Translations under genes and position numbers: made by a program
Shown here: positions 1-64,000 of the stretch, in pieces
Layout of the letters: the number at the start of each line of letters is the position of its first letter
Position numbering within the stretch: position 1 is the stretch's first letter
The notes under the pieces: generated by a model
What the model was told of the DNA's origin: nothing
Databases searched by the model: none
Seen by the model: the letters and a program-made list of their open reading frames with translations, nothing else
From: an uncultured bacterium
Lineage (GTDB): Bacteria > Cyanobacteriota > Cyanobacteriia > Phormidesmidales > Phormidesmidaceae
Length of the DNA: 64,000 bases
Reading direction: 5' to 3'
Assembly (NCBI GenBank): GCA_966674685.1
Contig: CBKWJC010000009.1
Span: 25,490-89,489, forward strand

Positions 1-45
1 CATGCCATAATGATCCGGCTAAGACGCAAGTGAACGTTTCGCCGC

Positions 46-1125
46 ATGACCCAAGCTCCTTTTACCACAGACCTTTCGAGCAGCAATCCCGAAGATTTTG
101 ACCTTTCTTTTCAACTGCCCGATCCCGAAGACGACCAAATTTCCGAAGCTGAGTTTCAGCAGCAGGTGGAAACGGCATGGCTGATCTGCGATCGCTTTGA
201 CTTGCAAACTGATATCTGGCGGGGGCGCATTCTCAGAACTGTGCGCGATCGCGAAAAGCGGGGCGGCGATGGACGCGGCACGGGCTTCCTCAACTGGCTG
301 AAGGATCGAGAAATCAGCAAGAGTCAAGCCTATGCTCTGATTGAACTAGCCAACAGCGCCGACACCCTGCTGGAAAATGGCGTTTTAGAAGCGCAGGACG
401 TGAATCAGTTCAGTAAGCGGGCGTTTGTCGAAACCGCTCAGTCCTCGCCCGAAGTGCAGCAGCTCGTCAGCGAAGCCGCCCATCGAGGCGACCACATCAC
501 CCGGCGCGAAGTCCGTCAGCTCTCGGACGAATGGACAGCGATGACCTCGGATTTGCTGCCGGATGAAATTAAGGAAAAAGCGGCCAACAACACCATTCCC
601 GCCCGCTACCTGTCGCCGCTGGTCAAGGAGATGGAAAAGCTGCCGGAACCGCATCAAAACACGCTCAAAACCGAGGTGGCGCTCAATCCCGACATTGACA
701 CGCTGAAGCAGGTCACGACCGAAGCCCGTTACCTATCGAAGTACCTGGCGGCGGCGGTGCAGGTACAGGCGCTGAATCACGAGACGCTGGATATTGAACA
801 GGCATTGGAAGAAGCGCTCCGTGTCGGCTGTCTGAACGCGACGGCTGACTTAGTTAACCAGGCCGCTCAACTGGAACAGGCAACAGTGAAGCTTTACACG
901 GCCTGGAAAAAAATCAAAGACCTCTCCGATCGCGTTTACGTAGACAGCGGAGCCAGCACGCCCCATCTGCGATCGCTCCTATCCCATCTAACGCCGCTCA
1001 CAGGTGATTTGATCCAGGTACAGCTTGGCGACCCCAATAGTCCGTTATCCCGCACGATACGCCTGCAAGTCTTACCCGATGAAGAATCGCTGTACGAAGA
1101 CAACTCAATCGAAAACCTCAATTAG
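46..1125 (+). CDS. conserved hypothetical protein (acidic N-terminus, largely helical)
   Basis: Intact 359-aa ORF with host-like GC and internal HIP1 sites. No catalytic motif recognised. Confidence 0.55.
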   Translation: MTQAPFTTDLSSSNPEDFDLSFQLPDPEDDQISEAEFQQQVETAWLICDRFDLQTDIWRGRILRTVRDREKRGGDGRGTGFLNWLKDREISKSQAYALIELANSADTLLENGVLEAQDVNQFSKRAFVETAQSSPEVQQLVSEAAHRGDHITRREVRQLSDEWTAMTSDLLPDEIKEKAANNTIPARYLSPLVKEMEKLPEPHQNTLKTEVALNPDIDTLKQVTTEARYLSKYLAAAVQVQALNHETLDIEQALEEALRVGCLNATADLVNQAAQLEQATVKLYTAWKKIKDLSDRVYVDSGASTPHLRSLLSHLTPLTGDLIQVQLGDPNSPLSRTIRLQVLPDEESLYEDNSIENLN

Positions 1126-1149
1126 CCTGATATCAATTCAGCAATTTAG

Positions 1150-1290
1150 CACTACCGATGAGTTCAGTGATGAGTCCAGTATTGAGGACTGAGAGTTGAA
1201 TGTTGAGTTGTGAGTGTTGAATTATGAGTGTTAGTTAGGTCAATCATTAAAAACTCAAAATTAAAAACTCTTCACTCCTCACGGTACTAA
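1150..1290. repeat. GAGT/ACTC-rich imperfect palindrome at a convergent gene junction (likely bidirectional terminator element)
   Basis: The left arm is rich in GAGT/TGAG and the right arm in AAAACTCAAAA, ending ...CACTCCTCAC. The same architecture recurs at 61190-61300. Confidence 0.5.
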
Positions 1291-1314
1291 TAAGCCGACA
1301 TAACCGGAGATCAG

Positions 1315-2163
1315 TCAGCTTTTTACGCCCGTTGAGGCGATCCCGCGTATAAACTGGCGCTGCCCAATCAAGAACAACAGCACAATGGGTAGCGTCGCAA
1401 TCACCACCGCCGCCATCAGCAGTGGCCAGTCGCTCGTGTACTGCTCTTGGAACTGGGCCAGCGCAAGCTGTACCGTCTGTAATTCAGGTCGAGTGGTAAA
1501 CACTAAGGGCTTAAATAAATCGTTCCATTCACCGATGAACGTGAAGAGAAATAGGGTAACCAGTGCAGGCCGAGCCAGCGGCAGCATAATTTTCCACAGC
1601 ACCTGGAGCCGATTTGCGCCGTCGAGCATGGCCGCCTCTTCTAGCTCGACCGGAATGGATCGAAAATACTGTCGCATCAGAAAAATGCCAAAGGCATTGG
1701 CTGCGGTCGGCAAAATTAATGCGCCGTAGGTGTTAATCAATCCACCCCAGCGCAAAACTAGGAAAATTGGAATCACCAAAAGCTGAAACGGAATCACCAG
1801 CGACGCGACGATAAGCAGTAAAAGCGCTCGGCGGCCTCGAAACTGGAGACGTGCGATCGCATATCCCGCCAAAGCCGAAGTGACAATCTGAGCTACCGTT
1901 ACCACCAGTGCTACCAGGGTGGAATTAGCGTAGGCCAGCAAAAAATCACCCTGTCGCCACGCTAATCGGTAACTGTCCAACGATAACCCCAAAGACCGAA
2001 AAATCTCGTCTGGTATCGTATTCGGTGGAGCAAAAGCGCTAAGCACCACGACCACCAGCGGCAGCAAAATAATTACGGCCCCAATCGTGAGCAGCACAAG
2101 ATTCAGAATCCAAAACCAGCGAGCCTGATTTGCCATGCTGTTGATCATCCTTTGGCAAGCCAA
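1315..2163 (-). CDS. carbohydrate ABC transporter permease (MalG/UgpE-type)
   Basis: 282 aa with multiple TM segments. It carries the EAA loop motif EEAAMLDGANRLQVLWKIMLPLARPAL typical of binding-protein-dependent permeases. Confidence 0.85.
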   Translation of the reverse strand: MACQRMINSMANQARWFWILNLVLLTIGAVIILLPLVVVVLSAFAPPNTIPDEIFRSLGLSLDSYRLAWRQGDFLLAYANSTLVALVVTVAQIVTSALAGYAIARLQFRGRRALLLLIVASLVIPFQLLVIPIFLVLRWGGLINTYGALILPTAANAFGIFLMRQYFRSIPVELEEAAMLDGANRLQVLWKIMLPLARPALVTLFLFTFIGEWNDLFKPLVFTTRPELQTVQLALAQFQEQYTSDWPLLMAAVVIATLPIVLLFLIGQRQFIRGIASTGVKS

Positions 2164-2567
2164 CGATTCAAACGTCTAATCAAATTCAATCAAGTACCTT
2201 AAGTACTAAGTACTAATGCTTATCTAAAATCTATACTTATCGATTGCGCTTTAACCTCCCTAATCTTTCCTATGACTGCTTGTAAAGCGTAGCTTAGAAA
2301 CAGTAGGGTGTAGAGAGTGGCAAGATCTAGCCAAAACAAATTATTTTATAGTTCTGGCAGTCGGAGGGGGACATTTAGCGAGTTTTCTTTACGCTAAAGT
2401 AAGGCTGGTGACATTTTTATGTCTAGCCATGCCAGCAATGCTTGCCGCTTAGCACCATGATCGTTTGATTGAGGTTGTTTGATTGACAGTCATCAAGCAT
2501 TCTGGCGCTAACCGCAGCCAATCAACATTCTTGGCTCGTTTGATCTAGTAGAGGTGACAGTAGACCT

Positions 2568-3263
2568 ATGCAGCAGCTTGAGGCTAATCCAGTACTTGAT
2601 TACTACAGCGAGGCGTATCAAAGTGCCTACAGCCGCATTAATGCGATCGTAATCGAGGGCGAAGAGGAAGCAAACTCCAACTACCAGCAGTTGGCTGAGC
2701 TTATGCCAGAGCACAAGGAGGAGCTCATCCGCCTGGCTAAGATGGAGAATCGCCACAAAAAGGGCTTTCAAGCCTGTGGACGCAACCTATCCGTTACTCC
2801 CGACATGGAGTTTGCCAAAGCATTCTTCGCTCAGCTCCATCAGAACTTTCAGGAGGCATATGCTGAAGGCCGCATTGTCACCTGTTTACTGATTCAATCC
2901 CTGATTATTGAGTGCTTTGCCATCTCGGCTTACAACATCTATATCCCTGTTGCCGACGACTTTGCGCGTAAGGTGACCGAAGGAGTTGTCAAAGATGAGT
3001 ATCTTCATCTGAACTTTGGAGAAGAGTGGCTCAAAGCTAATTTTGAGGCATCCAAAGATGAGCTAGAGCAGGCCAATCGCCAAAACCTGCCGCTGGTTTG
3101 GAAAATGCTCAATCAAGTTGAAGACGATGCAGCCGTACTGGGCATGGAAAAAGAAGCCCTCGTGGAAGATTTCATGATCAGCTACGGTGAAGCGCTAGGG
3201 AACATTGGTTTCAGCAATCGCGACATCATGCGGATGTCAGCTCATGGTCTAGCCGCTGCATAA
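2568..3263 (+). CDS. ado: aldehyde-deformylating oxygenase
   Basis: 231-aa ferritin-like di-iron protein with the motifs [19 protein letters not shown] and [14 protein letters not shown]. It sits directly upstream of aar. Confidence 0.95.
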
Positions 3264-3345
3264 ATAAGTAAGTTGGCATAAAAAGCACATCTAGCAACCG
3301 GGGGAGCACTCCGGAGGGGCACTCCCCCGGTTGCTAGATTATGAT
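3262..3345. repeat. dispersed hairpin element, copy 1 (AAGTAAGTTG...AACCGGGGGA / TCCCCCGGTT); probable ado terminator
   Basis: Near-perfect inverted repeat at 3289-3339, just after the ado stop codon. A homologous copy lies at 6262-6345. Confidence 0.6.
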
Positions 3346-3590
3346 CTATTCGTATGCAGCTCCTTATCTTCAGTTAGCAGTTAGCTACAACGTGAAACCG
3401 ATCAAGTGGTTCACAGACTGTTTGGTCGGTTTTCGCCTACGAGTCGTTTTCTGAGCAGTGTGTATCAAATGAACGTGACATGACTATCAAACTCATGTTT
3501 TTCTGAATAGGCTGCTCTGATTTGTAGATACACAATCCCTGTCCACCCAATTCTTAATGAGCCTTTGCAGGGCTTTAGCCTGACACAACT

Positions 3591-4616
3591 ATGTTTGGTT
3601 TAATCGGTCATCTGACGAGCTTAGAACACGCCCAATCTGTTGCTAGAGATTTAGGATATCCAGAATATGCCGATCAAGGTCTTGATTTTTGGTGTAGCGC
3701 GCCGCCACAAATCGTCGATGACTTTTCGGTAACCAGCGTAACAGGGCAAACCATTGAAGGGCGCTATGTCGAATCCTGTTTCTTGCCAGAGATGCTTGCG
3801 ACTCGTCGTATCAAGGCCGCAACCCGCAAGATTATCAACGCCATGGCTCATGCCCAAAAAAATGGTATCGACATTACGGCTTTGGGTGGATTTTCATCGA
3901 TTATTTTTGAGAACTTCAATCTCCAGCGGATTCAGCAAGTTCGCAACGTCAAGCTTGACTTTCGCCGCTTTACGACGGGTAATACCCATACGGCCTACGT
4001 GATTTGTCGTCAGGTTGAGCAGGCCGCAGAGCAAGTTGGCATCAAGCTATCCGAGGCAACGGTGGCCGTTTGTGGTGCAACGGGTGACATTGGTAGCGCC
4101 GTCTGCCGCTGGCTGAATGCGCGGACGGATATTGCTGATCTGCTACTAGTCGCGCGTAACCAAGAGCGTCTACAGCTACTCCAGGATGAGCTAGGGCGCG
4201 GCAAAATTCTGCCGATGGAAGACGCTCTCCCCCAGGCGGACATTATCGTTTGGGTGGCGAGTATGCCAAAAGGCGTTGAGATTGACCCATCGACGCTAAA
4301 GCAGCCCTGTTTGATTATTGACGGTGGCTATCCCAAGAATATGGGTAGCAAATTTGATCACCCTCACATTCACGTTCTCAATGGCGGCATTGTTGAGCAT
4401 TCGCTGGATATTGACTGGCGAATTATGAACATTGTCAATATGGATGTGCCTGCCCGTCAGATGTTTGCTTGCTTTGCCGAATCGATGCTGCTGGAGTTTG
4501 AGAAGTGGCATACGAATTTCTCTTGGGGCCGCAATCAGATTTCATTGGAAAAGATGGATATGATTGGTCAGGTTTCGGTTAAGCATGGTTTCCGGCCATT
4601 GCTGCTGGGGCACTGA
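3591..4616 (+). CDS. aar: long-chain acyl-ACP reductase
   Basis: 341 aa. The N-terminus [15 protein letters not shown] and the motifs [10 protein letters not shown] and [11 protein letters not shown] are typical of cyanobacterial AAR. It is adjacent to ado. Confidence 0.95.
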
Positions 4617-4813
4617 TGGCTTGAGGTGTTTAACCTTTCGGCCTCGTTGGGAGTGTTGGGGGAAGGGTTAATGGTTGGTGTGCGATCGCACCTTTCCTGA
4701 TATTCCTCTCCTGACGTTTTTGCTCATCTGCTGACACTTTTTGATAGGTTAATAACTAGGTTTCTATACCTAATTGCTCTTGTTCACTCTCGTTGTGATA
4801 CACAATCCGCTAC

Positions 4814-5800
4814 ATGGCTACTTCGACTCGCCGACCCATCCTCTTAGATTTTGAAAAACCGCTATCCGAACTGGAAGCGCGGATTAATCAGATCCGTGAC
4901 CTGGCCGAAGAGAATGATGTTGATGTCACCGATCAAATTCGGCAGCTAGAGGCTCGGGCTGAGCAACTGCGAGAGGAAATCTTCAGCGGGTTGTCGCCAG
5001 CCCAGCGATTGCAGGTTGCCCGCCATCCCCGGCGACCCAGCACGCTGGATTACATTCAGGCGATTACCGACGAGTGGATTGAGCTGCATGGCGATCGCAG
5101 TACGGGCAAGGATGACTCGGCCATTGTCACGGGCATCGGTCGGCTGAATGGTCGTCCTGTAGTGCTGCTGGGCCACCAAAAAGGCCGGGACACCAAAGAT
5201 AACGTAGCGCGTAACTTCGGTATGGCTTCTCCCAGCGGCTATCGCAAGGCCATGCGGCTGATGAATCACGCCGATCGGTTTGGTATGCCAATCATTGCCT
5301 TTATTGATACGCCGGGTGCATTTCCTGGCCCAGAAGCTGAGCGGCTGGGCCAGGGTGAGGCCATTGCTTACAACCTACGCGAAATGTTCCGGCTGAATGT
5401 GCCGATTGTCTGCACGGTGATTGGTGAAGGCGGTTCCGGTGGTGCGCTAGGCATCGGAATTTGCGATCGCTTATTGATGTTTGAGCATTCGGTCTACACC
5501 GTTGCCAGTCCAGAAGCCTGTGCTGCCATTCTCTGGAAAGACGCAGCCAAGGCACCTCGGGCGGCTGAAGCACTGAAAATCACGGCCAAAGATTTGAAGG
5601 AACTTGGTATTTTAGATCAGCTTTTACCAGAACCGATTGGTGGGGCGCACGCCGATCCAGTAAAAGCAACTGAAACTCTCAAAACCGCTTTAATTGAAAA
5701 TATCAATGAGCTGAGCCAGTTGACGAACGAAGAGCGAAAAAACCTGCGCTATCAAAAATTTCGACAGATTGGCCGATTCACAACGGAACCCATTGCCTGA
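4814..5800 (+). CDS. accA: acetyl-CoA carboxylase carboxyltransferase subunit alpha
   Basis: 328 aa with [23 protein letters not shown] and [12 protein letters not shown] motifs. Confidence 0.95.
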
Positions 5801-5818
5801 ATATTTTAATCATGCAGC

Positions 5819-5875
5819 AAAAGAGTGATGAGAGGCAAAGTAAGCTGAGCTTGCTTCGCCTCTCATCACTCTTTT
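5819..5875 (+). terminator. stem-loop downstream of accA
   Basis: Perfect 18-bp inverted repeat AAAAGAGTGATGAGAGGC / GCCTCTCATCACTCTTTT, 19 nt after the accA stop. The right arm ends in TTTT. Confidence 0.7.
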
Positions 5876-6261
5876 GGCTGAATTTCTAGAGTCATCGCCA
5901 TGCCAGATAATTGTCAACAAAATTTTAAGCAATTTCTAAGGCTCATGACTGAATTCAATGTAAGCTGAGACGTGTGGTAATCCCCTAAAAATTTGAGTCG
6001 GAAAACCGAATTTGGCCAAACCTGCCTAAAGGGAAAATCAAGTGTTAAAATGAGAGGCGAAACATAACTTAATACTCGCCAATTGATCAACAGCAACAGC
6101 TTTGAGGCTGATTCATTTGAGTTAGCACATTCAACTTGATGAATCAAATATAGAGTTTTCTCAATTTGCCAAACTGCTATCCTGCTGTTACCAACTGATA
6201 ATGAGGCATTTTAGCTTTTAATTCTTGCTTCTTGAGCATGTCGGAGTCGCGGCATCAACTA

Positions 6262-6345
6262 GTTAAGTAAGTTGACACAAGTAAAACGGATCTAAAAACC
6301 GGGGGACGCCCCGGAAGTGTTTTCCCGGTTTTTAAATGATCCAGC
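6262..6345. repeat. dispersed hairpin element, copy 2
   Basis: AAGTAAGTTGACACAAG...AAAAACCGGGGGA...TTCCCGGTTTTTAAA aligns with 3262-3345. Confidence 0.55.
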
Positions 6346-6616
6346 TATTTGTCTAGAGCTATTTAATTAGGTATTACGGCGCTGTCGGTGCTGACACAAT
6401 CAATTCAGCGGATTGAATTTGCCAATTTTCTTGATTGCTGATATCTCTTAATCTACCAATAAACCACATAGTATGTCAGCCACGGATGGCAACATCAGCT
6501 AGTAGTATTGCCCCACTTTAAAGCGGGCTAAACCATCAATTAGTCTCAATGGTTCTGATAAGACATTAATTCAGTTTGAGCCAAGTAGTGATCACAGCCG
6601 CACATTCAGTAATTTC

Positions 6617-7342
6617 ATGACTTTATCTAAGACACAGCGTGTCCTTATCACTGGAGCCAGTAGCGGAATTGGCAAAGCAACTGCGATCGCATTTGCGAAA
6701 GCCGGATTCGATTTGGTGCTGGTCAGTCGATCCGCCGATAAGCTGGAAGCTGTCGCTCAGGATATCCAGGCGGCAGGAAGAACCGCTCAGGTCTACCCAT
6801 TGGATTTAGCCAACCTTGAGCAAGTCAAGCCTCGCATGATGGCAATTGCCGAGAAAAGCGGCGGCATCGACATCTTGGTCAACAATGCTGGTATGGGCTA
6901 CACCAACACGATTGACGATACGTCACTAGCGGATTGGCAGCAGGTACTGGATCTCAATTTGACCAGCGTTTTCCAGTGTATTCAGGCCATTCTGCCAGGG
7001 ATGCGTGCCCAACAGCACGGCCTGATTATCAACGTTGCTTCGATTGCGGCGAGTAGTGCATTTCCAGGTTGGGGAGCCTACAGCGTCAGTAAAGCAGGGC
7101 TGGTGACCTTATCGAAAATTGTGGCCGCCGAAGAGCGGAGTAACGGGATTCGGGTCGTCACGATCTCTCCTGGTGCTGTCAACACCCCGATTTGGGACAC
7201 CAATACGGTGCAGGCCGACTTTGATCGGTCGGGTATGTTAACACCGGAAATCGTAGCCCACAGCATTCTTCATGCAGCGTTGCTGCCCGAGCAGGCTGTC
7301 ATTGAGGATTTAACCGTGATGCCGAGTGCTGGTGCGCTCTAA
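6617..7342 (+). CDS. SDR-family short-chain dehydrogenase/reductase
   Basis: 241 aa with the TGASSGIGKA cofactor motif, NNAG, and the YSVSK catalytic Tyr-x3-Lys. Confidence 0.85.
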   Translation: MTLSKTQRVLITGASSGIGKATAIAFAKAGFDLVLVSRSADKLEAVAQDIQAAGRTAQVYPLDLANLEQVKPRMMAIAEKSGGIDILVNNAGMGYTNTIDDTSLADWQQVLDLNLTSVFQCIQAILPGMRAQQHGLIINVASIAASSAFPGWGAYSVSKAGLVTLSKIVAAEERSNGIRVVTISPGAVNTPIWDTNTVQADFDRSGMLTPEIVAHSILHAALLPEQAVIEDLTVMPSAGAL

Positions 7343-7411
7343 ATCATCGGCTCGTCCAGTTCAGTTTACGTTTACTTATTTGTCTTCGGAGAACTTAGGT
7401 TCAAATTTGCT

Positions 7412-8164
7412 ATGACTATCGCTTCTAATTACTCCAATGGTGCAAACTCAAACGGTGCGAGTACAAACAATGGCTCTCGGCTAGAAGAAGAACTATCTTC
7501 TGCGAAAGAGGCGCTGTTGAACAAGCCCGCCGAAGCTCGTCCCGATCGCAACACCAACCACGGCAAAGAGTCTCAGCCGCGTCCGACTACGGAAACGGCT
7601 AACGAAGAGATGATGGATGCCGTTCGCACCATGCTCCTGTCCGTTGGCGAAGATCCAGAACGGGAAGGACTATTGAAGACTCCGAAGCGGGTAGCGGAGG
7701 CAATGCGGTTCCTCACCAATGGCTATAATCAGTCGCTTGAGGAGCTGGTGAATGGAGCCATCTTCGATGAAGGCCACAACGAAATGGTTCTGGTACGAGA
7801 CATTGATGCCTTTAGTCTCTGCGAACACCACATGCTGCCGTTTATGGGGAAAGTGCATGTCGCCTATATTCCCAACCAGAAGGTAGTCGGCTTGAGTAAG
7901 CTGGCTCGGATTGTCGAAATGTATGCTCGCCGCCTCCAGGTGCAAGAGCGTCTAACCCGTCAAATTGCGGAAGCAGTGCAGACTATTCTTGACCCGCAGG
8001 GTGTAGCAGTCGTCATGGAAGCCAGCCACATGTGCATGGTGATGCGCGGTGTACAGAAGCCGGGTTCCTGGACGGTCACCAGCGCGATGCTCGGTGTTTT
8101 TCAAGAAGATCAAAAGACACGCGATGAGTTTCTCAGCTTGATTCGCCATCGGCCATCCTTCTAA
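7412..8164 (+). CDS. folE: GTP cyclohydrolase I
   Basis: The C-terminal 180 aa carry the [10 protein letters not shown] and HMCMVMRG motifs. The first ~70 aa are a low-complexity Asn/Ser/Gly extension. Confidence 0.93.
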
Positions 8165-8184
8165 TGCTGAACTAAGACCAAATT

Positions 8185-8347
8185 CGACTAGAAAGAATCC
8201 GAATTGTCTTTTGTAAAGCCAAGCTGTGTCTGAACTTTTACAAAAGATAAAAACTGATTTTCATCTTAGGTCTGTGTCTATGAACCCAATTTCTTTTTGG
8301 TGAGGCGTTTGCTCCGTAAATGTCTCACCAAAAAGAAATTATGGGTT
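8185..8347. repeat. composite of two dispersed repeat families (GACTAGAAAGAATC... element plus AACCCAATTT palindrome)
   Basis: 8185-8290 resembles 57648-57735. The palindrome at 8283-8347 resembles those at 55809-55871 and 58154-58214. Confidence 0.6.
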
Positions 8348-8449
8348 TTCGATCAGGCGTGATATTACCAGCGGATTGCGTACAGCGAGTATATCAAACT
8401 ACATCAGAATCAGATCAGACTAGAGAGAACGGCTAGTTCGCGTCGCGAG

Positions 8450-9139
8450 CTAGCCGTTCTCTCTATTGGTTTTCCCGAGTACCATACCTAATGCATGGGC
8501 GGCGGCTTGCTTCTCGGCGTCCTGCTTGCGCTTGCCCGTGCCCGTACCGAAGGGTTGACCCTTGACGCTGACGACGGCTGTAAATGTTTTATCATGGTCG
8601 GGGCCGGATTGATGGGCAATGGTATAAACCGGATTTTCGCCAAATTGAGCCAGTGCCCAGGCTTGGAAGCGGCTTTTAACGTTATCGAATGTCGGGGTCG
8701 TGTCAAGCTGCTCGACCGCAGACTGAAAGAGCGGCTGCATGTAGGCTTTAACGGCCTCAATATTGGACTGGGTATCTAGCAAATACGCACCAATCATCGC
8801 TTCGAAAGCGCTGCTCAGCAGATTTGAATTGGTTCGTCCTCCGGTTTGCTCGGTGCCTTTGCCCAGACGCAGGTGACGACCCAAATCGAGCGCGATCGCA
8901 AATTTGGTGAGCTGAATTTCATCAACCAAGGCTGCCCGCATGGAGGTCAGTGTTCCTTCTGGATAGCCCGGATAGCGCTGGTAGAGGAATTCTCCGGCGA
9001 TGTAGGTCAGCACCGCATCACCTAAAAACTCCAACCGCTCATTGTGATCACCATCGTCTGGGTACTCGTTCACATAAGAACGATGAGTCATCGCCTGTTG
9101 GAACAGTTCAACAGATTCAAATGGGGGCAGTTGTAGCAT
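8450..9139 (-). CDS. rnc: ribonuclease III
   Basis: 229 aa with the RNase III signature NERLEFLGDAVL and a C-terminal dsRBD-like region. Confidence 0.9.
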   Translation of the reverse strand: MLQLPPFESVELFQQAMTHRSYVNEYPDDGDHNERLEFLGDAVLTYIAGEFLYQRYPGYPEGTLTSMRAALVDEIQLTKFAIALDLGRHLRLGKGTEQTGGRTNSNLLSSAFEAMIGAYLLDTQSNIEAVKAYMQPLFQSAVEQLDTTPTFDNVKSRFQAWALAQFGENPVYTIAHQSGPDHDKTFTAVVSVKGQPFGTGTGKRKQDAEKQAAAHALGMVLGKTNRENG

Positions 9140-9198
9140 GGTTCAGCAACAGGTTAAGGACAGGGGCCGTTTCTTAAACGTGCTGGCTCTTGGCTGGG

Positions 9199-9933
9199 CT
9201 ACATGAATTTAGTCAGCGAAACGATACCAAAAATCATAAATAAGCTACCGCCAAGGGCAGTAACGGTACGTTCTGAGATCCTACCTGCAATTAGACGCCC
9301 ACACAAAACTGCAATTACCGCGCAAATCGTGTGGCCCAAAATCGCACCGATTGTTACACCCAAGGGATGATAAGCCGTTGCCAGCATGACCGTGGCAATC
9401 TGGGTGCGATCGCCCCATTCAGCAACAAACGTCAGCGAAAATGCCTTGGCAATGATCTGCATCGCTTGCTTAGGAACGGTCTTGGACTCGGCGGCTTCAA
9501 CAGTTTGAATGGCGGCTTCTTGCTCATCAATTGGTGGCTGATCAGACATTTTACTCGCATCGTAGAGTAATTTCAGCCCAAATCCTAAAAAGAGTGCAAC
9601 TTCTGCCACCCGCACCCATGTCGTTGGCAACTGGGCAACGGCTTGTCCCAGGGCAACGGAAAGCAGCGTCATCGCTGCTAAGGCCAGCACTACACCCAGC
9701 AGCACCCAGCGCCGCTGGTGGCGCATCGCTAAAATAGCCGCGATAAAAAATGTCTTATCGCCCAGTTCGGAAATCGTAATTAAGGTTAATCCTGCTGTAA
9801 ATGCCGCTAACATCGCCTCAAGCTCCTCTGGATCGGTGGATGAAGTGACCACGCTTGATCGTGAGCTTGAAGGAGGGCTGAGAGAATTTGGCGAACTCCA
9901 CCAAGCCCACATCGATACGTGATTTGTGGTCAC
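9199..9933 (-). CDS. UPF0016 (GDT1/TMEM165/Mnx-like) putative Mn2+/Ca2+ transporter
   Basis: Two copies of the family motif E-x-G-D-(K/R)-(T/S) are present (ELGDKTF and EWGDRTQ), in a polytopic membrane protein. The ORF starts at a GTG. An internal ATG at 9813, preceded by GAGG, may be the true start. Confidence 0.85.
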   Translation of the reverse strand: MTTNHVSMWAWWSSPNSLSPPSSSRSSVVTSSTDPEELEAMLAAFTAGLTLITISELGDKTFFIAAILAMRHQRRWVLLGVVLALAAMTLLSVALGQAVAQLPTTWVRVAEVALFLGFGLKLLYDASKMSDQPPIDEQEAAIQTVEAAESKTVPKQAMQIIAKAFSLTFVAEWGDRTQIATVMLATAYHPLGVTIGAILGHTICAVIAVLCGRLIAGRISERTVTALGGSLFMIFGIVSLTKFM

Positions 9934-9951
9934 GATTCAAGTGAACTTAGT

Positions 9952-10079
9952 GAAGGTCTCGCTTTCAAATGAACTGCGGTTCAGATCAAGCTGAACACCG
10001 TTCATTTGCCACCTAAGCCAGGTTCATCACCAGTATGTTGACCTAGGTGTACTGGCTATGCCAGCAGCTACTCCCCTTC
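9952..10079 (-). promoter_or_regulatory. probable yybP-ykoY (Mn2+) riboswitch aptamer in the leader of the UPF0016 gene
   Basis: The minus-strand RNA reads GAAGGGGAGUAGC...AGCGAGACCUUC. It has the conserved L1 GGGGAGUAG and the 3' AGCNAGACC, with a P1 pairing of GAAGG/CCUUC. Between them lie the hairpin CUGGC-AUA-GCCAG, the stem CACCUAGG/CUUAGGUG, and the hairpin AAAUGAAC...GUUCAUUU. The order matches that of the L. lactis aptamer. Confidence 0.62.
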
Positions 10080-10168
10080 TACATGAAAAAATATACCAGG
10101 TTGTTGACGGTTTAGTGCGATCGCAATTCCAAATATCGGCAATTCATGAAAAATCGTGAATAAACATC

Positions 10169-10242
10169 GGTAGGGGCGTTAGCGTAGCCATGCCCGCAGG
10201 GCTATATGGCCATTCGCCCCTACCCCAGCCATTCGCCCCTAG
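10169..10242. repeat. mini-palindromic element GGTAGGGGCGTTAGCGTAGCCATGCCCGCAGGGCTATATGGCCATTCGCCCCTACC (intact copy)
   Basis: The termini GGTAGGGGCG / CGCCCCTACC are inverted. A short duplication of GCCATTCGCCCCT follows. An interrupted copy lies at 16249-16388. Confidence 0.7.
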
Positions 10243-10270
10243 CAAAATTTTGAAAATAACCAATTAGGAA

Positions 10271-13200
10271 TTACGTCAGGTCAAACTCATCGAAGGAGAC
10301 CGTCGGTAGATCCATTGGCAGAACGGCGCGGTTAAAGCTCGCTTTCTGGCTTTGCCGCTGGGTCGCCACTTCAACTGTGACCGCTTCAATTTGCACTTCC
10401 AGACAGCCTTTCGGCACCACTAGCGGCACAACCGTCTCCAGATATCCCTGACCGTCTGGTTCTAGATCCGCCAGCCAGCGGGGGCCATCGAGAATCGTTC
10501 GCATTTGGCGATCGCTCATCCAAAACTTGACGTAGACCCGCAGCGGATGGGACGGCAAGCGCACCTGCACATCAAGCGCTTCTCCGGCTTTGAGATCACC
10601 AGATGGAATCTTCAACTGCGGCACGGGCAGAGGCGGCAGGTTCGACCAGCTATCGATATCGGGTTCAACGGCGTCATTGAGCGGGTTGGAATAGGCCGGA
10701 TCTGCGATCGCAGATGAACCCGATGCAGCCATAACGTCAGCCTCAACATCATCGACGACAATTTCATCGTCATAAATCACGACCTCATTGGCCGTCAGTT
10801 CCGCTTCTCTCGCTAGCTCCTCGGCACTGGGAGACGGATCAAAATCGGGCAAGAGCGACTCGGTGGGCAACGAGGCAGAATCACCGCTGTCGGGTTGCTC
10901 ATTTGCATCAGACGGGAAGGATTGAAATTCGCTCAGTGCATCAAAATCAACTCCATGCGGACGATAGGCCGTCGAATCCTCAATTTGCTGCATTTGTGCC
11001 GCCTGAGCATCAAAAGCGAGAGCCGAGAGTCGTGAGAAAAATCGATCGTGCAAGTTGAGAGACGAAAACGACTGCTCCAGCGGATTCACGGGTGCGGCTG
11101 TGACACCAATATCCAGATCAAATGTGGGTTCTACATTGGTTTCATCAAATTCATCAAACTCCGCCTCATCGGTATCCAGCTCGCTTGATGTTACGTCTAC
11201 GTCCTCAGCTTCTTCAGCATGCCAAGCATCGCTCAGATCCTCAGCATCGGCTGCGGCAGAGCTGACTGTCTCGCTAGTCTGCTGATTGACAACTGTTTCG
11301 AATAGCTCGGCATCATCTGTCTGTAAGCCCTGTACTGATTGAGTTTGATCAGTCTCAGGAACGGCTGCTGGAGTTGGTGCATGAGCGGCTAAATCAGTCT
11401 TTAGATCCTCCACGTCAGCCGTACTGGCAACGGCATCAGCGGCTGCTAATAGGTGATCAGCGGCTAAATCAGCGGCTGCGATCGCATCTTCACCGTGCAG
11501 GTTGCCCGTTAGCGATGGATCAATATTCGCTGCAGCGTTCGCTGCATTATTCAGTGCATGATTAGGTGCATGATTGGGTGCATCAACGGAAGACACGACA
11601 GCAGAGGGCGATTCCTCTGCCTGTTTCGTCATCTGGTTTTCCAGGTCATCCGCACTGGCCTGTGCAGCCGCTTGAGGCTGAATTGGTCGCAGCGTCGGCA
11701 GTTTGGGCAATAGCGGTTCAAAGCGCACAGAGGAATTGGCTGAAGCGGATGGGGCGGGTTGAGGAGCTGGCGGAGCAGTTGGCTGAGGCGGGGGCGATGC
11801 GATCGCGGGATCGGCAGGTTGAGCCTGATCGTGTTCGTGGCTAGCTAGCTTGGATGAACTGGTTCGAATTTGCGGCGGCAGCGACATACCCAGATTCGGC
11901 TGAAAGCGAGCAGGCTGGAACGGAATCGCTGGCGGCGCTGAAAATTCAATTTTAGGTTTAGCAGGCTGATCGATAGCTGATTCAGCCTCCGCAGGTAACG
12001 CTTCGTCCGGCTGGGTTGAGAAGTCGGCAACGGATGTCGCGACATCCACTGGAGGCGCATCAAAATTAAACAATTCAACCGGATCAGCCGCTTCCTCTGC
12101 CGCAAACACATCCTGATTTGCGATCGCATCTAGCAGTTCATTCAGATCCGTGGTGATCGAAAACTCCTGGGATGCTGAAACCAGTAGCTGTCCTTCAACC
12201 TCGGCAGTGAGCGTTACTTCACCCAGGATTAAATGCGACCGCTGAGCAGGCGGCGCGATCGCAACTTGGAACGTCGTGGGTAAAGACTGTGCCGCAACTG
12301 TCTGTTGAATTCGATCAACCGTCTGAGCAGTTTGCGGATCAAACAGACGAATGGTGAGGACGCTTGCGGGTAGCTGAGGCGAGTCCACCTGATCGGCAGA
12401 TGCAGCAGATGAATCAGCAGATGAATCGGCCAGTGTGATCGCGCCTGTCAACGGAACAGAACGGCCACCTTTGACAATATAGGCATCGGTCTGGAGCTGG
12501 AGTTGAACGGGACGACCAGCCAGCGTCAACCTATCTGCTGCGTCAGCGGATAAGGTGCGATCGCGATTCGTAACCGAATTGGGATCGACATCCCGCTGCG
12601 GATCAATGGCAGACTCGACATCTAAAAACGCCTCGTCAACCACGTCCTGCGACATCTGCTCAGCCAAGGAGCGCCAATCTGCATGAGTCGGTTGTGCATC
12701 ATCATGCGGCATCGTGGTTTCCGACGAGGGCACGGCTCCATCCCAGTCGTCTCCTAACGTAGCTGTTGCCGCATCATCAGCGTCCCCAGCAGCATCGCAG
12801 GTAGACGCATCCAAATCGGGCTGTATCTGGACAGGTTCCGGGAATTCAGTTACTGGCTCAGGATCACTTGCTTCCGCTTCGGCCAGAGACTCTGGCACAG
12901 CAGTATCCGCTGCAATTTCTTCCGGCTCATCGACATTAACGGTCTCGGCATGGGTAGGAACGTCCACCGCTTGATCCGTCTGCTCAGGCAGTGCTAGATC
13001 GGCTAAATCTAGCTGAACATCGGTAATTGAGACCGTATCTGAATTGAGATCACGGGCAGCGGCATGCAGTGCGATCGCATCAGCATGAGTCTCTGAATTG
13101 GCGCTGGACGCGTCAACAACTGGGCCTGACCAATCATCATCAACTAAATCTTCTTGCGCGATGACTTGCAGTTTGACGGAGTATAACCACCGCTCACCCA

Positions 13201-13501
13201 CAAAATCAGACATCAAATCATTCGTGCAGCGCAGTTCCCATATACCGGGGCGAAAGTGAACAAACGGCACGATGGAAACCAGACCGGAATTATTGGTATG
13301 TGCAGAACGGTTTTTGGTGCGCCAGCGGGGCGGCACATCTTCTGGAGACGTATGGCGGATTTGAATCTCAACTGGGATGTCTTTGCGGCTGGAGCGGGCC
13401 ACGATCCGATAGCGACCTTCGAGAATCTCCACGTCGGAAGATTCCAGCGGGAGCCATGAGCGATCGCCTTTCTTTTGAAGCAAAAATTCCCAGTATTCCA
13501 T
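10271..13501 (-). CDS. large acidic, mostly low-complexity protein with structured N- and C-terminal domains
   Basis: 1076-aa intact ORF. About 115 N-terminal and 115 C-terminal residues have ordinary, apparently structured composition. The roughly 850-aa centre is rich in D, E, A, P, Q and S. Confidence 0.7.
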   Translation of the reverse strand: MEYWEFLLQKKGDRSWLPLESSDVEILEGRYRIVARSSRKDIPVEIQIRHTSPEDVPPRWRTKNRSAHTNNSGLVSIVPFVHFRPGIWELRCTNDLMSDFVGERWLYSVKLQVIAQEDLVDDDWSGPVVDASSANSETHADAIALHAAARDLNSDTVSITDVQLDLADLALPEQTDQAVDVPTHAETVNVDEPEEIAADTAVPESLAEAEASDPEPVTEFPEPVQIQPDLDASTCDAAGDADDAATATLGDDWDGAVPSSETTMPHDDAQPTHADWRSLAEQMSQDVVDEAFLDVESAIDPQRDVDPNSVTNRDRTLSADAADRLTLAGRPVQLQLQTDAYIVKGGRSVPLTGAITLADSSADSSAASADQVDSPQLPASVLTIRLFDPQTAQTVDRIQQTVAAQSLPTTFQVAIAPPAQRSHLILGEVTLTAEVEGQLLVSASQEFSITTDLNELLDAIANQDVFAAEEAADPVELFNFDAPPVDVATSVADFSTQPDEALPAEAESAIDQPAKPKIEFSAPPAIPFQPARFQPNLGMSLPPQIRTSSSKLASHEHDQAQPADPAIASPPPQPTAPPAPQPAPSASANSSVRFEPLLPKLPTLRPIQPQAAAQASADDLENQMTKQAEESPSAVVSSVDAPNHAPNHALNNAANAAANIDPSLTGNLHGEDAIAAADLAADHLLAAADAVASTADVEDLKTDLAAHAPTPAAVPETDQTQSVQGLQTDDAELFETVVNQQTSETVSSAAADAEDLSDAWHAEEAEDVDVTSSELDTDEAEFDEFDETNVEPTFDLDIGVTAAPVNPLEQSFSSLNLHDRFFSRLSALAFDAQAAQMQQIEDSTAYRPHGVDFDALSEFQSFPSDANEQPDSGDSASLPTESLLPDFDPSPSAEELAREAELTANEVVIYDDEIVVDDVEADVMAASGSSAIADPAYSNPLNDAVEPDIDSWSNLPPLPVPQLKIPSGDLKAGEALDVQVRLPSHPLRVYVKFWMSDRQMRTILDGPRWLADLEPDGQGYLETVVPLVVPKGCLEVQIEAVTVEVATQRQSQKASFNRAVLPMDLPTVSFDEFDLT

Positions 13502-13765
13502 CTCAATCCTCTTAAAGGATGTGCTGCCGATGCATCTAGTGGTCTGTCAGGTTACTGTTACTGTGTGGGATTAACGCAGGATTACCCACCACAGTCAACC
13601 GCATGCTGTATGCGTGAATGCTGAAATTGTTCGAGACTAGCAACCATAGTGTAAGCGAAGCATCCAATCTTGGATCATGCCAATAAAATTTAAGGTTTCT
13701 TTGGCATTTTAGTTGCGATTCGTTGCGACTTCTTTGGGCGTGATTTAATTTGCCCATCACTGTAA

Positions 13766-13828
13766 GGGCAGGTTTTGTTGACCCATTTTGCGTTAGACCG
13801 ATAACCGAGTGGCTAAACCCGCCCCTAC
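13766..13828. repeat. GGGCAGGTTT...AAACCCGCCCCTAC hairpin mini-element
   Basis: 10-bp arms with one mismatch. It shares the CGCCCCTAC terminus with the 10169 element. Confidence 0.4.
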
Positions 13829-13868
13829 AACGGATTGCCCGTACATAGATAGGGTGTATGTTTTCGGA

Positions 13869-14849
13869 TTAGGCGTTCACTTCCAGTTGAGAGACGGGTG
13901 CGGAATTTGTCGATGCTGGCGCTATCTGGGGCTTGATGCCAGCTTGTTCTAGAATCTGCGGAATCAGATCCTCGCGGCGCACGGCCATCATGTGGACGCC
14001 ATGACAGAGCTGCTGAGCGATTTGCACCTGCTCAGCAGCGATTTTAACGCCTTCCTGGAGGGGATGTTTAGCCTTTTCCAGCCGATCGATGATCTCGTCG
14101 GGAATCTGGACTCCCGGTACACAGCGATTGATAAAGCGGGCATTCTTGGCCGATTTGAGTAAAAAGATCCCCGCCAGAATTGGCTTGTTGGCGGGGGCCG
14201 CAATCTGGGTCATAAACTTGTCGAGCCGCTCAAAATCGGAAATGAGCTGACTCTGGAAAAACTGCGCCCCGGCTTCTACCTTGCGCTCAAAGCGGCGCTG
14301 GAGTCCTGACCAGCTCTTGAGCTGCGGGTCAACGGCAGCACCGACGAAAAGATCCGTCGCGCCATCGGGCATTTCTTTGCCGTTATTGTCCAAACCCTGA
14401 TTCATCTGGTCAATCAGCTTCAGCAGTCGCACCGACTCCAGCTCAAAGACCCCGCGCGCATCCGGATGATCGCCTGCTTTGATCGGATCGCCCGTTAGCG
14501 CCAGGATATTTCGTAAACCCAGGGCATAGGCTCCCATCAGGTCAGCCTGGAGCGCAATTCGGTTGCGATCGCGGCAGGCCATTTGGCAAATTGGCTCCAC
14601 GCCATGCTGATGCAGAATCGTCGAGGCAGCTAGAGACGACATGCGTAAAACCGCTCGGCTACCATCGGTGACATTCACTGCATGTACCCACGGCTTCAGC
14701 AGCCGCGCCATCTTTATCATGTGGCTGGGATCACCCCCCTTGGGCGGCATCACTTCAGCCGTGACCAAAAACTCGCCCGCCTGAACAGCGGCGCGAAATC
14801 GAGATGTTGCGGGACTAGTGCCGTTGGTGGTGGTCGGAAAAACAGGCAT
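13869..14849 (-). CDS. metF: methylenetetrahydrofolate reductase
   Basis: 326 aa with VNVTDGSRAVLRMSSLA and ILALTGDP motifs typical of MetF. Confidence 0.9.
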   Translation of the reverse strand: MPVFPTTTNGTSPATSRFRAAVQAGEFLVTAEVMPPKGGDPSHMIKMARLLKPWVHAVNVTDGSRAVLRMSSLAASTILHQHGVEPICQMACRDRNRIALQADLMGAYALGLRNILALTGDPIKAGDHPDARGVFELESVRLLKLIDQMNQGLDNNGKEMPDGATDLFVGAAVDPQLKSWSGLQRRFERKVEAGAQFFQSQLISDFERLDKFMTQIAAPANKPILAGIFLLKSAKNARFINRCVPGVQIPDEIIDRLEKAKHPLQEGVKIAAEQVQIAQQLCHGVHMMAVRREDLIPQILEQAGIKPQIAPASTNSAPVSQLEVNA

Positions 14850-15071
14850 GAATCGCTACATTAAAAACCGATGACAGTGGTCTTGACTCTGGTTGCAAAA
14901 ACCAGTCTGGTCTGATCGCCAGATTTCATATTATGAATCTCTATCATCGTTGATCGAGGGTCTTCAGGAAAGAGAACTCCCGTTCGATTCGTTGATCGCT
15001 ACTCACAAATGATATCGATTGCGCGAGGGGCGAGGTATCTGTAGGAGGTTTGGTTGACTGGCACATCTTTT

Positions 15072-15114
15072 CCCCTCATCCCTAAATCCCTTCTCCCCTT
15101 GTGGGAGAAGGGAC
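15072..15114 (-). terminator. CCCTCATCCC...CCCTTCTCCC/GGGAGAAGGG hairpin element downstream of trpS
   Basis: On the minus strand the stem CCCTTCTCCC-ACAA-GGGGAGAAGGG is followed by ATTT. It belongs to the same family as 16454-16543. Confidence 0.55.
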
Positions 15115-15139
15115 TTCAAAAAATTCCTTGCTACCAAGC

Positions 15140-16189
15140 TTATAGCGGTTTGGAGTAGCCGAGGGCGTCTTTGACTTTGCCCAGGGTTTGATCTGCGATC
15201 GCACCTGCTTTCTCTCGACCGTTACGCAGAATGGTTTCTAAGTAAGCCTTGTCGCTCCGCAGTTCGTGATACTTGTCCTGAATCGGTTTGAGGCTTTCCA
15301 CTAAAACTTCCGTGAAGGCAGGCTTAAACTGGCCCCAGCCCATTTCGGTGCCCTCGGCGGCGACTTCCTCTTTGGTCTTGCCGGAGAGAATCATGTACAG
15401 CGTCAGCAGGTTTTGGCACTCTGGCCGCTCAGGATTATCAAATTCCAGACCGCGCACCGGATCGGTTTTGCAGCGCTTGATTTTTTTTGCGATCGCATCC
15501 GGCGGATCGAGCAGATCAATCCGGCTCATCTCGGAGGGATCAGACTTGGACATTTTCTTAGTGCCGTCGGTCAGGCTCATCACCCGTGCGCCTTCGGTCT
15601 TGATCATCGGTTCAGGCACTTTCAGGATCGGCTTCTTCTCACTGCCGTACTGGAAGTTGAGCCGATTGGCGATATCGCGCGTCAGTTCTAAATGCTGCTT
15701 CTGGTCTTCGCCGACGGGGACGAGATCCGGCTCGTAGAGCAAAATATCGGCAGCTTGCAGGACAGGATAGTCGAGCAGACCAATGCTGACGTTTTCGCCC
15801 TGCTTGACGCTCTTTTCTTTGAACTGGATCATCCGCTCCAGCCAGTTGAGCGGCGTAATGCAGTTGAACAGCCAAGCCAGCTCGGAATGCGCCGGAATAT
15901 GGGACTGCACAAAGATGGTGGATCGCTCTGGATCAATGCCGCAGGCGATGTAGAGCGCGGCAACTTTGTAGGTATTCTCGGCCAGCGCTTTCGGATCGTG
16001 GGGCACCGTAATCGCATGTAGATCCGCCATGAAGAGAAAGCTGTCATACTCTTCCTGGATTTCGACCCAGTTGCGGATCGCTCCTAAATAGTTACCGAGA
16101 TGAAGTTCTCCAGTTGGCTGAATTCCTGACAGAATGCGTTTTCCCATCGTTTCAGGCATAGTCTTGGGCGGTTCCCCTGCAAATTCCAC
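15140..16189 (-). CDS. trpS: tryptophan--tRNA ligase
   Basis: Class I motifs are present: GIQPTGELHLGNY (HIGH region) and KMSKS. The start may be an internal Met at 16159 or 16147. Confidence 0.95.
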   Translation of the reverse strand: MEFAGEPPKTMPETMGKRILSGIQPTGELHLGNYLGAIRNWVEIQEEYDSFLFMADLHAITVPHDPKALAENTYKVAALYIACGIDPERSTIFVQSHIPAHSELAWLFNCITPLNWLERMIQFKEKSVKQGENVSIGLLDYPVLQAADILLYEPDLVPVGEDQKQHLELTRDIANRLNFQYGSEKKPILKVPEPMIKTEGARVMSLTDGTKKMSKSDPSEMSRIDLLDPPDAIAKKIKRCKTDPVRGLEFDNPERPECQNLLTLYMILSGKTKEEVAAEGTEMGWGQFKPAFTEVLVESLKPIQDKYHELRSDKAYLETILRNGREKAGAIADQTLGKVKDALGYSKPL

Positions 16190-16248
16190 ATCGCAGATCG
16201 TAACAAATCTTAGTCACTAAAAACCTGGAAGTCGTCATTTTACGCGCT

Positions 16249-16388
16249 GGTAGGGGCGTTAGCGTAGGTGCATGATCCCCCGCTGTCGCCGCCCCCTTAA
16301 AAAAGGGGCTATTCCAACTCTGGCTCAAAGTTCCCCCTTTTTCTAAGCGAAGCCATGCCCGAAGGGCTATATGGCCATTCGCCCTTAC
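16249..16388. repeat. copy of the GGTAGGGGCG mini-element interrupted by an 83-bp second element (nested insertion)
   Basis: 16249-16267 and 16351-16388 align with the halves of 10169-10223. The segment 16268-16350 is an unrelated insert carrying CCCCCTTAAAAAAGGGG and GTTCCCCCTTTTTC motifs. Confidence 0.7.
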
Positions 16389-16453
16389 GTAACACCATAA
16401 AACCCCAAAAGAGGCATGTTTCCGCCACGATATCTGTAGCATAGGCGGAGGAT

Positions 16454-16543
16454 GCCCTCATCCCCCAACCCCTTCTCCCGCAGGAGAAGAGGAGCCGGAT
16501 CAGAAGTCCCTCGCCCTGCGGGAGAGGGATTTAGGGTGAGGGC
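16454..16543. repeat. palindromic GCCCTCATCCC...GGGTGAGGGC element
   Basis: Outer inverted termini enclose two inner hairpins, CTTCTCCCGCAGGAGAAG and CCCTCGCCCTGCGGGAGAGGG. It is related to 15072-15114. Confidence 0.6.
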
Positions 16544-16582
16544 AACCAGGCATGATGCAGAACAAAATGCCTCTTTCGAGGT

Positions 16583-17416
16583 TTAAGGCAACCACGGGTA
16601 TTGGCGGAAATCCGGTGGGCGCTTTTCTAGGAATGCCTGTTTGCCTTCTGCGCCTTCCTGGGTCATGTAGTAGAGCAGCGTGGCGTTTCCGGCTAGTTCC
16701 TGTAAACCCGCTTGTCCATCGCAGTCGGCATTAAACGCCGCTTTAAGGCAGCGAATCGCGATCGGACTTTTCTGGAGAATTTCCTGCGCCCACTGTATGC
16801 CCTCAGCCTCAAGCTGATCCACAGGTACAACGCAGTTCACCAACCCCATATCGAGGGCTTCCTGGGCGCTGTACTGGCGGCAAAGGTACCAGATTTCGCG
16901 CGCTTTTTTCTGGCCAACGATGCGCGCCAGGTAGCTAGCGCCAAAGCCACCGTCAAAACTGCCCACTTTTGGCCCTGTTTGACCAAATATGGCGTTATCG
17001 GCGGCAATCGTCAGGTCACAAACAATATGTAAGACATGTCCACCTCCGATCGCATATCCGGCGACGAGGGCAATTACCACTTTGGGCATGGAGCGAATCA
17101 GCCGCTGCAAGTCTAGGACGTTTAAGCGGGGAATGCCTGCGTCATCGACATAGCCTGCTTCGCCGCGCACGCTCTGATCGCCACCGGAGCAGAAGGCATA
17201 TTTGCCGTCGGTATGCGGCCCTGCGCCAGTGAGTAGGACAACGCCAATGCGGGTATCCTCCCGCGCGTCGCAGAAGGCGTCGTACATTTCAAATACGGTT
17301 TGGGGACGGAAGGCGTTGCGTTTGTGGGGACGGTTGATGGTGATTTTGGCGATTCCGTCGGCTTTGTGATAGAGAATGTCTTCGTAGGTTTTGGCGACCT
17401 GCCACTCGACTTGCAT
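16583..17416 (-). CDS. menB: 1,4-dihydroxy-2-naphthoyl-CoA synthase
   Basis: 277-aa crotonase fold. The N-terminus [28 protein letters not shown] and the FCSGGDQ motif match MenB. Confidence 0.93.
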
Positions 17417-17455
17417 AAGTACATCGCTTCAAAAGTCCTCAGGCATTGTATCGCG

Positions 17456-17923
17456 TTACATCTGCAACACTTTACGAAACACGACCTTATCGTCACCTGT
17501 GGCGTAAAAGTCGCGAATCCGGGCGGCTTCTTCGTAGCCACACTTTGTATAAAACTGCCGGGTACGCTCAAGCTCTGGTAGCCCAGACGTTTCAACTAGC
17601 AGCATCCGTACACCCCGCTGAGCTAGCGTCTGCTCGACATAGTGCAGCAATCTGGCACCGCGTCCTTGGCCTTGGCGATTGGGGTGAATGGCAATCAGTT
17701 GCAGATTCCAGGTTTGGTCGGTCATCCGCTCTGGCTCACAGTAGGCCACTCCTACTGGCCCGTTGTCATCGTCGGTGAGCCAAAAGGGTTCTGTGTCGCT
17801 GCTGTTTGAGAACTCAGCCAACATCTGGCGTAGCAGCTCTAGCCCGCTGGGTGGAAACAGTCCGGTTGCCTCTGCTAGAACAATGAGAGCATCCGTGTCA
17901 TCGGGTGTAGTGGGTCGAATCAT
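17456..17923 (-). CDS. GNAT-family N-acetyltransferase
   Basis: 155 aa with the acetyl-CoA motif HPNRQGQGRGARLL. Confidence 0.8.
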   Translation of the reverse strand: MIRPTTPDDTDALIVLAEATGLFPPSGLELLRQMLAEFSNSSDTEPFWLTDDDNGPVGVAYCEPERMTDQTWNLQLIAIHPNRQGQGRGARLLHYVEQTLAQRGVRMLLVETSGLPELERTRQFYTKCGYEEAARIRDFYATGDDKVVFRKVLQM

Positions 17924-18180
17924 GGGCTAGCCGCACAAAGAGTTGATGGATTTCCTAAGCATACTACACCGTAATACAAGAAATGCGATCGCACTTTGAC
18001 CCGTAATTCAGCTCAATGGCTGGATTGGCTAGCCATGCAGACAACACATTTAGCCTTATGTGACACATCTCACACCGTCACATGATCACAAACACAAACT
18101 GTATTCGGAAACACCGTTTGCTGAAGCTGAAGCTATGGTCTGTCAAATCAATTGCCCCCTTTAGCCCCCTTTTAAACTTT

Positions 18181-18954
18181 ATGGTTGTACAAAATACTTC
18201 ATCAGCTCAAACCAGTCCGCTTAGCCGGATTGCTGTGTTTAGCTATGGCCTCGTCTGCTACGCCATCTTTTTGGTGACTTTTTTATATGCCTGCGGATTT
18301 ACCGCGAATTTTGGCGTGCCGCGCTCGATTGATTCTGCCCCTGTCATTCCGCTACGCTATGCACTCTTGGTAGACGTGGCGTTGCTGGGTCTGTTTGGGC
18401 TACAGCACAGCGGTATGGCTCGTAAGGGCTTTAAGCAGTGGTGGACGCAGTTTGTTCCTAAGGCGGTTGAACGAAGCACCTATGTGTTGTTCTCTAGCCT
18501 CTGCCTGATTACGCTGTTCTATTTCTGGCAGCCGTTGGGCGGTTTCATCTGGCAGGTGACGAATCCGACTGGTGTGGCAATTTTATATGCGCTGTCGGCT
18601 TGCGGCTGGCTCATCGTGCTGAGTACGACGTTTTTAATTAACCACTTTGACTTGTTTGGCTTGCGTCAGGTTTGGCTCTATTGGCGGGGCAAGGAGTATG
18701 CGCCGCTCCATTTTGTAACACCTGGCCCTTACAATGTCATTCGCCATCCGCTCTATGTTGGTTTTATGCTGGCGTTCTGGGCGACTCCGGTGATGACGGT
18801 TGCTCATTTGGTCTTCGCCTTGGGCACAACGGGTTACATTCTGGTTGCGATTCAGCTCGAAGAACGCGATCTGATTCACACCTTTGGCGAAACCTATGAA
18901 AACTATCGCCGTCGAGTGCCAATGCTGATTCCGTTTTTGCGGCGGCAAAAGTAA
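18181..18954 (+). CDS. membrane methyltransferase-family protein (ICMT/PEMT/MddA-like)
   Basis: Polytopic membrane protein with the C-terminal motif RHPLYVGFMLAFWATP...EERDL...FGETYENYRRRVP. The ORF opens at 18082, and the ATG at 18181 is the likelier start. Confidence 0.7.
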   Translation: MVVQNTSSAQTSPLSRIAVFSYGLVCYAIFLVTFLYACGFTANFGVPRSIDSAPVIPLRYALLVDVALLGLFGLQHSGMARKGFKQWWTQFVPKAVERSTYVLFSSLCLITLFYFWQPLGGFIWQVTNPTGVAILYALSACGWLIVLSTTFLINHFDLFGLRQVWLYWRGKEYAPLHFVTPGPYNVIRHPLYVGFMLAFWATPVMTVAHLVFALGTTGYILVAIQLEERDLIHTFGETYENYRRRVPMLIPFLRRQK

Positions 18955-18986
18955 TCAGGTTCATGATGCCAATTGAATAAATTACA

Positions 18987-19019
18987 GAAGTGCGATCGCA
19001 GTTTTTAAAGTGCGATCGC
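18987..19019. repeat. paired extended-HIP1 motif (GAAGTGCGATCGCAG-N6-AAAGTGCGATCGC)
   Basis: The same 15-mer and 13-mer recur at 22384-22418. Confidence 0.6.
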
Positions 19020-19039
19020 GTTCTTTTTTGTCAAGCTAA

Positions 19040-19375
19040 TTAGCTGAGATAGCGAGTCAGGATGCTGATGTGGTCGTCAGGTTGGCGCTGGGAGAGAATG
19101 CGCGCGACATCTCCAGCACTGGGGCAGGGGATGGGCTGGCTCCACTCATTCGCTTCGGCAAAACCACGACGGTGCAGGTTTTTAATCGTGACAATGATGT
19201 CGGGGCGAGAGCCGAGCAGGATAATCCGCAGGGGATGACGACCCTCGCGTTGGGGATGGCTGGGATTGGCCGCAGCAGCTTGTGGCGCTGCATGGGGTGC
19301 AGCACCGAGAATGAAGTATGTCATTGGGTTTTCCTGTGTTTTTGACTTTCTGAGAAAAGCCAAAAATCCAGCCAC
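19040..19375 (-). CDS. small hypothetical protein
   Basis: 111-aa ORF with host-like GC. An alternative start is the Met at 19324 (MTYFILG). Confidence 0.45.
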   Translation of the reverse strand: MAGFLAFLRKSKTQENPMTYFILGAAPHAAPQAAAANPSHPQREGRHPLRIILLGSRPDIIVTIKNLHRRGFAEANEWSQPIPCPSAGDVARILSQRQPDDHISILTRYLS

Positions 19376-19898
19376 CCCGCGTTCGTGCAGCGCAATACAG
19401 GGTGGCTTGGGAGAAGCTATAATCCTCCAAGCCTCCGCGTTGCTGGTTCAACGTGGCAGGTTAGCTATCCAGGGTTGTGTCCGCAACTCTGGGTAGCGTT
19501 GGCTAGATTTTTGGTGCCAGTCGCCGCACGCTTGTTCACGGCTACGACAGCTTAACGTTTCACAGTACGGGATTTAGTCGGTGGAGTCAATATTAGTTTA
19601 TTGGCAAAAACGAGCCTCATACCATTTATAAGTGACTCAACACTTTACACAGTGCTAAAAGTTACCTGGATTGAGCTATTTAGAGAAAAATTTCGTTTTT
19701 TAAAGTTTTGACGCACTACAGTCATCTTTTTACCAACATAAAACGAATATTGTTATTAGTTTAATAATGAAGCACTTACTATATGTAATAAGAATCACTG
19801 AGTATAATTCTTCAAATCACACTAAAGAACTAAATTGCCTCCAATACATAAAAAGATATTTTCAGATATAAGCCAAGCATGGAATTCTAAAAGGCTAC

Positions 19899-20954
19899 AT
19901 GAGTCAAGCCAAAAAGATTTTGATATTGTCAGCTAATCCTCGTAGCACATCGCGCCTACGTTTAGACCAAGAAGTGCGAGAAATCAGTTTAGGTTTACAG
20001 AGAACACAAAAAAGAGAGCTTTTTGAAATACATCAAAGATGGGCTGTAAGACCAAGAGAATTAAGACAATCTTTACTAGATATTGAACCACATATTCTTC
20101 ATTTTTGCGGTCATGGCTCTGAAACTGGAAGCTTGTGTTTTGAAGGTAATAATGGTGAAGAGAAATTGGTTCATCCAGAGGCTATAGCTCATTTGTTTGA
20201 GTTATGCCCTTATGTTGAATGCGTGGTTCTTAATGCTTGTTATTCAGAAATACAAGCAATATCTATTAATCAATATATTCGTTATGTCATCGGGATGAAC
20301 CAGGCAATAGGAGATCAAGCAGCAATCGAATTTGCAATTGGATTTTATGATGCTTTGAGTGTGGAACGCAGCTTTGAAGATGCTTATAAATTTGGATGCA
20401 ATGCAATTGAGCTAGAAGGTATTCCTGAGTATTTTACGCCTGTACTAAATATTAAAGGCCAAAATAGATCTTCTCAGTTGCCTTCACAATGGGATAACGA
20501 AGCTTATGTCTCACTCCATTTAGTTCAAGGAGTATTAGAAGAAGCAAGGTTATTTCGCAAGAATCTTTACTGTCATTGGTATCCTCAATTCAAAATAAAA
20601 GCAAAAAGCAACACTAAGAATGGCATCTTAAAAGATGTCTCTAGACCAGTAGACTTTTTAATAGAAGACTTTCAGCGAGATATAAAATTTTTGATCGAGG
20701 TTAAGTCAGCAAAAAGTAAAATTGATGATTCGGCTCGATTTCAACTTAAGACGTATCTTCAGCATTCAAGGTTACGTCATGGAATCGTTATAGATCCATT
20801 TAAGATGGAAATATATGAACTTAATAATGGAAAATTTGACTTTAGGGAAGCTTATGACATAGAAAACCCAGAAAACTTACAACCCATTGCTGCATTTCTT
20901 ACAAAATACTTGGATTCTATCTCAAATGCGTACGATTGCAATTCACACGTCTAA
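19899..20954 (+). CDS. CHAT/caspase-like domain fused to a PD-(D/E)xK (HsdR-N-like) nuclease domain
   Basis: The N-terminal ~185 aa match the widespread cyanobacterial CHAT-type module, with HFCGHG (His72) and VVLNACYS (Cys114). The C-terminal half carries PVDFLIED (Asp252), FLIEVK (Glu267, Lys269) and FQLKTY. Confidence 0.7.
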   Translation: MSQAKKILILSANPRSTSRLRLDQEVREISLGLQRTQKRELFEIHQRWAVRPRELRQSLLDIEPHILHFCGHGSETGSLCFEGNNGEEKLVHPEAIAHLFELCPYVECVVLNACYSEIQAISINQYIRYVIGMNQAIGDQAAIEFAIGFYDALSVERSFEDAYKFGCNAIELEGIPEYFTPVLNIKGQNRSSQLPSQWDNEAYVSLHLVQGVLEEARLFRKNLYCHWYPQFKIKAKSNTKNGILKDVSRPVDFLIEDFQRDIKFLIEVKSAKSKIDDSARFQLKTYLQHSRLRHGIVIDPFKMEIYELNNGKFDFREAYDIENPENLQPIAAFLTKYLDSISNAYDCNSHV

Positions 20955-21855
20955 GGGTGGAGTGGGAAAAACCACTTTGACCGTAAATATGGCTTATGAA
21001 TTAGCTATAACAGGAAAGAAAATACTGGTTATCGACTTAGATGATCAAGCTAATAGCAGTTTGTACTTGGGTGTAAACAAAGCTGATGAGTTCAATAAAG
21101 CTAAAAGCATAGATGAGTTCAACAAGATCTTAGACTCCTTTAAAAGCAGAAAAGAAGTCATAGATTTCTTGCGAGAAGATATTGATTCACCTGACTTTGA
21201 TTATAAAGAATTTATTCATGAAAGCTCGACATTCAACGAATACATCAAGCAAAATGGTGACTCTGGTGGACGAATAGATGTACTGCCAAGTAGCTATAGA
21301 ACAAAAGAAGATGAAATGCTAACTCAGATGGTTGGAGGAGGAGGAATTAAACAAACTCGTTTACACCGAGCATTAAATATGACTGATATTTCCAGCTTTT
21401 ATGATTATGTAATAATTGATACTCCCCCGAACTTGACAATGGTCGGTAATAACGGCTTATATGCCTCACGCTATGTGATTGTACCAACTCAGCTAGAGTA
21501 TTTCTCTGTGTTTGGTGTTAGATCAGTAATTCGCAGCATTCAAAGAACAGTGCAAGTTGACACTGATGGTCAACGAGGCAAGGTGTTGGGAGTAGTGCCA
21601 ATGATGACCGAATCTAATAACAAAATCAATAAGTTTGCGGGTCAGCTATTACAACAAGTTTTGCCTCCTGAAGTTGAGATCTTTTCAGGAATAAAACGAA
21701 CTACTTACTTTGCTGCTGCTGTCAAAGATCGTCTTCCTATTTCAGTTCTTGCACAGAAGAAACCTAGAGCTGCTGGTCAAGCAGCCATACAAGTATCAAA
21801 AGTTGCTGATGAACTGGTTGAAAAAATTAATCAAGAAGAAAATAAAGGAAATTAA
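20926..21855 (+). CDS. ParA/MinD-family ATPase with a ~60-aa insertion
   Basis: It has the deviant Walker A KGGVGKTT, A' IDLDDQAN and Walker B VIIDTPP. The ORF opens at 20887, and the ATG at 20926 gives the usual spacing to the Walker A. It overlaps the upstream gene by 29 nt. Confidence 0.85.
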   Translation: MRTIAIHTSKGGVGKTTLTVNMAYELAITGKKILVIDLDDQANSSLYLGVNKADEFNKAKSIDEFNKILDSFKSRKEVIDFLREDIDSPDFDYKEFIHESSTFNEYIKQNGDSGGRIDVLPSSYRTKEDEMLTQMVGGGGIKQTRLHRALNMTDISSFYDYVIIDTPPNLTMVGNNGLYASRYVIVPTQLEYFSVFGVRSVIRSIQRTVQVDTDGQRGKVLGVVPMMTESNNKINKFAGQLLQQVLPPEVEIFSGIKRTTYFAAAVKDRLPISVLAQKKPRAAGQAAIQVSKVADELVEKINQEENKGN

Positions 21856-21857
21856 GT

Positions 21858-22382
21858 ATGTCTGTAAAAGTTCAAAGTGGATATGGCCTTTTATACTTAA
21901 GTCAAATTTTAGAGCCGAATGGATTATCAGATATTCCTCAAAAAACAACAGATAAAATCATCAAGAGTTTAAATGATTGGGGATTCAATCTATCTCTTCC
22001 TATTGTCTGTTTGACACAAGAAGAAGAAAGATATCGCCTGTTGACAGGATTGCCAATTTACAAGGCAGCTAAAGAGGCAGGGTTGAAGCAAATTTGGGTG
22101 CTTTTAATTGCTCAAGAAGCTTCTACAGCAGAAGAGGTAATCGAGCAGGTTCAACTTCAATCAAAGCTAAATGAGAAACTGATTGAACCTGAAGATTTGG
22201 ATGAGTTTTTGGAATTTCTTAATGCTAAGGAATCAGACCTTACTTCAATACCTGGTATTAAGGAAGGCTATGCAAAATTAATTCAAGAAAAACGCCCTTT
22301 CGACTCTATAGATGAAATGAAGCAAAAGCTGGGGCCAAAGCGATCAATGAACTGGTTTAAGGCATATCAAAAGAAAAAATAA
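21858..22382 (+). CDS. ParB/Srx-like N-terminal domain protein with a C-terminal helix-hairpin-helix
   Basis: PIVCLTQEEERYRLLTGLPIYKAAKEAGLKQIWVLLI aligns with the ParB box region, but GERRxR is replaced by TGLPIYK. DLTSIPGIKEGYAKLIQEKRPFDSIDEM is a ComEA-type HhH. The gene starts 2 nt after the ParA-like stop. Confidence 0.65.
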   Translation: MSVKVQSGYGLLYLSQILEPNGLSDIPQKTTDKIIKSLNDWGFNLSLPIVCLTQEEERYRLLTGLPIYKAAKEAGLKQIWVLLIAQEASTAEEVIEQVQLQSKLNEKLIEPEDLDEFLEFLNAKESDLTSIPGIKEGYAKLIQEKRPFDSIDEMKQKLGPKRSMNWFKAYQKKK

Positions 22383-22386
22383 GGAA

Positions 22387-22418
22387 GTGCGATCGCAGAT
22401 GGGAAAAGTGCGATCGCA
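22387..22418. repeat. 32-nt double-HIP1 repeat, copy A
   Basis: GTGCGATCGCAGATGGGAAAAGTGCGATCGCA matches 23321-23352 with 2 mismatches. Confidence 0.8.
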
Positions 22419-22529
22419 TTTCGCTAAACCAAATGGCACTCAAAAACTGACTACACTAAGATCGAAGTTGTAGCTCTACAGCAACAGTATGGCAACAAAC
22501 CACCCCAGCCACTCTCGAAGCACTGCTGC

Positions 22530-22781
22530 TTGAAATTGAAGCAGACCCTTGCCTATATTCCGATTCAGACAGACACAATGCTGCTAGCGGCTGAACTGTG
22601 GGCAGAAGCAAGGCAAGCTGGACAACCCACGGCTGATGCTAAAGCACTAGATGGAGATGTGATTTTATCTGCTCAAGCTCGTCTACTTAGTGATGAGACA
22701 ACAGAGGTTGTTGTTGCCACAACTAATGTGTCGCATCTATCTCGCTTCATCACAGCACTAGATTGGCAATCTATTATGTAA
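22530..22781 (+). pseudogene. PIN-domain (VapC-like) toxin remnant, N-terminally truncated and probably frameshifted
   Basis: Only the C-terminal half of the PIN fold is present (LLAAELWAEARQAGQPTAD...DGDVILSAQA...VVATTNVSHLSRF). There is no N-terminal Asp motif and no ATG. An upstream alternative frame reads ...TLEALLLEIEADP. Confidence 0.5.
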
Positions 22782-22858
22782 ATCTATCGGCGCGATCGCA
22801 CGTTGAATAACGCTGTTACACTAAATATCATTTTTGTATAAATAAATGAGGTGGCGGC

Positions 22859-23278
22859 GTGAAAAAGAATGGGTTTCTGCTAGCTTGTACGGTGCTCACC
22901 TGCGCTGTGATCCCTCAAATCGTCCTAGCCGATGAAGTCTGGACAACCGAAGAATATGATGTAATCTACCAAGAAGATCGAGGCGAAACCGCCATTTGGT
23001 CATACGGCGACAACGGTATTGTCTTTATTGATGGTTTAGCCGGAGTGTTTACTGGCCGAGGCTCCTACACAGGCTATTGGGCGCAAACCTCGTCTTCACA
23101 ACGGTGCGATACCTTTCGAGAAGGCCCAGAGGGCGAACCAACCTATTATTGGGGGCGCTTCGAGGTTATGTTCCTCGATCCAGATTTCCCGTCGCGCTGG
23201 CACGCTCATGCTGGTTTGTGCAATCAAGAGCCGACTATGTTTTTCAATGGCACACCCGTGACCTCTTCTCAGCAGTGA
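22859..23278 (+). CDS. small secreted protein (signal peptide), unknown function
   Basis: GTG start preceded by GAGGTGG. The N-terminus has a hydrophobic signal sequence ending IVLADE. The protein is 139 aa. Confidence 0.6.
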   Translation: MKKNGFLLACTVLTCAVIPQIVLADEVWTTEEYDVIYQEDRGETAIWSYGDNGIVFIDGLAGVFTGRGSYTGYWAQTSSSQRCDTFREGPEGEPTYYWGRFEVMFLDPDFPSRWHAHAGLCNQEPTMFFNGTPVTSSQQ

Positions 23279-23320
23279 TGGCATAGAGCAGAATTAGCAA
23301 TCTGCTGAGTGAAGATGCGG

Positions 23321-23352
23321 ATGCGATCGCAGATGGGAAACGTGCGATCGCA
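23321..23352. repeat. 32-nt double-HIP1 repeat, copy B
   Basis: ATGCGATCGCAGATGGGAAACGTGCGATCGCA. Confidence 0.8.
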
Positions 23353-23395
23353 CACTGTCTAACCCTGCTCCACCGAGCGTCTAGCTTTTCTCCAC

Positions 23396-23464
23396 AAATA
23401 AATGAAGTGGCAGCGTAAAAAAGACTGGCTTTGGCTGGCTTGCGCCGTACTCACCTGCGCCGTG
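23396..23464 (+). pseudogene. truncated duplicate of the RBS and signal-peptide coding region of the 22859 gene
   Basis: About 80% identical to 22840-22908. The GTG start is mutated to GTA. Similarity ends at a HIP1 site. Confidence 0.7.
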
Positions 23465-23734
23465 CCCCCTGGGGAAGTGCGATCGCGCCTTGCTCTACGC
23501 TGATTGCTGCCAACATCTACACCAATTTACGCGCCTTTCCTAAAAATTTACCTTTACGAACTATCATGAGTCTCAACGAGCAGTACGGCATTCGCTAAAA
23601 GCACATCATTGTCTGCTACCACATCTTCATTGACTACGAATTAAGCCTATTCTGTTCATTGACAACTTTCCATTTTGAGAAAGATGTGATAGTCGTAGAA
23701 ACATCATTTAGTGAAGTTTTGTTTGAGGGTTTTT

Positions 23735-24073
23735 ATGGCACGATACACGAACCAATTTACGGTATCGACCGCCGAACGGGATCTACAGGCGGCGATCGCA
23801 AATACCCTCAGAGCATGCAATCTGAACTTGATTTACGAAACCAACGACTACCTGGTAGCCAAAGAGAAACCCGGCCAGGTTTCCTACTGGCAGCTCGCTA
23901 CCATCGAAGTTTTGATCAACTCGACTCAGCGCAGCCGCACAGGCAGCGAAATTGACGTGGATTTAGTCGTCAAGAACGAAGAACTGCCGCTTAAGCGCAA
24001 CAACCACTGCCAGCGCGTTTTTGAAGCAGTACGAGATGCGATCGCGCAAGCTCCGCCTTGTGCTGCTATCTAG
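23735..24073 (+). CDS. hypothetical protein
   Basis: The ORF spans 23711-24073. The likely start is MARYTNQ at 23735. GC is host-like. Confidence 0.5.
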   Translation: MARYTNQFTVSTAERDLQAAIANTLRACNLNLIYETNDYLVAKEKPGQVSYWQLATIEVLINSTQRSRTGSEIDVDLVVKNEELPLKRNNHCQRVFEAVRDAIAQAPPCAAI

Positions 24074-24200
24074 TACCCCCGCACAATTTTGGGTCTTTAG
24101 CAATCTCCACCCAAAGACAGTCTTAAGACCAACCCTTCTTGAACCCACAGCATACACAATAGCTGTAATGCTATAGCTGGAATTACGGGTTGAAATCATC

Positions 24201-26855
24201 ATGCGCCCCATTCGCACGTTTAACATTACGCCCGCTCTGCCTCCTCGGTTAGAGTCATTGCGGACGCTTGCCTACAATATCCACTGGGATTGGAATAGCA
24301 CCACCACTGACCTATTTCGCCGCCTCGACCAGGATCTGTGGGAATCAAGTCGACACAACCCCGTCCTGATGCTGGGGACGATTAGCCAAACTCGTTTACA
24401 AGAAGTTGCCGAAGATGAAGGCTTCATCGCCCATATGGAGCGAGCAGCAGAGCAACTCGATAACTATCTCAATAACCGATCCTGGTATCGCCGAAATCGG
24501 GGCAAAGATGCGCCAACTGAATGTTACGCCTACTTTTCAGCCGAATTTGGCCTCACCTCATGCTTACCGATCTACTCCGGTGGCTTAGGCGTCTTAGCTG
24601 GCGATCACCTCAAATCAGCCAGTGACTTGGGTTTACCGCTGGTGGGTGTTGGCTTGCTCTACCAGGAAGGCTACTTTGCCCAGTACTTAAATGCAGATGG
24701 CTGGCAGCAGGAGCGCTACCCGATTAATGACTTTTACAACATGCCGCTGCATTTGGAGTGCCATCCCGACGGCTCCGAAATTCGGATTGCCGTCGATTAT
24801 CCGGGCCGCATCGTCTATGCCCGCATCTGGCGCGTGCAGGTGGGCACTGTGCCGCTCTATCTGCTAGATACCAACATTGAGCCGAATAATCAGTACGACC
24901 AAGACATCACCGACCAGCTTTACGGCGGCGATATTGATTTGCGGATTCACCAGGAAATCATGCTGGGCGTGGGCGGCGTGCGAATGCTGGAAGCACTGGG
25001 TCTCAAACCCACCGTTTACCACATGAATGAGGGACACTCCGCCTTTCTCGCCCTAGAGCGGATTCGGATGCTGATGCACGATCCCGGCTTGAGCTTTGAA
25101 GAAGCCCTCCAGGTGGCGCATAATAGCCAGTTGTTTACGACCCATACCCCCGTCCCGGCAGGTATTGATCTGTTTCCGCCCGATAAGGTGCTGCACTACT
25201 TGAGCCACTACGCTCATCAGTTTGGCATCTCAGAAGAGGAACTGCTGTCTCTGGGCCGCAAGGACACAGGTGATTTCGTTGCCCCGTTCAGCATGGCAAT
25301 TTTGGCGATCAAGATGGCGTCGTTCGTCAACGGCGTGAGCAAGCTGCACGGTGCCGTATCGCGACAGATGTTTGGCAACCTGTGGGAAGATATTCCGCTG
25401 TCGGAAGTGCCCATCACTTCGATTACCAATGGTGTCCATGCCCATAGCTGTGTTCATAAGGTTAACCAGGAACTCTATGAGCGCTATCTGGGGCCGAACT
25501 GGTCACAGGCTCCAGCCGATCAGCCCCTCTGGTCTCGCCTGGACTCCATCCCTGATGAGGAAATGTGGCGCACACATGAGCGCTGTCGAGCCGACTTAGT
25601 TGTATCCGTGCGGGAATGGCTACACAAAAGCCTGCTGGATCGGGGTGCATCGCCATTAGAACTGGATCAAGCAGAAGATGTGCTTGACCCATCGGTCTTC
25701 ACGATTGGCTTCGCTCGGCGATTTGCAACCTACAAGCGGGCGACGCTGTTCCTACGGGACATAGAACGGATTAAGGCTTTGATTAAAGGCGGTGTAGACG
25801 GTAAGCGAGTACAGTTTGTAATTGCCGGAAAAGCTCATCCCAAGGACATTCCCGGTAAAGAGCTGATTCGGCAAATTATTCACTTTGCCCGTGAGGAAGG
25901 CTTAACCCGCTCGATTGTGTTTGTGCCGAACTACGACTTGAATGTGGCGCGCAAGATGGTGGCGGGTTGCGATGTGTGGCTGAATACGCCCCGTCGCCCC
26001 CGTGAGGCTTCCGGCACCAGCGGCATGAAAGCAGCGATGAACGGTTTACCCAATCTCAGCGTGCTGGACGGCTGGTGGGATGAGGCTGATTACGTCAAAA
26101 CGGGCTGGCCGATTGGCTACGGCGAAGACTACGATGATCCAGACTATCAGGATGATGTGGAAGCGAATGCGCTCTATGACCTGCTAGAGAAAGAGGTGGT
26201 GCCGCTGTTCTACGATCGCGATGCCGAGGGTGTGCCGCGCGGCTGGGTTGAGAAGATGAAGAATGCGGTTCGGCTCAACTGCCCACGGTTCAACACCTCA
26301 CGCATGCTGGCTGACTACGCCACCCGTGCCTATTTCCCAATTAGCGATCGCTATTTGAAACTGACAGAAGATAACTATACTCCGGCTAAGGAGTTGGCGC
26401 ATTGGCAGTCCCGCCTGTTCCAGCACTGGTATGACATCAAGATTCAAGAGGTGCATATCTTTGAGCCATCGCAGATTCAGGTCTATCAGCCGATGAAGGT
26501 GCAAGCGCATATTGCACTCGACAACATGAATCCATCGGATGTGCAGGTTGAACTGTATCAGGGCATGGTGGGTGTTGATGGCGAGATTCACGATGGGGAA
26601 GCAACGCCAATGACCTATGTGGGGCAGTTTGATGGCAATGGCAAAGGTGCATATTCGCTGTATGAGACGGAAATCGCTTATGACAGCAGCGGCTTGCAGG
26701 GCTTGTCGCTGCGGGTGATGCCCAGTCATCCCTACTTGAGCAGCGCCTATGAACCGCGACTGGTGCTGTGGGCACAGCCGGAAACGGTGCAGATTCATGC
26801 CCAGTCAGAGGCATCTGCTCCGCCAGCAGCACCGTATGAGACGGCAGTTAGCTAA
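24201..26855 (+). CDS. alpha-glucan family phosphorylase (GT35, maltodextrin-phosphorylase type)
   Basis: 884 aa with YFSAEFG, GGLGVLAGDHLKSASDLG and the PLP-lysine region EASGTSGMKAAMNG. Confidence 0.9.
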   Translation: MRPIRTFNITPALPPRLESLRTLAYNIHWDWNSTTTDLFRRLDQDLWESSRHNPVLMLGTISQTRLQEVAEDEGFIAHMERAAEQLDNYLNNRSWYRRNRGKDAPTECYAYFSAEFGLTSCLPIYSGGLGVLAGDHLKSASDLGLPLVGVGLLYQEGYFAQYLNADGWQQERYPINDFYNMPLHLECHPDGSEIRIAVDYPGRIVYARIWRVQVGTVPLYLLDTNIEPNNQYDQDITDQLYGGDIDLRIHQEIMLGVGGVRMLEALGLKPTVYHMNEGHSAFLALERIRMLMHDPGLSFEEALQVAHNSQLFTTHTPVPAGIDLFPPDKVLHYLSHYAHQFGISEEELLSLGRKDTGDFVAPFSMAILAIKMASFVNGVSKLHGAVSRQMFGNLWEDIPLSEVPITSITNGVHAHSCVHKVNQELYERYLGPNWSQAPADQPLWSRLDSIPDEEMWRTHERCRADLVVSVREWLHKSLLDRGASPLELDQAEDVLDPSVFTIGFARRFATYKRATLFLRDIERIKALIKGGVDGKRVQFVIAGKAHPKDIPGKELIRQIIHFAREEGLTRSIVFVPNYDLNVARKMVAGCDVWLNTPRRPREASGTSGMKAAMNGLPNLSVLDGWWDEADYVKTGWPIGYGEDYDDPDYQDDVEANALYDLLEKEVVPLFYDRDAEGVPRGWVEKMKNAVRLNCPRFNTSRMLADYATRAYFPISDRYLKLTEDNYTPAKELAHWQSRLFQHWYDIKIQEVHIFEPSQIQVYQPMKVQAHIALDNMNPSDVQVELYQGMVGVDGEIHDGEATPMTYVGQFDGNGKGAYSLYETEIAYDSSGLQGLSLRVMPSHPYLSSAYEPRLVLWAQPETVQIHAQSEASAPPAAPYETAVS

Positions 26856-27037
26856 AAAAACTACTAGCGCTGAAAGTTGTGATTATTCGGCATGTAGGAA
26901 TGCACTGCATTCTTACATGCCGTTTTGTTTTGAGGGTTGCGAAGGGTGCGATCGCACATCAAATCCTGCAAATCTTCTCTTCCCTTGACGTTAGCAGGAG
27001 AAATTGCATATGAAGGGAAAAGTTTCACCCAGGACTT

Positions 27038-27205
27038 ATGAAAATAGAAGTTGCTTTAATTAGCGGGCTGTGCTGCGCTATCGGTCAAAGCGTTTTACTC
27101 CACCTTTTCTTTTCAGCGTTTATGGCCACCTATGGAGCATGGGTATTGCTCGGCTTATCAATCTTTAATTGTGGTGCGGCAGGCTTAATTCTATTGCTTT
27201 ATTAG
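27038..27205 (+). CDS. possible 55-aa hydrophobic peptide (two predicted TM helices)
   Basis: ATG-initiated ORF below the track cutoff: MKIEVALISGLCCAIGQSVLLHLFFSAFMATYGAWVLLGLSIFNCGAAGLILLLY. No clear RBS. Confidence 0.25.
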   Translation: MKIEVALISGLCCAIGQSVLLHLFFSAFMATYGAWVLLGLSIFNCGAAGLILLLY

Positions 27206-27555
27206 GTTTTGGCTTTTCGATATGAGGATATTAAGAGGAATTAAATGGAAAGTTGCGATCGCAATCCAATATTCAAAAATAATCGTAGATTTACAATCAG
27301 ATAAATCGAATTTATTTTACTGAATGCTCAGCCTAATCACCCCAATTGATATGTTTAGGCTGGCAAATTAGGTGATCCGGCAGTTTCACTCTAATCAATT
27401 GTTGGACTAATTAGCTCCTTGACGAGTGCAGTAGCCATAAGCTACCGATTAATTTGCAAAATAATGAAATACATTGTGATGCTCTAGATGTGTAACAGTT
27501 ACAAAGGTGAGCAGCAACACCATAGACAGCAAGCGTGATCACTCTCTGATGAAAT

Positions 27556-28560
27556 ATGCTCAAACCATCTGAAATTTACAGACTTGTGAATGACTACATT
27601 GGTGTATCTGGAGGATATCTGAATAATTTTTCATATAGAACCCACTATGAGTTCTATCCTTACTATTGTGATTTAGAGATTGATGTAGCTGACTACGAAC
27701 CTGGCACTACACGGGCAAAGTTCATTCGAATACTCGAAGAATCAAATCCATTAGTCCAAGCTAAAATTCTAAGAGGAGTGTTCAAAAAAATTCCTGTTTC
27801 AGCTTTTGAGGAAAAGGATAGAGAGAAAAAACAGGAAATTCATGACGAATATCAGGCGATCATTGCTAGGCTTGAGTCTTTTTCACAAGGTGATAGTAGC
27901 GATTTCAAGAATTTGATCTTTGCTGCGAACGGACCAAAACCTGAAATTGTATTGGTTAATGCAACTACTAACGAAATCAAAATCGTAAAGAATGAAGAGT
28001 ACTGTCTCGTATACGATAGACCATTAACTGAAAAGGGGCTTTTATGGGAGGAATTAGTTGATTGGTGGTGTGATAGAGAGAATTTACAGAGTCAAAATCG
28101 TTCTGAACAGCGACGCGGACTGTTTAATAGATTACAAGCATCCATTGAAGATAACGAACCAGAAAAAATCTTATTTCGAACTTATTATAAAACCTTTTTC
28201 GAAGAGTTGGGAAATAGACTGCCAGCACTAATTCCACAAGTTTACTTACACTATGATCCCTATACCTGTAAGCATCTACAAGGTAAAAAGAGGTTGATTC
28301 GACAAAGAATGGATTTTTTGTTGTTACTTCCGTATGGTAAAAACGTTGTAATTGAGGTGGACGGCAAACAGCATTATTCTGAAAATGGACAATCTAGTCC
28401 TCGTTTATATGCAGAAATGGTTGCAGAGGATAGGCGTTTGAAACTTACGGGTTATGAAGTATACAGATTTGGTGGACATGAGTTCATAGAGACCGAGGAA
28501 CCACAGGAAGCAGTAAGAGAATTTTTCAGAGAATTTTTCAAATTTTTTTCTATTGTTTGA
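27556..28560 (+). CDS. unknown N-terminal region fused to a DUF559/Vsr-like PD-(D/E)xK endonuclease domain
   Basis: The C-terminus reads RMDFLLLLPYGKNVVIEVDGKQHY...EDRRLKLTGYEVYRFGGHEF, matching the D...E-x-D-G-x-x-H...R signature of DUF559. Sampled G+C is 21/60, and the gene contains no HIP1 site. Confidence 0.65.
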   Translation: MLKPSEIYRLVNDYIGVSGGYLNNFSYRTHYEFYPYYCDLEIDVADYEPGTTRAKFIRILEESNPLVQAKILRGVFKKIPVSAFEEKDREKKQEIHDEYQAIIARLESFSQGDSSDFKNLIFAANGPKPEIVLVNATTNEIKIVKNEEYCLVYDRPLTEKGLLWEELVDWWCDRENLQSQNRSEQRRGLFNRLQASIEDNEPEKILFRTYYKTFFEELGNRLPALIPQVYLHYDPYTCKHLQGKKRLIRQRMDFLLLLPYGKNVVIEVDGKQHYSENGQSSPRLYAEMVAEDRRLKLTGYEVYRFGGHEFIETEEPQEAVREFFREFFKFFSIV

Positions 28561-28669
28561 CGCCAACAGTCCGACACTTCACGGCAACGAATAGCCAAAA
28601 GTCGTTGGTGTGCTTTACTGTTATGCAGCATGAGCTAAATTTCTTTTATTTTGAGCTCTATGCAGACCA

Positions 28670-29119
28670 TCATTGGGAGGCAGCGGGTGCTGGCTGGGCT
28701 TGTTCGCAGACAAACTGTAAGACGGCGGCTGCGCTACTGCCAGACTGAGGTTGGGTTAGGGGGCCAGCGTCATCATAGTTAATGCGCTGGATTACCTGTT
28801 GTTCCTGATCACGTGCAACAATTCGTCTGAGCCGCGAAACACCGCCAGCACAATCAGCAGAGCGATATAGCATGACACTGTAAACAGGTTTCTCCAGATC
28901 AACTCCGACAAAGGCATCGTTCGGTTGAGGAAAACTGCGGTTTTCCCAATACCAAACCGCTCCGTCCCGAACTTCAATGGAGTTGCGCTCTACCATAAAG
29001 CGATCGCCCACCACATTGCGCGTAACCTCTACCCAATCGACTTCAGAAGATTGAGCCAACGCACCAGAAGCGCTGACAGCAGACAGAATTGCAGTCAAAC
29101 CAATAAGCAACGTTTTCAT
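28670..29119 (-). CDS. secreted protein, unknown function
   Basis: 149 aa with the signal peptide MKTLLIGLTAILSAVSASGALA. Confidence 0.6.
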   Translation of the reverse strand: MKTLLIGLTAILSAVSASGALAQSSEVDWVEVTRNVVGDRFMVERNSIEVRDGAVWYWENRSFPQPNDAFVGVDLEKPVYSVMLYRSADCAGGVSRLRRIVARDQEQQVIQRINYDDAGPLTQPQSGSSAAAVLQFVCEQAQPAPAASQ

Positions 29120-29144
29120 AAGCTACTGGGGATTAAAACTGAGA

Positions 29145-29843
29145 TTAACGATCAGACGCATCTTCAGAAGGGTTCGTGCGATACTGCTCAACATTTTGGA
29201 TAGCTTGTTGAGCATAGGAATTATTGGGGCGTTCATCTAATGCCCGCTGAAAATAGATCAGTGCGGTTGCATAATCGCGTTCCTGGGTAGCGGCATAGCC
29301 TGCTGCCATATAGCGATCAAACTCAGATGTTTGGGGTGGCTGTTGTCCTGACGATGGAGAAGATTGAGGCGCTGCTGCCGCTGTCGCATTGCCTCGCTGT
29401 CCCTCATAAGCACTCACAACCCTCTGAACATAATCTGCAATTTCAGAACTGTTGTATTGAGACGGGTCACCGCGCATCCACCAAGCAGCAGATCGACGCA
29501 CCGCTAGTATTTCATTGTTGCCGCTCGCCGCATACTCATCTTGCAGCACGTCGCGCATTACGCAAGTCACAACCGAACGGGCGATATCTGGGCTAGCCTC
29601 AAACTCAGTTGGTGAAAGCTCTCGACCGATGCAGGAGCGCGACCACCGGGGAATGTTACCGGGCATAATTTGCCAATCGCTGTAGAGTCCGTCATCTGCA
29701 CGCCCCGTTTGAGGTGCGGCTTGACGAAGCGCCTCAACCAAGGCGGAAACTTGACGATCTGAGACTTGTGCCTGGGCGGGTAGCGTTCCCGCTGCTAGGA
29801 TTACGCCAAGGCTGACGATCAGTTTGCCAATGGGTACTCGCAT
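29145..29843 (-). CDS. secreted protein with a C-terminal TPR-like motif
   Basis: A signal peptide follows MRVPIGK. YATALIYFQRALDERPNNSYAQQ is TPR-like. The ORF extends to 29864. Confidence 0.55.
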   Translation of the reverse strand: MRVPIGKLIVSLGVILAAGTLPAQAQVSDRQVSALVEALRQAAPQTGRADDGLYSDWQIMPGNIPRWSRSCIGRELSPTEFEASPDIARSVVTCVMRDVLQDEYAASGNNEILAVRRSAAWWMRGDPSQYNSSEIADYVQRVVSAYEGQRGNATAAAAPQSSPSSGQQPPQTSEFDRYMAAGYAATQERDYATALIYFQRALDERPNNSYAQQAIQNVEQYRTNPSEDASDR

Positions 29844-29932
29844 GACTCTACATCTATATCCCAAGTAGCTTTTAGATCGGATTTTACACTCATTACCTGA
29901 CGCCTGCCATTGATCGTTTGTCAGGTGTTTTT

Positions 29933-30469
29933 TTATCTCTTGCCGCCTTTTTCAGTGCCAGGGCAACTGTATTGGCTCAGCGTCAATACTAAGTCATCGC
30001 CATGTTTTGTGAATTCGCTTCTGTCTGAAGATTTTAGGTGAACTGGAGAGTCCCGCGTTAGATTGCGACCAAACCAGGTAATCGCCACGACGCATTCGTC
30101 CGAACCCACTCCCCAATGCTCGTAGTCAGTTGTACTGTCGTAGGGCATATCAGCGCCTACATACCATGCACCCGCTAACCCTTCTGGCCGAGTATTTTCG
30201 TTTACATCGGCGGGAAAATTGCCTGTTTCTAGGCGGTACATTTCTAATTCATCGCGCATAGTATCCATCTTGACGCGAGCTTCTGCATAATAAGCTTTTT
30301 GCTGCATATTCAATACGCTTGGCCAGGCAATTGTGGCCAGGATACCGAGCACAAACGTAACAATTAAAACTTCCAGTAGCGTCATACCGTCATCACCAGC
30401 AGCGGGTTGCTGCTGGCGTTGAAGGACGTATATCCACCATAAAAATGAGTTGGGCTGACGGTAATTCAT
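29933..30469 (-). CDS. prepilin-type N-terminal cleavage/methylation domain protein (type IV pilin-like)
   Basis: The leader ends GDDG and is followed by MTLLEVLIVTFVLGILATIAWP (G/xTLxE motif plus a hydrophobic helix). Confidence 0.75.
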   Translation of the reverse strand: MNYRQPNSFLWWIYVLQRQQQPAAGDDGMTLLEVLIVTFVLGILATIAWPSVLNMQQKAYYAEARVKMDTMRDELEMYRLETGNFPADVNENTRPEGLAGAWYVGADMPYDSTTDYEHWGVGSDECVVAITWFGRNLTRDSPVHLKSSDRSEFTKHGDDLVLTLSQYSCPGTEKGGKR

Positions 30470-30893
30470 GGTGCAAGCCTTTAGAGCTTCTTTGAGAGGA
30501 TACTGGTCTAGCCAAAGGAGACTTGAGCGATAGACCTTGGCTTAGGATTGTTGAATCAAGGTTCTAAAGACTTATGCAGATGTTTTGCGGTAAAACCGGA
30601 GAATTTACTGAATCTTTATACAATAAAAGGAAAATGCGAGATCCTTTGAGTATAAATACTGATCACCTAAGGGCTAATTTGGGGATTCTGCCCCAAGAAA
30701 GACCAGTAAATCGCTAAAATTCGGCAAAATCGAGAGTAATGTGAAATCCGATTCACATGATCCGGTTTGGTTTTGGCAAATGGCAGAGATGCCTTGTTGT
30801 CAAATGCTCAAGCTGGTTGTTGTGAACGGATTTGCTAGCAGACGGTCTCTCCTTTCTCGTTGCCTATTATTAGCCGCTTGTTCATTGTTTGCT

Positions 30894-32012
30894 ATGGATA
30901 TTGACCACGTTCACTTCTACGTGAAACAGGCAGAGGTGACTCGTCATCAACTGGTGCATATCTTGGGCTGTCGTCCCATCGCGACCCAAACGACTGCAAC
31001 TTGTTACACAGAAATATTTCAGCAGAACCATATTGCGATCGCGTTTTCCACGCCGCTTCAGTCTCAAGGAGTCGTGGCAGATTATCTGCGGCGTCATCCA
31101 GCGGGAATTGCTGAAGTGGGGCTGCGGGTGCGTGATTTAGATCGAGTGATGGCAACTGCGATCGCGGCGGGGGCGGAGCAGTTGACGCCGATTCAGACTC
31201 ACACGGAGGAACAGGGTCAGCTTCGATGGGCCAAAATTCGCGGCTGGGGCGATCTGGTTCATCTCTTGGTGGAGCGGCAGGGACAGACTCCGTTGATGCC
31301 GGGGTTTCCGCTGGCAGCTCATTCATCTCAAGCCGAAGCTAAATTGGCGACCCAATCAGGCGGGCAACTGCTGCGGATTGATCATGCGGTGCTGAATGTG
31401 GCGCAGGGAGATTTAGGCGGTGCAGTGAGCTGGTATGAGTCGGTGCTCGGATTTGAGAGACAGCGGCAGTTTGCGATTCAAACGCTCCATTCTGGTTTAC
31501 GGAGCCAGGTGCTCAATCATCCAGACGGAACTGCCCAGATTCCCATCAATGAGCCAACCTCGGCCACCTCGCAGATCCAGGAGTTTCTGGATGAAAATCG
31601 CGGTGCGGGGATTCAGCATGTGGCTCTGGAGACGACTGATATTGTGGCGGCGGTCAGGCGACTGCGTCAGCAGGGCATGGAGTTTTTATCGGTGCCTGAT
31701 GCTTACTATCAGCAGGTCGAAGATCGGGTAGATCGCGCTTTACGGCGGGTTGATTGGTCCGCGATCGCAGCTCAAGAAATTCTGGTTGATCAGTCAGAAG
31801 ATGCGCCAGAGGCCATGCTGCTGCAAATTTTTACCCAGCCGATTTTTGCCGAACCGACCTTTTTCTTTGAGCTGATTCAGCGGCAAACGGTTGACCTAGC
31901 TGGCCGCCGACAGCAGGCTGTTGGTTTTGGCGAAGGCAACTTTCAAGCGCTATTTGAAGCGATTGAACGAGAGCAGCAGGTGCGCCAACTAATCCCGATG
32001 CATGATGAATAG
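30894..32012 (+). CDS. hppD: 4-hydroxyphenylpyruvate dioxygenase
   Basis: Two VOC modules are present (IDHVHFYV and IDHAVLNV), with GIQHVAL and the C-terminal FFELIQR...GFGEGNFQALFEAIEREQ. The ORF opens at 30741, and the ATG at 30894 is the likelier start. Confidence 0.9.
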   Translation: MDIDHVHFYVKQAEVTRHQLVHILGCRPIATQTTATCYTEIFQQNHIAIAFSTPLQSQGVVADYLRRHPAGIAEVGLRVRDLDRVMATAIAAGAEQLTPIQTHTEEQGQLRWAKIRGWGDLVHLLVERQGQTPLMPGFPLAAHSSQAEAKLATQSGGQLLRIDHAVLNVAQGDLGGAVSWYESVLGFERQRQFAIQTLHSGLRSQVLNHPDGTAQIPINEPTSATSQIQEFLDENRGAGIQHVALETTDIVAAVRRLRQQGMEFLSVPDAYYQQVEDRVDRALRRVDWSAIAAQEILVDQSEDAPEAMLLQIFTQPIFAEPTFFFELIQRQTVDLAGRRQQAVGFGEGNFQALFEAIEREQQVRQLIPMHDE

Positions 32013-32444
32013 GGGCAGGCGAAACAGCGTTGCCAGCAGATGCGTGATGCGAAATTTGCGGCGAATGGCGCTGGGTAAGGTTTGCCAGTTGACTACGTGA
32101 AACCCGAATTGGCTGTAAAACTGAGCGAGCTTCTGTCCCAAGCACTCTAGATAAAGCGGTTTAGTGGCCTGCTGGATCAGATGTTCGGTTAACATGCGCC
32201 CCAATCCGCGATCGCGCCAGTCCGAGCGCACCACTAAACTCCCCAATTCTTGAGCGTCGCCAAAGTCGCGCAGTTGACCGCAGGCAATCACCTGTCCGTC
32301 CTGTTCAATCACCCAAAACTGCTGCCAGCGAATCTGCGTCGGGTCGAGTTTGGCCGCAAAGACGAGTTTACGGATTGGCCAAAGATCTTGAGCAGTGGCC
32401 AGCCGAATCGGGTATGGATCAAACTGAGGTTGCATACGTGCCAA
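31989..32444 (-). CDS. GNAT-family N-acetyltransferase
   Basis: 151 aa with the acetyl-CoA binding motif VRSDWRDRGLGRML. Its 3' end overlaps the hppD 3' end. Confidence 0.75.
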   Translation of the reverse strand: MARMQPQFDPYPIRLATAQDLWPIRKLVFAAKLDPTQIRWQQFWVIEQDGQVIACGQLRDFGDAQELGSLVVRSDWRDRGLGRMLTEHLIQQATKPLYLECLGQKLAQFYSQFGFHVVNWQTLPSAIRRKFRITHLLATLFRLPLFIMHRD

Positions 32445-32807
32445 TCAGTCTGTAATTGGACAAGCGCAGTCAGCCTGGGCTAGCCAGCGATGGCCGACAT
32501 CGTAGAGGGCAACGAGGACGGGCTGAATTTCTCGCCCTTTTGCCGTCAGCGAATATTCAACGTGGGGTGGAATCTCGGCATAGACGCGGCGCTCAATCAG
32601 TCCGTGCCGCTCCAGTTCTTTCAGGCGCACCATCAGCGTTTTGGTGCTGAGTCCCGGCAGGCGATCCGTGAAATCATGGGTGCGACAGTTGCCTGCAAAG
32701 AGTTCCCGCAGAATTAAAATTGCCCATTTACTGCCAATTAGATCCACAACAAACTGGATGGGACACTGCGGTTTATCATGATCGATTTGGGATAGCGGTT
32801 GATGCAT
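32445..32807 (-). CDS. HxlR-family winged-helix transcriptional regulator
   Basis: CPIQFVVDLIGSKWAILILREL...LSTKTLMVRLKELERHGLIERRVY...VEYSLT is a canonical HxlR signature. Confidence 0.9.
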   Translation of the reverse strand: MHQPLSQIDHDKPQCPIQFVVDLIGSKWAILILRELFAGNCRTHDFTDRLPGLSTKTLMVRLKELERHGLIERRVYAEIPPHVEYSLTAKGREIQPVLVALYDVGHRWLAQADCACPITD

Positions 32808-33089
32808 AGGCGCGATCGCACAGGGTTGCTTCTACTATGATCCTCTTGATACCCATGGAACTTGAGCCATTTCCATCTGAGTCTTAATAATTCTTTTCAG
32901 TCCTGTCTAGCCTCGATACAGCCCTAATTTTTTACTGTGAGTAACTAAGTGTAAGTCGCGTAACGGACTTGTAGTTCTCTGCGGAATCTAGGACGATCAG
33001 GACAGACAAGGAACAAGTCTCCTAATGTGTTGATGGCAGCACATTTTGCCCATTGCACAATTCATCCACAATTTTGCAAAGGGGGCATC

Positions 33090-33272
33090 ATGCAGGTTAA
33101 CGTTTCTCACCAAGATGGACTCCAGTTCATCGCCTCAGCACGGTCTCACCAAATCGTTAGTGATCAGCCCTTTGATAATGGAGGTTGCGATCGCGGTATG
33201 ACGCCGCCGGAATGGCTACTGGCGGCATTAGGCAGTTGTGCCAGAGAGAAAACCACCGTTATTACCGTCTGA
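33090..33272 (+). pseudogene. OsmC-family peroxiredoxin-like gene, 3'-truncated
   Basis: MQVNVSHQDGLQF...DQPFDNGGCDRGMTPPEWLLAALGSCA matches the first half of OsmC-like proteins. It then diverges and stops after 60 aa. The gene is divergent from the HxlR regulator. Confidence 0.6.
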
Positions 33273-33369
33273 TATTGCTGTCTGACATTCTGTTGCAAAT
33301 ACAGACTTAAACGTTGCGATCGCGCAATACTAGGTGTGAGTTGTTGCTCACCCAATCTGCGTTTGCCCC

Positions 33370-34743
33370 ATGACCGAGACAGCCTTCAACTTTTGGCAGC
33401 ACTGGTATCCCATTGCTCCCGTTATGGATTTGGATGTCCGCCGCCCCATGCCGATCATGCTGCTGGGGCAGCGATTTGTAGTTTGGAATGCAGGCACAGT
33501 CAGCAGACAATCGGATAATGGGCAATCTGCCAAGTCAGCCAGCACCGAGACCAATTCGCCACAGTTTCGCGTGTTTCGCGACCAGTGCCCCCATCGGCTT
33601 GCGCCGCTGAGTGAGGGGCGCGTAGATGAAAAGACCGGACATTTGATGTGCAGCTATCACGGCTGGCAGTTTGATGCGGAGGGTGTTTGCACTCGAATTC
33701 CCCAAGCGGACAATCCAGAGATTGTGACGAAAAACCGCGATGCCTACTGCGTTGCGGCACTGCCCACGCAGGTTGCCAACGGGTTACTGTGGGTCTGGCC
33801 CGATGCCGAGTCAGCCGCGCAGGCTCATGAGCATCCCTTACCGCTGTCTGAGCAAATTGATGCAGAGAAGGGCTTTGTCCATTCCTCAATGGTGCGCGAT
33901 TTGGCCTATGACTGGCAGACGCTGATTGAGAACGTGGCTGATCCGGCTCATGTCCAGTTTGCCCATCACGGCTTGCAGGGCAATCGCGATCGGGCGCGTC
34001 CGATTCCCATTGAAGTCGTAAAGTCCACACCCGACTACATTGAAGTTGTGGTTAATCGGGCACCCAAAACTCGCATTATGTTTGAGCCGCCCTGTCGGTT
34101 GGAATATGAGATGCAGTTTGATACCGAGCGCCAGGTGGGATTGATTGCCTATTGCGTACCCGTTGCGCCAGGGCAGTCGCGCATCGTGGCTCAGTTTTCG
34201 CGCAATTTTGCGACCCAAATGCAGCGCTGGTCGCCCCGCTGGCTGGAACATCTGCGCGTTCGTCATCCCATTTTGGACGGCGATATGATTCTGCTGCATG
34301 AGCAGGAACGCTTTCTGCACCAGCGCCATGCCACAGAAACCTGGAAAACGGCCTATCGGTTGCCTACCCAATCCGATCGGTTGGTGATCGAATTTCGTCG
34401 TTGGTTGGATCGCTATGCTCCGTTACGACCCTGGGGCACGCTCGATACTGCCCAGTGGACGCTGCCGAATCGACAGCAGTTGCTTGACCGCTATCATCAG
34501 CACACGCTGATTTGCAGCAGTTGCCGCTCAGCCTTACAAACCATTCAGCGCATTAAGCTGGGCCTGTTGATATTTTGTGCCCTTGCAATTGCGATCGCAG
34601 CTTTAACGCCAGATGCTCAGCGGCTTTGGCTAGGGTTGCCTCTAGTCCTGCTTGCGTTACTGGCTCTGGCTGGGTATGGTTGGTTGAAATATCGGCTAGA
34701 GCCGCAGTTTTATTTTGTGGATTACGTACACGCGGATCGCTAA
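33370..34743 (+). CDS. Rieske [2Fe-2S] oxygenase of the PAO/Tic55-like family
   Basis: It has the Rieske motifs CPHRLAPL and CSYHGWQF, the mononuclear-iron region DPAHVQFAHH, and C-terminal TM helices preceded by CSSC. Confidence 0.85.
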   Translation: MTETAFNFWQHWYPIAPVMDLDVRRPMPIMLLGQRFVVWNAGTVSRQSDNGQSAKSASTETNSPQFRVFRDQCPHRLAPLSEGRVDEKTGHLMCSYHGWQFDAEGVCTRIPQADNPEIVTKNRDAYCVAALPTQVANGLLWVWPDAESAAQAHEHPLPLSEQIDAEKGFVHSSMVRDLAYDWQTLIENVADPAHVQFAHHGLQGNRDRARPIPIEVVKSTPDYIEVVVNRAPKTRIMFEPPCRLEYEMQFDTERQVGLIAYCVPVAPGQSRIVAQFSRNFATQMQRWSPRWLEHLRVRHPILDGDMILLHEQERFLHQRHATETWKTAYRLPTQSDRLVIEFRRWLDRYAPLRPWGTLDTAQWTLPNRQQLLDRYHQHTLICSSCRSALQTIQRIKLGLLIFCALAIAIAALTPDAQRLWLGLPLVLLALLALAGYGWLKYRLEPQFYFVDYVHADR

Positions 34744-34760
34744 TTCGTTAAACCTAAAAT

Positions 34761-35108
34761 ATGACAGAAGAACAGCATCAGGGACAGGACGCTTCCCCAG
34801 TTACCGATTCATCGATTCCGGCTGAAGAACTGGAGCAGGCGGCAACCCGCATCCAGGATCTATTAATTGATCTGGCGGAATCGTTTCCCCTAACGACTGG
34901 CACCGATCGCAGGCTGTTTTTAGAGAAATTAGCTCAAGCGAGCCACGGTTTACCGGAAGTTTGCCAAATCCTCACAACTGCGGGACTGGACTACGTGCGT
35001 ACCCTCTGTCCAACAGCAGGCGTTCCGCCCACAATGGCGCGTCGCATCTACGAAATTTTGCAGCAGAACAGCGCTAATGCTGATTCTGCGGGCGAATCGA
35101 CTGCTTGA
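34761..35108 (+). CDS. hypothetical protein
   Basis: 115-aa ORF that starts 18 nt after the Rieske gene stop. Confidence 0.45.
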   Translation: MTEEQHQGQDASPVTDSSIPAEELEQAATRIQDLLIDLAESFPLTTGTDRRLFLEKLAQASHGLPEVCQILTTAGLDYVRTLCPTAGVPPTMARRIYEILQQNSANADSAGESTA

Positions 35109-35112
35109 ATTG

Positions 35113-35940
35113 TCAAAGAACAATTTCTTCTATTTCATCAAGAGACAGTGGAACTGCGATTAACTCTGGGCTTTGCGGTTGGGTATCAAGCCGATAGCAG
35201 CGGATGGCGTGGGAACAGCGATCGCAGTTGCCGTCTTCTAGATCAACCTGGGGAAATTCAACTCCCTGCTGATAGTCCTGCTGCCACTGCGTGAGCTGCG
35301 TGAGTAGGATAGCTAACTGCTGATGAGTTTGCTCATGCCAAGTGCGGCTATAAGAAAAGCGATCGCACTGTGGTTTATAGACAGGCCGATCAGAGGCATC
35401 GGATTCGTCTGATTGTCCGGCTCTGGTAAACCAGTAGGTCATCGAAATCTGTTCTGGCTCTAGATCAGCGGTTTCGGCCAGCACGTAGAGATAGAGCCGC
35501 GTTTGCCAATCTCGCGCTAAGCGATCGCGATTGTGCGGTCTGGGATAGGTCTTCCAATCGAGAATTTGAGCCTGATTGGGTTCCAGCAGCAGGAGGTCAT
35601 ACACAACGGTTAGTAGGTAGCCTTGCACCTCCAGCGTGCGGCGATGTTCACTCTGACGGAACTGATCGGCAGTTGGCGTAAACACATCGGGAGCCGCTGC
35701 AATCAGAGCCTGCATGGCCTGGGATAGCTCGTATTCTGACTGAGCTGGTACATCCAAGGGTAAACCTAACTCGCGCTGCTGCATGAGCAAGTGAAAATGC
35801 TGTCCCCACTCCATGCGCTGCTGCTGTTCCGGCGTCGGCGGAGTCCGCAACTGATCCAGGTACGTGTGCTGAAACTTGCGGGGACACTGCTCAAGCAGGT
35901 TGAGATGACCTTGAGACAAATGGGTGAGAGGTTCGCTCAT
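35113..35940 (-). CDS. PD-(D/E)XK nuclease-family protein (RecB/Cas4-like with a Cys cluster)
   Basis: N-terminal Cys in LEQCPRKF, the core VVYDLLLLE...ILDWKTY, and the C-terminal CDRCSHAIRC cluster. Confidence 0.7.
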   Translation of the reverse strand: MSEPLTHLSQGHLNLLEQCPRKFQHTYLDQLRTPPTPEQQQRMEWGQHFHLLMQQRELGLPLDVPAQSEYELSQAMQALIAAAPDVFTPTADQFRQSEHRRTLEVQGYLLTVVYDLLLLEPNQAQILDWKTYPRPHNRDRLARDWQTRLYLYVLAETADLEPEQISMTYWFTRAGQSDESDASDRPVYKPQCDRFSYSRTWHEQTHQQLAILLTQLTQWQQDYQQGVEFPQVDLEDGNCDRCSHAIRCYRLDTQPQSPELIAVPLSLDEIEEIVL

Positions 35941-35948
35941 CGTTCAGT

Positions 35949-36506
35949 TCACGATTTTGGGGTTAATAAATGCGCGATCGCAACGTTCAGCTCCGGCAGC
36001 GCCAATGGTGACACGTTTCCTGATGCTTGACGAGTCACAGACTGGTAGCGTCCATCCAGCGGTTCGCGATGCAGCCAAAGCTGCTGATTAGGAACGTCAA
36101 TGACCCAGTATTCCCGAATTTCAGCACGAGCATATAGATCTGCTTTTTCACCTAAATCGTAGGCTAGCGTAGAATTTGAGACTTCAATCAGCCAATAGCT
36201 ATCCGCTGGCACTGGATGGCGCTCATCATAGCGGCTTTCGGGTGGTACAGCGATGCAGATATCCGGCTGGGGTTCGCTGTTACTAGATAGCGTAATCGGT
36301 GCGGTTGTAAACACAACGGCGCGATCGCACAACATGGATTCTAAGTAGCGAGCGCCACGACGATAGATTGCTCGATGAATTGGCAGTTCTGGAGCCATAT
36401 CAACAATGTCACCATCAAGTAGCTCAACTTGGCGACCTGCTAATACACCAGCCGCAATCATACGGTGGTAATCTGTGACTTTCCATTTGGTTGAGGTTCT
36501 GGCCAT
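35949..36506 (-). CDS. Uma2-family (DUF820) endonuclease
   Basis: YHRMIAAGVL...VELLDGDIVDMAPE and the ...IEVSNSTL...D...K..YA pattern are typical of cyanobacterial Uma2 proteins. Confidence 0.8.
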   Translation of the reverse strand: MARTSTKWKVTDYHRMIAAGVLAGRQVELLDGDIVDMAPELPIHRAIYRRGARYLESMLCDRAVVFTTAPITLSSNSEPQPDICIAVPPESRYDERHPVPADSYWLIEVSNSTLAYDLGEKADLYARAEIREYWVIDVPNQQLWLHREPLDGRYQSVTRQASGNVSPLALPELNVAIAHLLTPKS

Positions 36507-36640
36507 CGAGCTAATTATAGTGAAAGGCTAGATAGAACACGATTTGTCAATCAACTAACAGGATACGTTTCCATAATCACAGCCAACCGATTTAGGCGCA
36601 GTCGTTTTACACAGACTCGCTACACTCTATTGATAGCGTT

Positions 36641-37351
36641 TTGTCATCGCAAATGGTTGTAAAACTTCAACAGGTTGTTCCCTTCGGTCGCTCTCTGGAC
36701 GAGTATCGCAAAATTTTTAATCTAACCGATGCCGACTTGCAGCGGCGCATCATCGGCATAGGCGATGGGCCAGCCAGCTTCAATGCCGAAGCGACGGCAC
36801 TGGGCGCGTCTGTCCTGTCGGTTGATCCCATTTACCAATTTAGCGGAACCGATATCCTAGAGCGCTTCAATACCGTTGTGGACGACATCATTACACAGGT
36901 GGCAGCAACGTCTCATGACTACGTCTGGGGCTATCACCGTTCCCCCGCAGATTTGCGCCAGAGTCGCAGCCAAACCATCCAGCGATTTATTCAGGACTAT
37001 GACCAGGGCCAGCGCGAGGGCCGCTATCAGGTGCAGACGCTGCCCAGTTTAGACATCGCCGATAATGCGTTTGACCTAGCGCTGTGCTCCCATCTGCTGT
37101 TTCTGTACTCCGACCATTTTGATACCGCGTTTCATATTGACTCGATTCGCGACATGCTGCGCGTCAGTCCAGAAGTGCGAATTTTTCCGCTGCTGACGCT
37201 GGATTTATTGAGATCGCAACACCTTGATCCCGTTATCAAAACTTTTACTGAAGCGGGATACAGCGTTGAACAGGTGCCAGTGGGGTACGAGTTCCAGAAA
37301 GGTGCCAATCAGATGCTAAGAATCGTACGACCTGCGTTCAACATCGCATGA
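36641..37351 (+). CDS. probable class I SAM-dependent methyltransferase
   Basis: 236 aa with a TTG start. IIGIGDGPASF resembles SAM-binding motif I. This is a weak call. Confidence 0.5.
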   Translation: MSSQMVVKLQQVVPFGRSLDEYRKIFNLTDADLQRRIIGIGDGPASFNAEATALGASVLSVDPIYQFSGTDILERFNTVVDDIITQVAATSHDYVWGYHRSPADLRQSRSQTIQRFIQDYDQGQREGRYQVQTLPSLDIADNAFDLALCSHLLFLYSDHFDTAFHIDSIRDMLRVSPEVRIFPLLTLDLLRSQHLDPVIKTFTEAGYSVEQVPVGYEFQKGANQMLRIVRPAFNIA

Positions 37352-37436
37352 GCCGATAACATTAATGCGGTTGTCGCAATTGCCCCATCCAAGATGCAGG
37401 ATGGTACAATAAGTCGTACATCAGTCGAGGTTACCA

Positions 37437-37706
37437 ATGGAGTCTCTCAGTGCAAGTCAGGCTAGAGCTAACTTGTTTAACCTAGTTGAGCAAGTCAACA
37501 AAGATCACATTCCCCGAGAAATTACCAGTCGCAAAGGAAACGCTGTTTTGCTGTCCAAAGCTGATTGGGAGAGTTTGCAGGAAACTCTCTATTTGCACTC
37601 GGTTCCAGGTTTAGTAGCCTCGGTAAAGGCGGCGGAACAGGCGGATGATTGGGTTTCAGAAGAGGAGTTTTTGGAAGAATTAGATGGAATGGACGATTCA
37701 GTTTAG
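37437..37706 (+). CDS. yefM: Phd/YefM-family antitoxin
   Basis: 89 aa. The N-terminus SASQARANLFNLVEQVNKDH and the motif SKADWESLQETLYL are canonical. Confidence 0.9.
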   Translation: MESLSASQARANLFNLVEQVNKDHIPREITSRKGNAVLLSKADWESLQETLYLHSVPGLVASVKAAEQADDWVSEEEFLEELDGMDDSV

Positions 37707-37941
37707 TCGTCAAGTTCTGAAGGATACGAAAAAGCTAAGAGCCGCCAATCTAGAGACTAATCTTAAGAGCCTACTCGACATTTTCAGGCGCAATCCTTAT
37801 GAGCCACCCTATGAAAAACTCGCAGGGAATCTTCAGGGGTACTATTCGCGGCGCATCAATATCAAACATCGCTTGGTTTATTCCGTAGACAACGAAGCGA
37901 AAACCATTCGCGTCGTTTCCGTGTGGTCGCATTATGAATAA
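37684..37941 (+). CDS. yoeB: Txe/YoeB-family toxin
   Basis: 85 aa with the C-terminus YYSRRINIKHRLVYSV...IRVVSVWSHYE. It overlaps yefM by 23 nt. Confidence 0.9.
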   Translation: MEWTIQFSRQVLKDTKKLRAANLETNLKSLLDIFRRNPYEPPYEKLAGNLQGYYSRRINIKHRLVYSVDNEAKTIRVVSVWSHYE

Positions 37942-37970
37942 GACGGTTGCGATCGCACATTCCACACTCT

Positions 37971-38690
37971 CTATGCTGATTTTTCACTCACAGTCTGCTT
38001 ATCAACAAACAGCTTCGGAATAATCAGCCCTGATCTTGCTTTGTACGCTTCAAACTCCGGATAGCGAGAGAGCGACTGATCCTTTTTTCGCATATTGGGC
38101 ACAAAGATACCCGCAACAAATCCGCCCAGAATCAAAAACGGTAGCCAGTGCATCGTCAGCATTGCGAATGCCAGATAGATCAAAACTTCGCCAAGATAGT
38201 TAGGATTGCGGCAGCGGGCAAAAAAGCCTTCTGTGATGAGTCCCGACTTGTACTTGAGCGTGTAATACTTCTGGGCATCACTGCCGTAGTGCAGGAAGAC
38301 ACCCAGGATGTTAATTGCGATCGCAGCCGCCATCAGTGGCAGCGGTGGCTGGGCACCAGTGCTAATCAGCATAAACGGTGCAACCCAGTACAGGCTAACG
38401 ACGCCAAAGATAACCAACCCGGTTGACCACGGATAGTCTTGCTCCCATTGTTTATCTGGAAAAATCCGATCTTTCAGCAGCCACAAAATCCCGTAGGTGC
38501 CATGCAGCGCTAGATAGGCCCAGGCCGCAACGGAAAAGTTTTGATAGACAATCATCAGCCCCAGGACAAAAGGAGTCGTTAATCCTTTGCTGAGGTTAAT
38601 GCTGTGCTTGGCTTTCATCGCGCACCTGCCTTGAAGATCTGAATGTTGGCTTTGACAGAGATTATATTTTAGCTGTCGGTGGTGGTGCAT
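37971..38690 (-). CDS. DUF1295 / steroid-5-alpha-reductase-like membrane protein
   Basis: Polytopic membrane protein with the motif RCRNPNYLGEVLIYLAFAML. The likely start is the internal Met at 38618. Confidence 0.7.
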   Translation of the reverse strand: MHHHRQLKYNLCQSQHSDLQGRCAMKAKHSINLSKGLTTPFVLGLMIVYQNFSVAAWAYLALHGTYGILWLLKDRIFPDKQWEQDYPWSTGLVIFGVVSLYWVAPFMLISTGAQPPLPLMAAAIAINILGVFLHYGSDAQKYYTLKYKSGLITEGFFARCRNPNYLGEVLIYLAFAMLTMHWLPFLILGGFVAGIFVPNMRKKDQSLSRYPEFEAYKARSGLIIPKLFVDKQTVSEKSA

Positions 38691-38837
38691 TGATTAGGAA
38701 GAGGTGCGATCGCATTTATTTCCCGCTGACTGAGCCTGCAACAGACAGACTGCAACTTTTCTTTCCCCAGGTAGATTCTCCGCCATGCTTGCCTTTGCGA
38801 TGCTGATGACATATCAAACACACGCTCAGAACGCGAT

Positions 38838-39749
38838 TTGCGAGAATTTCCTATGGCTGGGATGAATTTATTTAAGACATTTGCCCTGCTGGCGCTACTC
38901 AGCGGCTTAATTGTGCTGGCGGGCTACCTGCTGGTCGGCAATGAGCAAGGGTTGTACTACGGTCTTGCCTTTGCCGCCTTGAGCAGTTTTGGCTCTTGGT
39001 ACTACTCTGATCAGGCCGCCCTAGCGGCGTTTCAGGCCAAGCCCACGCCACGGGAAGAAGCGCCTGAGCTGTATGCTCGGCTGGAAAAATTGTCCGATCG
39101 CGCTGGCATTCCCACACCGCCGCTCTACGTTGTGCCGTCAGAAGCTCCCAACGCCTTTGCCACGGGTCGCGATCCCAACCACGCTGCGATCGCACTCACT
39201 GAAGGAATCATCAATCTGTTGCCGGATGACGAACTCGACAGCGTTATTGCCCACGAACTGACCCACGTCCGCAATCGCGACACGCTAACTCAAGCGGTAG
39301 CCGGGACGCTAGCCGGATCGTTAACCTATTTGGGACGCATTCTCACCCTGGGTGCGCTCTACTTTCCGGTCACGCGCGGCGGACGCCGGGGCAATAACCC
39401 GATTGCGATTCTGTTCTTGCTCGTAGTCGCACCGCTGACCGCTGGATTAATCCAGATGGCGATTTCCAGAACGCGAGAATATGCCGCCGATGCGGGAGCA
39501 GCTGAAATCACGGGTAATCCTCTAGCGCTGGTGCGTGCTCTAGAGAAGCTAGAGGCTATGGGACAGAAGGTTCCCATCCACGGGAATCCGGCTTTTGCAC
39601 CGCTGTTCATTGTCAATCCCCTGACGAAAGAAGGGTTGATGACGCTGTTTATGACTCATCCGCCAACCGAGGAGCGGATTCAGCGCTTGAAGGAACTGGC
39701 TGAAAAGGGAGATGCCCGAAAAGCACAGGTACTAAGCCCCAGTACTTAG
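38838..39749 (+). CDS. htpX: zinc metalloprotease HtpX homologue (M48)
   Basis: HELTHVRNRD (HExxH), TREYAAD and THPPTEERIQRL, with N-terminal TM helices. Confidence 0.9.
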   Translation: MREFPMAGMNLFKTFALLALLSGLIVLAGYLLVGNEQGLYYGLAFAALSSFGSWYYSDQAALAAFQAKPTPREEAPELYARLEKLSDRAGIPTPPLYVVPSEAPNAFATGRDPNHAAIALTEGIINLLPDDELDSVIAHELTHVRNRDTLTQAVAGTLAGSLTYLGRILTLGALYFPVTRGGRRGNNPIAILFLLVVAPLTAGLIQMAISRTREYAADAGAAEITGNPLALVRALEKLEAMGQKVPIHGNPAFAPLFIVNPLTKEGLMTLFMTHPPTEERIQRLKELAEKGDARKAQVLSPST

Positions 39750-39775
39750 TAGTCCGTCAACTTCGTTTTAATGGG

Positions 39776-39824
39776 TTTAGCTGGTTGATGTGTCGCGCGG
39801 AGCGCGACACATCAACCAGCTAAA
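39776..39824. terminator. bidirectional stem-loop between convergent htpX and queA
   Basis: Near-perfect inverted repeat with arms of about 22 bp, TTTAGCTGGTTGATGTGTCGCG / CGCGACACATCAACCAGCTAAA. Confidence 0.7.
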
Positions 39825-39899
39825 CTTAATTTACAGAGTATTGCAGCATGGATTTAATCAATCGGTGCTGGTGGAGTACAGCATGGAGTACGGCAGTGT

Positions 39900-41027
39900 T
39901 TATCTGCGTGCCTCTGGCAGGATCAGCATGGCATCGCCGAAGGAGTAGAACCGATAGTTTTCTGCGATCGCAACTTGATACAAATCCAGTAACCGCTGAC
40001 GACCGATCAGGGCACTAACCAACATCAGCAGGCTAGAACCGGGCAGGTGAAAATTAGTAATCAGCCCATCCACCACCTGCCACTTATAGCCCGGATAGAT
40101 AAACAGATCGGTTTTGCCAGTAAATGGCTCAAGCATACCCGACTGTGCTGCCCCCTCCAGCGCCCGCGTCACCGTCGTACCCACAGCAAACACCCGCCCT
40201 CCTTGCGCCTTCGTTTGCCGAATCTTCTCTACGGTATCGGGCGGAATCTCAATCCGCTCCTCGTGCATCTGGTGGGAGGTAATCGTCTCGGCCTCGACCG
40301 GGCGAAATGTACCCAGACCTACATGCAGCGTCAGATAAGCCTGAGGAATCCCCCGCTGCGTTAGCTCTTCAAATAGTCCTGGCGTAAAGTGTAATCCCGC
40401 TGTCGGTGCGGCCACAGCTCCTGGCTGACGCGCATAGATTGTTTGATAGCGATCGGCTGGAGCTTGGGATTGAGTGATATAGGGCGGCAGCGGCACCTGC
40501 CCCAGCTTTTCAATCACCGTCACAAACGGCTCATCCGTATGCATCTCAAACTGAAGAATTCGCCCCCCCGTTGCCTCATCTGTATGCATTACCGTCGCGC
40601 TTAGCACCGGAGCAGACAGCAATTCAGCCTGCGGATCGGCATTTGCCAACTGTTCTGGCAGCGCAAACTGAATCACGGCTCCCGGTTTGAGACGGCGTCC
40701 TGGTTTTACCAGCGCTAACCATCGTAAAGGAGCCTGTTCCTCCAAAAGCAAAATTTCAACCGCTGCCCCACCCACTTTACGACCGTACAACCGAGCCGGG
40801 ATCACGCGCGTATCGTTCAAAACTAGCAGGTCTCCCGGTCGGAGGAACTGGGTAATGTCACGAAAGATACAGTGCTGATGCTGTGTTCGCGATTTAACAA
40901 CCAGCAGCCGTGATTGATCCCTTGGTGTAGCTGGGTTCTGAGCGATTCGGCCTTCTGGTAAATCATACTGATAGGCGGCAAGAGTCAGATCATCAGTATG
41001 CACAGTGTTGGGGGATAGATCAGTCAT
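39900..41027 (-). CDS. queA: S-adenosylmethionine:tRNA ribosyltransferase-isomerase
   Basis: 375 aa with [36 protein letters not shown] and [10 protein letters not shown]. Confidence 0.93.
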
Positions 41028-41219
41028 AGGTCGAAGCTAGAAGAACAGAAGGCGAATTAATCACTCAACGGCTGTAAGGGTTGAAATCGCGATGGGGATC
41101 GCATTTCCGGGATTGGGTGGAACCCCTTATGGAGGTCGGGTGCATCTCCCCTGTTAGACGTTGGTCTAAGTTGCGACAATACGGGTAGAGAATTCAGACA
41201 AGCTACCCGGTTCGGCGCT

Positions 41220-41609
41220 ATGGAATACATTTACTACCTTGCGAATGCGAGTCTAACACTTCGGGTGGTGGAATACCTACACAACATGAAATGGTTGCCC
41301 GTTCGTTTTGTGACAGTAATTCATCAAATCGATGGATGGATCATCAAGATCAAGCTTGGTCATTTGCTCGATCCTGAAGATGAAGCAGATATGAGGGCTT
41401 TCCTGAATGAAGTTGGCGTTCCATTTGAACCCAGCGATCGCGTTCGGATGGCGCTGTGGGGACTTGAAATTGGTCAGTCTCCAGTGGATATTATGCGTCG
41501 CTATCAGGTGGCAATTGTATCTCATGGCAATCCGAACAGCCGCGAAATTGAAGAGTTTCGCAAGCAGTTTGTTTCAGGATTGGGCTACTGTCCAGAAACG
41601 CTTGCTTAG
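41220..41609 (+). CDS. hypothetical protein
   Basis: 129-aa ORF followed by a terminator hairpin. Confidence 0.45.
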   Translation: MEYIYYLANASLTLRVVEYLHNMKWLPVRFVTVIHQIDGWIIKIKLGHLLDPEDEADMRAFLNEVGVPFEPSDRVRMALWGLEIGQSPVDIMRRYQVAIVSHGNPNSREIEEFRKQFVSGLGYCPETLA

Positions 41610-41652
41610 GCATCGATGAGTCTAGACATATAGGGAGAATATGCTTCTGCTT

Positions 41653-41680
41653 ATCCAGGTTGAAAGACCTGGATTTTTTT
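41653..41680 (+). terminator. intrinsic terminator
   Basis: ATCCAGGT-TGAAAG-ACCTGGAT followed by TTTTTTT. Confidence 0.75.
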
Positions 41681-41978
41681 AGGGCGGCAAAGTCAACTGG
41701 ACTGCGCTCTCAAAAGGCGACACATCGTCAGCCAGAGAGAAATGAGCTTGCGAATTTACTGGCTTTTGATGCTCTCTCCAGTTAGCTTTACTGCTCTAGT
41801 TTTGGATAGTGATCTTCAGGCGCTTGGGGGCCAATCGCACTCGGATGCACGCCAAAGTCGTGTCCGGTCTTTGAGTCGTGCATGGGGAGAGTCGAACACA
41901 TGCGCTTTGAGTGCTGCACAGCCACAGGGTTTTGACAAAATGCGCCAAAATCCTGCGGCTGCGCCGTTTTGAAAACGA

Positions 41979-43445
41979 CTATTCTTCTTCGCTTAGGGCA
42001 GTGTTGTCGTCTGTTTCGTAGTCTGTATCGGCTGCTGCCTCTGCTAGATCGGCTTCATCATCAACTTCATCGGTTTCGACTTCATCAGCTTCGGCGTTGT
42101 CTGAGGTTGATGCGATCGCACTCACCTCATCTTCCTCATCAATCTCATCAATCTCATCAGCCGTTTCTGCCGCCGCCGCTTCTGCCTCAGCCTCAGCCGC
42201 TGCTAAAGCCGCTGCCTCAGCTTCCTCTGCTTCTAGAGCTGCCTCAGCTTCGGCTTCGGCCAATTCAGCTTGGCGACGAGCTTCCTGTAGCTCAGCCACT
42301 TTTTGATCCTCGGCAGCATAGTCGTATTTCGCTGCATCTTTGATATCGATTTTCCAGCCCGTCAGCCGAGCCGCTAGGCGCACATTCTGGCCTTCTTTAC
42401 CGATCGCCAAACTGAGCTGATCTTCCGGTACCAGGACGTGAGCCTGCCGCTCCTCAGGATTCATGAGTCGCACTTCCGTGACCCGTGCTGGACTGAGGGC
42501 ATTAGCGATATACGTGGAGGGGTCAGGCGACCAGCGAATCACGTCAATCTTTTCGCCCCGCAGTTCATTGACGACGGCTTGAATCCGTGAGCCGCGCGCG
42601 CCAATGCAGGCTCCTACTGGATCAACATCCCGCTCTGCCGTATCGACGGCGATTTTGGTGCGGGGGCCAACCGAGCGCGACGGGGGGTTTGCTTCTCGCG
42701 CCACGGCGACAATCCGCACCACTTCATCTTCAATTTCAGGCACTTCCGTCGCAAATAGGTCAACCACAAGGGCAGCATCTGTGCGAGAAACCAGCAGTTG
42801 CGGACCACGATGGGAACCTTCTGAAACCTTTTTCAGAACGACTTTGAACGTGGCGTTGGCGCGGTAGTTATCGTTGGGTAGCTGGTCACGCTTGAGCAGT
42901 TCGGCCTCTTGTTCTGGCTGGTTGTAGCCGCTGGTGACAGTCATAATTACCGATTGGCGCTCAAAGCGACGCACGGTGGCCTGGAGAATTTCGCCTTCTA
43001 GATCTTTGAATTCTTCCTGAATCAGTTTGCGCTGCTGATCGCGCAGTTTTTGGGCGAGCACCTGCTTGGTTTGAATCGCCGCCATCCGGCCAAATTCGCC
43101 CCGATCGGGAGTGACATCTAACACCACCGTGTCGCCAAGCTGCGCTTCGGGCGCAACTTCCTGCACATCCGCTAGGGCAATTTGGTGATCATGATCGGAG
43201 ACAGATTCGACGATGGTTTTATTGGCAAGGATGCGAAAACCTTCTTCTTCAGGGTCTAGCTCAACTTCAAAATTCTCGAAATACTCTTCTTCAAAACTAT
43301 CGAGGTGCTGAGCACGACGGTAGCGTTCGTAGCCTTTCATCAGCGCCTCACGCAGTGCCGCTTGCACGGCATGTTTGGGCAACGTGCGTTCTCGGCTAAT
43401 GTTTTCGATCATGTCTTGTAATCCCGGCAGCGGAACCATTGACAT
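41979..43445 (-). CDS. nusA: transcription termination/antitermination factor NusA with an acidic Ala/Glu-rich tail
   Basis: N-terminal domain, S1 and two KH regions (VGACIGARGSRIQ and AIGKEGQNVRLA). The C-terminal ~95 aa are an (E/A)n and D/E-rich tail. Confidence 0.93.
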   Translation of the reverse strand: MSMVPLPGLQDMIENISRERTLPKHAVQAALREALMKGYERYRRAQHLDSFEEEYFENFEVELDPEEEGFRILANKTIVESVSDHDHQIALADVQEVAPEAQLGDTVVLDVTPDRGEFGRMAAIQTKQVLAQKLRDQQRKLIQEEFKDLEGEILQATVRRFERQSVIMTVTSGYNQPEQEAELLKRDQLPNDNYRANATFKVVLKKVSEGSHRGPQLLVSRTDAALVVDLFATEVPEIEDEVVRIVAVAREANPPSRSVGPRTKIAVDTAERDVDPVGACIGARGSRIQAVVNELRGEKIDVIRWSPDPSTYIANALSPARVTEVRLMNPEERQAHVLVPEDQLSLAIGKEGQNVRLAARLTGWKIDIKDAAKYDYAAEDQKVAELQEARRQAELAEAEAEAALEAEEAEAAALAAAEAEAEAAAAETADEIDEIDEEDEVSAIASTSDNAEADEVETDEVDDEADLAEAAADTDYETDDNTALSEEE

Positions 43446-43777
43446 AGAAAAACCTCCAGTTAAGTGTGAGTTGCGAGCGTGAATTCGTTTACTTGTAACG
43501 TTATGACGGGCGATTAACCCTGGAAAAACCTAAACTTAACGATTAACTTTTAGGAACGAGAATTAAATAACATCCACATTCTGTAGGATGTGCTGTGGCA
43601 AATGCCTCACACATCAATTCCTTGTTCTATGCAGAGTTCTATGCAGATTACACTCGTGCGCCGAGACTTGACTTGTTCATCAATCTGTTCATTCATTGTT
43701 GATGCGGTGGCGATGCCCACCCTACAGGGGACTCTCGGAAACATCTGTGTAATTCATAAAATCCATAGAACGATTGG

Positions 43778-44233
43778 CTAGTCCTCAAGCTGAACTCGGT
43801 AAACAAGCTGACGCGGAATGGCGATGGTTCGTCCTTTGAGCGATAGATGAATGGCGTCCTCGTCTCGCTTGACCAGTTGTCCTGTCCATTGATCCTGACC
43901 GTCGTAGGGTTCACTCAGCATCAGAACAACCGGAAAGCCGCGAAAGGCGACAAATTCGCGATCGCTCTCTAGGGTGCGAGTTGTACCTGGACTGGAAACC
44001 TCCAGCACGTAAGCTCCCGGAATGATATCAGCCTCGTCTAGGGTGACTTCTAGGGCACGGCTCATGCGCTCGCAGTCATCCAACCCGGTGTCCTGTGCTT
44101 GGTTGCGAACGTCAATCCGCAATACGGGTGGCTTTTGGTTGGTGTAGAATATGGCGCCAACCACCTCTAGACCCAACTCTTGGGCGATGGGGTCAGCAAT
44201 ATCGATGACTTTGGGGACGAGTGGATGAACCAT
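43778..44233 (-). CDS. rimP: ribosome maturation factor RimP
   Basis: 151 aa. The pattern LEVSSPG...R.L and the position upstream of nusA support the call. Confidence 0.85.
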   Translation of the reverse strand: MVHPLVPKVIDIADPIAQELGLEVVGAIFYTNQKPPVLRIDVRNQAQDTGLDDCERMSRALEVTLDEADIIPGAYVLEVSSPGTTRTLESDREFVAFRGFPVVLMLSEPYDGQDQWTGQLVKRDEDAIHLSLKGRTIAIPRQLVYRVQLED

Positions 44234-44391
44234 ACGACTAGTTGCAGGTGAGCTGGGATTTAAAAATCCCTAAACAACAAAAAAAGTGGGCGCATCCCCA
44301 CTTCCTCTGGCGACCTAATGCTGAACTAGCTTGCTCAACGTGGTGCCTAGCAACTCAGTGTAGCGCATGTGTCGGGGAATGACGAATTCTC

Positions 44392-47300
44392 TTAAAAGCG
44401 GGTTTCGTATTCCAGAATCAGGCGGCTATCGTCGTCCAGGTTGGTTGAACCGCGCAGGAGGAACTCATCGTTGATCCGATAGCGGAGGCCAAAGCGGGTA
44501 GAGTCTTCGCTGCCCGTGAGAATTTGCACAACGGATGCGGATAAATCATCGGTGATGTCGATACCGAGTTCAGCCCCCAGCGCTAGCGCCGAAGTCTGCT
44601 CGTCATCCGACGTGACGTAGGTGGGGAATAGGCGGAATTCGCTGAGGCCGATGGCTGTACCGATCGCATCTTGGATGCCGCCAAATAGAGTCGAACCCGC
44701 TAAGTTTGCGATCGCAAGTGTGCTGTCGCTGCGTCCCAAAGTATCGACAAAGCCACCCCCAATCAGTGAGACAATTTCAGCCTCACTGCGGGACGGACTG
44801 CTGGTGAGTTCAATATTTTCAAACAGTTCACTGGCCAACCCCGTCACCGTGGCGTAAATTCGCACCGTTTGCAGTTCACCCACGCTATTGCGGGAAACAT
44901 CCTGCACTTCGGTTGAGGCAAAGGGAATTGCCCCCTGCCACGTCGATGAGGTGGTGTCTTGAATCGGTGCGCGGGTCACCTCCGTGGCTGAGGTAATTAG
45001 CTGAATATCTAAGAGGGGATTGAGTCCCAAGTTCGTTCGAAACGTGGCGGTTTGAGGATAGTCGTTGGTCAGACGGAAACGACTGGTGAACAGATTAACC
45101 TGCCCCCGCTGTAGCTCAATCGTGCCGTCTGGGCGGAGGCTTTGCAGATTATTTAGACTGCCGTTGAGCAGAATGTTTCCGGTGGCGATAAACGCCAGAA
45201 TTGGCTCTTTGCGGATTTCCACATTGTCGCCGAGCTGCAGGTTGAGATCGCGGAATCGCAGCGATGCAGTTGCATTCGGCTCCACCAGTGCTGGATCGGC
45301 AGCACTGGTCTCTACGCTGTCCGGCGTTGAGCCATTTGTCGCAGCGACAGTGGTAGCGCCATTGCCAGCCTGATCGGGTAGGAAGAATTGGCCATTCGAC
45401 AGGACAACATCTCCCTGCAACTGGGGAGCCAGGGCGCTTCCCAGCAGGAAAACCTGACCACCCACACCGCCGTTATAGAGTCCCTTAAAGTTGATATCAA
45501 TGTCCCGCATGGTCAGGGTGAGCGGATCGGCCAGATCCGGATCGCCTTCTGATAGGGATTGAAAAATTGGGATCACCCCAGCCGCGTATATTTCGCCTTG
45601 GCTAAAATCACCCCGCAGTTGATCGACCATAATGCGATCGCGGCTGAACTGAATTTGACCATCGACATTGGTGAACGGTTCAGTGGGAAAGGTTTGTGAA
45701 GCCAACACCGCATCTTGCACTTCAATATCGCCCAGAACCGAGAGATTAGTTGGCGCTCCCGCAATCTGCAACTGAGCCCGCCCTTCTCCCTCGATCCATT
45801 CCACCTGATCGGTAAAGGCATTCAAAAAGGCCAAGCCTTCATTACGCACGTCAACCTGAACCAATACTTCATCGGTAGATGGTGCAACGCTGACAAAGGG
45901 AAATTGATAGGGGATGCGAGCCTGGAGGGTCAAGGGTTCTTTGGACTTACCAACCACGACGTTACCGTTGGCTCCAATTACCGCATCGGCATAGCGGAAG
46001 GACACCTCGCCCATGCGAATCTCGGTGTTGTTGATGGAAGCATCGCTCAAACTGGCGCTGCCTACCACATTGGGATTGTCAAAGCTGCCGCTCAAGTTGG
46101 CCAGAATGCCAAAATCACCTTCTAAATCAACAGGCAAATCGACAAAATCCCGCACCAGAGCGACAGGGAGATTGCGCGCCTCTAGCTGCCCCGTCTGATC
46201 GTTCCCACCAATGCGACCCCGGAACGACAGCAGCAGATCGTCGTCACCGACCAACCGCAGCGGCTGGAGAGTCAGCACATCTTGATCGAGATTGCCCTGA
46301 GCCACCACATCATTAATCCGATAGCGATCCCAAATCCAGTTCTCACCATCGAGATCGAATTCCATCTGTAAGCCCTGACGCGGTGACCAGGCAATATTCT
46401 CAATCGTGCCGGAAAATTCGCCAGTCAGTTCTGACAAAGGCGGTAACCGAGAAGCATTAGCCTGCTCTAGACGCTGCTGCGCTAGGAGCGCATCAATCTC
46501 GGCCAGCCGCCGCAACTGGCGCAAGATGGGCACGTCACCGGGGAAGCCGACGTCGATTAAATCCAGACTGGCGGCACCATCATAAATCGGAGGACGCAAC
46601 CCCCGCTGGAGATCTTCCAGTTCAAAGAGTTTAAGCGCCGTGAGGATATCCTGTAAGCGACCTTGCTCAATTTGGATGCTGCCCTGCACTAGCGGTTCCG
46701 CACCGGGCGTGACGCGTCCCTGGAGCTGGTAGACGCTTTCACCCTGGCTGAGAGTGGTTGTGGGAATCAACAGCGCGCCATCGGCATAGCGAAAATCGCC
46801 CTGCAAATCGTCAATTTCGATATAGCCAATGCGGGGATCAGCGACCTGATAGGAACCAACCAGGCTGCGATCCAGCCAGTTGAAGGTTAGATCGGCATCC
46901 ACCTCGCCGCCCAAACTGCCCAAGTAACCAGCCGGAGGCAGTGCCAGTCGATCCAAGCGCAGGTTCTCAAGTCCAATGATCAAATCGTCGCCACTGGATC
47001 GACCTGTTGCGATCGCATCATCTAGCACCACCCGAAACTCCTGGGGCCGATTATCAGCAGCTAACCGGAGCAGAACGCTGTCGGCTGGCCCTTGCAAATC
47101 CAGATCCAGACCGCTACCCAGGCCATAGCGAATCGTGCCCACCAGCGTCGGATCAAAAGCCAGGGTATTGACCCGTGTCTGATTGACCTGCACGTCACCC
47201 ACCAGATTGATCGCAGACAGCGGCCCCGTTACCTGTCCCGCAAAATCTGCCGTCCCCGTCAGATTGGCGTAGGGTAGCGACACGGGTAGTGAGGTCAGCG

Positions 47301-49260
47301 CATAGCCCTGAGCATCGACGTTGAGATCCAAGCGCTCAATCGCTGGCGCACCCTCACCCTGAAGCTGCACGTACACGGCTCCATCCGCTGTCAGCCGCTC
47401 GGCATTGGCCTCTAAAACCTGAATCTTCTCGCCATCCCAGACTACCTCTGCCGTCAGCGGTTGATTAAAATCGGCCAGCAGTTCCGAGAAGCTGAGCAAA
47501 CCATCGGAAAAGTTCACTGTGCCTTCGGCTCGCGTGTTCGCTGTACTCGCCTGATCGAGCGAACCCGATAGCCGCAAATCACCCCCTAAGCTACCCTGGA
47601 GCATTGGTGAGAAGCGGCGGAGCTGCACCCCTTCCGCCTGCACATCGGCCTGCCAGAGTCCCTCAGCTAACCGCCCACCGCCTCGAATAGTACCCTCCGC
47701 GACTTGCAGCACCGTATTCCGCAACTGCACGACGCCGTTTGCGATCGCAATTTCACCCTGTCCCGGATAGGTGGCAGCCGGAGCCTGCCAGTCAATCAAG
47801 GTTTCCAACCTGCCCAAGGGGCCGAAAACCTGCACGTCTGCGTTTACCGCTCCAAGTGCGATCGCAGAACTGTTCAACCCATAGGTAAGCGCCAGGGGAT
47901 CACCAGGGAGATCCTGTCCGGCCAGATCAAAAACCAATCCTCCTGACTCACCCAGCACAATCTGGCCATCGCCCGTAATCAGTCCACCCGCTTGGGGACG
48001 AGCTTGAATATTGGCAAACGACAGCTCTGGCCCACGCAGAGCAAACTCGGTCGCGACTTGCTGAAACAGAACGCGATCGATTTGGGCAATGCCCTGACTG
48101 CGAACGTCGCCAGACAGCAGGGGACGATTTAATGCCCCCTGTAAACTCAAGTTGGCCTGCAAATTCCCCTCTGTCGCAACGGGTGGCTCAAAGCCAAAGG
48201 TATCCCACAAGGATGCAATCGGCACATCCTCCAATCTGGCTTGCAGGTTATAGCCATTTTTCAAATGAATGGCACCATTCACAACACCCGGCAGTTCACC
48301 ATAGGTCAGCGCCACCTGATCAAACTGAATTTCCTGCCCCTGAAATCGCATCAGCCCCGTGGCATCGCTAAAGGACTGGGGCACATTTTGAATGGCAAAG
48401 TCCGCATCCTCAATTCGCGCCACCCCCTGCAACAGCAGCGGCTGATCTTCACGATTCAAAATGATCACGTTGCCACCAATTTGGCCGCTTTGAAAGTCGA
48501 GCGTGGGCGGCAGTTGTGCTAAATGACTAATATCTTCTGTGCGTAGATCATTGGCCTGGATGGATACGCGCAGCACCCGTGGTTCACGGCGAAAGGAGCC
48601 AAGAATCTTGAGGTCACCTTCTGCCCGTGCCTGCCCGGCCAAACTAAAGGTAATCTGTTCGCTGGTGTCCCGCAGTCGCACTCGCCCGACAATCTCCGTG
48701 AGTGGAATCGCTTCGTAGGGGGCAACCTCCGGGGGGCTGTAGGGTTGCAGCGTCAGCGCACTGTCTTGAATGGTAACCGCAGCCACTTCAAACTCAATTG
48801 CGCCCTCTGGTTGTGGCGTGATTTCCAAATCCAGCCAGTCTAGCTCTTCGTTTTGATGAAAATAGCCCTGCCCCCCCTGCAGGTGCAGATTCATGGACAG
48901 CTTGCGCTCAAAAACAACTTGCAGCGGATTGAAGCGCACGCGCAGCGATTCAATCGTGAGCCTGTCCGGATCGGTCGCCGTTTCCGGTAGAGTTGATTCG
49001 CCAAAGGTAACGTGGCTGATCGACCAAGATTGCACATCACCGATTTGAACCTCGCGGTTGATCAGGCGTTCAAGGGACTGCTCGACTTGGGGCGTGAGGC
49101 GCTCATTGATGTAGTTTGCAACCCACCAGCCGCCCGCGATCGCACCTAAACCTGCGATCGCACCCGTACCCAAACACAGGCGAATAATCCACCGAGAACG
49201 CGGATTCCTCGGTGGCTGTGGTTTTGGCTCAGAGTTATCGGAATGAGAAGAGTGAGTCAT
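44392..49260 (-). CDS. TamB-like translocation and assembly module protein (DUF490 C-terminus; TIC236 homologue type)
   Basis: 1622 aa with an N-terminal TM anchor and a long beta-rich repetitive body. The C-terminus reads ...LRYRINDEFLLRGSTNLDDDSRLILEYETRF. Confidence 0.8.
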   Translation of the reverse strand: MTHSSHSDNSEPKPQPPRNPRSRWIIRLCLGTGAIAGLGAIAGGWWVANYINERLTPQVEQSLERLINREVQIGDVQSWSISHVTFGESTLPETATDPDRLTIESLRVRFNPLQVVFERKLSMNLHLQGGQGYFHQNEELDWLDLEITPQPEGAIEFEVAAVTIQDSALTLQPYSPPEVAPYEAIPLTEIVGRVRLRDTSEQITFSLAGQARAEGDLKILGSFRREPRVLRVSIQANDLRTEDISHLAQLPPTLDFQSGQIGGNVIILNREDQPLLLQGVARIEDADFAIQNVPQSFSDATGLMRFQGQEIQFDQVALTYGELPGVVNGAIHLKNGYNLQARLEDVPIASLWDTFGFEPPVATEGNLQANLSLQGALNRPLLSGDVRSQGIAQIDRVLFQQVATEFALRGPELSFANIQARPQAGGLITGDGQIVLGESGGLVFDLAGQDLPGDPLALTYGLNSSAIALGAVNADVQVFGPLGRLETLIDWQAPAATYPGQGEIAIANGVVQLRNTVLQVAEGTIRGGGRLAEGLWQADVQAEGVQLRRFSPMLQGSLGGDLRLSGSLDQASTANTRAEGTVNFSDGLLSFSELLADFNQPLTAEVVWDGEKIQVLEANAERLTADGAVYVQLQGEGAPAIERLDLNVDAQGYALTSLPVSLPYANLTGTADFAGQVTGPLSAINLVGDVQVNQTRVNTLAFDPTLVGTIRYGLGSGLDLDLQGPADSVLLRLAADNRPQEFRVVLDDAIATGRSSGDDLIIGLENLRLDRLALPPAGYLGSLGGEVDADLTFNWLDRSLVGSYQVADPRIGYIEIDDLQGDFRYADGALLIPTTTLSQGESVYQLQGRVTPGAEPLVQGSIQIEQGRLQDILTALKLFELEDLQRGLRPPIYDGAASLDLIDVGFPGDVPILRQLRRLAEIDALLAQQRLEQANASRLPPLSELTGEFSGTIENIAWSPRQGLQMEFDLDGENWIWDRYRINDVVAQGNLDQDVLTLQPLRLVGDDDLLLSFRGRIGGNDQTGQLEARNLPVALVRDFVDLPVDLEGDFGILANLSGSFDNPNVVGSASLSDASINNTEIRMGEVSFRYADAVIGANGNVVVGKSKEPLTLQARIPYQFPFVSVAPSTDEVLVQVDVRNEGLAFLNAFTDQVEWIEGEGRAQLQIAGAPTNLSVLGDIEVQDAVLASQTFPTEPFTNVDGQIQFSRDRIMVDQLRGDFSQGEIYAAGVIPIFQSLSEGDPDLADPLTLTMRDIDINFKGLYNGGVGGQVFLLGSALAPQLQGDVVLSNGQFFLPDQAGNGATTVAATNGSTPDSVETSAADPALVEPNATASLRFRDLNLQLGDNVEIRKEPILAFIATGNILLNGSLNNLQSLRPDGTIELQRGQVNLFTSRFRLTNDYPQTATFRTNLGLNPLLDIQLITSATEVTRAPIQDTTSSTWQGAIPFASTEVQDVSRNSVGELQTVRIYATVTGLASELFENIELTSSPSRSEAEIVSLIGGGFVDTLGRSDSTLAIANLAGSTLFGGIQDAIGTAIGLSEFRLFPTYVTSDDEQTSALALGAELGIDITDDLSASVVQILTGSEDSTRFGLRYRINDEFLLRGSTNLDDDSRLILEYETRF

Positions 49261-49999
49261 TAAGAATCGTTACAGCCGTGGCGATGCGGAGAAGATGACT
49301 ATAAAGCGATCTGAAATGCTGGATCAAAGCGGGTGAGACAAAAACTCGAACTGCCAACAATCCAGGTCAGGTCTGAGGACGTATGGGGGCGCATTGAGGA
49401 CATTGACGCATAAGGACGCACATTGAGGACGAAGATTAGGGATTAGATGTGCCGCGTGAACTGTTCATCATGTTCATCTATTACTTGTCCATGACTTATC
49501 GATGACTTGTCTATCACTCATTGATTCAACACCCGTTTACTTAGACAAGGTTGGCAGAAATTGATCTCTGATTAGGCTAGCACCTCATTCTCTCTCTCTC
49601 TCATACGTAAGTTTTATGACAACGGATGTTCCTCCCCAGAGAGGATGCTATTCCTGGCTGGTTCAGTACGGTGATTGGCTAAAGTGCCAGGGCTATAACC
49701 CAGGACGATTGCATGGCTAGCGGCTTGGGACAGGCAGGCTGAAACAGGAAAGCCTGAGACAGGCAGATTAAACCAGAGCAGCGGTTCATCAAACCGTTGT
49801 CAGAGGCTCAACTTTCTGCGATCGCAGATGCGATTGCCCATTGCAGGCATGACATCAGTTCCGACTGCCAGAAGACGCTGCCTAGGCCATCGTAAATGTT
49901 CTGCGCTCCCACTCATCCCAGTTGTTCTGACCAATTTCACAGCGTGAACAGGTAGGATGAAGAAAACGTGAAGTCGCCTTTTGACATCCAAGACATCCG

Positions 50000-50419
50000 A
50001 TGCAGCAGCAGGTTTTTGTCATTTTATTTAACGCTCGTACAGAAAATGAGGGCATTCATAGCCTCCAGGTCAACGGTCGCAACACCATCTTGATGTTTGA
50101 GAGCGAGGATGATGCGACCCGCTTTGGCCTCATGCTAGAGGCGCAAGACTTTCCGCCTTGTTCCGTCGAAGCCTTCTTTACCGAAGAGATTGAAGAATTT
50201 TGCCAAGGGGCAGGCTATGAGTGCAAACTCATCCCTGAAGGAATGCTGGCCGTGCCGCCCGAACAGAACGTCGAGCAGACTGACTGGGATCCTGACCAGC
50301 GGCAGACGGCATCGGAATCAGGCACACCAGTCGAAGCGGCAGACGAAGCAGACAGCCCGGAAGACATACCTCAATCCGAACTCGACCGGATTCGGCGTCA
50401 GTTGGAGGGACTGCTGTGA
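50000..50419 (+). CDS. DUF3110-family protein
   Basis: VFVILFNARTENEGIHSL...ILMFESEDDATRFGLMLEAQDF is typical of the cyanobacterial and plastid DUF3110 family. Confidence 0.75.
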   Translation: MQQQVFVILFNARTENEGIHSLQVNGRNTILMFESEDDATRFGLMLEAQDFPPCSVEAFFTEEIEEFCQGAGYECKLIPEGMLAVPPEQNVEQTDWDPDQRQTASESGTPVEAADEADSPEDIPQSELDRIRRQLEGLL

Positions 50420-51399
50420 ATCAAAATATTCCCATTCAGCCCGATGTCTCTCAATTCATCCACCCCCCGAGCAGCGGAGGACAAGAGCGCGGGCATCTGC
50501 TAACTGAGCAAAACAACCCCAATAGCCATCATCTTGACCAGCTCTCCAGCCTGGAACTGGTGGATTTGTTCAATCAGGAAGATGCTCAAACGCTGCGGGC
50601 CATTGCTCAGGCGCGCATACCGCTTGCGATCGCAATTGACCAAACCGCTGCCGCCCTCCGACAGGGGGGGCGCTTGTTTTACATTGGTGCAGGCACCAGT
50701 GGCCGCTTGGGTGTCCTAGATGCTGCCGAATGCCCACCGACATTCTGCACCGACCCAGAACAGGTGCAGGGAATTATCGCTGGTGGAGCCGCTGCCCTGG
50801 TTCGCAGTTCCGAAAGTTTAGAAGATCGAGCCGAAGACGGAGCGAGTGCGATCGCGCATCATCACATTACCAACCGAGATGTCGTAGTGGGCATCACAGC
50901 GGGGGGGACAACACCTTACGTCCACGGGGCACTCCATGCTGCCCAAGAGCGGGGCTCAACCACAGTATTTATCGCCTGTGTCCCGGCTGAACAGGTGCCG
51001 TCCACTGCCGATATTGACATTCGCCTGCTGGTCGGGCCAGAGATCCTGGCGGGTTCCACGCGGCTCAAGGCGGGCACCGTCACCAAAATGGCGCTGAATA
51101 TTTTGTCTACGGGCGTGATGGTGCGACTGGGCAAGGTGTACGGCAATCGCATGGTGGACGTGGCGGTCACCAACAGCAAATTGTGCGATCGCGCCCTACG
51201 CATGATTCAAGATTTAACTGAATTAGATCGCACCGCAGCTCAAACGCTACTGGATCAGAGCGGCAATCGCGTCAAGCTGGCCCTGCTGATGCACTGGTCA
51301 GGGGTGACAGCGACTGAAGCTGAGCGTCTGCTGGAGGATCATCAGGGAAATCTGCGTCAGGCGTTAGCATCCGGCTCAGTTGCCGCATCATCGGATTAA
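50416..51399 (+). CDS. murQ: N-acetylmuramic acid 6-phosphate etherase
   Basis: SIS domain GRLFYIGAGTSGRLGVLDAAECPPTF, plus GSTRLKAGTVTKM. The GTG start overlaps the upstream stop (GTGA). Confidence 0.9.
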   Translation: MNQNIPIQPDVSQFIHPPSSGGQERGHLLTEQNNPNSHHLDQLSSLELVDLFNQEDAQTLRAIAQARIPLAIAIDQTAAALRQGGRLFYIGAGTSGRLGVLDAAECPPTFCTDPEQVQGIIAGGAAALVRSSESLEDRAEDGASAIAHHHITNRDVVVGITAGGTTPYVHGALHAAQERGSTTVFIACVPAEQVPSTADIDIRLLVGPEILAGSTRLKAGTVTKMALNILSTGVMVRLGKVYGNRMVDVAVTNSKLCDRALRMIQDLTELDRTAAQTLLDQSGNRVKLALLMHWSGVTATEAERLLEDHQGNLRQALASGSVAASSD

Positions 51400-51468
51400 T
51401 CGTGTACCTAAATCGACTGCAGTTATACACCTCGCTAATCAAGCCCCCTTTTTTGAGTTCATACACCT

Positions 51469-53085
51469 ATGATTACTGTTCTGATCTTGCTGGCGGCCCT
51501 AGCTATTCTGGGCTGGGGACTCTATCGGGCGTTGCCCTATGGCAAGCTGGGCATTTTGGCCTGGCTCCAGTCCGTAGTACTCATGCTGCCCTGGCTCTTA
51601 TTTTTTGGTTTAACCGCTTTTGGGCTGTTCCTCAACCTGGCCACGGTGCTGTTTATGCTGCTGATTTCCACCGGGATCTATATCTACATCGGGCGGCAAC
51701 TCCGTAAAGCTGGAGCCAATTTACCAAAATCTAATCAGCCCGTTTCTCTAACAGATGGTGCTCATCCATCATCAACTGACGCTTCATCCCTCAGTCGCTC
51801 AGAGGCTAAAGAGGCAACGAGCCGTCCAGCCGTTTACGATACAGAGGCTCAATCTGTCAACGCAGAGACCGAGTCAACTCAACCATCGGAATCAGAGACT
51901 CAATCGACTCCAGGCCGGGGTGCCGCAAATGCGACGACCAACGATCAAGCAGAGAAACCTGAACTGCCGGAAATTCATCCCATTCCAGCCGAAGATTTGA
52001 CTGCGATTCAGGGCATTTTCGGCGTTGATACCTTCTTCAGCACGGAAACGATTCCCTATCAAGATGGAGCAATTTTTAAAGGCAATCTGCGCGGTGAGCC
52101 AGCGGAGGTGCATTGTGAGCTGACCAAAGCATTAGCAGAACGGCTCAGCGATCGCTATCGGCTGTTTTTGGTGGAGGGGATTGAGAAGCGCCCAGTCGTG
52201 ATTGTTCTACCCAGCAGCAACGATCCTAAACCTCTCTCTCCTCTCCAAAAGGGCATCGCGGTTGGACTTGCGATCGCAACACTGGTCACGGTGTTTGAAA
52301 CCTGCGCCTTTTTGCTGGGCTTTGATCTGTTTGAAACGCCCAATCGCTGGCCGGAAGTGGCCCCAATTGGCATCAGCGTCTTGCTCATCCTGATTGCCCA
52401 TGAAATTGGGCACTGGGTACTGGCAAAGCGCAATCAGGTCAAACTAGCCTGGCCGTTCTTCATTCCCGCGATTCAGATCGGCTCCTTTGGCGCAATCACT
52501 CGCTTTACGTCGCTTTTGCCGAACCGCACGGTTCTATTTGATGTTGCGATCGCAGGCCCTGCCGCAGGCGGTCTGATCTCGCTGGTCATGCTGATCGCCG
52601 GACTGATACTGTCCCATCCCGGCAGCCTGTTTCAGATTCCGGTGGAATTCTTTCAGGGTTCTATCCTGGTGGGCACTCTGGCCAAAGTGATTCTGGGCGA
52701 TGCCCTCACTACACCGATCGTTGATGTTCATCCACTGATGATCATTGGCTGGCTAGGCCTAGTGATTACTGCCATCAATCTGATGCCCGCAGGCCAACTG
52801 GACGGAGGCCGCATCGTCCAGGCCATCTATGGTCGCACCACGGCCCGCCGCACCACCTTCGCCACCCTGATTATTCTCGGCTTGGCTTCTTTAGTGAACC
52901 CACTGGCCCTCTACTGGGCCATCCTCATCCTCTTCCTACAGCGCGACCTGGAACGGCCTAGTTTAGAGGAGCTGACAGAACCCGATGATGCCCGCGCAGC
53001 CATTGGTTTACTAGCCCTATTTCTGATGATTGCGACGCTGCTCCCGCTTACCCCCAGCTTGGCCGGACGGCTCGGCATTGGCTAA
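51469..53085 (+). CDS. site-2 protease family (M50) membrane metalloprotease
   Basis: HEIGHW (HExxH) and NLMPAGQLDGG (NxxPxxxLDG) motifs in a polytopic protein, with a long N-terminal extension. Confidence 0.85.
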   Translation: MITVLILLAALAILGWGLYRALPYGKLGILAWLQSVVLMLPWLLFFGLTAFGLFLNLATVLFMLLISTGIYIYIGRQLRKAGANLPKSNQPVSLTDGAHPSSTDASSLSRSEAKEATSRPAVYDTEAQSVNAETESTQPSESETQSTPGRGAANATTNDQAEKPELPEIHPIPAEDLTAIQGIFGVDTFFSTETIPYQDGAIFKGNLRGEPAEVHCELTKALAERLSDRYRLFLVEGIEKRPVVIVLPSSNDPKPLSPLQKGIAVGLAIATLVTVFETCAFLLGFDLFETPNRWPEVAPIGISVLLILIAHEIGHWVLAKRNQVKLAWPFFIPAIQIGSFGAITRFTSLLPNRTVLFDVAIAGPAAGGLISLVMLIAGLILSHPGSLFQIPVEFFQGSILVGTLAKVILGDALTTPIVDVHPLMIIGWLGLVITAINLMPAGQLDGGRIVQAIYGRTTARRTTFATLIILGLASLVNPLALYWAILILFLQRDLERPSLEELTEPDDARAAIGLLALFLMIATLLPLTPSLAGRLGIG

Positions 53086-53389
53086 TGCGACTAGCTAATT
53101 CGTGCACTATAGACTAAATCGTATAGTTTTATTAACAAATTGAGGAGGAGGTGCGATCGCAGTTCACTTCATAGATGGAAGACTTAAGATGGGTAAAAAG
53201 AGAAGGATCAGCAGTCTTTAAAATCCCATTTCTCAAAGGGGTTATATACTTGGTCAACAAAACCAGAGTCAAACATTTTTTCTTTAAAGATAGAGTCTAG
53301 AAAGTAAAGGGTGCCCTGCTAAGTTTCACTATGTCATACGTATTCATAGCTTTCTTGGAATAAATTCAACTACGCTTAGTTCATCCATT

Positions 53390-54271
53390 ATGGTGACTGT
53401 AACCAAGCCCCTGCCCCCTGTTTTGTTACTACTTGACATCAATGTCTTAGTAACAAGCAATCTGCGTGACTGGCATCAATATTCCTCCGTTGGCTCCTGC
53501 ATTTTGCCCCAGTCCGTGGCCGATGAAATGCATCTGCTATTTAAGGATGCCGTCGATCCAGATTTAGAACGCGTAGCAAAAGAATTTCATCGGTTTCAAG
53601 CTACCCATCAGTGGCAATCGACCGAAATTATGGCCACCCATCCCTTGTTGAAAGGCCCAGAAGGGCGAGCCATCAGCAAAAAAGCCAGGCTATCGCTAGC
53701 TGTTGCCCGCTGTGCATATGGCGTAGCCAAACGATATCCAGCCCGCATGGTCGTCTTAGCAACCAATGACCAGCCGCAAATTCAGCGAATTCAAGCATTG
53801 CAGGTTCCTAATCTCTGCTGCATTACCGGAACGGCATTACAGCAATGGTCACAGTATGGACGACGCCCTGTTTCAGTCATGCAGCACTGGCAGCAGATGA
53901 AGGCAGGCGGATTGCAACCCGAGGATAGTCGTGTGCCAATTTCCGGTATTCGGTCAGATATCAGTCTATATCCAGCCTCAGATTTGTATTCTGGATTAAG
54001 TACAGCCCGATCTGGGGCATCTCAAACAATATCTCGTAGCAGTAAACACTCTGGCAATATGGCAAAAAAATCCCGCCGATCGTCCCGTCCTCATCTGCAA
54101 AAAAGTCAGCCTGTTTCCCATGATCGAAGCGCCGTCTCGCAGCTTTTCTCTTTGCTATCGGCACTGATTGCGCTGATTGTGGTCGGAGTAATCGGATGGC
54201 AACTCATCAAGGCCGTTGGTTCAGGTTGGGATCCGAATGCCGATCCCCCGATCACAGAACAAGCGGAATAG
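53390..54271 (+). CDS. PIN-like domain protein with a C-terminal transmembrane anchor
   Basis: The N-terminus LLLLDINVLV and the later VVLATNDQ suggest PIN-type acidic residues. The middle is disordered and rich in S, R and K. A TM helix LFSLLSALIALIVVGVIGW lies near the C-terminus. Confidence 0.5.
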   Translation: MVTVTKPLPPVLLLLDINVLVTSNLRDWHQYSSVGSCILPQSVADEMHLLFKDAVDPDLERVAKEFHRFQATHQWQSTEIMATHPLLKGPEGRAISKKARLSLAVARCAYGVAKRYPARMVVLATNDQPQIQRIQALQVPNLCCITGTALQQWSQYGRRPVSVMQHWQQMKAGGLQPEDSRVPISGIRSDISLYPASDLYSGLSTARSGASQTISRSSKHSGNMAKKSRRSSRPHLQKSQPVSHDRSAVSQLFSLLSALIALIVVGVIGWQLIKAVGSGWDPNADPPITEQAE

Positions 54272-54320
54272 AACTAAAAGGCACCTTTCGCGATCGCATT
54301 TGCAACTCTAGTCAGCCAAC

Positions 54321-54896
54321 ATGCCGTTCGATTCAACTCCTTCCGGCTCAGACGGTACACTGCAACCCAATTTATCTAGCGCTGAACATTCTGTCGAATC
54401 AGCCTTCTACTACTTTGCCTATGGCTCTTGCATGTGCCCAGTTGACTTAAAGCGTTCTCTGGGTGAAGCTACCCATTCCTACGTGATTGGGGCGGCCAAG
54501 CTGTCCGGCTATCGATTAGGGTTCTATCGGCGATCGCGACTGCGTCAATGCGGTGTCCTCGACATCATGCCGGACAGCGCTTCGACGGTTCATGGTGTGC
54601 TGTATCGCTTACCGCTGCGCCTCAGCCCCTTGCTTGATGCTCGCGAAGAAGGCTATCATCACCATGCCATTTCAGTGGAATGCAACAATCGCCACTATGC
54701 TAAAACCCGCACCTATACCGTCAGCCAAAAACTGGCGGTTGAAATTGCGCCTAACGACTGGTATTTCGATGTTGTCATGCGGGGAGCGCTAACCTGTGGT
54801 TTGCCTGAACAGTACTGCTGGCAACTCTTTCACCACATGCATGCTCTCCAGCAACAGGCAGTTGACGCCCTGCCGTCCCCTGTCAAATTTGGTTAG
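54321..54896 (+). CDS. gamma-glutamylcyclotransferase (AIG2/GGCT-like) family protein
   Basis: YYFAYGSCMCPVDLKRSL resembles the YFAYGSNM motif. The HGVLYRL and EGY motifs are also present. Confidence 0.7.
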   Translation: MPFDSTPSGSDGTLQPNLSSAEHSVESAFYYFAYGSCMCPVDLKRSLGEATHSYVIGAAKLSGYRLGFYRRSRLRQCGVLDIMPDSASTVHGVLYRLPLRLSPLLDAREEGYHHHAISVECNNRHYAKTRTYTVSQKLAVEIAPNDWYFDVVMRGALTCGLPEQYCWQLFHHMHALQQQAVDALPSPVKFG

Positions 54897-54903
54897 ATAG
54901 ACA

Positions 54904-54948
54904 AAACAGCGATGCAAAGCACGCAGTGCGTGCCTTGCATCGCTGTTT
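54904..54948. terminator. bidirectional stem-loop between convergent genes
   Basis: AAACAGCGATGCAAAGCACGCA / GTGCGTGCCTTGCATCGCTGTTT forms a stem of about 22 bp with one mismatch. Confidence 0.7.
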
Positions 54949-55105
54949 CTGAGATAGCCTTACAGAACTCAGGTTATCTCAGTTCTGCAATTTAGAACTA
55001 CAGATGAATCTAATGCTGAGTGCTGAGGGGTAAGAATACGCCTTTCCTCTCGCCTCCCGTCATTCAACGGGATTGCTGAACTATCAACGCGCGTTTGCTA
55101 CACCA

Positions 55106-55561
55106 TTAAGTTGGCAATAGGGCGCGCTGACAAGTGGGACACACCGCATGAATCGTCAACTGACAATCCAGCAGATGATAGCCTTCTTTCTGCGAGGTCT
55201 TGGTGCCAACCTTAAGAATGGAGTCATTCTTAAACTCAATCGTTTTGTTGCACCGGACGCAGATTAAATGATGGTGATGATGGGGATGAGGCTGATTCAG
55301 TTCGTAATGCTTGTGGCCTTCGGCGAGTTCAAGCTCTCTGAGGATCCCCATCCGCGCCATCAGCTTCAGAGTCCGATAGATCGTCGATAGACTGATGGGT
55401 TCATCCTGTTCTTGCAGCAAATTGTGCAAGTCCTCTGCACTTAAATGCTTACCCTTCGGCAGGTTTTGAAAAACTTGCAGAATGGTTTCACGCTGAGGGG
55501 TTAAACGCCAGCCTCTCTCATTTAATTCAGATTTCAGCGAAGCAGCACTGTAAATCGGCAT
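55106..55561 (-). CDS. Fur-family metalloregulator (Fur/Zur/PerR not resolved)
   Basis: 151 aa with the HTH region STIYRTLKLM, His-rich HPHHHHHLICVRC and CPTC. Confidence 0.88.
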   Translation of the reverse strand: MPIYSAASLKSELNERGWRLTPQRETILQVFQNLPKGKHLSAEDLHNLLQEQDEPISLSTIYRTLKLMARMGILRELELAEGHKHYELNQPHPHHHHHLICVRCNKTIEFKNDSILKVGTKTSQKEGYHLLDCQLTIHAVCPTCQRALLPT

Positions 55562-55808
55562 GGCTTTATTCTCAAGAATTGTCTCTTAATGAGAAGGATA
55601 ACTAATCCTGAGCCAATGTGCAAGAAGATATCACTATTGAGAATAATTGGCATTGTTAGCCATTCTTGGAAAGGAATAAACACAAGGCCAAGAGCCAGTT
55701 TTCATCAAAAATTGCGTTGCAAACTTTTATGAAGATCAGCACTCAGCTTCGTTATAGCTGTAGTCAGCTCTATTAAGACAACGTCCTACTATCAAGTTCG
55801 CGTATAAG

Positions 55809-55871
55809 AACCCAATTTATTTTTTGTGAAACGCTTGCTCTGCAAGCGTTTCACAAAAAATAAATTGGGTT
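55809..55871. repeat. AACCCAATTT palindromic element, perfect copy
   Basis: 30-bp arms AACCCAATTTATTTTTTGTGAAACGCTTGC / GCAAGCGTTTCACAAAAAATAAATTGGGTT with a 3-nt loop. Confidence 0.8.
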
Positions 55872-55935
55872 TTCAACTGGACTTTATATAACCAATATGA
55901 CTATCGCTATATAGTGCTAAGCGCCTAGACACGGA

Positions 55936-55994
55936 AAACCCCAGAGGGATCAGTTATCGCCGCTCAGCAGCGATAACTGATCCCTCTGGGGTTT
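55936..55994 (-). terminator. intrinsic terminator of the sigma factor gene
   Basis: Perfect 25-bp stem (AAACCCCAGAGGGATCAGTTATCGC and its complement). On the minus strand it is followed by TTTTCC, 17 nt after the stop codon. Confidence 0.8.
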
Positions 55995-56010
55995 GGTGCC
56001 TGATGAAAAT

Positions 56011-57288
56011 CTAACCAAGTGCTTCCAGGTAGTCACGTACCCGGTTGCGGCGCTTGGGCTGACGCAGCTTTTGCAGTGCTTTTGCCTCAATCTGGCGCAC
56101 CCGCTCACGAGACAGGTCGAGCGCGCGACCAATATCCGCTAGTGAGTAAGGAGTGCCATCGCCTAAGCCAAACCGCATGCGAATTACGTCCCGCTCACGA
56201 CTGGTCAAATCAGCTAATAGCTGTTGCAGATCGCGACGCAGGGATTCCCGCATAAGGGTTTCTTCGGGCGTCGCATCATCGGTTTCGAGCAGATCACCGA
56301 GTTCGGTGTCGCGCTCTTTGCCGACTTTGGTTTCTAGGGAAACGGATCGAGGAACGCGCATCAGGACTTCCCGCACTTGAGGTGCCGTCATGTCTAACTC
56401 GCGCGCCACGTCTTCCACGGTGGCGGTGCTGCCCTTTTCTTGGGAAATTTTCCGCTGGGCCTTTTTGATTTTGTTGAGCTTTTCAGTGATGTGAACAGGG
56501 AGGCGGATTGTGCGGCTTTGAGTTGCGATCGCACGAGTGATTCCCTGCCGAATCCACCAGTACGCGTAGGTACTAAACCGATAGCCTTTGGTGGGGTCGA
56601 ACTTTTCCACTGCTCGCTCTAGACCCAGCGTGCCTTCTTGGATCAGATCTAGCAGTTCCAAACCACGATTTTGGTATTTCTTCGCTACCGACACAACCAA
56701 GCGCAAGTTTGCCTTGATCATGTGCTCTTTGGCGCGGATGCCTTCTTTCTGAATGTGCTCCAGTTCTTCCAAGCTGAGTCCAGCGAGTTCGGCCCACTGG
56801 CGCTTTCCTTGTGAAATGGTCGGTTTCAGTTCTGAGACCTCAATGCCAGCTTCTCTAGCCCAGCGCTCTAAGGACGGACGATGCCCAAGTTGAGCCGTCA
56901 GGCGATTGCGAGCATCGATGAGTTTAATGTAGGTTTGTAGGGCTTCGTCTGCCGTTTCAGCCGCTTGTTCCCGCAGTTCAAGCAGTTGCACATATCGCTG
57001 AACCCGCTGAGCCTCAGACACCTCTTCATCGCGACCGAGTAGACGAACGCGGCCAATCTCCTGAAGATATAAACGCACAAGGTCAGTCGTGCGGCGTCCG
57101 GCTTTGGACAGCTTAGCCGCTTGAGAACTCTCGTCATCAAAATCAATTTCAAGGCGCACTAAGTCGTCCGGAGAGATATCGGGTTCTTCGCTGTCTAGAT
57201 TCAAATCATCAGCAGTCACATCAGGAGATGAATAAGAATCCAGTTCGGCAGCATCGGGTTGAAAAGGTTGTACTGGCATGGCGTTCAA
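56011..57288 (-). CDS. sigA: RNA polymerase principal (group 1) sigma-70 factor
   Basis: 425 aa with an acidic N-terminal region. YAYWWIRQGITRAI, IRLPVHITEKLNKIKK and SRERVRQIEAKALQKLRQP are near-identical to the cyanobacterial SigA regions 2-4. Confidence 0.9.
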   Translation of the reverse strand: MNAMPVQPFQPDAAELDSYSSPDVTADDLNLDSEEPDISPDDLVRLEIDFDDESSQAAKLSKAGRRTTDLVRLYLQEIGRVRLLGRDEEVSEAQRVQRYVQLLELREQAAETADEALQTYIKLIDARNRLTAQLGHRPSLERWAREAGIEVSELKPTISQGKRQWAELAGLSLEELEHIQKEGIRAKEHMIKANLRLVVSVAKKYQNRGLELLDLIQEGTLGLERAVEKFDPTKGYRFSTYAYWWIRQGITRAIATQSRTIRLPVHITEKLNKIKKAQRKISQEKGSTATVEDVARELDMTAPQVREVLMRVPRSVSLETKVGKERDTELGDLLETDDATPEETLMRESLRRDLQQLLADLTSRERDVIRMRFGLGDGTPYSLADIGRALDLSRERVRQIEAKALQKLRQPKRRNRVRDYLEALG

Positions 57289-57647
57289 CTATGTCTGGGT
57301 ACAGAGCGCGCGGTCTTTGGGAATTCTATTTGTTGGTAGTATGCCCAAATTTATCGACTACGAAACAGGGATGTGGGTTCCTTAACAGTTTGCTCGTGAA
57401 GCGCGCTGAAGCATTAGAGGTGAATGATGTTCCTGCATCTTCGGCTTATCTGTCACTGTCGTCAGCAAGCTCCGGGTTAGCGAAATATAGACGGTATGGG
57501 CAGATAGCCTTAAACATGAAGTAAGAGGAACTACATTCCCTACTGCGAGGATTCCAGATATTTATCCGCAAAACTCCTATGAAGTTTCAGCAAAGATGAA
57601 CGGGCGCTCTAAGCCCAAACCCAATCGCGTTTTGTCTCATGCCAGAT

Positions 57648-57735
57648 CCGACTAGAAAGAATCGGAATCGTTTTGTGCAAACGTCAGCACAGACTGATTT
57701 CTATAGTGGTTCTAGATAAAAAAACTGGGTTGCGT
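57648..57735. repeat. GACTAGAAAGAATC... dispersed element, copy 2
   Basis: CCGACTAGAAAGAATCGGAATCGTTTTGTGCAAA...ATAAAAAAACTGGGTT aligns with 8185-8290. Confidence 0.55.
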
Positions 57736-57916
57736 GAGCGGATTGCGGATAACAGCTCTTAAACTCGACTTGCGTTGGCTGCGCCATCGGTTGCTGATTT
57801 GGTTGCTCATTAAGCTGTGTTTGCAAAATTCAATTTAGGCAACTGAAGCCCCTACAGTAAGATCAGCGGCAATCCTTTGCCACTCTGATTTGTTGTAAGA
57901 CTGAAGTAGTTAACTG

Positions 57917-58102
57917 ATGCGCGATTCTGATCTCACTGACGTAATTATCTGGACGCCTGAAGCTGAGGCGAAATTGAAAAATATTCCATTTTTTGCGCGA
58001 TCGCAAGCGCGTCAGCGCATTGAGGCAATTGCTAGAGCTGATGACGAGCAGACGGTAACGGTTGAGCTAGTCGAACGGGTACGCCTACAGTTCGGACAAT
58101 AG
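57917..58102 (+). CDS. PCP-reductase family small protein (ChlB C-terminal-like domain)
   Basis: 61 aa: [31 protein letters not shown] matches the PCP_red domain pattern. Confidence 0.75.
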
Positions 58103-58153
58103 GCGCTATCAAGATGAGGTTCGTGTCTTAGCTAATAGGATTATCGCTACAGA

Positions 58154-58214
58154 AACCCAATTTATTTCCCGTGAAACGCTTGCAGCGAAAGTGCTTCACG
58201 GAAAATAGCTGTTT
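58154..58214. repeat. AACCCAATTT palindromic element, decayed copy
   Basis: The left arm AACCCAATTTATTTCCCGTGAAACGCTTGC is conserved. The right arm is partly degenerate. Confidence 0.6.
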
Positions 58215-58236
58215 TTACCAAGCTTGATTTTGGTTG

Positions 58237-59520
58237 CTAGTTGCTGTCGAATTCGAGTAGTGTTTCGGCAAATTCGTATAAATCTGATTCAGCCTGATCA
58301 TTGAGCTGCCGATCTTTGAGTTCTAGCAGGCCAGCGGCGAGGCGATCGGCCTGTTTTTTATAGAGATAGTGGGCGCTCAGCAAGTCGAGATAGACTTCTC
58401 GTTCGATCTGGGTGCGATCGCTATTTTCGGATAGCGGTGACGCATAGGCGGTGCTGCTGGCTTCGTATTTCAGCAAAAAAATTAGAGCGCTGCTTTTTTC
58501 CTGGAGCTGATCTTGGAGCGATCGCACATCCAGATCGAGGCGCTCAAAGCCAACTTGGCCCTGAATCTTCAGCTCCACAATGGCAGCAGGTTCGGCGGGG
58601 ATTTTACCCGTTTGCACCGCTTGTTCTACAGTTGCGATCGCAGCTTGCTCAATGTCTTCAATCGTTTCCTGACCCCGCGTTTGCAGCGATAGGCGCACGA
58701 CGGGGCGTTGATAGTAATCCTGCTTGAGAGTGGCTTGAATGGTTTTTGTTTGGGGCTGCACGTCAACCAGATATGCGCCCCGCTGGTAGCTAGCTTCTTC
58801 GACGCTGTTGGCTTCCAGTGAACCGGGATTAAAAATCCAGCCTTCCATTTCATAGTTTTTATGAATGTGCCCCAGGGCTAGGTAGTCGATGCCGACCTGC
58901 TTGAGCGGCAGTAGTTCGCTGTAGCGCAGTGCCCCTGCGTAGCGAGCAATCTGATCTTCTAAACCATGATGAAACATCAGGATATTAGCGCCAGAATGGG
59001 CGGGCAGTTCTTGGATGGCAGCGGCAATTTGCTCGATGGCTTTGGGTGCGGTTGCGCCATACCAGTTGGCCCCAATCACTCGCACTCCGCAATCGAGGTC
59101 AATATATCCGCCTCGGCGACCATTCCACGGTTGATAAAAGGGTTCCCCTGCTGCGACATCGCCGGGTTCAAGCAAGATTAACTGTCCCCAGTCGGATAGG
59201 TATCGCAGCCAGCTTGTATTGACGCCGTAGGGTCGATTATCGTGGTTGCCTTCAATTGCGATCACGGGAATATTGGCCGTTTGCAGCATGCGTAGGCAGA
59301 TTTGCGCCTGATTCAAGATTGAGGGCTGAATGGTGCGATGTTCAAACAGATCTCCGGCAATGAGAACAAAATCAACCTCTGCTTCAATGGCGTGGCGCTC
59401 AAGCACGTCCTTCAGTGCCAGAAAGAAATCTTTTGTGCGATCGCGATTCTGATAGCGATCAAATCCCAGATGAATATCTGCCAGATGCAAGAAACGTGCC
59501 ATAGGCCAAGGCTCAACCAA
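58237..59520 (-). CDS. sbcD: SbcD/Mre11-family DNA repair exonuclease (metallophosphoesterase)
   Basis: Phosphoesterase motifs HLADIHLG, AGDLFEH, GNHD and LALGHIH. No adjacent SbcC-like ATPase gene lies in the window. Confidence 0.8.
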   Translation of the reverse strand: MVEPWPMARFLHLADIHLGFDRYQNRDRTKDFFLALKDVLERHAIEAEVDFVLIAGDLFEHRTIQPSILNQAQICLRMLQTANIPVIAIEGNHDNRPYGVNTSWLRYLSDWGQLILLEPGDVAAGEPFYQPWNGRRGGYIDLDCGVRVIGANWYGATAPKAIEQIAAAIQELPAHSGANILMFHHGLEDQIARYAGALRYSELLPLKQVGIDYLALGHIHKNYEMEGWIFNPGSLEANSVEEASYQRGAYLVDVQPQTKTIQATLKQDYYQRPVVRLSLQTRGQETIEDIEQAAIATVEQAVQTGKIPAEPAAIVELKIQGQVGFERLDLDVRSLQDQLQEKSSALIFLLKYEASSTAYASPLSENSDRTQIEREVYLDLLSAHYLYKKQADRLAAGLLELKDRQLNDQAESDLYEFAETLLEFDSN

Positions 59521-59624
59521 TTCGACGGGCTTTCATCAACCCAGCTAAATAGTAGCAAGCTTGTTCCTGAAAAGTACATCTGTTTTAGACAATAATCTTC
59601 ATGTCTTACTCCATACAGCTATAA

Positions 59625-59758
59625 CCAGAAGCCTTAAACAGACAAATTTGCTTGTCGGTATGTTCAGAGTGGCTCAATTTGAGCTAAATCCTCAGTCTGA
59701 ATGGCTGGGTGATTATGGCAAAAAGCTGAAGGCACAAGGCAAACTAAGAACATCCTAA
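59625..59758 (+). pseudogene. relic 3' end of a tandem paralogue of the 59771 gene
   Basis: ...NLLVGMFRVAQFELNPQSEWLGDYGKKL is about 75% identical at the DNA level to 60455-60590, the 3' end of the downstream gene (...NLLLGMLKVTQFELNPQHQWLGDYGKRL). Confidence 0.65.
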
Positions 59759-59770
59759 ACGCCAATTTGG

Positions 59771-60577
59771 GTGAGAATCATGGCGCTCAGTGACGGAATG
59801 AAAAACTTCTGGGTTCAGGTTGGTTCGCTGGTTGTACTAACAGTTTTGCTAGCGGCACTGGTGGCTTGGTGGTGGAGTTGGATAGCCGCGATCGCAGTTT
59901 TAGTTTTGGGTGGATTCGTCATCCTTTGGTTTGTTGGGTTTGTCAAAACCGCACTGCTCAACGTGTTGCCCGACGAGTGGAACGGCGAATTGACTCGGCC
60001 CGAAGACTGCCTCTGGCTCGATAAGGACTGGCTACAGCAGCAAACCCAGGCGCTAGAAAACATCGGCTTTCAGCACCTCCAAGACTACCAACTGCCCGGA
60101 CAGCCCACCTTTGGTCGCTGTATGGTTAATCCACAGCAACAGTGCTATGCCGAACTGGGCGCTATTTACAATGCGGCAGGTGAACGGATCAGTGATCAGC
60201 TTGTCATGGCCAGTTTGCTAACGGATGATTGGACAGTGGCCCACGTCAATCGCGATGTCAATCTGCAATCAGACAGTATGCTCTGCCTATGGCGACATCC
60301 AAAGTGGCTTTCTGTGGTTCAAACCCATCCCACGCTGGCAAGCTTGCTGGATGCTCACCTGCAATTTCGCGATCGCATGCAGCGCGATCTGGGCGTTTCA
60401 GTGCTTCCCAATCTCTCCTGGGATGCTTATGTGCAGCATGAACGCAACGCAGCGGTCTATCGTAAACAAATTCTCAAGCGCACCAATCTGCTCCTGGGCA
60501 TGCTGAAAGTAACTCAGTTTGAACTGAATCCGCAGCATCAATGGCTGGGCGATTATGGCAAGCGGCTGACGACATAA
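59771..60577 (+). CDS. membrane protein, unknown function
   Basis: 268 aa with two N-terminal TM helices. Confidence 0.55.
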   Translation: MRIMALSDGMKNFWVQVGSLVVLTVLLAALVAWWWSWIAAIAVLVLGGFVILWFVGFVKTALLNVLPDEWNGELTRPEDCLWLDKDWLQQQTQALENIGFQHLQDYQLPGQPTFGRCMVNPQQQCYAELGAIYNAAGERISDQLVMASLLTDDWTVAHVNRDVNLQSDSMLCLWRHPKWLSVVQTHPTLASLLDAHLQFRDRMQRDLGVSVLPNLSWDAYVQHERNAAVYRKQILKRTNLLLGMLKVTQFELNPQHQWLGDYGKRLTT

Positions 60578-60615
60578 GCCAAACTGAGAACATCGATAGC
60601 TTAAAAGGTAGATGC

Positions 60616-61098
60616 ATGAAGCCTGCGCGAATCTCCCCCCCGTCCCTGCTGGGAATTGCCCTGATTGCGATCGCAGTTTTGATCTCAAGCTGCGGCAGTC
60701 CCTCCATCGAATCACCTCAACCGACTTCACCGCCAGAATCTATAGCACCGGAGTCGCCAGCACCAGCAGAATCCGTTGAAGCAACTCCAGCCTCTCCCGC
60801 CCCCATAACTCCTCCAGAAGCTGAACGCCCTATGTCAGACCCCGCTAGCCTGCCGGATCAGGTCGCCAATCAGGTCAAAACTGCGATCGCGCAATCAGCA
60901 AATATTTCAGCTGAAGCCATTCAAATCACTAACGCTGAACCACATACCTGGCCCAATGGCTGCCTCGGATTAGCCAATCCCGATGAATTTTGCACTCAGG
61001 CACTAGTCGAAGGTTGGCAAGTAGAAGCAACCAACGGCGAAACAACTTGGACATATCGCACCGACGCCACCGGATCGCAGATTCGCCCAGAAAGGTAG
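60616..61098 (+). CDS. lipoprotein, unknown function
   Basis: MKPARISPPSLLGIALIAIAVLISSCGS is a signal peptide with a lipobox Cys, followed by a Pro/Ser/Ala-rich linker. The ORF opens at 60541. Confidence 0.6.
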   Translation: MKPARISPPSLLGIALIAIAVLISSCGSPSIESPQPTSPPESIAPESPAPAESVEATPASPAPITPPEAERPMSDPASLPDQVANQVKTAIAQSANISAEAIQITNAEPHTWPNGCLGLANPDEFCTQALVEGWQVEATNGETTWTYRTDATGSQIRPER

Positions 61099-61132
61099 TG
61101 CCTTAGATGAGTTCAGGGCTGAGTGATGGGGT

Positions 61133-61198
61133 GGATGGGTGAAGGGGTGGATGGGTTGGGAATTTTGGATTTTGGATTTTGGATTTAGATGACTAAGG
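61133..61198. repeat. short tandem repeats (GGGGTGGATGGGT x2; ATTTTGG x3)
   Basis: Read directly: GGGGTGGATGGGTGAAGGGGTGGATGGGTTGGGAATTTTGGATTTTGGATTTTGGATTT. Confidence 0.8.
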
Positions 61199-61199
61199 C

Positions 61200-61300
61200 T
61201 TGGATACTGAGTTCTAAGTTTTGAATTTTGAGTTCAGTCAAGCATTACATTCAAAACTAAACACTCAAAACTAAGAATTCACCTCCATCCTCCTCACTTT
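61200..61300. repeat. GAGT/ACTC-rich imperfect palindrome, second locus
   Basis: GAGTTCTAAGTTTTGAATTTTGAGTT...CAAAACTAAACACTCAAAACTAAGAATTC has the same design as 1150-1290. It also lies between convergent genes. Confidence 0.5.
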
Positions 61301-61345
61301 CTCTACAGCCTCTACACCCTCTACACCCTCTACACCCTCTACACC
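61301..61345. repeat. 9-bp tandem repeat CTCTACACC x5
   Basis: Five consecutive units. The first is CTCTACAGC. Confidence 0.85.
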
Positions 61346-61434
61346 CTCCAATCGGTGCGTTTCGCTTTGCTCAACACACCCTACGAAACTGCTCCCTTGC
61401 CCCCCTGCCCTCTACAGCCCTTCCTCCTCACTCC

Positions 61435-61803
61435 TCACCTCAAAAGCGACACATGAGCACTCACCACCCGCCAGCCCTCCGATGTCCGCATCCAGGTTTG
61501 ACTTTGGCGACCCGACTGGCCTGGACGCTGAAATTCCGTATTGGCAGTAGCAAAGTCCGTGCCGTAGGTGGTAATCACCGTCTTCATTAGTGTGCGCGCT
61601 AGTCCCTTTGCTGAGCGCTGGCTGCGAAAAGCTGCGATCGCATCATACCCATAGAGATTTTCCGTCGCCCCATAGCGAATCGTGTGCGGACTCTGCCAAA
61701 ACAGCTCATCCAGAACAGCCACATCGTTGCTGACCAGCGCTGCCTCATACCGCTCAAAAGCCGCAGTTACCTCCGCCACAACATCTGGCCGATTAACTTC
61801 CAT
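61435..61803 (-). CDS. AtzH-like / SnoaL-like (DUF3225) domain protein
   Basis: [45 protein letters not shown]...[23 protein letters not shown] matches the AtzH-like family pattern. The start taken is Met at 61803. Confidence 0.7.
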
Positions 61804-61984
61804 ATTCTGAATCCCCCTCTCGCCACTCTCAAACATCTCCCTCGCCCCCCTGTCCCTTTGCCCCCTTGTCCACACCCTATTAACAAGCCAATTTGCGATC
61901 GCAATATTTCCAATATCCTGATGCTACTTAGGCGTGATGCCTCGGCATTCGCTGCTATAGGATGATGACGATAGTACAGCGATA

Positions 61985-62884
61985 ATGCATCTCATGTTGC
62001 AATTTCAGCCTCTTGGATTTGGTCAGCGAGTTTGTGAAACCTCGCTGGGCGTGATGGTCTACTATACGCCAACGGATCAGCCGTGGCGCGAACCCAATCA
62101 GCCCAAGCCCGACTTACCGCCGCTGCTGTTTTTGCACAGCTTGGGTGGTGGCTCGTCCGCCTACGAATGGTCAAAGGTTTATCCAGCCTTTGCTGCCGAT
62201 TATCAAGTAATTGCGCCCGATCTGATCGGCTGGGGACAATCAACGCATCCCATTCGGGACTACAGTGTGGAAGACTATTTCACGATGCTCAGTGAACTAC
62301 TAGAGTTCATTGGTCGTCCGGTCACGGTGTTTGCGTCATCACTAATTGCTGGCATTACGGTGCGTTTGGCAGCTCAGCAGCCTGAAAAATTTGCTCAGCT
62401 CATCCTGGTTTGCCCATCGGGCTACAGTGACTTTGGCACAGATTTTGGAGCGGGACTATCGGCACAGCTCACTAAAATTCCAGGACTCAACGATTTGATT
62501 TACAACCTCGGTGCGGCAAACGAAACGGCTGTCTCCAATTTCATGACGCAGTTTTTGTTTGCTCAGCCGTCGCGGATCACACCAGAAATGGTCAATGCTT
62601 ACGTCACCTCTGCCCGCCAGCGTCATGCCCAATATGCGGCTCTAGCGTCACTGAAGGGAAACTTGAGCTTTGATCTGTCGCGCTATATCAGCCAGCTCAC
62701 CGTGCCAACGGTAATGATTTGGGGAGAAAAGGCAAAGTTCAACCGTCCGAATATCGGTGAGCGGCTCGCCAAACTGAATCCACAAGCCATCAAAGGATTT
62801 CATATTATTCCTAATACTGGCGTTCTGCCCCATTTAGAATATCCAGCTTATGTCGTAGGGCTAGCAGATCCTTATCTTCCATAG
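61985..62884 (+). CDS. alpha/beta-fold hydrolase
   Basis: 299 aa with LLFLHSLGGGS near the N-terminus. Length and pattern are typical of the fold. The nucleophile-elbow region is atypical (FASSLIAG). Confidence 0.7.
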   Translation: MHLMLQFQPLGFGQRVCETSLGVMVYYTPTDQPWREPNQPKPDLPPLLFLHSLGGGSSAYEWSKVYPAFAADYQVIAPDLIGWGQSTHPIRDYSVEDYFTMLSELLEFIGRPVTVFASSLIAGITVRLAAQQPEKFAQLILVCPSGYSDFGTDFGAGLSAQLTKIPGLNDLIYNLGAANETAVSNFMTQFLFAQPSRITPEMVNAYVTSARQRHAQYAALASLKGNLSFDLSRYISQLTVPTVMIWGEKAKFNRPNIGERLAKLNPQAIKGFHIIPNTGVLPHLEYPAYVVGLADPYLP

Positions 62885-63183
62885 CTGATTTTCTAGAGAA
62901 TTACACGGATTTAGTGGAAATCAAATCATACAAACAATTGCGTATAAATCAGCGCATTCTAACGAGTGAGAAGGGTCTCAGAGCGTTTCTCTCTGGCGTT
63001 TAGGTTTTGCATTTATTGAGGCTAACTTACCGATGATGTTTGTAAGAAAGTAATTGCAACGATTAATGAAGTTAGCTGGAAAAAGTACAATCAGGTAACC
63101 TAAGACACGGTATCGAATTGTTCGATAGTATACGATTTGCCCTGAATGCTGAAACGTTAGCCTGGAAACCCAGTCGGAGTGAG

Positions 63184-64000
63184 ATGACTGACTCACAAAA
63201 GCTTGTACTGATGATTCAGCCTGTAAAACTTCAGGGTCTGATTTGGCAAGCAGTACTTAAATCACAAGGGATATCCGTCATTTGGGAGTCACCACAAGTT
63301 GACTTTATCGACAATGTGCAGCAGCTCAAAAAAGCTGGTTTGACATTACCAGACGCTATTTTAGTCGATGTTGGCATTGAGGGGTTTAACCCCTATGCGT
63401 TTTGTCGCCTCTGCCGCGATCGCTATTCAGAAATGCAGGTTATTCTCACGAATACGGCTCGCGACGATATTCATCCCTCAGAACGACAATGGGCACTGCA
63501 TCAGGGTGCGGCTGATTACTTACCCGCGTTTCAGCCCGATGCGCTGGTCACAAGCGTCACCCACGGTGTAAAAGCCGTGCTTCAGGCTATCAGCTCTGAG
63601 CCATTGGAAAATGGAGCACTGGTATCTGTTTTATTTAGCATTAAGCGCCAGATCGAATCGCGGAAAGCGGCTAAGCAGACTCAGCGCAGCGTTGATACGG
63701 AGCAAACAGAGTCAACTGTTACCAGTTATCGGTCGTCAACCCAGGTTGATGCTGCCACTGAACTGGCTTCTGCGTATGCCGTTACCAACGGTCATCGCCT
63801 GAACGGCAAGAGCGTTAGCGGGAATGGGAATGGGTTTGCTCACGGATTGAATGGTAACGGCAATGGTCGCAGCCTGCTGCTAGAGAATGGCACTGTTGCT
63901 AACGGTAAAGCCAACGGTAAATCATATGCACCACTTTCTCAGGCACCATTTAGCGATCCAGCGATGGATTCAGCCGAGATTGAAGACGCGCCTGAGATGA
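63184..64000 (+). CDS. receiver (CheY-like) domain protein with an Asn/Gly-rich linker, 3'-partial
   Basis: The ATG at 63184 is preceded by GGAG. The frame stays open to the window end, and it is missing from the ORF track because it has no stop. The N-terminal ~120 aa are REC-like (LVLMIQP...AILVDVG...ILTN...GAADYL). Confidence 0.6.
   Translation, partial: MTDSQKLVLMIQPVKLQGLIWQAVLKSQGISVIWESPQVDFIDNVQQLKKAGLTLPDAILVDVGIEGFNPYAFCRLCRDRYSEMQVILTNTARDDIHPSERQWALHQGAADYLPAFQPDALVTSVTHGVKAVLQAISSEPLENGALVSVLFSIKRQIESRKAAKQTQRSVDTEQTESTVTSYRSSTQVDAATELASAYAVTNGHRLNGKSVSGNGNGFAHGLNGNGNGRSLLLENGTVANGKANGKSYAPLSQAPFSDPAMDSAEIEDAPEM

Follow-up and report, generated by a model that had tools for sequence, protein, structure and literature searches.

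The window, i.e., the whole analyzed stretch of 64,000 nucleotides (nt) from an uncultured bacterium (GCA_966674685.1 CBKWJC010000009.1:25490-89489), encodes on its minus strand a GDT1/UPF0016 (TMEM165/Mnx-type) cation transporter of 204 amino acids (9199..9813), which was identified by Pfam and by comparison with its homologues. The Pfam model PF01169 (GDT1) matched two stretches of the protein (E = 4.6e-46), and the motifs ELGDKT and EWGDRT are invariant among 25 homologues. Hence, two E-x-G-D-(K/R)-(T/S) motifs, a length of approx. 200 amino acids and two GDT1 repeats, the features of the UPF0016/GDT1 family, are all present. None of the NCBIfam models matched the transporter protein; based on domain and motifs, the gene is assigned at family level as a predicted Mnx-type member of UPF0016/GDT1. 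Cyanobacterial homologues are named TMEM165/GDT1 family protein, and UPF0016 homologues are annotated as Ca2+/H+ or Mn2+ transporters. The closest relative is encoded in a Thainema sp. metagenome-assembled genome (MAG; 94% identity), and DNA of the locus was found mainly in soil metagenomes. Metatranscriptome contigs and Nostoc transcriptome contigs covering this locus type are long, span neighbouring genes and reveal no transcript ends. An RNase III gene as part of a conserved operon was ruled out, since it is located downstream in just one of 78 loci. Upstream of the transporter gene, positions 10079..9952 of the minus strand harbor a predicted Mn2+ riboswitch aptamer of the yybP-ykoY class featuring a four-way junction, as deduced from Rfam family RF00080, the minimum free energy (MFE) fold, covariation and a covariance model built from cyanobacterial leaders only (R1).

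The distance between aptamer and gene depends on the start codon. A long open reading frame beginning at GTG 9933 would encode 244 amino acids, as compared to 204 amino acids in the database gene call and 202–230 amino acids for the homologues. In the alignment of the 25 homologues, conservation starts at M41 of the long reading frame, which together with the database call places the start codon at ATG 9813..9811 and rules out GTG 9933. Apparent in-frame conservation of the N-terminal extension in tblastn searches was likewise dismissed, as it represents nucleotide conservation of the expression platform, and stop codons occur there in many leaders. The Shine-Dalgarno (SD) sequence GGAG (9826..9823, minus strand) is located within GGAGCUUGAGG (9826..9816), designated segment d, and is followed by CG and the ATG. 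A previous interpretation of this DNA made without database searches (the sequence-only reading) had stated that the aptamer ends 18 nt before the GTG of the reading frame. This distance is literally correct (9951..9934), but the GTG is not the start codon, and the real gap to the ATG amounts to 138 nt, leaving room for an expression platform of this length between aptamer and gene.

At its 5' side, the aptamer is preceded by a putative -10 element TATATT (10095..10090, minus strand) with an upstream TG (10098..10097), which was recognized from the sequence and from orthologous leaders. Of 78 distinct orthologous leaders, 65 contain a TANNNT hexamer, mostly TATAAT, 10–13 nt upstream of helix P1.1, and one Nostoc leader (L031) features a full TTGATT-17-TATAAT promoter ending 12 nt before P1.1. 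The window's own -10 site was not passed by a scan for two-hexamer promoters. Given the near-fixed distance between the -10 element and P1.1, the transcript appears to begin just 5' of the aptamer; transcription probably starts at approx. position 10084, about 5 nt before it.

The predicted aptamer is closed by the switch helix P1.1, in which GAAGG (10079..10075) pairs with CCUUC (9956..9952). It is followed by the internal loop L1, consisting of GGAGUA (10074..10069) and GAGA (9960..9957), and by helix P1.2 (GCU 10068..10066 and AGC 9963..9961). The L1-side sequence reads GGGGAGUAG (10076..10068) and the 3' sequence of the aptamer AGCGAGACC (9963..9955). The junction further comprises the P2 hairpin (10065..10051), contained in UGCUGGC-AUA-GCCAGUA, the P3 hairpin (10049..10010) with the stem CACCUAGG.../...CUUAGGUG, and the long P4 hairpin GCAAAUGAAC.../...GUUCAUUUG (10008..9966). 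On its 5' side, P3 carries L3, a one-sided internal loop of 7 nt with the sequence ACAUACU (10038..10032); all of these elements are encoded on the minus strand. The four-way junction is the MFE fold of the interval delimited by the sequence-only reading, with -54.1 kcal/mol and a z-score of -3.45 relative to dinucleotide shuffles.

Members of the class are built from two coaxial legs, P1.1-L1-P1.2-P2 and P3.1-L3-P3.2/P4 (PMC6754395, PMC12153347). The corresponding four-way junction was recovered here in the predicted fold and by covariation, and the L1 internal loop is present with the GGGGAGUAG side, including the A-minor adenosine, and the AGAC-containing strand opposite to it. L3 also contains, by sequence, the invariable adenosine of the class, and its sequence ACAUACU corresponds letter for letter to L3 of the Xanthomonas oryzae riboswitch ('ACA48U49ACU52'; comparison with PMC6754395). 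In the X. oryzae crystal structure, Mn2+ is contacted by N7 of the invariable adenosine A48 (PMC6754395), and by alignment the L3 adenosine at position 10036 is predicted to be its counterpart.

Searches of the window against Rfam at gathering thresholds returned no match anywhere in the 64 kb. Applying permissive filters to a 431-nt region, RF00080 (Manganese, yybP-ykoY) was the only significant Rfam match at the leader, scoring 24.7 bits (E = 5.6e-05) as compared to a gathering threshold of 45; its alignment spans GGGGAGUAGC and GUCAACAUACU. Likewise, nothing was detected at the Rfam gathering threshold for 20 diverse orthologous loci. The experimentally validated E. coli mntP aptamer, used as positive control, obtained 41.6 bits with RF00080 and thus also remained below 45, so that the sub-threshold score of the window's element is not decisive. 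Furthermore, the RF00080 consensus in Rfam 15 lacks the P1.1 pairs and ends before the AGACC strand, which indicates that failure at the threshold reflects the model more than the RNA; judged by the mntP control, the threshold of this release is too strict. The Rfam search had been proposed along with the sequence-only reading, which named a score below the gathering threshold among the observations that would speak against a riboswitch. Formally, this observation was made, but as a refutation it was dropped, since the mntP control fails at the same threshold.

In order to evaluate the distribution of the element, orthologous loci were collected using one genome per species, resulting in 80 cyanobacterial loci encoding relatives of the transporter and including Nostoc, Tolypothrix, Coleofasciculus, Crinalium, Phormidium, Leptolyngbya, Chroococcidiopsis, Thermosynechococcaceae and others. 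The sequence GGGAGTAG was found 80–320 nt upstream on the coding strand in 78 of these 80 loci, and all 79 leaders, including that of the window, can be parsed with common aptamer anchors. Applied to the 80 loci, model R1 yielded exactly one match in 78 of them, always just upstream of the gene and on the coding strand; loci L018 and L057 lack the aptamer. Within the 64-kb window, R1 detected this element alone (91.2 bits). Accordingly, a GDT1/UPF0016 gene, i.e., a gene of the Mn-homeostasis (exporter) type expected for the class, follows the leader in 78 of 80 loci. The E-value obtained with RF00080, the z-score of the fold and the recurrence in 78 of 80 loci together exclude a chance match.

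Covariation was analyzed for 52 distinct aptamers, which were aligned by anchoring at the junction and trimming of variable tips. The leaders vary strongly in length, namely in the P2 tips and most of all in P4. Standard base pairs are present in 96.2% of the cells of this alignment, and changes on both sides were observed for 21 of 34 pairs (P1.1, 1/5; P2, 6/6; P3, 8/14; P4, 6/6). None of 500 shuffles reached any of the five covariation measures, and sliding the partners by 1–3 columns reduced pairing to 23–47%. The covarying pair in P1.1 is represented by Coleofasciculus, in which GAAGG/CCUUC is replaced by GAAAG/CUUUC. Invariant among the 52 aptamers are GGGAGUAGC, GAGAC and the UCAACA..CUGG columns.

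Homology to validated members of the class was evaluated by applying R1 to E. coli sequences. The mntP leader was matched end to end with 42.5 bits (E = 1.4e-10; runner-up within 10 kb, 14.6 bits), and the L1 and L3 columns of the model were aligned with identical mntP residues. For the alx leader, R1 obtained 19.6 bits (E = 2.4e-4), which is the best match in that locus (runner-up, 5.7 bits). These matches to validated members, the covariation and the L3 identity to X. oryzae support class membership well, and the aptamer is assigned to the yybP-ykoY class with high confidence. A structured leader that merely looks like a riboswitch, e.g., a stability or processing element or a binding site for a protein or sRNA that does not respond to a ligand, would be in line with the sub-threshold Rfam score. 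Mere resemblance is considered very unlikely, however, since two validated riboswitches are matched reciprocally over their full length, the metal-site loops are invariant and the target gene is a typical one. The central proposal of the sequence-only reading, a yybP-ykoY riboswitch on a UPF0016/Mnx-type gene, is supported by covariation, the R1 matches, the 78 of 80 leaders and the two GDT1 repeats. Its structural elements (L1, the 3' AGC-N-AGACC, the hairpins and the enclosing stem) are all present on the minus strand at the place where it had located them, and its P1 flanks GAAGG/CCUUC do pair as P1.1; the sequence of L3, which it had not given, was located within the enclosing stem. The inspection of orthologous leaders for covariation that it had suggested came out in its favor.

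The 138 nt between the aptamer and the start codon are conserved in the form of four segments designated a, b, c and d. Segment a (AGACCUUCACUAAGUUCAC; 9959..9941, minus strand) comprises the 3' strand of both L1 and P1.1 and represents the 5' arm of the a:b helix; it is gap-free and nearly invariant in all leaders. Segment b (GUGGGCUUGGUGGAGUU; 9910..9894, minus strand; with GUGGGCUUGGUGGAG at 9910..9896) can pair with either a or c, whereas segment c (CUCCUUCAAGCUCAC; 9875..9861, minus strand), the anti-SD, can pair with either d or b. Duplex energies were calculated without alignment for 69 distinct leaders and compared to those of shuffled partners. Mean values of -27.1 vs. -9.9 kcal/mol (a:b), -22.8 vs. 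-10.7 kcal/mol (b:c) and -18.6 vs. -8.6 kcal/mol (c:d) were obtained, and in essentially every leader the three duplexes are approx. 10–17 kcal/mol better than with shuffled partners. The duplexes a:d, a:c and b:d remained at background level in the same 69 leaders.

Covariation within the platform was analyzed using a sequence-only MAFFT alignment of 47 leaders. In this alignment, a:b is paired in 92.2% and b:c in 88.1% of the cells, and for b:c 35 double-change cells were counted as compared to 17.6 expected. None of 500 shuffles attained the covariation scores of a:b and b:c. The pair-count measures were not significant for a:b and b:c (reached by 40/500 and 148/500 shuffles, respectively), since conservation of the platform mainly concerns its sequence, and covariation of c:d was not significant overall (49/500 shuffles). 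Individual lineages show matched changes in b and c. In leader L038, a C has been inserted into b and a G into c, located in the partner alignment columns 48 and 83, and the pair adjoining these insertions is changed from G-C to A-U, while leader L006 carries one extra nucleotide in both b and c. As judged from the sequences, such lineage-specific changes support b:c. Part of the complementarity between b and c could result from the similarity of a to c and of b to d.

Folding predictions show how the platform may communicate with the aptamer. Unconstrained MFE folds of full leaders retain P2, P3 and P4, contain the full a:b helix in place of P1.1, and form c:d, so that the SD sequence is paired. 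Forcing P1.1 and P1.2 to form costs 7–14 kcal/mol, because a:b competes with P1.1; CCUUC, together with AGAC, constitutes the 5' end of a:b, i.e., the 3' half of P1.1 is shared with the platform as in other members of the class. The preference of the unconstrained fold and the cost of forcing the aptamer identify a:b as the helix replacing the switch helix in the Mn-free state. With the aptamer locked, equilibrium folding yielded a truncated a:b helix and c:d with the SD sequence still paired. A purely thermodynamic switch is therefore not predicted and was dropped in favor of a co-transcriptional one, and since c:d re-forms at equilibrium, the decision would have to be made co-transcriptionally.

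Truncated transcripts ending after c and before d are in line with such a scenario. When the aptamer was left free, b paired with a in 67 of 68 leaders, whereas locking of the aptamer resulted in pairing of b with c in 52 of 68; on average, the share of b that is paired to c increased from 0.02 to 0.68. For full-length leaders, the mean cost of opening the ribosome-binding site (RBS) dropped from 16.0 to 12.0 kcal/mol on aptamer locking, and the drop exceeded 2 kcal/mol in 55 of 70 leaders. The benefit amounts to just 1.5 kcal/mol for the window's own leader, and five of the 70 leaders changed in the wrong direction.

Based on these results, a Mn2+ riboswitch on the mRNA of an Mnx-type exporter is proposed, with a Mn-ON translational switch as its most probable mode of action, an overall explanation that is favored with reasonable though limited confidence. 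In the absence of Mn, P1.1 and L1 would be unstable and the full a:b helix would form; segment c would thus be free to close on the emerging SD sequence (c:d), and translation would be off. In the presence of Mn, docking of L1 and L3 would hold P1.1, a:b would lose its base, and the 3' end of b would be exposed. Newly transcribed c could then capture b (b:c), the SD sequence would emerge unpaired, ribosomes could load, and more exporter would be made. The switch decision would be taken during transcription, as has been reported for E. coli alx and mntP. The steps leading from the locked aptamer to more translation are inferred. Considered separately, the ON direction of the switch appears likely, and the odds for a translational relay are judged to be slightly better than even.

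The proposed arrangement resembles known systems to different extents. The E. coli mntP leader shares with the window the architecture of the aptamer, L1 (GGGGAGUAGC), L3 (UCAACAUACU) and the 3' sequence GCGAGACC, and it also controls a Mn exporter gene. Regulation of mntP is translational, and in the absence of Mn the 3' strand of its P1.1 is invaded by the platform (PMC12153347), as is likewise proposed for the cyanobacterial leader. In contrast, the mntP target is MntP instead of a UPF0016 protein, and its platform consists of a single helix (PMC12153347), whereas four segments forming three mutually exclusive helices within 138 nt are predicted here. A further difference concerns the tips of P2 and P4, which are highly variable in length in cyanobacteria.

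Regarding the platform, the alx riboswitch of E. coli offers a further counterpart. When Mn is absent, L1/P1.1 of alx is invaded by a strand (P5, corresponding here to a:b) and a second helix keeps the RBS inactive; in the presence of Mn, an alternative P5/P6 helix (here b:c) leaves the RBS strand single-stranded (PMC12153347). Refolded at equilibrium, alx RNA is inactive with and without Mn, and co-transcriptional folding is needed (PMC12153347), a dependence that matches the difference between equilibrium and truncated-transcript folding described above. However, the alx aptamer features a three-way junction, a divergent L3 and pH dependence, whereas the element of the window is of the four-way mntP/X. 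oryzae type. In addition, the alx RBS pairs with the disrupted P1.1/L1 strand, while the SD sequence here pairs with the dedicated anti-SD segment c, and P6 of alx is an intrinsic terminator stem, whereas no terminator is evident in the window. With respect to the target gene, Vibrio MneA is a UPF0016 Mn exporter encoded downstream of a Mn-sensing riboswitch (PMC13274385; PMC7380456), which is the same combination as observed here, although in a proteobacterial host.

A different output from the same aptamer would be transcriptional: as long as Mn is absent, a:b could serve as an intrinsic terminator or attenuator, closure of P1.1 would allow read-through, and c:d would be constitutive or of secondary importance. 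The classical riboswitch members of B. subtilis and L. lactis follow a transcriptional terminator design, which speaks for this possibility. A 3' half of P1.1 that is common to the platform belongs to the same design (PMC12153347). Moreover, at least five U residues within the 8 nt following a:b were counted in 16 of 71 leaders, mostly of Nostocales, and in the paralogous leader L066 a:b is followed by UCUUUUUAGA and was flagged as terminator-like. L066 belongs to a second UPF0016 gene copy of the Thainema MAG and lacks the c/d relay, so that one aptamer apparently is combined with both types of platform. The tail following a:b in the window reads GCCAAAUU, with two U residues, and no terminator-like site was called there; none was called in the Nostoc leader L031 either, and a U-tract is not a conserved feature of the family. 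Since a terminator would also not explain why complementarity of b:c and c:d is so strongly conserved, this output is considered unlikely for the window's leader, and the translational relay is retained as the preferred reading. As to the ligand, the signal may not, or not solely, be Mn2+ but Ca2+ or pH instead. Transport of Ca2+/H+ or Mn2+ is the annotated function of UPF0016 proteins (PMC7380456), and alx couples Mn sensing to alkaline pH (PMC12153347; PMC13594968). However, L1 and L3 of the cyanobacterial aptamer are of the canonical Mn type, L3 corresponds to the X. oryzae Mn2+-bound and mntP type and not to the divergent alx L3, and R1 scored mntP far above alx (42.5 vs. 19.6 bits), making another signal decidedly improbable.

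The association of this RNA family with UPF0016 genes is not new. UPF0016 is a standard target of the riboswitch, with 328 of 333 screened bacterial strains reported in a 2020 review (PMC7380456). For cyanobacteria, RegPrecise listed yybP-ykoY elements in 2013, before the ligand was known: upstream of COG2119 (corresponding to UPF0016) in Nostoc sp. PCC 7120 (PMC3766115 supplementary file 1), upstream of two COG2119 genes in Synechococcus sp. JA-3-3Ab, and upstream of ykoY in Gloeobacter (PMC3766115). No sites were listed for Synechocystis 6803, PCC 7002, PCC 7942, Cyanothece, Microcystis, Trichodesmium, Prochlorococcus and Thermosynechococcus, so that just three of 14 cyanobacterial genomes were represented (PMC3766115). 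The remark in the sequence-only reading that such control was apparently undescribed for cyanobacterial Mnx is therefore superseded by this catalogue (PMC3766115). The RegPrecise entries agree with the present locus in RNA family, COG2119 gene family and phylum; they differ in that they were made without analysis of structure, platform or distribution. The organism represented by the window, a Thainema/Leptolyngbya-like soil cyanobacterium, is absent from the RegPrecise set. In a 2024 study on Synechocystis Mnx, the two-component system ManSR was the only regulator known (PMC11649195), and our literature search retrieved no paper joining this riboswitch with Mnx as a finding.

What the present analysis adds is that the element is nearly universal on Mnx-type genes of the cyanobacteria sampled, that there is an annotation gap, and that an alx-like relay platform is conserved. 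Regarding the annotation gap, the model and threshold in Rfam 15 leave the whole clade, and even E. coli mntP, unannotated. How the riboswitch class works is not seen differently in the light of these results. For cyanobacteria, the supply of Mn to photosystem II must be balanced against Mn toxicity, and a predicted Mn riboswitch on the Mnx-type gene in 78 of 80 sampled species means that direct sensing of Mn by RNA can be tested in tractable strains, e.g., in Nostoc PCC 7120. In its most far-reaching form, to which about an even chance is given, the proposal states that the four-segment relay is a clade-wide co-transcriptional translational ON platform and a direct sensor of cytoplasmic Mn2+ for the Mnx exporter, which would constitute a second tier of control beside ManSR, with a terminator-type platform at some UPF0016 paralogs. 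The relay would then have been overlooked because Synechocystis 6803 lacks the element and because the Rfam threshold misses it. If this holds true, most filamentous and many other cyanobacteria would possess an RNA sensor for Mn.

A long open reading frame initiated at GTG 9933, which the sequence-only reading had taken as the start of the transporter gene, runs across the expression platform of the riboswitch (segments a to d, which can form the helices a:b, b:c and c:d). This start codon was not borne out: the additional stretch (9814-9933) is an artefact of a frame that happens to be open across the platform, and in-frame stops occur in the platform region of other leaders. That tblastn matches extended into this stretch in many loci reflects nothing more than nucleotide-level conservation of the RNA platform.

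Within the platform, the a-b loop comprises 30 nt in the window and in its closest relative, a Thainema sp. MAG, versus 4-7 nt in most leaders, and it accommodates a small hairpin, CGUGA-CCACAAA-UCACG (9917-9933). The lineage featuring this 30-nt loop also showed the smallest computed benefit for opening of the ribosome binding site. Moreover, the same Thainema sp. MAG encodes a paralogous UPF0016 gene (63% identity) on contig_51, whose aptamer was located at positions 2799-2950 of locus L066 with a score of 101 bits. The aptamer is common to both paralogues. The L066 platform does not feature the c/d relay, the part predicted to sequester the Shine-Dalgarno sequence; its helix a:b, with UCUUUUUAGA on the 3' side, was flagged as terminator-like. 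A further cyanobacterial locus, L073, resembles L066, but is devoid of the U-run. These results suggest that one aptamer is combined with two platform types in one genome. No aptamer was found upstream of the orthologous genes in a Limnoraphis MAG (L018) and in Lyngbya confervoides BDU141951 (L057); for the latter, the 340-nt intergenic region adjoining a divergent gene did not yield any match to R1, the covariance model built from cyanobacterial aptamers only.

Downstream of the transporter, an RNase III gene (8450-9139, minus strand) encoding Ribonuclease_3 and dsrm domains starts 59 nt past the transporter stop codon on the same strand. Since this adjacency recurred in only one of 78 loci, namely that of the closest relative, the RNase III gene is not among the conserved components of the unit under riboswitch control. 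A terminator-like hairpin followed by a T-run (9244-9264, minus strand) was called towards the end of the transporter gene, inside the coding sequence and 45 nt ahead of the stop codon, and probably represents a chance match. Immediately upstream, a 1076-aa ORF (10271-13501) is located on the same, minus strand; it is highly acidic, appears to be of low complexity and contains a high proportion of Ala, Asp, Pro and Ser, and no Pfam domain was found in it. The intergenic stretch ahead of the putative riboswitch promoter contains a short dispersed repeat (10169-10245), at which depth increased approximately 10-fold in two metatranscriptome assemblies and within which many unrelated contigs start or stop in these assemblies. 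Inspection of its sequence revealed two copies of GGGGCGAATGGC and the inverted repeat GTAGGGGCG/CGCCCCTAC. The repeat is probably a cyanobacterial MITE-like element.

Regarding detection of the aptamer class, the validated E. coli K-12 mntP riboswitch (control locus L081, 5462-5558) reached 41.6 bits with the Rfam 15 model RF00080, which is below the gathering score of 45. The printed consensus of this model does not include the pairs of the switch helix P1.1 and stops short of the AGACC strand. Pipelines applying the RF00080 gathering threshold would overlook mntP as well as the entire cyanobacterial clade.

Follow-up and report, generated by a model that had tools for sequence, protein, structure and literature searches.

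A split nuclease-ParA locus with a CHAT protease domain belongs to an undescribed two-gene family and is most likely a conflict module

The window, a stretch of 64,000 nucleotides of cyanobacterial chromosome, carries three intact and coupled genes at 19899-22382, inside an islet of 36% GC that is free of HIP1. The locus comprises the following features:

18989-19019, plus strand: left copy of a 'double HIP1' hairpin, AGTGCGATCGCAG-N7-AAAGTGCGATCGC followed by a T-run (repeat families D1/D2); left border of a repeat-bounded segment and possible terminator
19040-19375, minus strand: small ORF of 111 aa with normal GC, within the repeat-bounded segment and outside the AT-rich islet
19590-19898, plus strand: AT-rich non-coding leader, GC 0.33
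19785-19808, plus strand: candidate regulatory region of the cassette in the CHAT clade, with the palindrome GTAATAAGAATCAC (19785-19798) as putative operator and TATAAT (19803-19808) as putative promoter
19899-20954, plus strand: gene 1, 351 aa, CHAT and PD-(D/E)xK domains
19899-20468, plus strand: CHAT caspase-like protease domain, N-terminal half of gene 1 (residues 1 to ~190), dyad H72/C114
20484-20954, plus strand: PD-(D/E)xK REase-fold domain, C-terminal half of gene 1 (residues ~196-340), with D252, E267-x-K269 and Q282
20926-21855, plus strand: gene 2, 309 aa from an ATG start, ParA/Soj-type ATPase
21858-22382, plus strand: gene 3 (P3), 174 aa, ParB/sulfiredoxin fold and helix-hairpin-helix (HhH)
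22386-22417, plus strand: second, right-hand copy of this hairpin, an inverted repeat (I12) whose 14-nt arms are 93% complementary; likely the operon terminator and right border of the segment

An earlier note, made from the sequence alone, had described three translationally coupled ORFs on one strand behind an AT-rich leader, and the ORF coordinates bear this out: genes 1 and 2 overlap by 29 nt, with gene 2 in the +1 frame, genes 2 and 3 are separated by 2 nt, and the leader contains neither an ORF nor an Rfam match. Its G+C counts for three sampled lines (21/60, 21/60 and 33/60) are exact on recount. The cassette as a whole has a GC of 0.362 against 0.512 in the remainder of the window, and the HIP1-free stretch that the note reported spans 19019-22389, 3377 bp, the longest such gap in a window with 89 HIP1 copies where 1.7 are expected. 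This gap alone is not significant, since at a mean spacing of 719 bp some 0.8 gaps of at least this length are expected among 89 by chance. Across the related loci described below, the octamer is absent from 37.2 kb of system DNA at 19 cyanobacterial loci, where 31.5 copies are expected from the flanks (Poisson ~2e-14, with the qualification that some of the 19 loci are related and that AT-rich DNA depresses the expectation). The cassette is thus compositionally foreign, in agreement with the foreign origin first proposed for it.

The N-terminal half of gene 1 is matched by the CHAT family PF12770 at 32.7 bits (cutoff 24) and by the PADLOC 'chat' profile at 1e-18. When the AF2 model of gene 1 (pLDDT 86.7) was searched with Foldseek, the best match to this half was the SAVED-CHAT structure 8tl0 (E 1.7e-12, rmsd 2.8 over 193 columns), with caspases and separase next, and the catalytic dyad is retained in homologues (C114 in 120/120, H72 in 118/120). 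The domain thereby shares its fold and His-Cys dyad with SAVED-CHAT and Craspase of type III CRISPR-Cas, proteases presumably activated by assembly. It differs from them in being minimal (~190 aa) and fused to a REase fold, with ParA and a ParB-like protein as its coupled partners, and the window lacks SAVED, TPR, gRAMP or a cas gene; no cas-like ORF occurs among those listed at 17.5-24.5 kb or among ORFs of at least 90 aa at 26.5-31.5 kb. The PADLOC SAVED_CHAT profile covers just the CHAT part of gene 1 (E 3e-4), and assignment as an accessory protease of SAVED-CHAT/type III CRISPR was rejected because the C-terminal half is a REase fold and a SAVED/TPR sensor is missing. Relatives of the domain at ~60% identity are cyanobacterial modules in which CHAT is fused to TIR, TRADD-N, EAD9, Mrr, HD-CE or AAA_35.

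The C-terminal half matches HSDR_N_2 and PDDEXK_3 weakly, under the Pfam cutoffs; for PDDEXK_3 the score is 17.7 in the window against a cutoff of 22, and 22.8, just over, in the related locus L006. Its assignment is backed by a fold match to a putative REase-domain protein (9y1l, E 2.6e-4) and by a motif that is nearly invariant, with D252 in 121 of 123 sequences and E267, K269 and Q282 in all 123. In the PDDEXK-ParA fusions discussed below, the first 145 aa are homologous to this half, and the final nine codons of gene 1 are the start region of ParA read in another frame. The catalytic sites of both halves (H72/C114 and D252/E267/K269/Q282) are intact.

Gene 2 encodes a ParA-family ATPase with an intact, deviant Walker A motif, KGGVGKT, that includes the signature lysine K10 and K15 and reads MRTIAIHTSKGGVGKTT in the sequence. 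ParA, Soj and MinD proteins form ATP sandwich dimers via the signature lysine. Profile matches are strong for AAA_31 (E 5.5e-39) and CbiA (1.2e-16), whereas the match to NCBIfam ParA_partition (3e-21) is far under that model's cutoff. The nearest solved sequences are Soj/ParA, which align in two stretches, and relative to Soj gene 2 carries an insertion of ~50 aa. Within its own clade ParA identity is at least 44%, against at most 31% to the best plasmid ParA and ~28% to the ParA of bona fide cyanobacterial plasmid ParA-ParB pairs.

Gene 3, P3, comprises a ParB/sulfiredoxin-fold N-terminal domain followed by a ComEA-like HhH DNA-binding domain. Both ParB_N and HHH_3 (1.2e-3) are under their Pfam cutoffs and are backed by the predicted fold and conserved motifs: the AF2 model (pLDDT 89.6) matches Noc, ParB, PadC, KorB and Srx in Foldseek (probability 1.0, E 1e-5), and the C-terminus matches the ComEA-related 2duy (2.3e-3). 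The domain calls of the earlier note therefore hold, by profile for CHAT and ParA and by fold and motif for the rest, and every catalytic residue it named (H72, C114, D252, E267, K269 and K15) is right. Its description of genes 2 and 3 as a DNA-binding NTPase pair is overstated, as P3 lacks the CTPase arginine box of ParB; in a profile alignment with H. pylori ParB, G-L-P-I-Y-E-A stands opposite GERRLRA, and the surrounding 'LLTGLPIY' is conserved throughout the family.

The locus resembles type Ib ParABS in its ParA, whose Walker A is deviant and includes the signature lysine, and in the small ParB/Srx-fold partner encoded downstream in a tightly coupled operon. The question thus arises whether it is a partition cassette, of plasmid (the alternative offered in the earlier note) or chromosomal origin, that has decayed and carries an unrelated cargo gene, and both the bona fide ParA-family ATPase and ParB fold, and the absence of a replication or integration gene nearby, would suit this origin. 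The partner proteins argue otherwise: P3 has G-L-P-I-Y-x-A where ParB has the GERRxRA CTP box, and an HhH in place of a centromere-binding domain, neither HTH nor RHH being found in it. No parS-like repeat array was found at the operon, where the sole conserved element is the single 14-nt leader palindrome, and the ParA of the family has its insertion and in most relatives also bears a nuclease at the N-terminus. P3 itself is a small family (20 clusters reach E<=1e-30 in a set of 1.84 billion representatives), with no tblastn match in collections of 72,556 plasmids and 50,697 phages and no relative on IMG/VR contigs. Neither P3 nor ParA groups with plasmid partition pairs, in support of the earlier reading.

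To place the locus within its family, all four modules were searched by tblastn against 58 loci; a locus was assigned to the family if the clade's ParA preceded a P3 homologue and a homologous PD-(D/E)xK domain lay upstream of ParA or was fused to it, an arrangement that the window has. Searches with gene 3 identified 45 loci/genomes among 185,579 species genomes, a patchy distribution confined to filamentous cyanobacteria and giant sulfur bacteria. The three genes of the window recur in the same order, with unrelated flanks, in at least three other contexts (L001, L002/L003 and L004/L005), consistent with the expectation that they co-occur across genomes. The trio is nevertheless not, as had been supposed, the basic unit. 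In ~30 of the 45 genomes PD-(D/E)xK and ParA form a single in-frame ORF of ~450 aa, with the nuclease at the ParA N-terminus, followed by P3, and in one MAG (P0232) ParA is fused in frame to P3. Relative to these fusions, the window's clade has one extra nucleotide ahead of the ParA ATG, which split the nuclease-ParA fusion. Comparison of the loci thus indicates that the trio is a split derivative of a two-gene core, nuclease-ParA fusion plus P3, to which CHAT has been added, and this core constitutes an undescribed two-gene family. By the Rosetta-stone principle, the fusions indicate that nuclease, ParA and P3 are functionally linked. Between the window and L001, dN/dS is 0.087 for gene 1, 0.092 for gene 2 and 0.145 for gene 3, values that place all three under strong purifying selection. 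The fusions and these selection values refute a partition cassette in decay, in that its supposed cargo is joined to ParA in most relatives and all three genes are intact at a dN/dS of ~0.1, and we give that origin almost no credence.

The position occupied by the nuclease is variable. In two Microcoleus loci (L045/L056) a Swt1-type HEPN RNase (HEPN_Swt1 E 2.7e-34, with RNKWAH present) is fused to ParA and replaces PD-(D/E)xK; in L051/L052 nSTAND1 NTPase genes precede ParA and P3; and nuclease-free members occur in Coleofasciculus (L036, L039, L042, L050) and Lyngbya (L049). Such effector modularity at one position is typical of conflict systems; the nuclease-free members count against that reading. 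The window's CHAT domain and the nSTAND1 genes adjoining sister ParA-P3 loci are shared with the caspase-like EAD/TRADD-N/TIR/STAND modules of multicellular bacteria (PMC7159879; PMC8195603). In those surveys, inactive MinD/ParA-like domains were described as effectors of vWA-MoxR systems (Kaur et al. 2020, 2021). A core made up of an active ParA and a ParB-fold partner is not described there, and no description of the nuclease-ParA and P3 family was found in either. None of the PADLOC system models covers the locus, as predicted, and P3 matches none of its models. The 438-position PADLOC profile PDC-M28B matches residues 60-193 of the L045 HEPN-ParA protein, covering HEPN sequence and Walker A (E 9e-12), and only residues 3-39 of the window's ParA (E 9e-8). 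This suggests that PDC-M28B has a similar layout of an N-terminal domain and a ParA-like domain; membership of PDC-M28 was rejected on the partial B-profile match and the want of a PADLOC match for P3, and no paper mentioning PDC-M28 was found in the literature.

Taken together, these data suggest that the cassette is most likely a conflict module, serving either defence or addiction. A published precedent for addiction exists in the dyad of HEPN (MAE_18760 family) and ParA/Soj predicted as a toxin-antitoxin pair by Anantharaman et al. 2013 (PMC3710099), which likewise couples a nuclease toxin domain genetically to a ParA/Soj ATPase, with the ATPase conceived as regulator of the nuclease. The likeness is one of domain layout: the present family mostly has PD-(D/E)xK as its nuclease, or Swt1-type HEPN in L045/L056, fused rather than separate, the ParB-fold/HhH protein is always added, and the window, which contains no HEPN, adds CHAT. 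By this precedent the nuclease, with CHAT where present, would be a toxin that ParA and/or P3 neutralize, such that loss of the module kills the cell without any immune role. The unit is small, autonomous, compositionally foreign and found in varied contexts, and toxin-antitoxin genes (ParE, PIN, PhdYeFM, HEPN/MNT) are frequent neighbors of the family, although the enrichment of TA, RM and STAND genes is loose, the counts being low over 24 contexts with no background control. A CRP/FNR-type palindrome, GT[GA]A-N6-TCAC, conserved in the CHAT clade is also consistent with autoregulation. Its position is -114 in the window's leader, -118 for L001 and -62 for L002 (~-113 if counted from the conserved Met). 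The background rate is 0.03 per kb per strand, the leaders of 19 other family loci lack the palindrome, and it may function as an operator. Three large multidomain proteins would however be unusual for a type II system, and the effector swaps and links to STAND, EAD and TRADD-N suggest a regulated conflict system of the type found in multicellular bacteria. We regard pure addiction as unlikely, with the proviso that its boundary with abortive-infection defence is partly semantic.

Genomic neighborhoods bear on a different function. In 28 loci the family lies directly downstream of psaA-psaB, as psaA-psaB-[nuclease-ParA]-[P3], with carriers that include Microcoleus, Nostoc, Scytonema, Cylindrospermum, Mastigocoleus, Nodularia, Phormidium and Crinalium. 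This shared site is less reminiscent of a typical defence island than of a hotspot or of a function settled stably in the chromosome; the window's neighbors (GNAT, a PEMT-like gene and glgP) are of the housekeeping kind, and no family member was located within a characterized defence system. Filamentous cyanobacteria and giant sulfur bacteria, to which the family is limited, are highly polyploid. A ParA/ParB-like pair might in such cells target a nuclease to DNA, for instance where chromosome copies need to be resolved, trimmed or turned over, and the window would then hold a transferred variant; both the psaAB synteny of most relatives and strong selection on all parts would accord with such a housekeeping role. 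Several observations are harder to reconcile with it: the patchy spread, the intermixing of Nostocales and Oscillatoriales in a ParA tree that is incongruent with taxonomy, AT-rich and HIP1-free sequence even at the psaB site, the substitution of an RNase for a DNase at one position, and the gain of a death-type protease in the window's clade. Housekeeping strikes us as rather improbable. The anti-phage or anti-plasmid role first suggested for the locus is partly sustained: a conserved, selected and foreign unit fits it, whereas the housekeeping surroundings and the psaAB site do not.

Our leading though tentative reading is that a nuclease/protease effector is held under a ParA ATP-dimerization switch and reset by the ParB-like partner, forming a horizontally acquired abortive-infection, anti-foreign-DNA or addiction module. 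Type II REases, HEPN RNases and caspases are activated by dimerization or proximity. ParA would act as an ATP-dependent dimerization and DNA-binding switch, and its DNA-held ATP dimers would pair two effector domains and so turn them on: the PD-(D/E)xK DNase in most members, the HEPN RNase in some, and in the window a separate protein carrying PD-(D/E)xK and the CHAT protease. P3, on DNA via its HhH, would boost ATP hydrolysis in the manner of ParB partners of other ParAs, so that ParA and its effector revert to an inactive monomeric state; were P3 lost, titrated or displaced, for instance during infection, the effectors would be unleashed. ATP-driven activation, P3 as ATPase activator and antidote, the trigger and any immune phenotype are all inferences, as is a defence role. 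As the window's effector is no longer covalently joined to ParA, control by ParA there would be an extrapolation from the fusions. HhH domains bind DNA without sequence specificity, which leaves discrimination of self from non-self without explanation and counts against the conflict reading. The proposed switch would parallel Wadjet/JetABCD, which derives from condensin, in repurposing chromosome-maintenance machinery, in this case ParA/ParB, with a nuclease on DNA; the two have no homology, and the parallel is a functional analogy from general knowledge.

The cassette also looks horizontally acquired, foreign and mobile, as judged by its GC, lack of HIP1, taxon spread and ParA tree. Of the marks of mobility considered in the earlier note, no tRNA was found within the window and no integrase or transposase among the neighboring ORFs scanned against Pfam, as it had stated; its claim that no att-like long direct repeat is present did not stand, since the imperfect 31-32-nt hairpin AGTGCGATCGCAG-N7/8-AAAGTGCGATCGC flanks the cassette and has exactly two matches in the window, with none expected. 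The right copy starts 3 nt past the gene 3 stop codon. The pair brackets the AT-rich islet together with the GC-normal minus-strand ORF, for which no Pfam or PADLOC family was matched and which has weak tblastn similarity only, in L039 and L050. An independent contig (L058) starts 24 nt to the left of the left copy and ends 46 nt to the right of the right copy.

The three-gene operon is a real, conserved and compositionally foreign module and, judged from its sequence, falls in the broad class of NTPase–nuclease conflict modules. An earlier note had read it as a candidate conflict system; the conserved, foreign character of the module and its domains stand, whereas the trio is not the basic unit of the family and defence is a proposed role only. 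The domains and catalytic residues named for all three genes are correct by profile, fold and conservation. The genes are:

19899–20954, plus strand: gene 1, an ORF of 351 aa (CHAT and PD-(D/E)xK nuclease)
20926–21855, plus strand: gene 2, an ORF of 309 aa counted from the ATG (ParA-like ATPase)
21858–22382, plus strand: gene 3, an ORF of 174 aa (P3, a ParB-fold/HhH protein)

Genes 1 and 2 overlap by 29 nt, genes 2 and 3 are spaced by 2 nt, and the operon is preceded by an AT-rich non-coding leader of 309 bp. Residues 1–190 of gene 1 are a CHAT domain (PF12770 above cutoff; PADLOC 'chat' profile, 1e-18), and the AF2 model (pLDDT 86.7) best matches a SAVED-CHAT filament (E 1.7e-12, rmsd 2.8 Å), with caspases and separase next. 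Of 120 homologues, 118 retain the catalytic H72 and all 120 retain C114. The fold of the C-terminal 150 residues is that of a restriction endonuclease (REase; match 9y1l, E 2.6e-4), in which D252, E267-x-K269 and Q282 are kept in 121–123 of 123 family sequences. Thousands of cyanobacterial mini-CHAT modules are ~60% identical to the CHAT domain of the window, and are fused to TIR, TRADD-N, EAD9, Mrr, HD-CE, GUN4 or AAA_35 partners. A protein annotated 'NACHT domain-containing' on the Nostoc flagelliforme CCNUN1 plasmid NZ_CP024793.1 (566007–566768) is 47% identical to residues 5–258 of gene 1, spanning the CHAT domain and the start of the nuclease domain, a hint that STAND proteins reuse the CHAT-linker segment.

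Gene 2 encodes a Soj/ParA-type ATPase (AAA_31, 5.5e-39) with the Walker A motif KGGVGKT and a ~50-residue insertion relative to solved Soj proteins. In the P3 model (pLDDT 89.6), the N-domain matches the folds of ParB, Noc, PadC, KorB and sulfiredoxin with probability 1.0. When aligned, G-L-P-I-Y-x-A takes the place of the ParB arginine box GERRxRA, and the CTP site of P3 is therefore very probably lost. P3 also features a conserved lysine near its N-terminus, at residue 4, and a ComEA-like helix-hairpin-helix at its C-terminus. A search of 1.84 billion representative proteins returned just 20 clusters with full-length matches to P3 (E ≤ 1e-30); its other matches were generic HhH repeats. Two relatives are rearranged: P0232, from a 6.2-kb MAG contig of Leptolyngbyaceae cyanobacterium SL_5_14, is an in-frame ParA–P3 fusion, a single case that could be an assembly error, and P0354 (495 aa) has the ParB-like N-domain of P3 in duplicate after an unrelated N-terminal region.

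The foreign character of the locus is seen in its composition. GC drops from 0.52–0.56 in the flanks to 0.33–0.40 at ~19600–22400, with a mean of 0.362 in the cassette against 0.512 in the remainder of the window; the G+C counts previously given for three sampled lines were exact on recount. There are 89 copies of the cyanobacterial octamer HIP1 (GCGATCGC) in the window, none of them at 19019–22389. Its reported absence from the islet is the longest gap in the window, but proves little alone because ~0.8 gaps of that length are expected among 89. The window contains no tRNA, as had been stated, and the leader matched no RNA element in Rfam at E ≤ 0.1. Searches for parS-like repeats, repeat arrays and terminal inverted repeats returned only short, chance-level matches, and a scan for consensus promoters and terminators stayed at shuffle level without picking up a leader promoter. 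A flanking direct repeat had escaped the earlier note: an imperfect repeat, described here as the double-HIP1 hairpin, occurs in exactly two copies in the window, one on each side of the islet:

18989–19019: double-HIP1 hairpin, left copy of the imperfect direct repeat (31–32 nt)
22386–22417: double-HIP1 hairpin, right copy of the imperfect direct repeat (31–32 nt)
19040–19375, minus strand: ORF of 111 aa with normal GC, bracketed by the repeats together with the islet

An independent ENA metagenome contig of 3499 bp (L058) is 100% identical to window positions 18965–22463, and its termini lie 24 and 46 nt beyond the left and right repeats. This gives only a hint, from a contig of low coverage, that the repeat-bounded 3.4-kb stretch may be a discrete and possibly polymorphic segment. 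The exact left–right flank pattern of an empty site, joined across one double-HIP1 unit, had no match in JGI metagenomes, where the strain is probably absent. Just past the right repeat, an open frame at 22428–22778 seemed to us to resemble a PIN/VapC toxin C-terminus; Pfam gave no match, and a truncated PIN (VapC) gene here is thus unsupported. A second AT-rich islet (27000–28600, GC ~0.37) holds one orphan ORF of 334 aa (27556–28560, plus strand) with no Pfam, PADLOC or PDB-sequence match, whose C-terminal stretch ...VVIEVDGKQHY... may be REase-like.

Full-length homologues of gene 1 are few and 57–71% identical. In every long contig examined (the CHAT-clade loci L001, L002 and L004), ParA and P3 homologues follow gene 1 in the same order between differing flanks, confirming the three genes as a conserved neighborhood. 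Compared between the window and L001, genes 1, 2 and 3 have dN/dS values of 0.087, 0.092 and 0.145, respectively. With a P3 profile search of genomes, the family grew to 45 loci, whose carriers are filamentous cyanobacteria, Thiomargarita, Parabeggiatoa and Thiotrichaceae. In ~30 of these, the homologue of the gene 1 nuclease comprises the N-terminal 145 residues of a ~450-aa ORF, the rest of which is ParA, with P3 following; Allocoleopsis franciscana PCC 7113 and Calothrix PCC 7716 are examples of carriers of this fused form. Judged by these architectures, the trio of the window derives from a two-gene system. The fusion junction reads ...FLDSIK-MRTIAIH; compared with the fusions, the window clade has one extra nucleotide ahead of the ParA ATG, and gene 1 therefore ends 29 nt inside ParA in another frame (...LDSIS-NAYDCNSHV, then stop). 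A programmed +1 frameshift restoring a CHAT–PDDEXK–ParA fusion is unlikely, because ParA-frame stops lie 2–11 codons 5' of the ATG in L001, L002 and L004; translational coupling of genes 1 and 2 is the simple reading.

The family also varies in its effector. In the Microcoleus loci L045 and L056, the REase domain is replaced by a Swt1-type HEPN (E 2.7e-34, Rx4H motif) fused to ParA, ParA and P3 stand alone in Coleofasciculus and Lyngbya, and in Scytonema hofmannii and a Nostoc the pair is immediately preceded, on its own strand, by nSTAND1 NTPase genes. Considered jointly, the fusions link CHAT, nuclease, ParA and P3 functionally. Beside nuclease-less pairs we observed a 561-aa Lyngbya protein (L049, 8584–10266) with one half resembling a type I S subunit and an RNHLAH motif at its C-terminus, and a divergent NNH3-NACHT-pentapeptide protein of Coleofasciculus (L036, 3589–6729, minus strand); both may be effectors or sensors in trans. 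In giant sulfur bacteria (L033–L035, L043, L044, L046 and L048) the PDDEXK–ParA and P3 pair also occurs, 43–49% identical to the window proteins, which implies transfer between these bacteria and cyanobacteria.

The alternative offered in the earlier note, a decayed partition cassette with an unrelated cargo gene, would account for a ParA beside a ParB-fold protein. It is set aside because P3 has neither a GERR box nor an HTH, the repeat searches found no parS array, the genes are under purifying selection, and nuclease and ParA are fused in relatives. Within the family ParA clade identity is at least 44%, against 31% for the closest plasmid ParA and ~28% for genuine ParA–ParB pairs of cyanobacterial plasmids. 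A plasmid- or phage-borne origin was likewise rejected, as tblastn with P3 found no relative in 72,556 plasmids (PLSDB), 50,697 phages (INPHARED) or IMG/VR. At the level of PADLOC profiles, where no known system had been expected, gene 1 matched only the generic 'chat' and P3 had no match. The window ParA matches PDC-M28B and mad8 over Walker A only, and PDC-M28B matches a HEPN–ParA relative over HEPN and Walker A only (E 9e-12), which suggests a distantly similar layout rather than membership. A literature search returned no description of the nuclease–ParA and P3 family; the related items were a HEPN and ParA/Soj dyad proposed as a toxin-antitoxin pair (Anantharaman et al. 2013, PMC3710099) and inactive MinD/ParA-like effector domains (Kaur et al. 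2020, PMC7159879).

The neighbors of the operon in the window are ordinary genes (GNAT, PEMT-like and glgP). Across 129 ORFs in 24 contexts, surveyed with no background control, the commonest families were HTH_3 (5), Uma2, DNA methylase and ParE (3 each), and nSTAND1, NACHT and PIN (2 each); these neighborhoods are suggestively, if loosely, rich in TA, RM and STAND genes, which without a control is not strong evidence. Many cyanobacterial genera, with 28 loci in all (L006–L016, L019, L021–L028, L037, L038, L040, L041, L045, L047, L054 and L056), have nuclease–ParA and P3 as the next genes 3' of psaA-psaB in the same orientation, 150–1500 bp after psaB, with the system at ~6.5–8.5 kb in most. 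Such recurrence keeps alive a rival explanation, a housekeeping DNA-handling role of the ParA/P3–nuclease family in polyploid bacteria. Weighing against it, a neighbor-joining ParA tree (no support values) is out of step with taxonomy, the system is AT-rich and HIP1-free at the psaAB site too, with no HIP1 observed against 31.5 expected in 37.2 kb of system DNA across 19 cyanobacterial loci, and HEPN and REase versions alternate at this site. All three observations are compatible with a hotspot, anchored by a very conserved gene, at which the system has been replaced repeatedly. Elsewhere, psaE lies 1.3 kb upstream in L004, and phycobilisome linker genes lie downstream in L052.

Of the readings of the locus, a role in defence or addiction has the best support, at slightly below an even chance. 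ParA dimerizes upon binding ATP and then binds DNA, and partner proteins trigger hydrolysis and release; the activity of REases, HEPN RNases and caspases needs dimerization or proximity. Effectors fused at the ParA N-terminus would thus come under an ATP-dimerization switch, which P3, DNA-bound via its HhH and bearing the conserved lysine in its N-terminal region, would reset, acting as an antidote. In the form found in the window, the nuclease is detached from ParA, on which it presumably still docks, and has gained a caspase-like arm. Tentatively, the family could be a partition-derived immune system, in which the ParA switch, together with a ParB-fold partner that is dead as a CTPase, surveys DNA and licenses effectors activated by dimerization. 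The effectors in such a system might, with similar doubt, be an REase, a HEPN or, in the window, an REase with the caspase-like CHAT. It is equally speculative that the window variant couples the sensing of DNA to cell death through the caspase/TIR/TRADD-N network that multicellular cyanobacteria possess. Wadjet, which derives from condensin, would offer a parallel to a family derived from partition machinery. Should it prove to be a conflict system, the locus would be the first case of a ParA/ParB partition pair turned controller of nucleases and a caspase-like protease, would add an ATP-dimerization switch gating effectors that need dimerization, and would open a way into immunity in filamentous cyanobacteria and giant sulfur bacteria, which has been poorly tested. 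If the psaAB-linked majority is instead housekeeping, a function of ParA in handling the DNA of polyploid bacteria would be new. Both the architecture and the variants that occur in nature are unusual and can be tested, all function being what we infer, and the natural forms (fused nuclease–ParA, split with CHAT, HEPN-swapped and nuclease-less) comprise a construct set for dissecting the interplay of the parts.

The leaders of the window, L001 and L002, all of the CHAT clade, share one further element, a GT[GA]A-N6-TCAC palindrome ~114 nt 5' of the gene 1 start:

19785–19808: palindrome followed by TATAAT, in the leader of the window

The palindrome is rare in the window and was not found in L004 or in the leaders of 19 loci checked outside the CHAT clade. 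It recurs in L001 (about 7883) and L002 (about 1050), and its presence in three of the four CHAT-clade loci suggests a putative clade-specific operator of the CRP/FNR family.

Follow-up and report, generated by a model that had tools for sequence, protein, structure and literature searches.

The window analysed here, a stretch of 64,000 nucleotides of cyanobacterial DNA, contains a compact run of three genes on the forward strand. The first is an ORF of 351 amino acids (aa) at 19899..20954, present exactly as the first-pass annotation had described it. Its product, CHAT–NUC, consists of a minimal CHAT/caspase-fold protease module (residues 4–185; 19908..20453, forward strand), a flexible linker with reduced pLDDT and without secondary structure in the AF2 model (residues 186–195; 20454..20483, forward strand), and a PD-(D/E)xK (HsdR-N-like) domain, termed NUC (residues 196–342; 20484..20924, forward strand). 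Homologous NUC proteins, whether stand-alone or fused to ParA, begin directly after the linker position. The last 29 nt of the gene (20926..20954, forward strand) overlap, in the +1 frame, the start of a gene for a 309-aa ParA/Soj-type ATPase with a deviant Walker A motif (20926..21855, forward strand), which is followed by a gene for a 174-aa ParB/sulfiredoxin-fold protein with a C-terminal helix-hairpin-helix (HHH) (21858..22382, forward strand).

An AT-rich region upstream of the three genes (19560..19898, forward strand), recognised by its sequence and GC content, is the presumed promoter and the 5′ boundary of a low-GC insert; the promoter role is a presumption only, since a scan for promoter and terminator consensus sequences around the cassette gave nothing above chance. 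Directly 3′ of the third gene, an inverted-repeat search and a HIP1 scan located an inverted repeat that contains HIP1 (22384..22422, no strand assigned). This repeat, which may also act as a terminator hairpin, is where the HIP1-free low-GC insert has its 3′ boundary. Further downstream, a PIN/VapC remnant suspected by eye at 22437–22781 received no support from Pfam.

The N-terminal half of CHAT–NUC is a predicted clan CD peptidase with an aligned catalytic dyad. Pfam CHAT (PF12770) matches residues 9–157 with 32.7 bits, over the cutoff of 24, and the PADLOC 'chat' model matches the protein at 1.1e-18. The AF2 model has a pLDDT of 87.5, and its pTM of 0.59 makes the relative orientation of the two domains uninformative. 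The best Foldseek match of this half is SAVED-CHAT (8tl0; E=1.4e-11, rmsd 3.0 Å over about 194 columns), followed by caspases-9, -6, -4 and -11, Dronc and separase, which places it in the caspase–haemoglobinase fold and bears out the earlier assignment of residues 1–185 to a CHAT-type module. The protein is also related to 8tl0 by phmmer (6.7e-13, 24% identity), which pairs ILHFCGHGS with ILHFIGHGT and VVLNACYS with VVLNACCT. His72 (CAT, 20112–20114) and Cys114 (TGT, 20238–20240), previously proposed as an intact caspase-type dyad, align in this comparison with H375 and C422, the experimentally validated dyad of 8tl0, with the same 47-residue spacing. The catalytic Cys is present in 25/25 and the His in 23/25 sequences. 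Tyr substitutes for the catalytic His in one of the ten orthologues of CHAT–NUC (P0008); all ten are full-length ORFs, with 56–100% identity.

According to Pfam, the CHAT–NUC polypeptide has neither a STAND NTPase nor a repeat sensor. The first-pass annotation had described the CHAT module as usually the N-terminal effector of large STAND-type proteins with NACHT, WD40 or TPR regions, and a survey of architectures shows this to be only partly right: the closest relatives are mostly fused to AAA_35, TIR, GUN4, TRADD-like_N, EAD9 or HD-CE, and once to Mrr_cat. Elsewhere this highly conserved cyanobacterial module occurs, at 55–68% identity, with these partners and with vWA. Among the partners, TIR, EAD9, TRADD-like_N, HD-CE, Mrr_cat and AAA_35 match the effector and adaptor repertoire of the conflict systems described by Kaur, Burroughs, Iyer and Aravind (PMC7159879, PMC8195603), whose phyletic bias to filamentous cyanobacteria and Beggiatoaceae is shared by the cassette.

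The C-terminal half is a predicted PD-(D/E)xK nuclease-fold domain. Its AF2 core (pLDDT >90) has the order α-β-β-β-α-β, with helix 201–215, strands 225–238, 244–257 and 262–268, helix 277–290 and strand 294–298. Its Foldseek matches are 9y1l, a protein with a restriction-endonuclease domain (E=2.5e-4), 3h1t, a fragment of HsdR (E=2.3e-3), and 6okh, so that structure prediction followed by a fold search, as had been proposed for this half, does yield a restriction-endonuclease fold. The ordered nuclease motifs noted earlier are likewise found: E201 starts the first helix, D252 (20652–20654) lies on strand 244–257, E267-V-K269 (20697–20699 and 20703–20705) ends strand 262–268, and Q282 is at 20742. 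Neither these residues nor D299 varies among the orthologues or among stand-alone and ParA-fused relatives, as scored over alignments that include 20 diverse domain sequences. Neither of the two Pfam matches reaches its threshold, HSDR_N_2 scoring 18.9 bits where 25 are required and PDDEXK_3 17.7 where 22 are, and a NUC profile matched no PDB sequence, relatives surfacing by fold search only; NUC is therefore assigned at the superfamily level, by fold and motifs, and to neither Pfam family.

With the HsdR N-terminal nuclease and small PD-(D/E)xK proteins (HSDR_N_2, PDDEXK_3/GxxExxY, 3h1t, 9y1l), NUC has the core fold and the E...D...ExK...Q order in common. As in HsdR, the nuclease domain of this family is found N-terminal to an ATPase. 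Unlike HsdR, however, the ATPase is a ParA-type dimerisation switch rather than an SF2 translocase, and the cassette has neither a methyltransferase nor a specificity subunit.

The ATPase itself is a genuine member of the Soj/ParA family. Pfam assigns AAA_31 (1.8e-38), as well as CbiA and ParA, and the nearest solved structures are those of Soj (6iub, 1wcv). All 26 family members compared keep the motifs KGGVGKT, DLDDQ and D-T-P-P without change, and an insert of about 70 aa follows the Walker A′ motif. Across 26 species-level genomes, all of filamentous cyanobacteria or Beggiatoaceae, NUC and a ParA/Soj-type ATPase of about 445 aa form one in-frame fusion, and a ParB/sulfiredoxin-fold protein of about 175 aa with an HHH tail is always encoded downstream of the fusion. 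The cassette occurs in nature in fused form (for example in Microcoleus), in split form (for example in Thiomargarita), and in split form with CHAT.

The junction between NUC and ParA was aligned over four CHAT-type, three fused and one independently split locus. A single extra nucleotide at this point is common to all CHAT-type loci, and in the rooted ParA tree the CHAT-type sequences form one monophyletic clade, which lies within the fused forms. The comparison of these sequences identifies the 29-nt overlap as the trace of an ancestral NUC–ParA fusion that was split by the insertion of a single nucleotide. NUC is thereby shown to be ancestrally the N-terminal domain of a ParA ATPase, and the CHAT module, which derives from a large, heavily shuffled cyanobacterial pool of CHAT domains, to have been added to the N-terminus of NUC in this clade. 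CHAT–NUC had been regarded as a stand-alone protein that lacks any NTPase; it is instead the N-terminal piece of a split NUC–ParA gene, and the ORF of its ATPase overlaps it by 29 nt. Because the rooted tree nests the CHAT clade within the fused forms, the fusion is better described as a CHAT module joined to a domain of a ParA system than as a nuclease joined to a CHAT effector.

Two other accounts of this junction have been weighed. Given the position of the ParA ORF in the +1 frame, its overlap with the end of CHAT–NUC, and the fused ancestral state, a programmed +1 ribosomal frameshift could yield a CHAT–NUC–ParA polyprotein. However, the overlap contains no conserved slippery or stall motif, the bases that precede the ATG varying over four loci (TCTCAA, TTTCAG, TCTCTC, TGACTA), and this absence of a conserved motif disfavours such a frameshift; the conserved ATG at the exact start of ParA fits ordinary translational coupling. 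A polyprotein is accordingly very improbable. To a similarly small degree of likelihood, CHAT–NUC might be a decaying by-product, the frameshift having disabled the system and the CHAT fusion being a neutral accident. Many relatives are visibly degraded (at least eight degraded copies of the cassette were found among them), and the orthologue with Tyr for the catalytic His points the same way. Yet the ten full-length orthologues, with identities of 56–71% and this one substitution aside, keep the catalytic residues, the start codon of ParA and the overlap are conserved across CHAT-type loci, and the downstream ParA and third genes are intact in every one of them, with identities of 68–83% for ParA and 62–68% for the third protein.

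The third protein belongs to a family of about 98 proteins. Its Pfam matches are weak (ParB_N at 19.5, below the cutoff of 26.3, and a weak HHH_3), and it matches none of the PADLOC-DB v2 models. The AF2 model has a pLDDT of 90.7, and Foldseek relates it to Noc, ParB, PadC and KorB at E of about 1e-5 and to sulfiredoxin with a TM of 0.77. The GERR arginine box is replaced by L-L-T-G-L-P-I-Y-x-A-A, with arginine in 0/30 members, and the C-terminus is an HHH rather than an HTH. The description of this partner as ParB-like therefore holds for its ParB/sulfiredoxin fold, and not for the GERR box or the tail.

The cassette shares with ParABS systems (Soj/ParA with ParB/Spo0J, Noc or KorB) the deviant-Walker-A Soj/ParA ATPase, the ParB/sulfiredoxin fold of the partner's N-terminal domain, and a tight operon in which ParA precedes ParB. 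It differs from them in that a PD-(D/E)xK domain is part of the N-terminus of ParA or is coupled to it, and in that the third protein lacks the GERR box for CTP binding and has an HHH instead of an HTH. Furthermore, no parS-like repeats were found, and the cassette is not on plasmids and is sporadic, AT-rich and often decayed. In six loci, no shared centromere-like repeat array was found beside the cassette; the repeats are locus-specific, namely a 23-nt repeat of 1.9 copies in the window, a 14-nt repeat of three copies in locus L001 and palindromes in locus L043. Neither NUC nor the third protein gave a match in tblastn searches of 72,556 plasmids and 50,697 phages or in pattern scans of IMG/VR viral contigs, so that in the available data the cassette is not a plasmid or phage partition locus.

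The form with CHAT is rare, being known as a single 50%-identity cluster of about 10 proteins, and the order CHAT–NUC, ParA, third gene is kept in four unrelated neighbourhoods. Taken with the NUC–ParA fusions in 26 other genomes, this synteny sustains the suggestion of the first-pass annotation that the downstream ParA/ParB-like pair works with CHAT–NUC. The cassette as a whole is scattered over two phyla of multicellular or giant bacteria, and the fused cassette lies at the same conserved site, downstream of psaAB, in 23 cyanobacteria. Pairs of an XRE-HTH gene and a gene of about 160 aa that follow the psaAB-linked cassettes were considered as fourth and fifth components and rejected, as they are missing in the window, in L001 and in all gammaproteobacterial loci.

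The composition of the cassette is that of an insert. The GC content of 19560–22382 is 0.356, compared with 0.51 in the flanks, and in every cyanobacterial host the cassette lies 7–14 points under its flanks. HIP1 sites, which number 89 in the window, are absent between 19019 and 22389. The host is probably a HIP1-rich cyanobacterium related to Elainellaceae or Leptolyngbyaceae. By our estimate, at a mean spacing of ~720 bp it is not unusual for one of 89 intervals to reach 3.4 kb, so that the HIP1-free gap is not decisive alone and carries weight only together with the drop in GC. The neighbours of the cassette across loci include HicAB, ParE/Phd, PIN, XRE arrays, Dam, an AAA_15/21 ATPase and TnpB, and toxin-antitoxin modules often adjoin it. 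Target-site duplications and terminal repeats common to the loci were not found.

It is conceivable, if improbable, that the cassette has a housekeeping role in positioning or segregating polyploid genomes in filamentous cyanobacteria and giant sulfur bacteria. NUC would then anchor ParA to DNA, the ParB-fold/HHH protein would be a cargo adaptor, and CHAT would be a regulatory add-on. The model for NUC here is type Ia ParA, in which an N-terminal HTH is the DNA-binding domain. A true Soj/ParA-family ATPase with intact motifs, a partner with the ParB fold, hosts that are all large, polyploid and multicellular, and the retention of the site after psaAB in 23 genomes would all suit such a role. 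A pure binding domain, however, would not need the invariant D...ExK residues, and a ParB-like protein without a GERR box or a sequence-specific HTH, the lack of a consistent centromere-like array beside the cassettes, the sparse distribution with many pseudogenised copies, the foreign composition and the absence from the plasmids searched all speak against it.

Of much the same low likelihood is a selfish addiction or homing cassette, with NUC as a toxin or homing endonuclease that ParA and the ParB-like protein restrain or direct, and with CHAT as a second toxin. Such a cassette would persist through post-segregational killing, or by cutting empty sites such as the 3′ region of psaB. Consistent with this are the small, self-contained nature of the unit in varied housekeeping contexts, the recurrence of the post-psaAB site across genera, the frequent toxin-antitoxin neighbours, the low GC content and the absence of a recombinase of its own. 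Against it, the loci share neither target-site duplications nor terminal repeats, the cassette was not found among the plasmids, phages and viral contigs searched, and its location at psaAB could equally result from homologous recombination via the highly conserved flanking genes.

The reading that we prefer, at a probability of about 0.45, is that the window gene opens a three-gene cassette acquired by horizontal transfer, which encodes CHAT–NUC, a ParA-type ATPase and a ParB-fold/HHH protein, and that this cassette is a conflict or defence module in which dimerisation of ParA on DNA brings NUC, and here also CHAT, together. The sporadic distribution, foreign GC content, decay, neighbours and other partners of the CHAT module are hallmarks of such modules. 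Judged from sequence, the catalytic motifs look intact in all three domains concerned, that is, the His/Cys dyad of CHAT, the E...D...ExK of NUC, and Walker A, A′ and B of ParA. Since its NUC normally fronts a ParA ATPase in an undescribed cassette, CHAT–NUC would be a rare, protease-armed version of a probable new DNA-sensing conflict system. Other observations weigh against the conflict reading. The conserved site downstream of psaAB could mean stable residence and a housekeeping role, one orthologue is without the CHAT His, and neither a methyltransferase nor any other obvious means of telling self from non-self, nor a candidate gene for a protease substrate, is present in the cassette. Beyond the isolated CHAT domain, moreover, no component matches a PADLOC defence model.

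In the mechanism proposed for this conflict module, which would act against mobile elements or through abortive infection, ParA would form an ATP-dependent sandwich dimer on DNA, and the HHH/ParB-fold partner would target ParA to DNA or modulate its ATPase activity. Dimerisation would pair two NUC domains and thus produce a nuclease competent for cutting. In the CHAT variant, NUC is assumed to keep docking on ParA, the contact after the split being non-covalent, and the same DNA- and ATP-dependent assembly would therefore bring the CHAT domains into proximity and turn the protease on. Proteolytic cell arrest or death would then be added to DNA cleavage. Initiator caspases are activated by induced proximity. 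Among CHAT proteins, SAVED-CHAT (8tl0) is a precedent for proximity activation, as it is activated by oligomerisation into filaments.

SAVED-CHAT, from a type III-B CRISPR/CBASS hybrid of Haliangium ochraceum, shares with CHAT–NUC the protease fold and the aligned His/Cys dyad, and both proteins tether a CHAT effector to a sensor or switch module. In contrast to SAVED-CHAT, to the TPR-CHAT of Craspase and to the TIR-activated caspase-like protease, CHAT–NUC is associated with no SAVED, TPR or cyclic-nucleotide sensor. Its CHAT core is minimal (about 185 aa), the partner of this core is a PD-(D/E)xK domain of a ParA ATPase system, and no substrate gene lies nearby. Matches to PADLOC-DB v2 are at the domain level only ('chat', the CHAT part alone of SAVED_CHAT, and P-loop-only matches to PDC-M28B and mad8), and no set of components matches any one anti-phage system catalogued there. 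A literature search found no ParA-linked CHAT or restriction-endonuclease system, although coverage of the literature was incomplete and this is absence of evidence only.

Restriction-endonuclease and caspase effectors and MinD/ParA-like domains are all listed in the conflict systems of PMC7159879 and PMC8195603. The MinD/ParA domains there are predicted inactive effector domains of vWA-MoxR systems, whereas in the window family the ParA motifs are invariant, ParA is apparently the core switch, and there is no STAND, MoxR or vWA component; the cassette of NUC–ParA with a ParB-fold/HHH protein is not described in these two papers (PMC7159879, PMC8195603). The underlying cassette, apart from its CHAT variant, may be a new class of system. 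On a wider reading, which is rather unlikely, the combination of PD-(D/E)xK–ParA with the ParB-fold/HHH protein would be an unrecognised immune or conflict class derived from partition machinery, in which ATP-driven dimerisation of ParA on DNA licenses a nuclease. In the clade of the window a caspase homologue would in addition be activated by induced proximity, in a DNA-templated, 'apoptosome-like' manner, and filamentous cyanobacteria and giant sulfur bacteria would have exchanged the system.

Chromosome-maintenance machines have been turned to defence in Wadjet/JetABCD, which combines SMC with a Toprim nuclease, and in GmrSD/SspE/BrxU, which combine a ParB-like NTPase with a nuclease. The likeness of the cassette to these machines is one of analogy only, in that a DNA-organising NTPase or ParB-fold module is joined to a nuclease, and the class of NTPase differs. 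Bacterial CHAT proteases have recently been shown to be immune effectors that CRISPR complexes or cyclic-nucleotide sensors activate; here, a CHAT core is wired to a ParA-type ATPase system that brings a nuclease domain of its own and a partner with the ParB fold. Should the cassette prove to be a defence module, it would be a third chromosome-maintenance machine co-opted for immunity, after SMC/Wadjet and the ParB-like GmrSD, and would provide a simple three-protein system in which to test the proximity-induced activation of a prokaryotic caspase homologue, for which the fused, split, and split-with-CHAT variants form a natural experimental series. That it is limited to Beggiatoaceae and filamentous cyanobacteria is further evidence for gene flow between the two groups and for conflict systems that are specific to multicellular bacteria.

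The ORF at 19899–20954 (forward strand) encodes a 351-aa protein, here termed CHAT-NUC, whose sequence and residue numbering are exactly as given in the first-pass annotation. Residues 9–157 match the Pfam CHAT domain (32.7 bits versus a curated cutoff of 24), and matches to HSDR_N_2 (residues 228–316; 18.9 bits versus 25) and to PDDEXK_3 lie below threshold; the PADLOC 'chat' model matches the protein at 1.1e-18. An AlphaFold2 model built from a 39-sequence alignment (mean pLDDT 87.5; >90 in the C-terminal half) contains a six-stranded α/β caspase-type core (residues 5–185) and an αβββαβ PD-(D/E)xK core followed by a β-hairpin and a long helix (residues 196–341). In Foldseek searches of the PDB, the best match of the N-terminal half is 8tl0, a SAVED-CHAT filament in its activated state (E = 1.4e-11, rmsd 3.0 Å, ~194 columns), followed by caspases-9/-6/-4/-11, Dronc and separase; the C-terminal half matches 9y1l (a protein with a putative restriction-endonuclease domain; E = 2.5e-4), 3h1t (a fragment of HsdR; E = 2.3e-3) and 6okh.

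The phmmer alignment sets ILHFCGHGS and VVLNACYS of CHAT-NUC opposite ILHFIGHGT and VVLNACCT of 8tl0. The catalytic dyad of SAVED-CHAT is H375/C422, and mutation of these residues abolishes activity (SAVED-CHAT paper); their spacing of 47 residues equals that of the aligned His/Cys pair in CHAT-NUC. Within NUC, the nuclease-type domain at residues 196–342, Asp252 lies on β2 and Glu267-x-Lys269 on β3 of the model. These residues, together with Glu201, Gln282 and Asp299, are invariant among CHAT-NUC orthologues and CHAT-less relatives; that CHAT-NUC is a decaying protein appears very improbable. The original observation on this ORF is thus confirmed: the model core and the matches to 9y1l and 3h1t agree on a restriction-endonuclease fold, and the proposed caspase-type site aligns with the SAVED-CHAT dyad, as far as the tools allowed. 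In one orthologue (P0008, Leptolyngbyaceae SL_5_14) Tyr replaces the catalytic His (GYG for GHG; window residue 72) with the other motifs intact, as also occurs in one CHAT-only relative in the sequence alignment A3.

The accompanying interpretation is partly supported. CHAT-NUC had been regarded as a stand-alone effector devoid of an NTPase; it is instead what was the N-terminal domain of a ParA ATPase system, now separate and carrying CHAT. At E ≤ 0.001, 13,984 library representatives match the full-length query, essentially all via the CHAT module. A profile built from the last 164 residues retrieved ~150-aa proteins and the N-terminal parts of ParA-type ATPases, and no other CHAT proteins. 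NUC reads straight into ParA in one sequence (...FLESVR-MRTIAFHTSKGGVGKTT). When one genome per species was scanned, 47 loci were found, in filamentous cyanobacteria (Microcoleus, Microseira, Nostoc, Scytonema, Potamolinea, Floridaenema, Aerosakkonema, Phormidium and others) on the one hand and in large sulfur bacteria (Thiomargarita, Thioploca, Parabeggiatoa and other Thiotrichaceae) on the other. Mapping of the four modules at all loci, with frames and stops checked, revealed an intact in-frame NUC–ParA ORF (~445 aa) with an intact third gene (~175 aa) behind it at 26 loci, separate NUC and ParA genes lacking CHAT at 2–3, and degraded copies (frameshifts, stops, truncations or deleted ParA) at eight or more. 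Among species representatives, the CHAT-NUC form is confined to an Elainellaceae genome (L001; L011 is the same locus); with metagenomes included, about ten such proteins (56–100% identity) form one 50%-identity cluster.

Several loci depart from this plan. Two are natural deletion derivatives: in P0269 (Nostoc sp. 'Peltigera malacea cyanobiont') ParA is lost and NUC is joined directly to the C-terminal helix-hairpin-helix (HHH) part of the third protein, and in Aerosakkonema (L006, L020) nothing survives but NUC and 45 residues of ParA. In one Thiomargarita MAG (L042:1091–3322) a second ParA paralogue (40% identity) follows NUC–ParA in place of the ParB-fold/HHH gene.

In the window, the ParA ATG lies at 20926, in the +1 frame and 29 nt ahead of the CHAT-NUC stop. 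Alignment of junction DNA with the fused genes reveals the same single extra nucleotide just before this ATG in all four CHAT-type loci; the split of the Thiomargarita type arose independently, by a 10-nt insertion containing TAG. The bases flanking the extra nucleotide are not conserved among the CHAT-type loci, a pattern that favours ordinary translational coupling over programmed frameshifting; a frameshift that still fuses CHAT-NUC to ParA during translation is highly unlikely. In a neighbour-joining tree of the ParA parts (unrelated ParA as root; calculated without bootstrap values), the CHAT clade is monophyletic and sits beside the fused forms of cyanobacteria, with those of Gammaproteobacteria in a deeper position. 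This topology indicates that fused NUC–ParA came first, that the split followed, and that CHAT was gained on that same lineage.

The ATPase is a genuine member of the Soj/ParA family. Its motifs KGGVGKT (deviant Walker A), DLDDQ (Walker A') and D-T-P-P (Walker B) show no variation across 26 members of the family. The window protein (20926–21855) carries a ~70-aa insert rich in acidic residues and Lys at residues ~45–125, between Walker A' and the remaining fold, and is therefore 309 aa long, compared with ~250 aa for Soj. The third protein is one of a small family of ~98, nearly all annotated as hypothetical. Its model (pLDDT 90.7) matches Noc, ParB, PadC and KorB at E ~1e-5 and sulfiredoxin at TM 0.77, so that the earlier label 'ParB-like' is right at the level of the fold. 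However, G-L-P-I-Y replaces the arginine box of ParB in 30/30 aligned members, and the C-terminal DNA-binding part is a ComEA-like HHH rather than an HTH. Given what is known of ParB, these differences predict neither a CTP switch nor sequence-specific parS binding.

GC content is equal across the CHAT, NUC, ParA and third-gene segments (0.33–0.375 versus 0.51 for the rest of the window), which indicates that the cassette entered this genome as one unit. The cassette is also the longest HIP1-free stretch of the window, whose 89 HIP1 sites (1.7 expected) mark the host as a HIP1-rich cyanobacterium. Extended HIP1 repeats (AAAGTGCGATCGC) at 19007–19020, 22385–22397 and 22405–22418 bracket this 3.4-kb segment, which holds the cassette and a small ORF (19040–19375, reverse strand). 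Cassette GC is 0.35–0.39 in all cyanobacterial hosts, 7–14 points below the flanks, versus approximately flank GC in Beggiatoaceae (Thiomargarita, Parabeggiatoa) (whole cassettes, L041–L055 versus L013–L037). Together with the ParA tree, this contrast hints at an origin in large sulfur bacteria and transfer into cyanobacteria. Directly 3' of the cassette, an ORF fragment (22437–22781, forward strand) without a Pfam match or proper start resembles by eye the C-terminal half of a PIN/VapC toxin (...DGDVILSAQA...VVATTNVSHLSRF) and may be what is left of a gene at the edge of the insertion.

CHAT-type cassettes occupy four different neighbourhoods (window, L001, L002, L004) among housekeeping genes, with toxin–antitoxin (TA) modules also in L002; L004 lies 1.3 kb downstream of psaE. 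In 23 cyanobacterial genomes of several genera, the fused cassette lies ~200 bp downstream of psaA–psaB on the same strand (at ~6001 in each of L006, L013–L018, L020–L022, L024, L025, L027–L031, L033–L036, L039 and L050), in some with psaI/psaL beyond it. This position may be an insertion hot spot, or the cassette may have spread by recombination via the conserved genes of photosystem I. A housekeeping role in positioning is unlikely; no centromere-like repeat array shared among loci was found beside the cassettes.

Downstream of psaAB-linked cassettes lie arrays of an uncharacterised two-gene module, in which each of 1–4 tandem XRE-type HTH genes (~70 aa, minus strand) is paired with a divergent ~157–161-aa gene lacking a Pfam match (e.g., L015:9936–11346, L018:8380–10994, L006:6955–7779), sometimes with HicA/HicB adjacent. 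Absent from the window, L001 and the gammaproteobacterial loci, these downstream genes were rejected as core components. Thiomargarita loci continue with Dam, a ParA fragment, an AAA_15/21–DUF3696 ATPase and TnpB. L043 (Ca. Thiomargarita nelsonii) has the same palindrome (AAAAATCCTATTTCTT / AAGAAATAGGATTTTT) on both cassette sides (5757–5823, 7881–7913) and a 56-nt inverted repeat just upstream (5809–5928), which may be MITE- or REP-like elements. No NUC or third-protein homologues were found in plasmid, phage or viral-contig collections; that the cassette is a selfish addiction or homing unit is about as unlikely as the housekeeping role.

The ~185-aa CHAT core is among the most promiscuous modules in cyanobacteria. 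Among its nearest 110 non-orthologous matches (50–68% identity), fusion partners include AAA_35 (~39), TIR (~10), TRADD-like_N (9) and GUN4 (8), with single cases of EAD9, HD-CE, vWA, TPR, a periplasmic-binding domain and Mrr_cat; in many, CHAT stands alone. CHAT has joined a PD-(D/E)xK domain at least twice, in CHAT-NUC and in CHAT–Mrr_cat (P0117). These partners match the effectors and adaptors that Kaur et al. described for conflict systems in multicellular bacteria; the authors list caspase and REase effectors as well as MinD/ParA-like domains predicted to be inactive (PMC7159879, PMC8195603). The NUC–ParA plus ParB-fold/HHH cassette is not mentioned in these papers.

The data show how the cassette is built, how its fusion and split came about and that the three enzymes all appear catalytically competent. 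For the function of the cassette, we favor a conflict system (probability roughly 0.45), a reading supported by its sporadic cross-phylum distribution, foreign base composition, often decayed copies, TA and mobile-element neighbors and gain of an effector module of a kind that typifies such systems, but weakened by the lack of a PADLOC match, the lack of a self/non-self device in the cassette and the conserved psaAB-linked position.

ParA proteins form ATP-dependent sandwich dimers, bind DNA non-specifically and have their ATPase stimulated by the N-terminus of a partner; a model built on these properties is the most economical. In fused proteins, the last helix of NUC leads straight into the first strand of ParA. 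ParA dimerization on DNA would juxtapose two NUC domains, yielding a cutting-competent nuclease that the ParB-fold/HHH protein would recruit to DNA or reset. For the clade of the window, the model has NUC docking on ParA even after the split, and the same assembly would gather CHAT domains for activation by proximity, by analogy with the filament formation that activates SAVED-CHAT (SAVED-CHAT paper), thereby adding proteolysis to DNA cleavage. Modular CHAT effector fusions are already known, and CHAT-NUC is a variant of these on an apparently undescribed ParA/ParB-derived cassette, which could, though this is doubtful, represent a new class of system.
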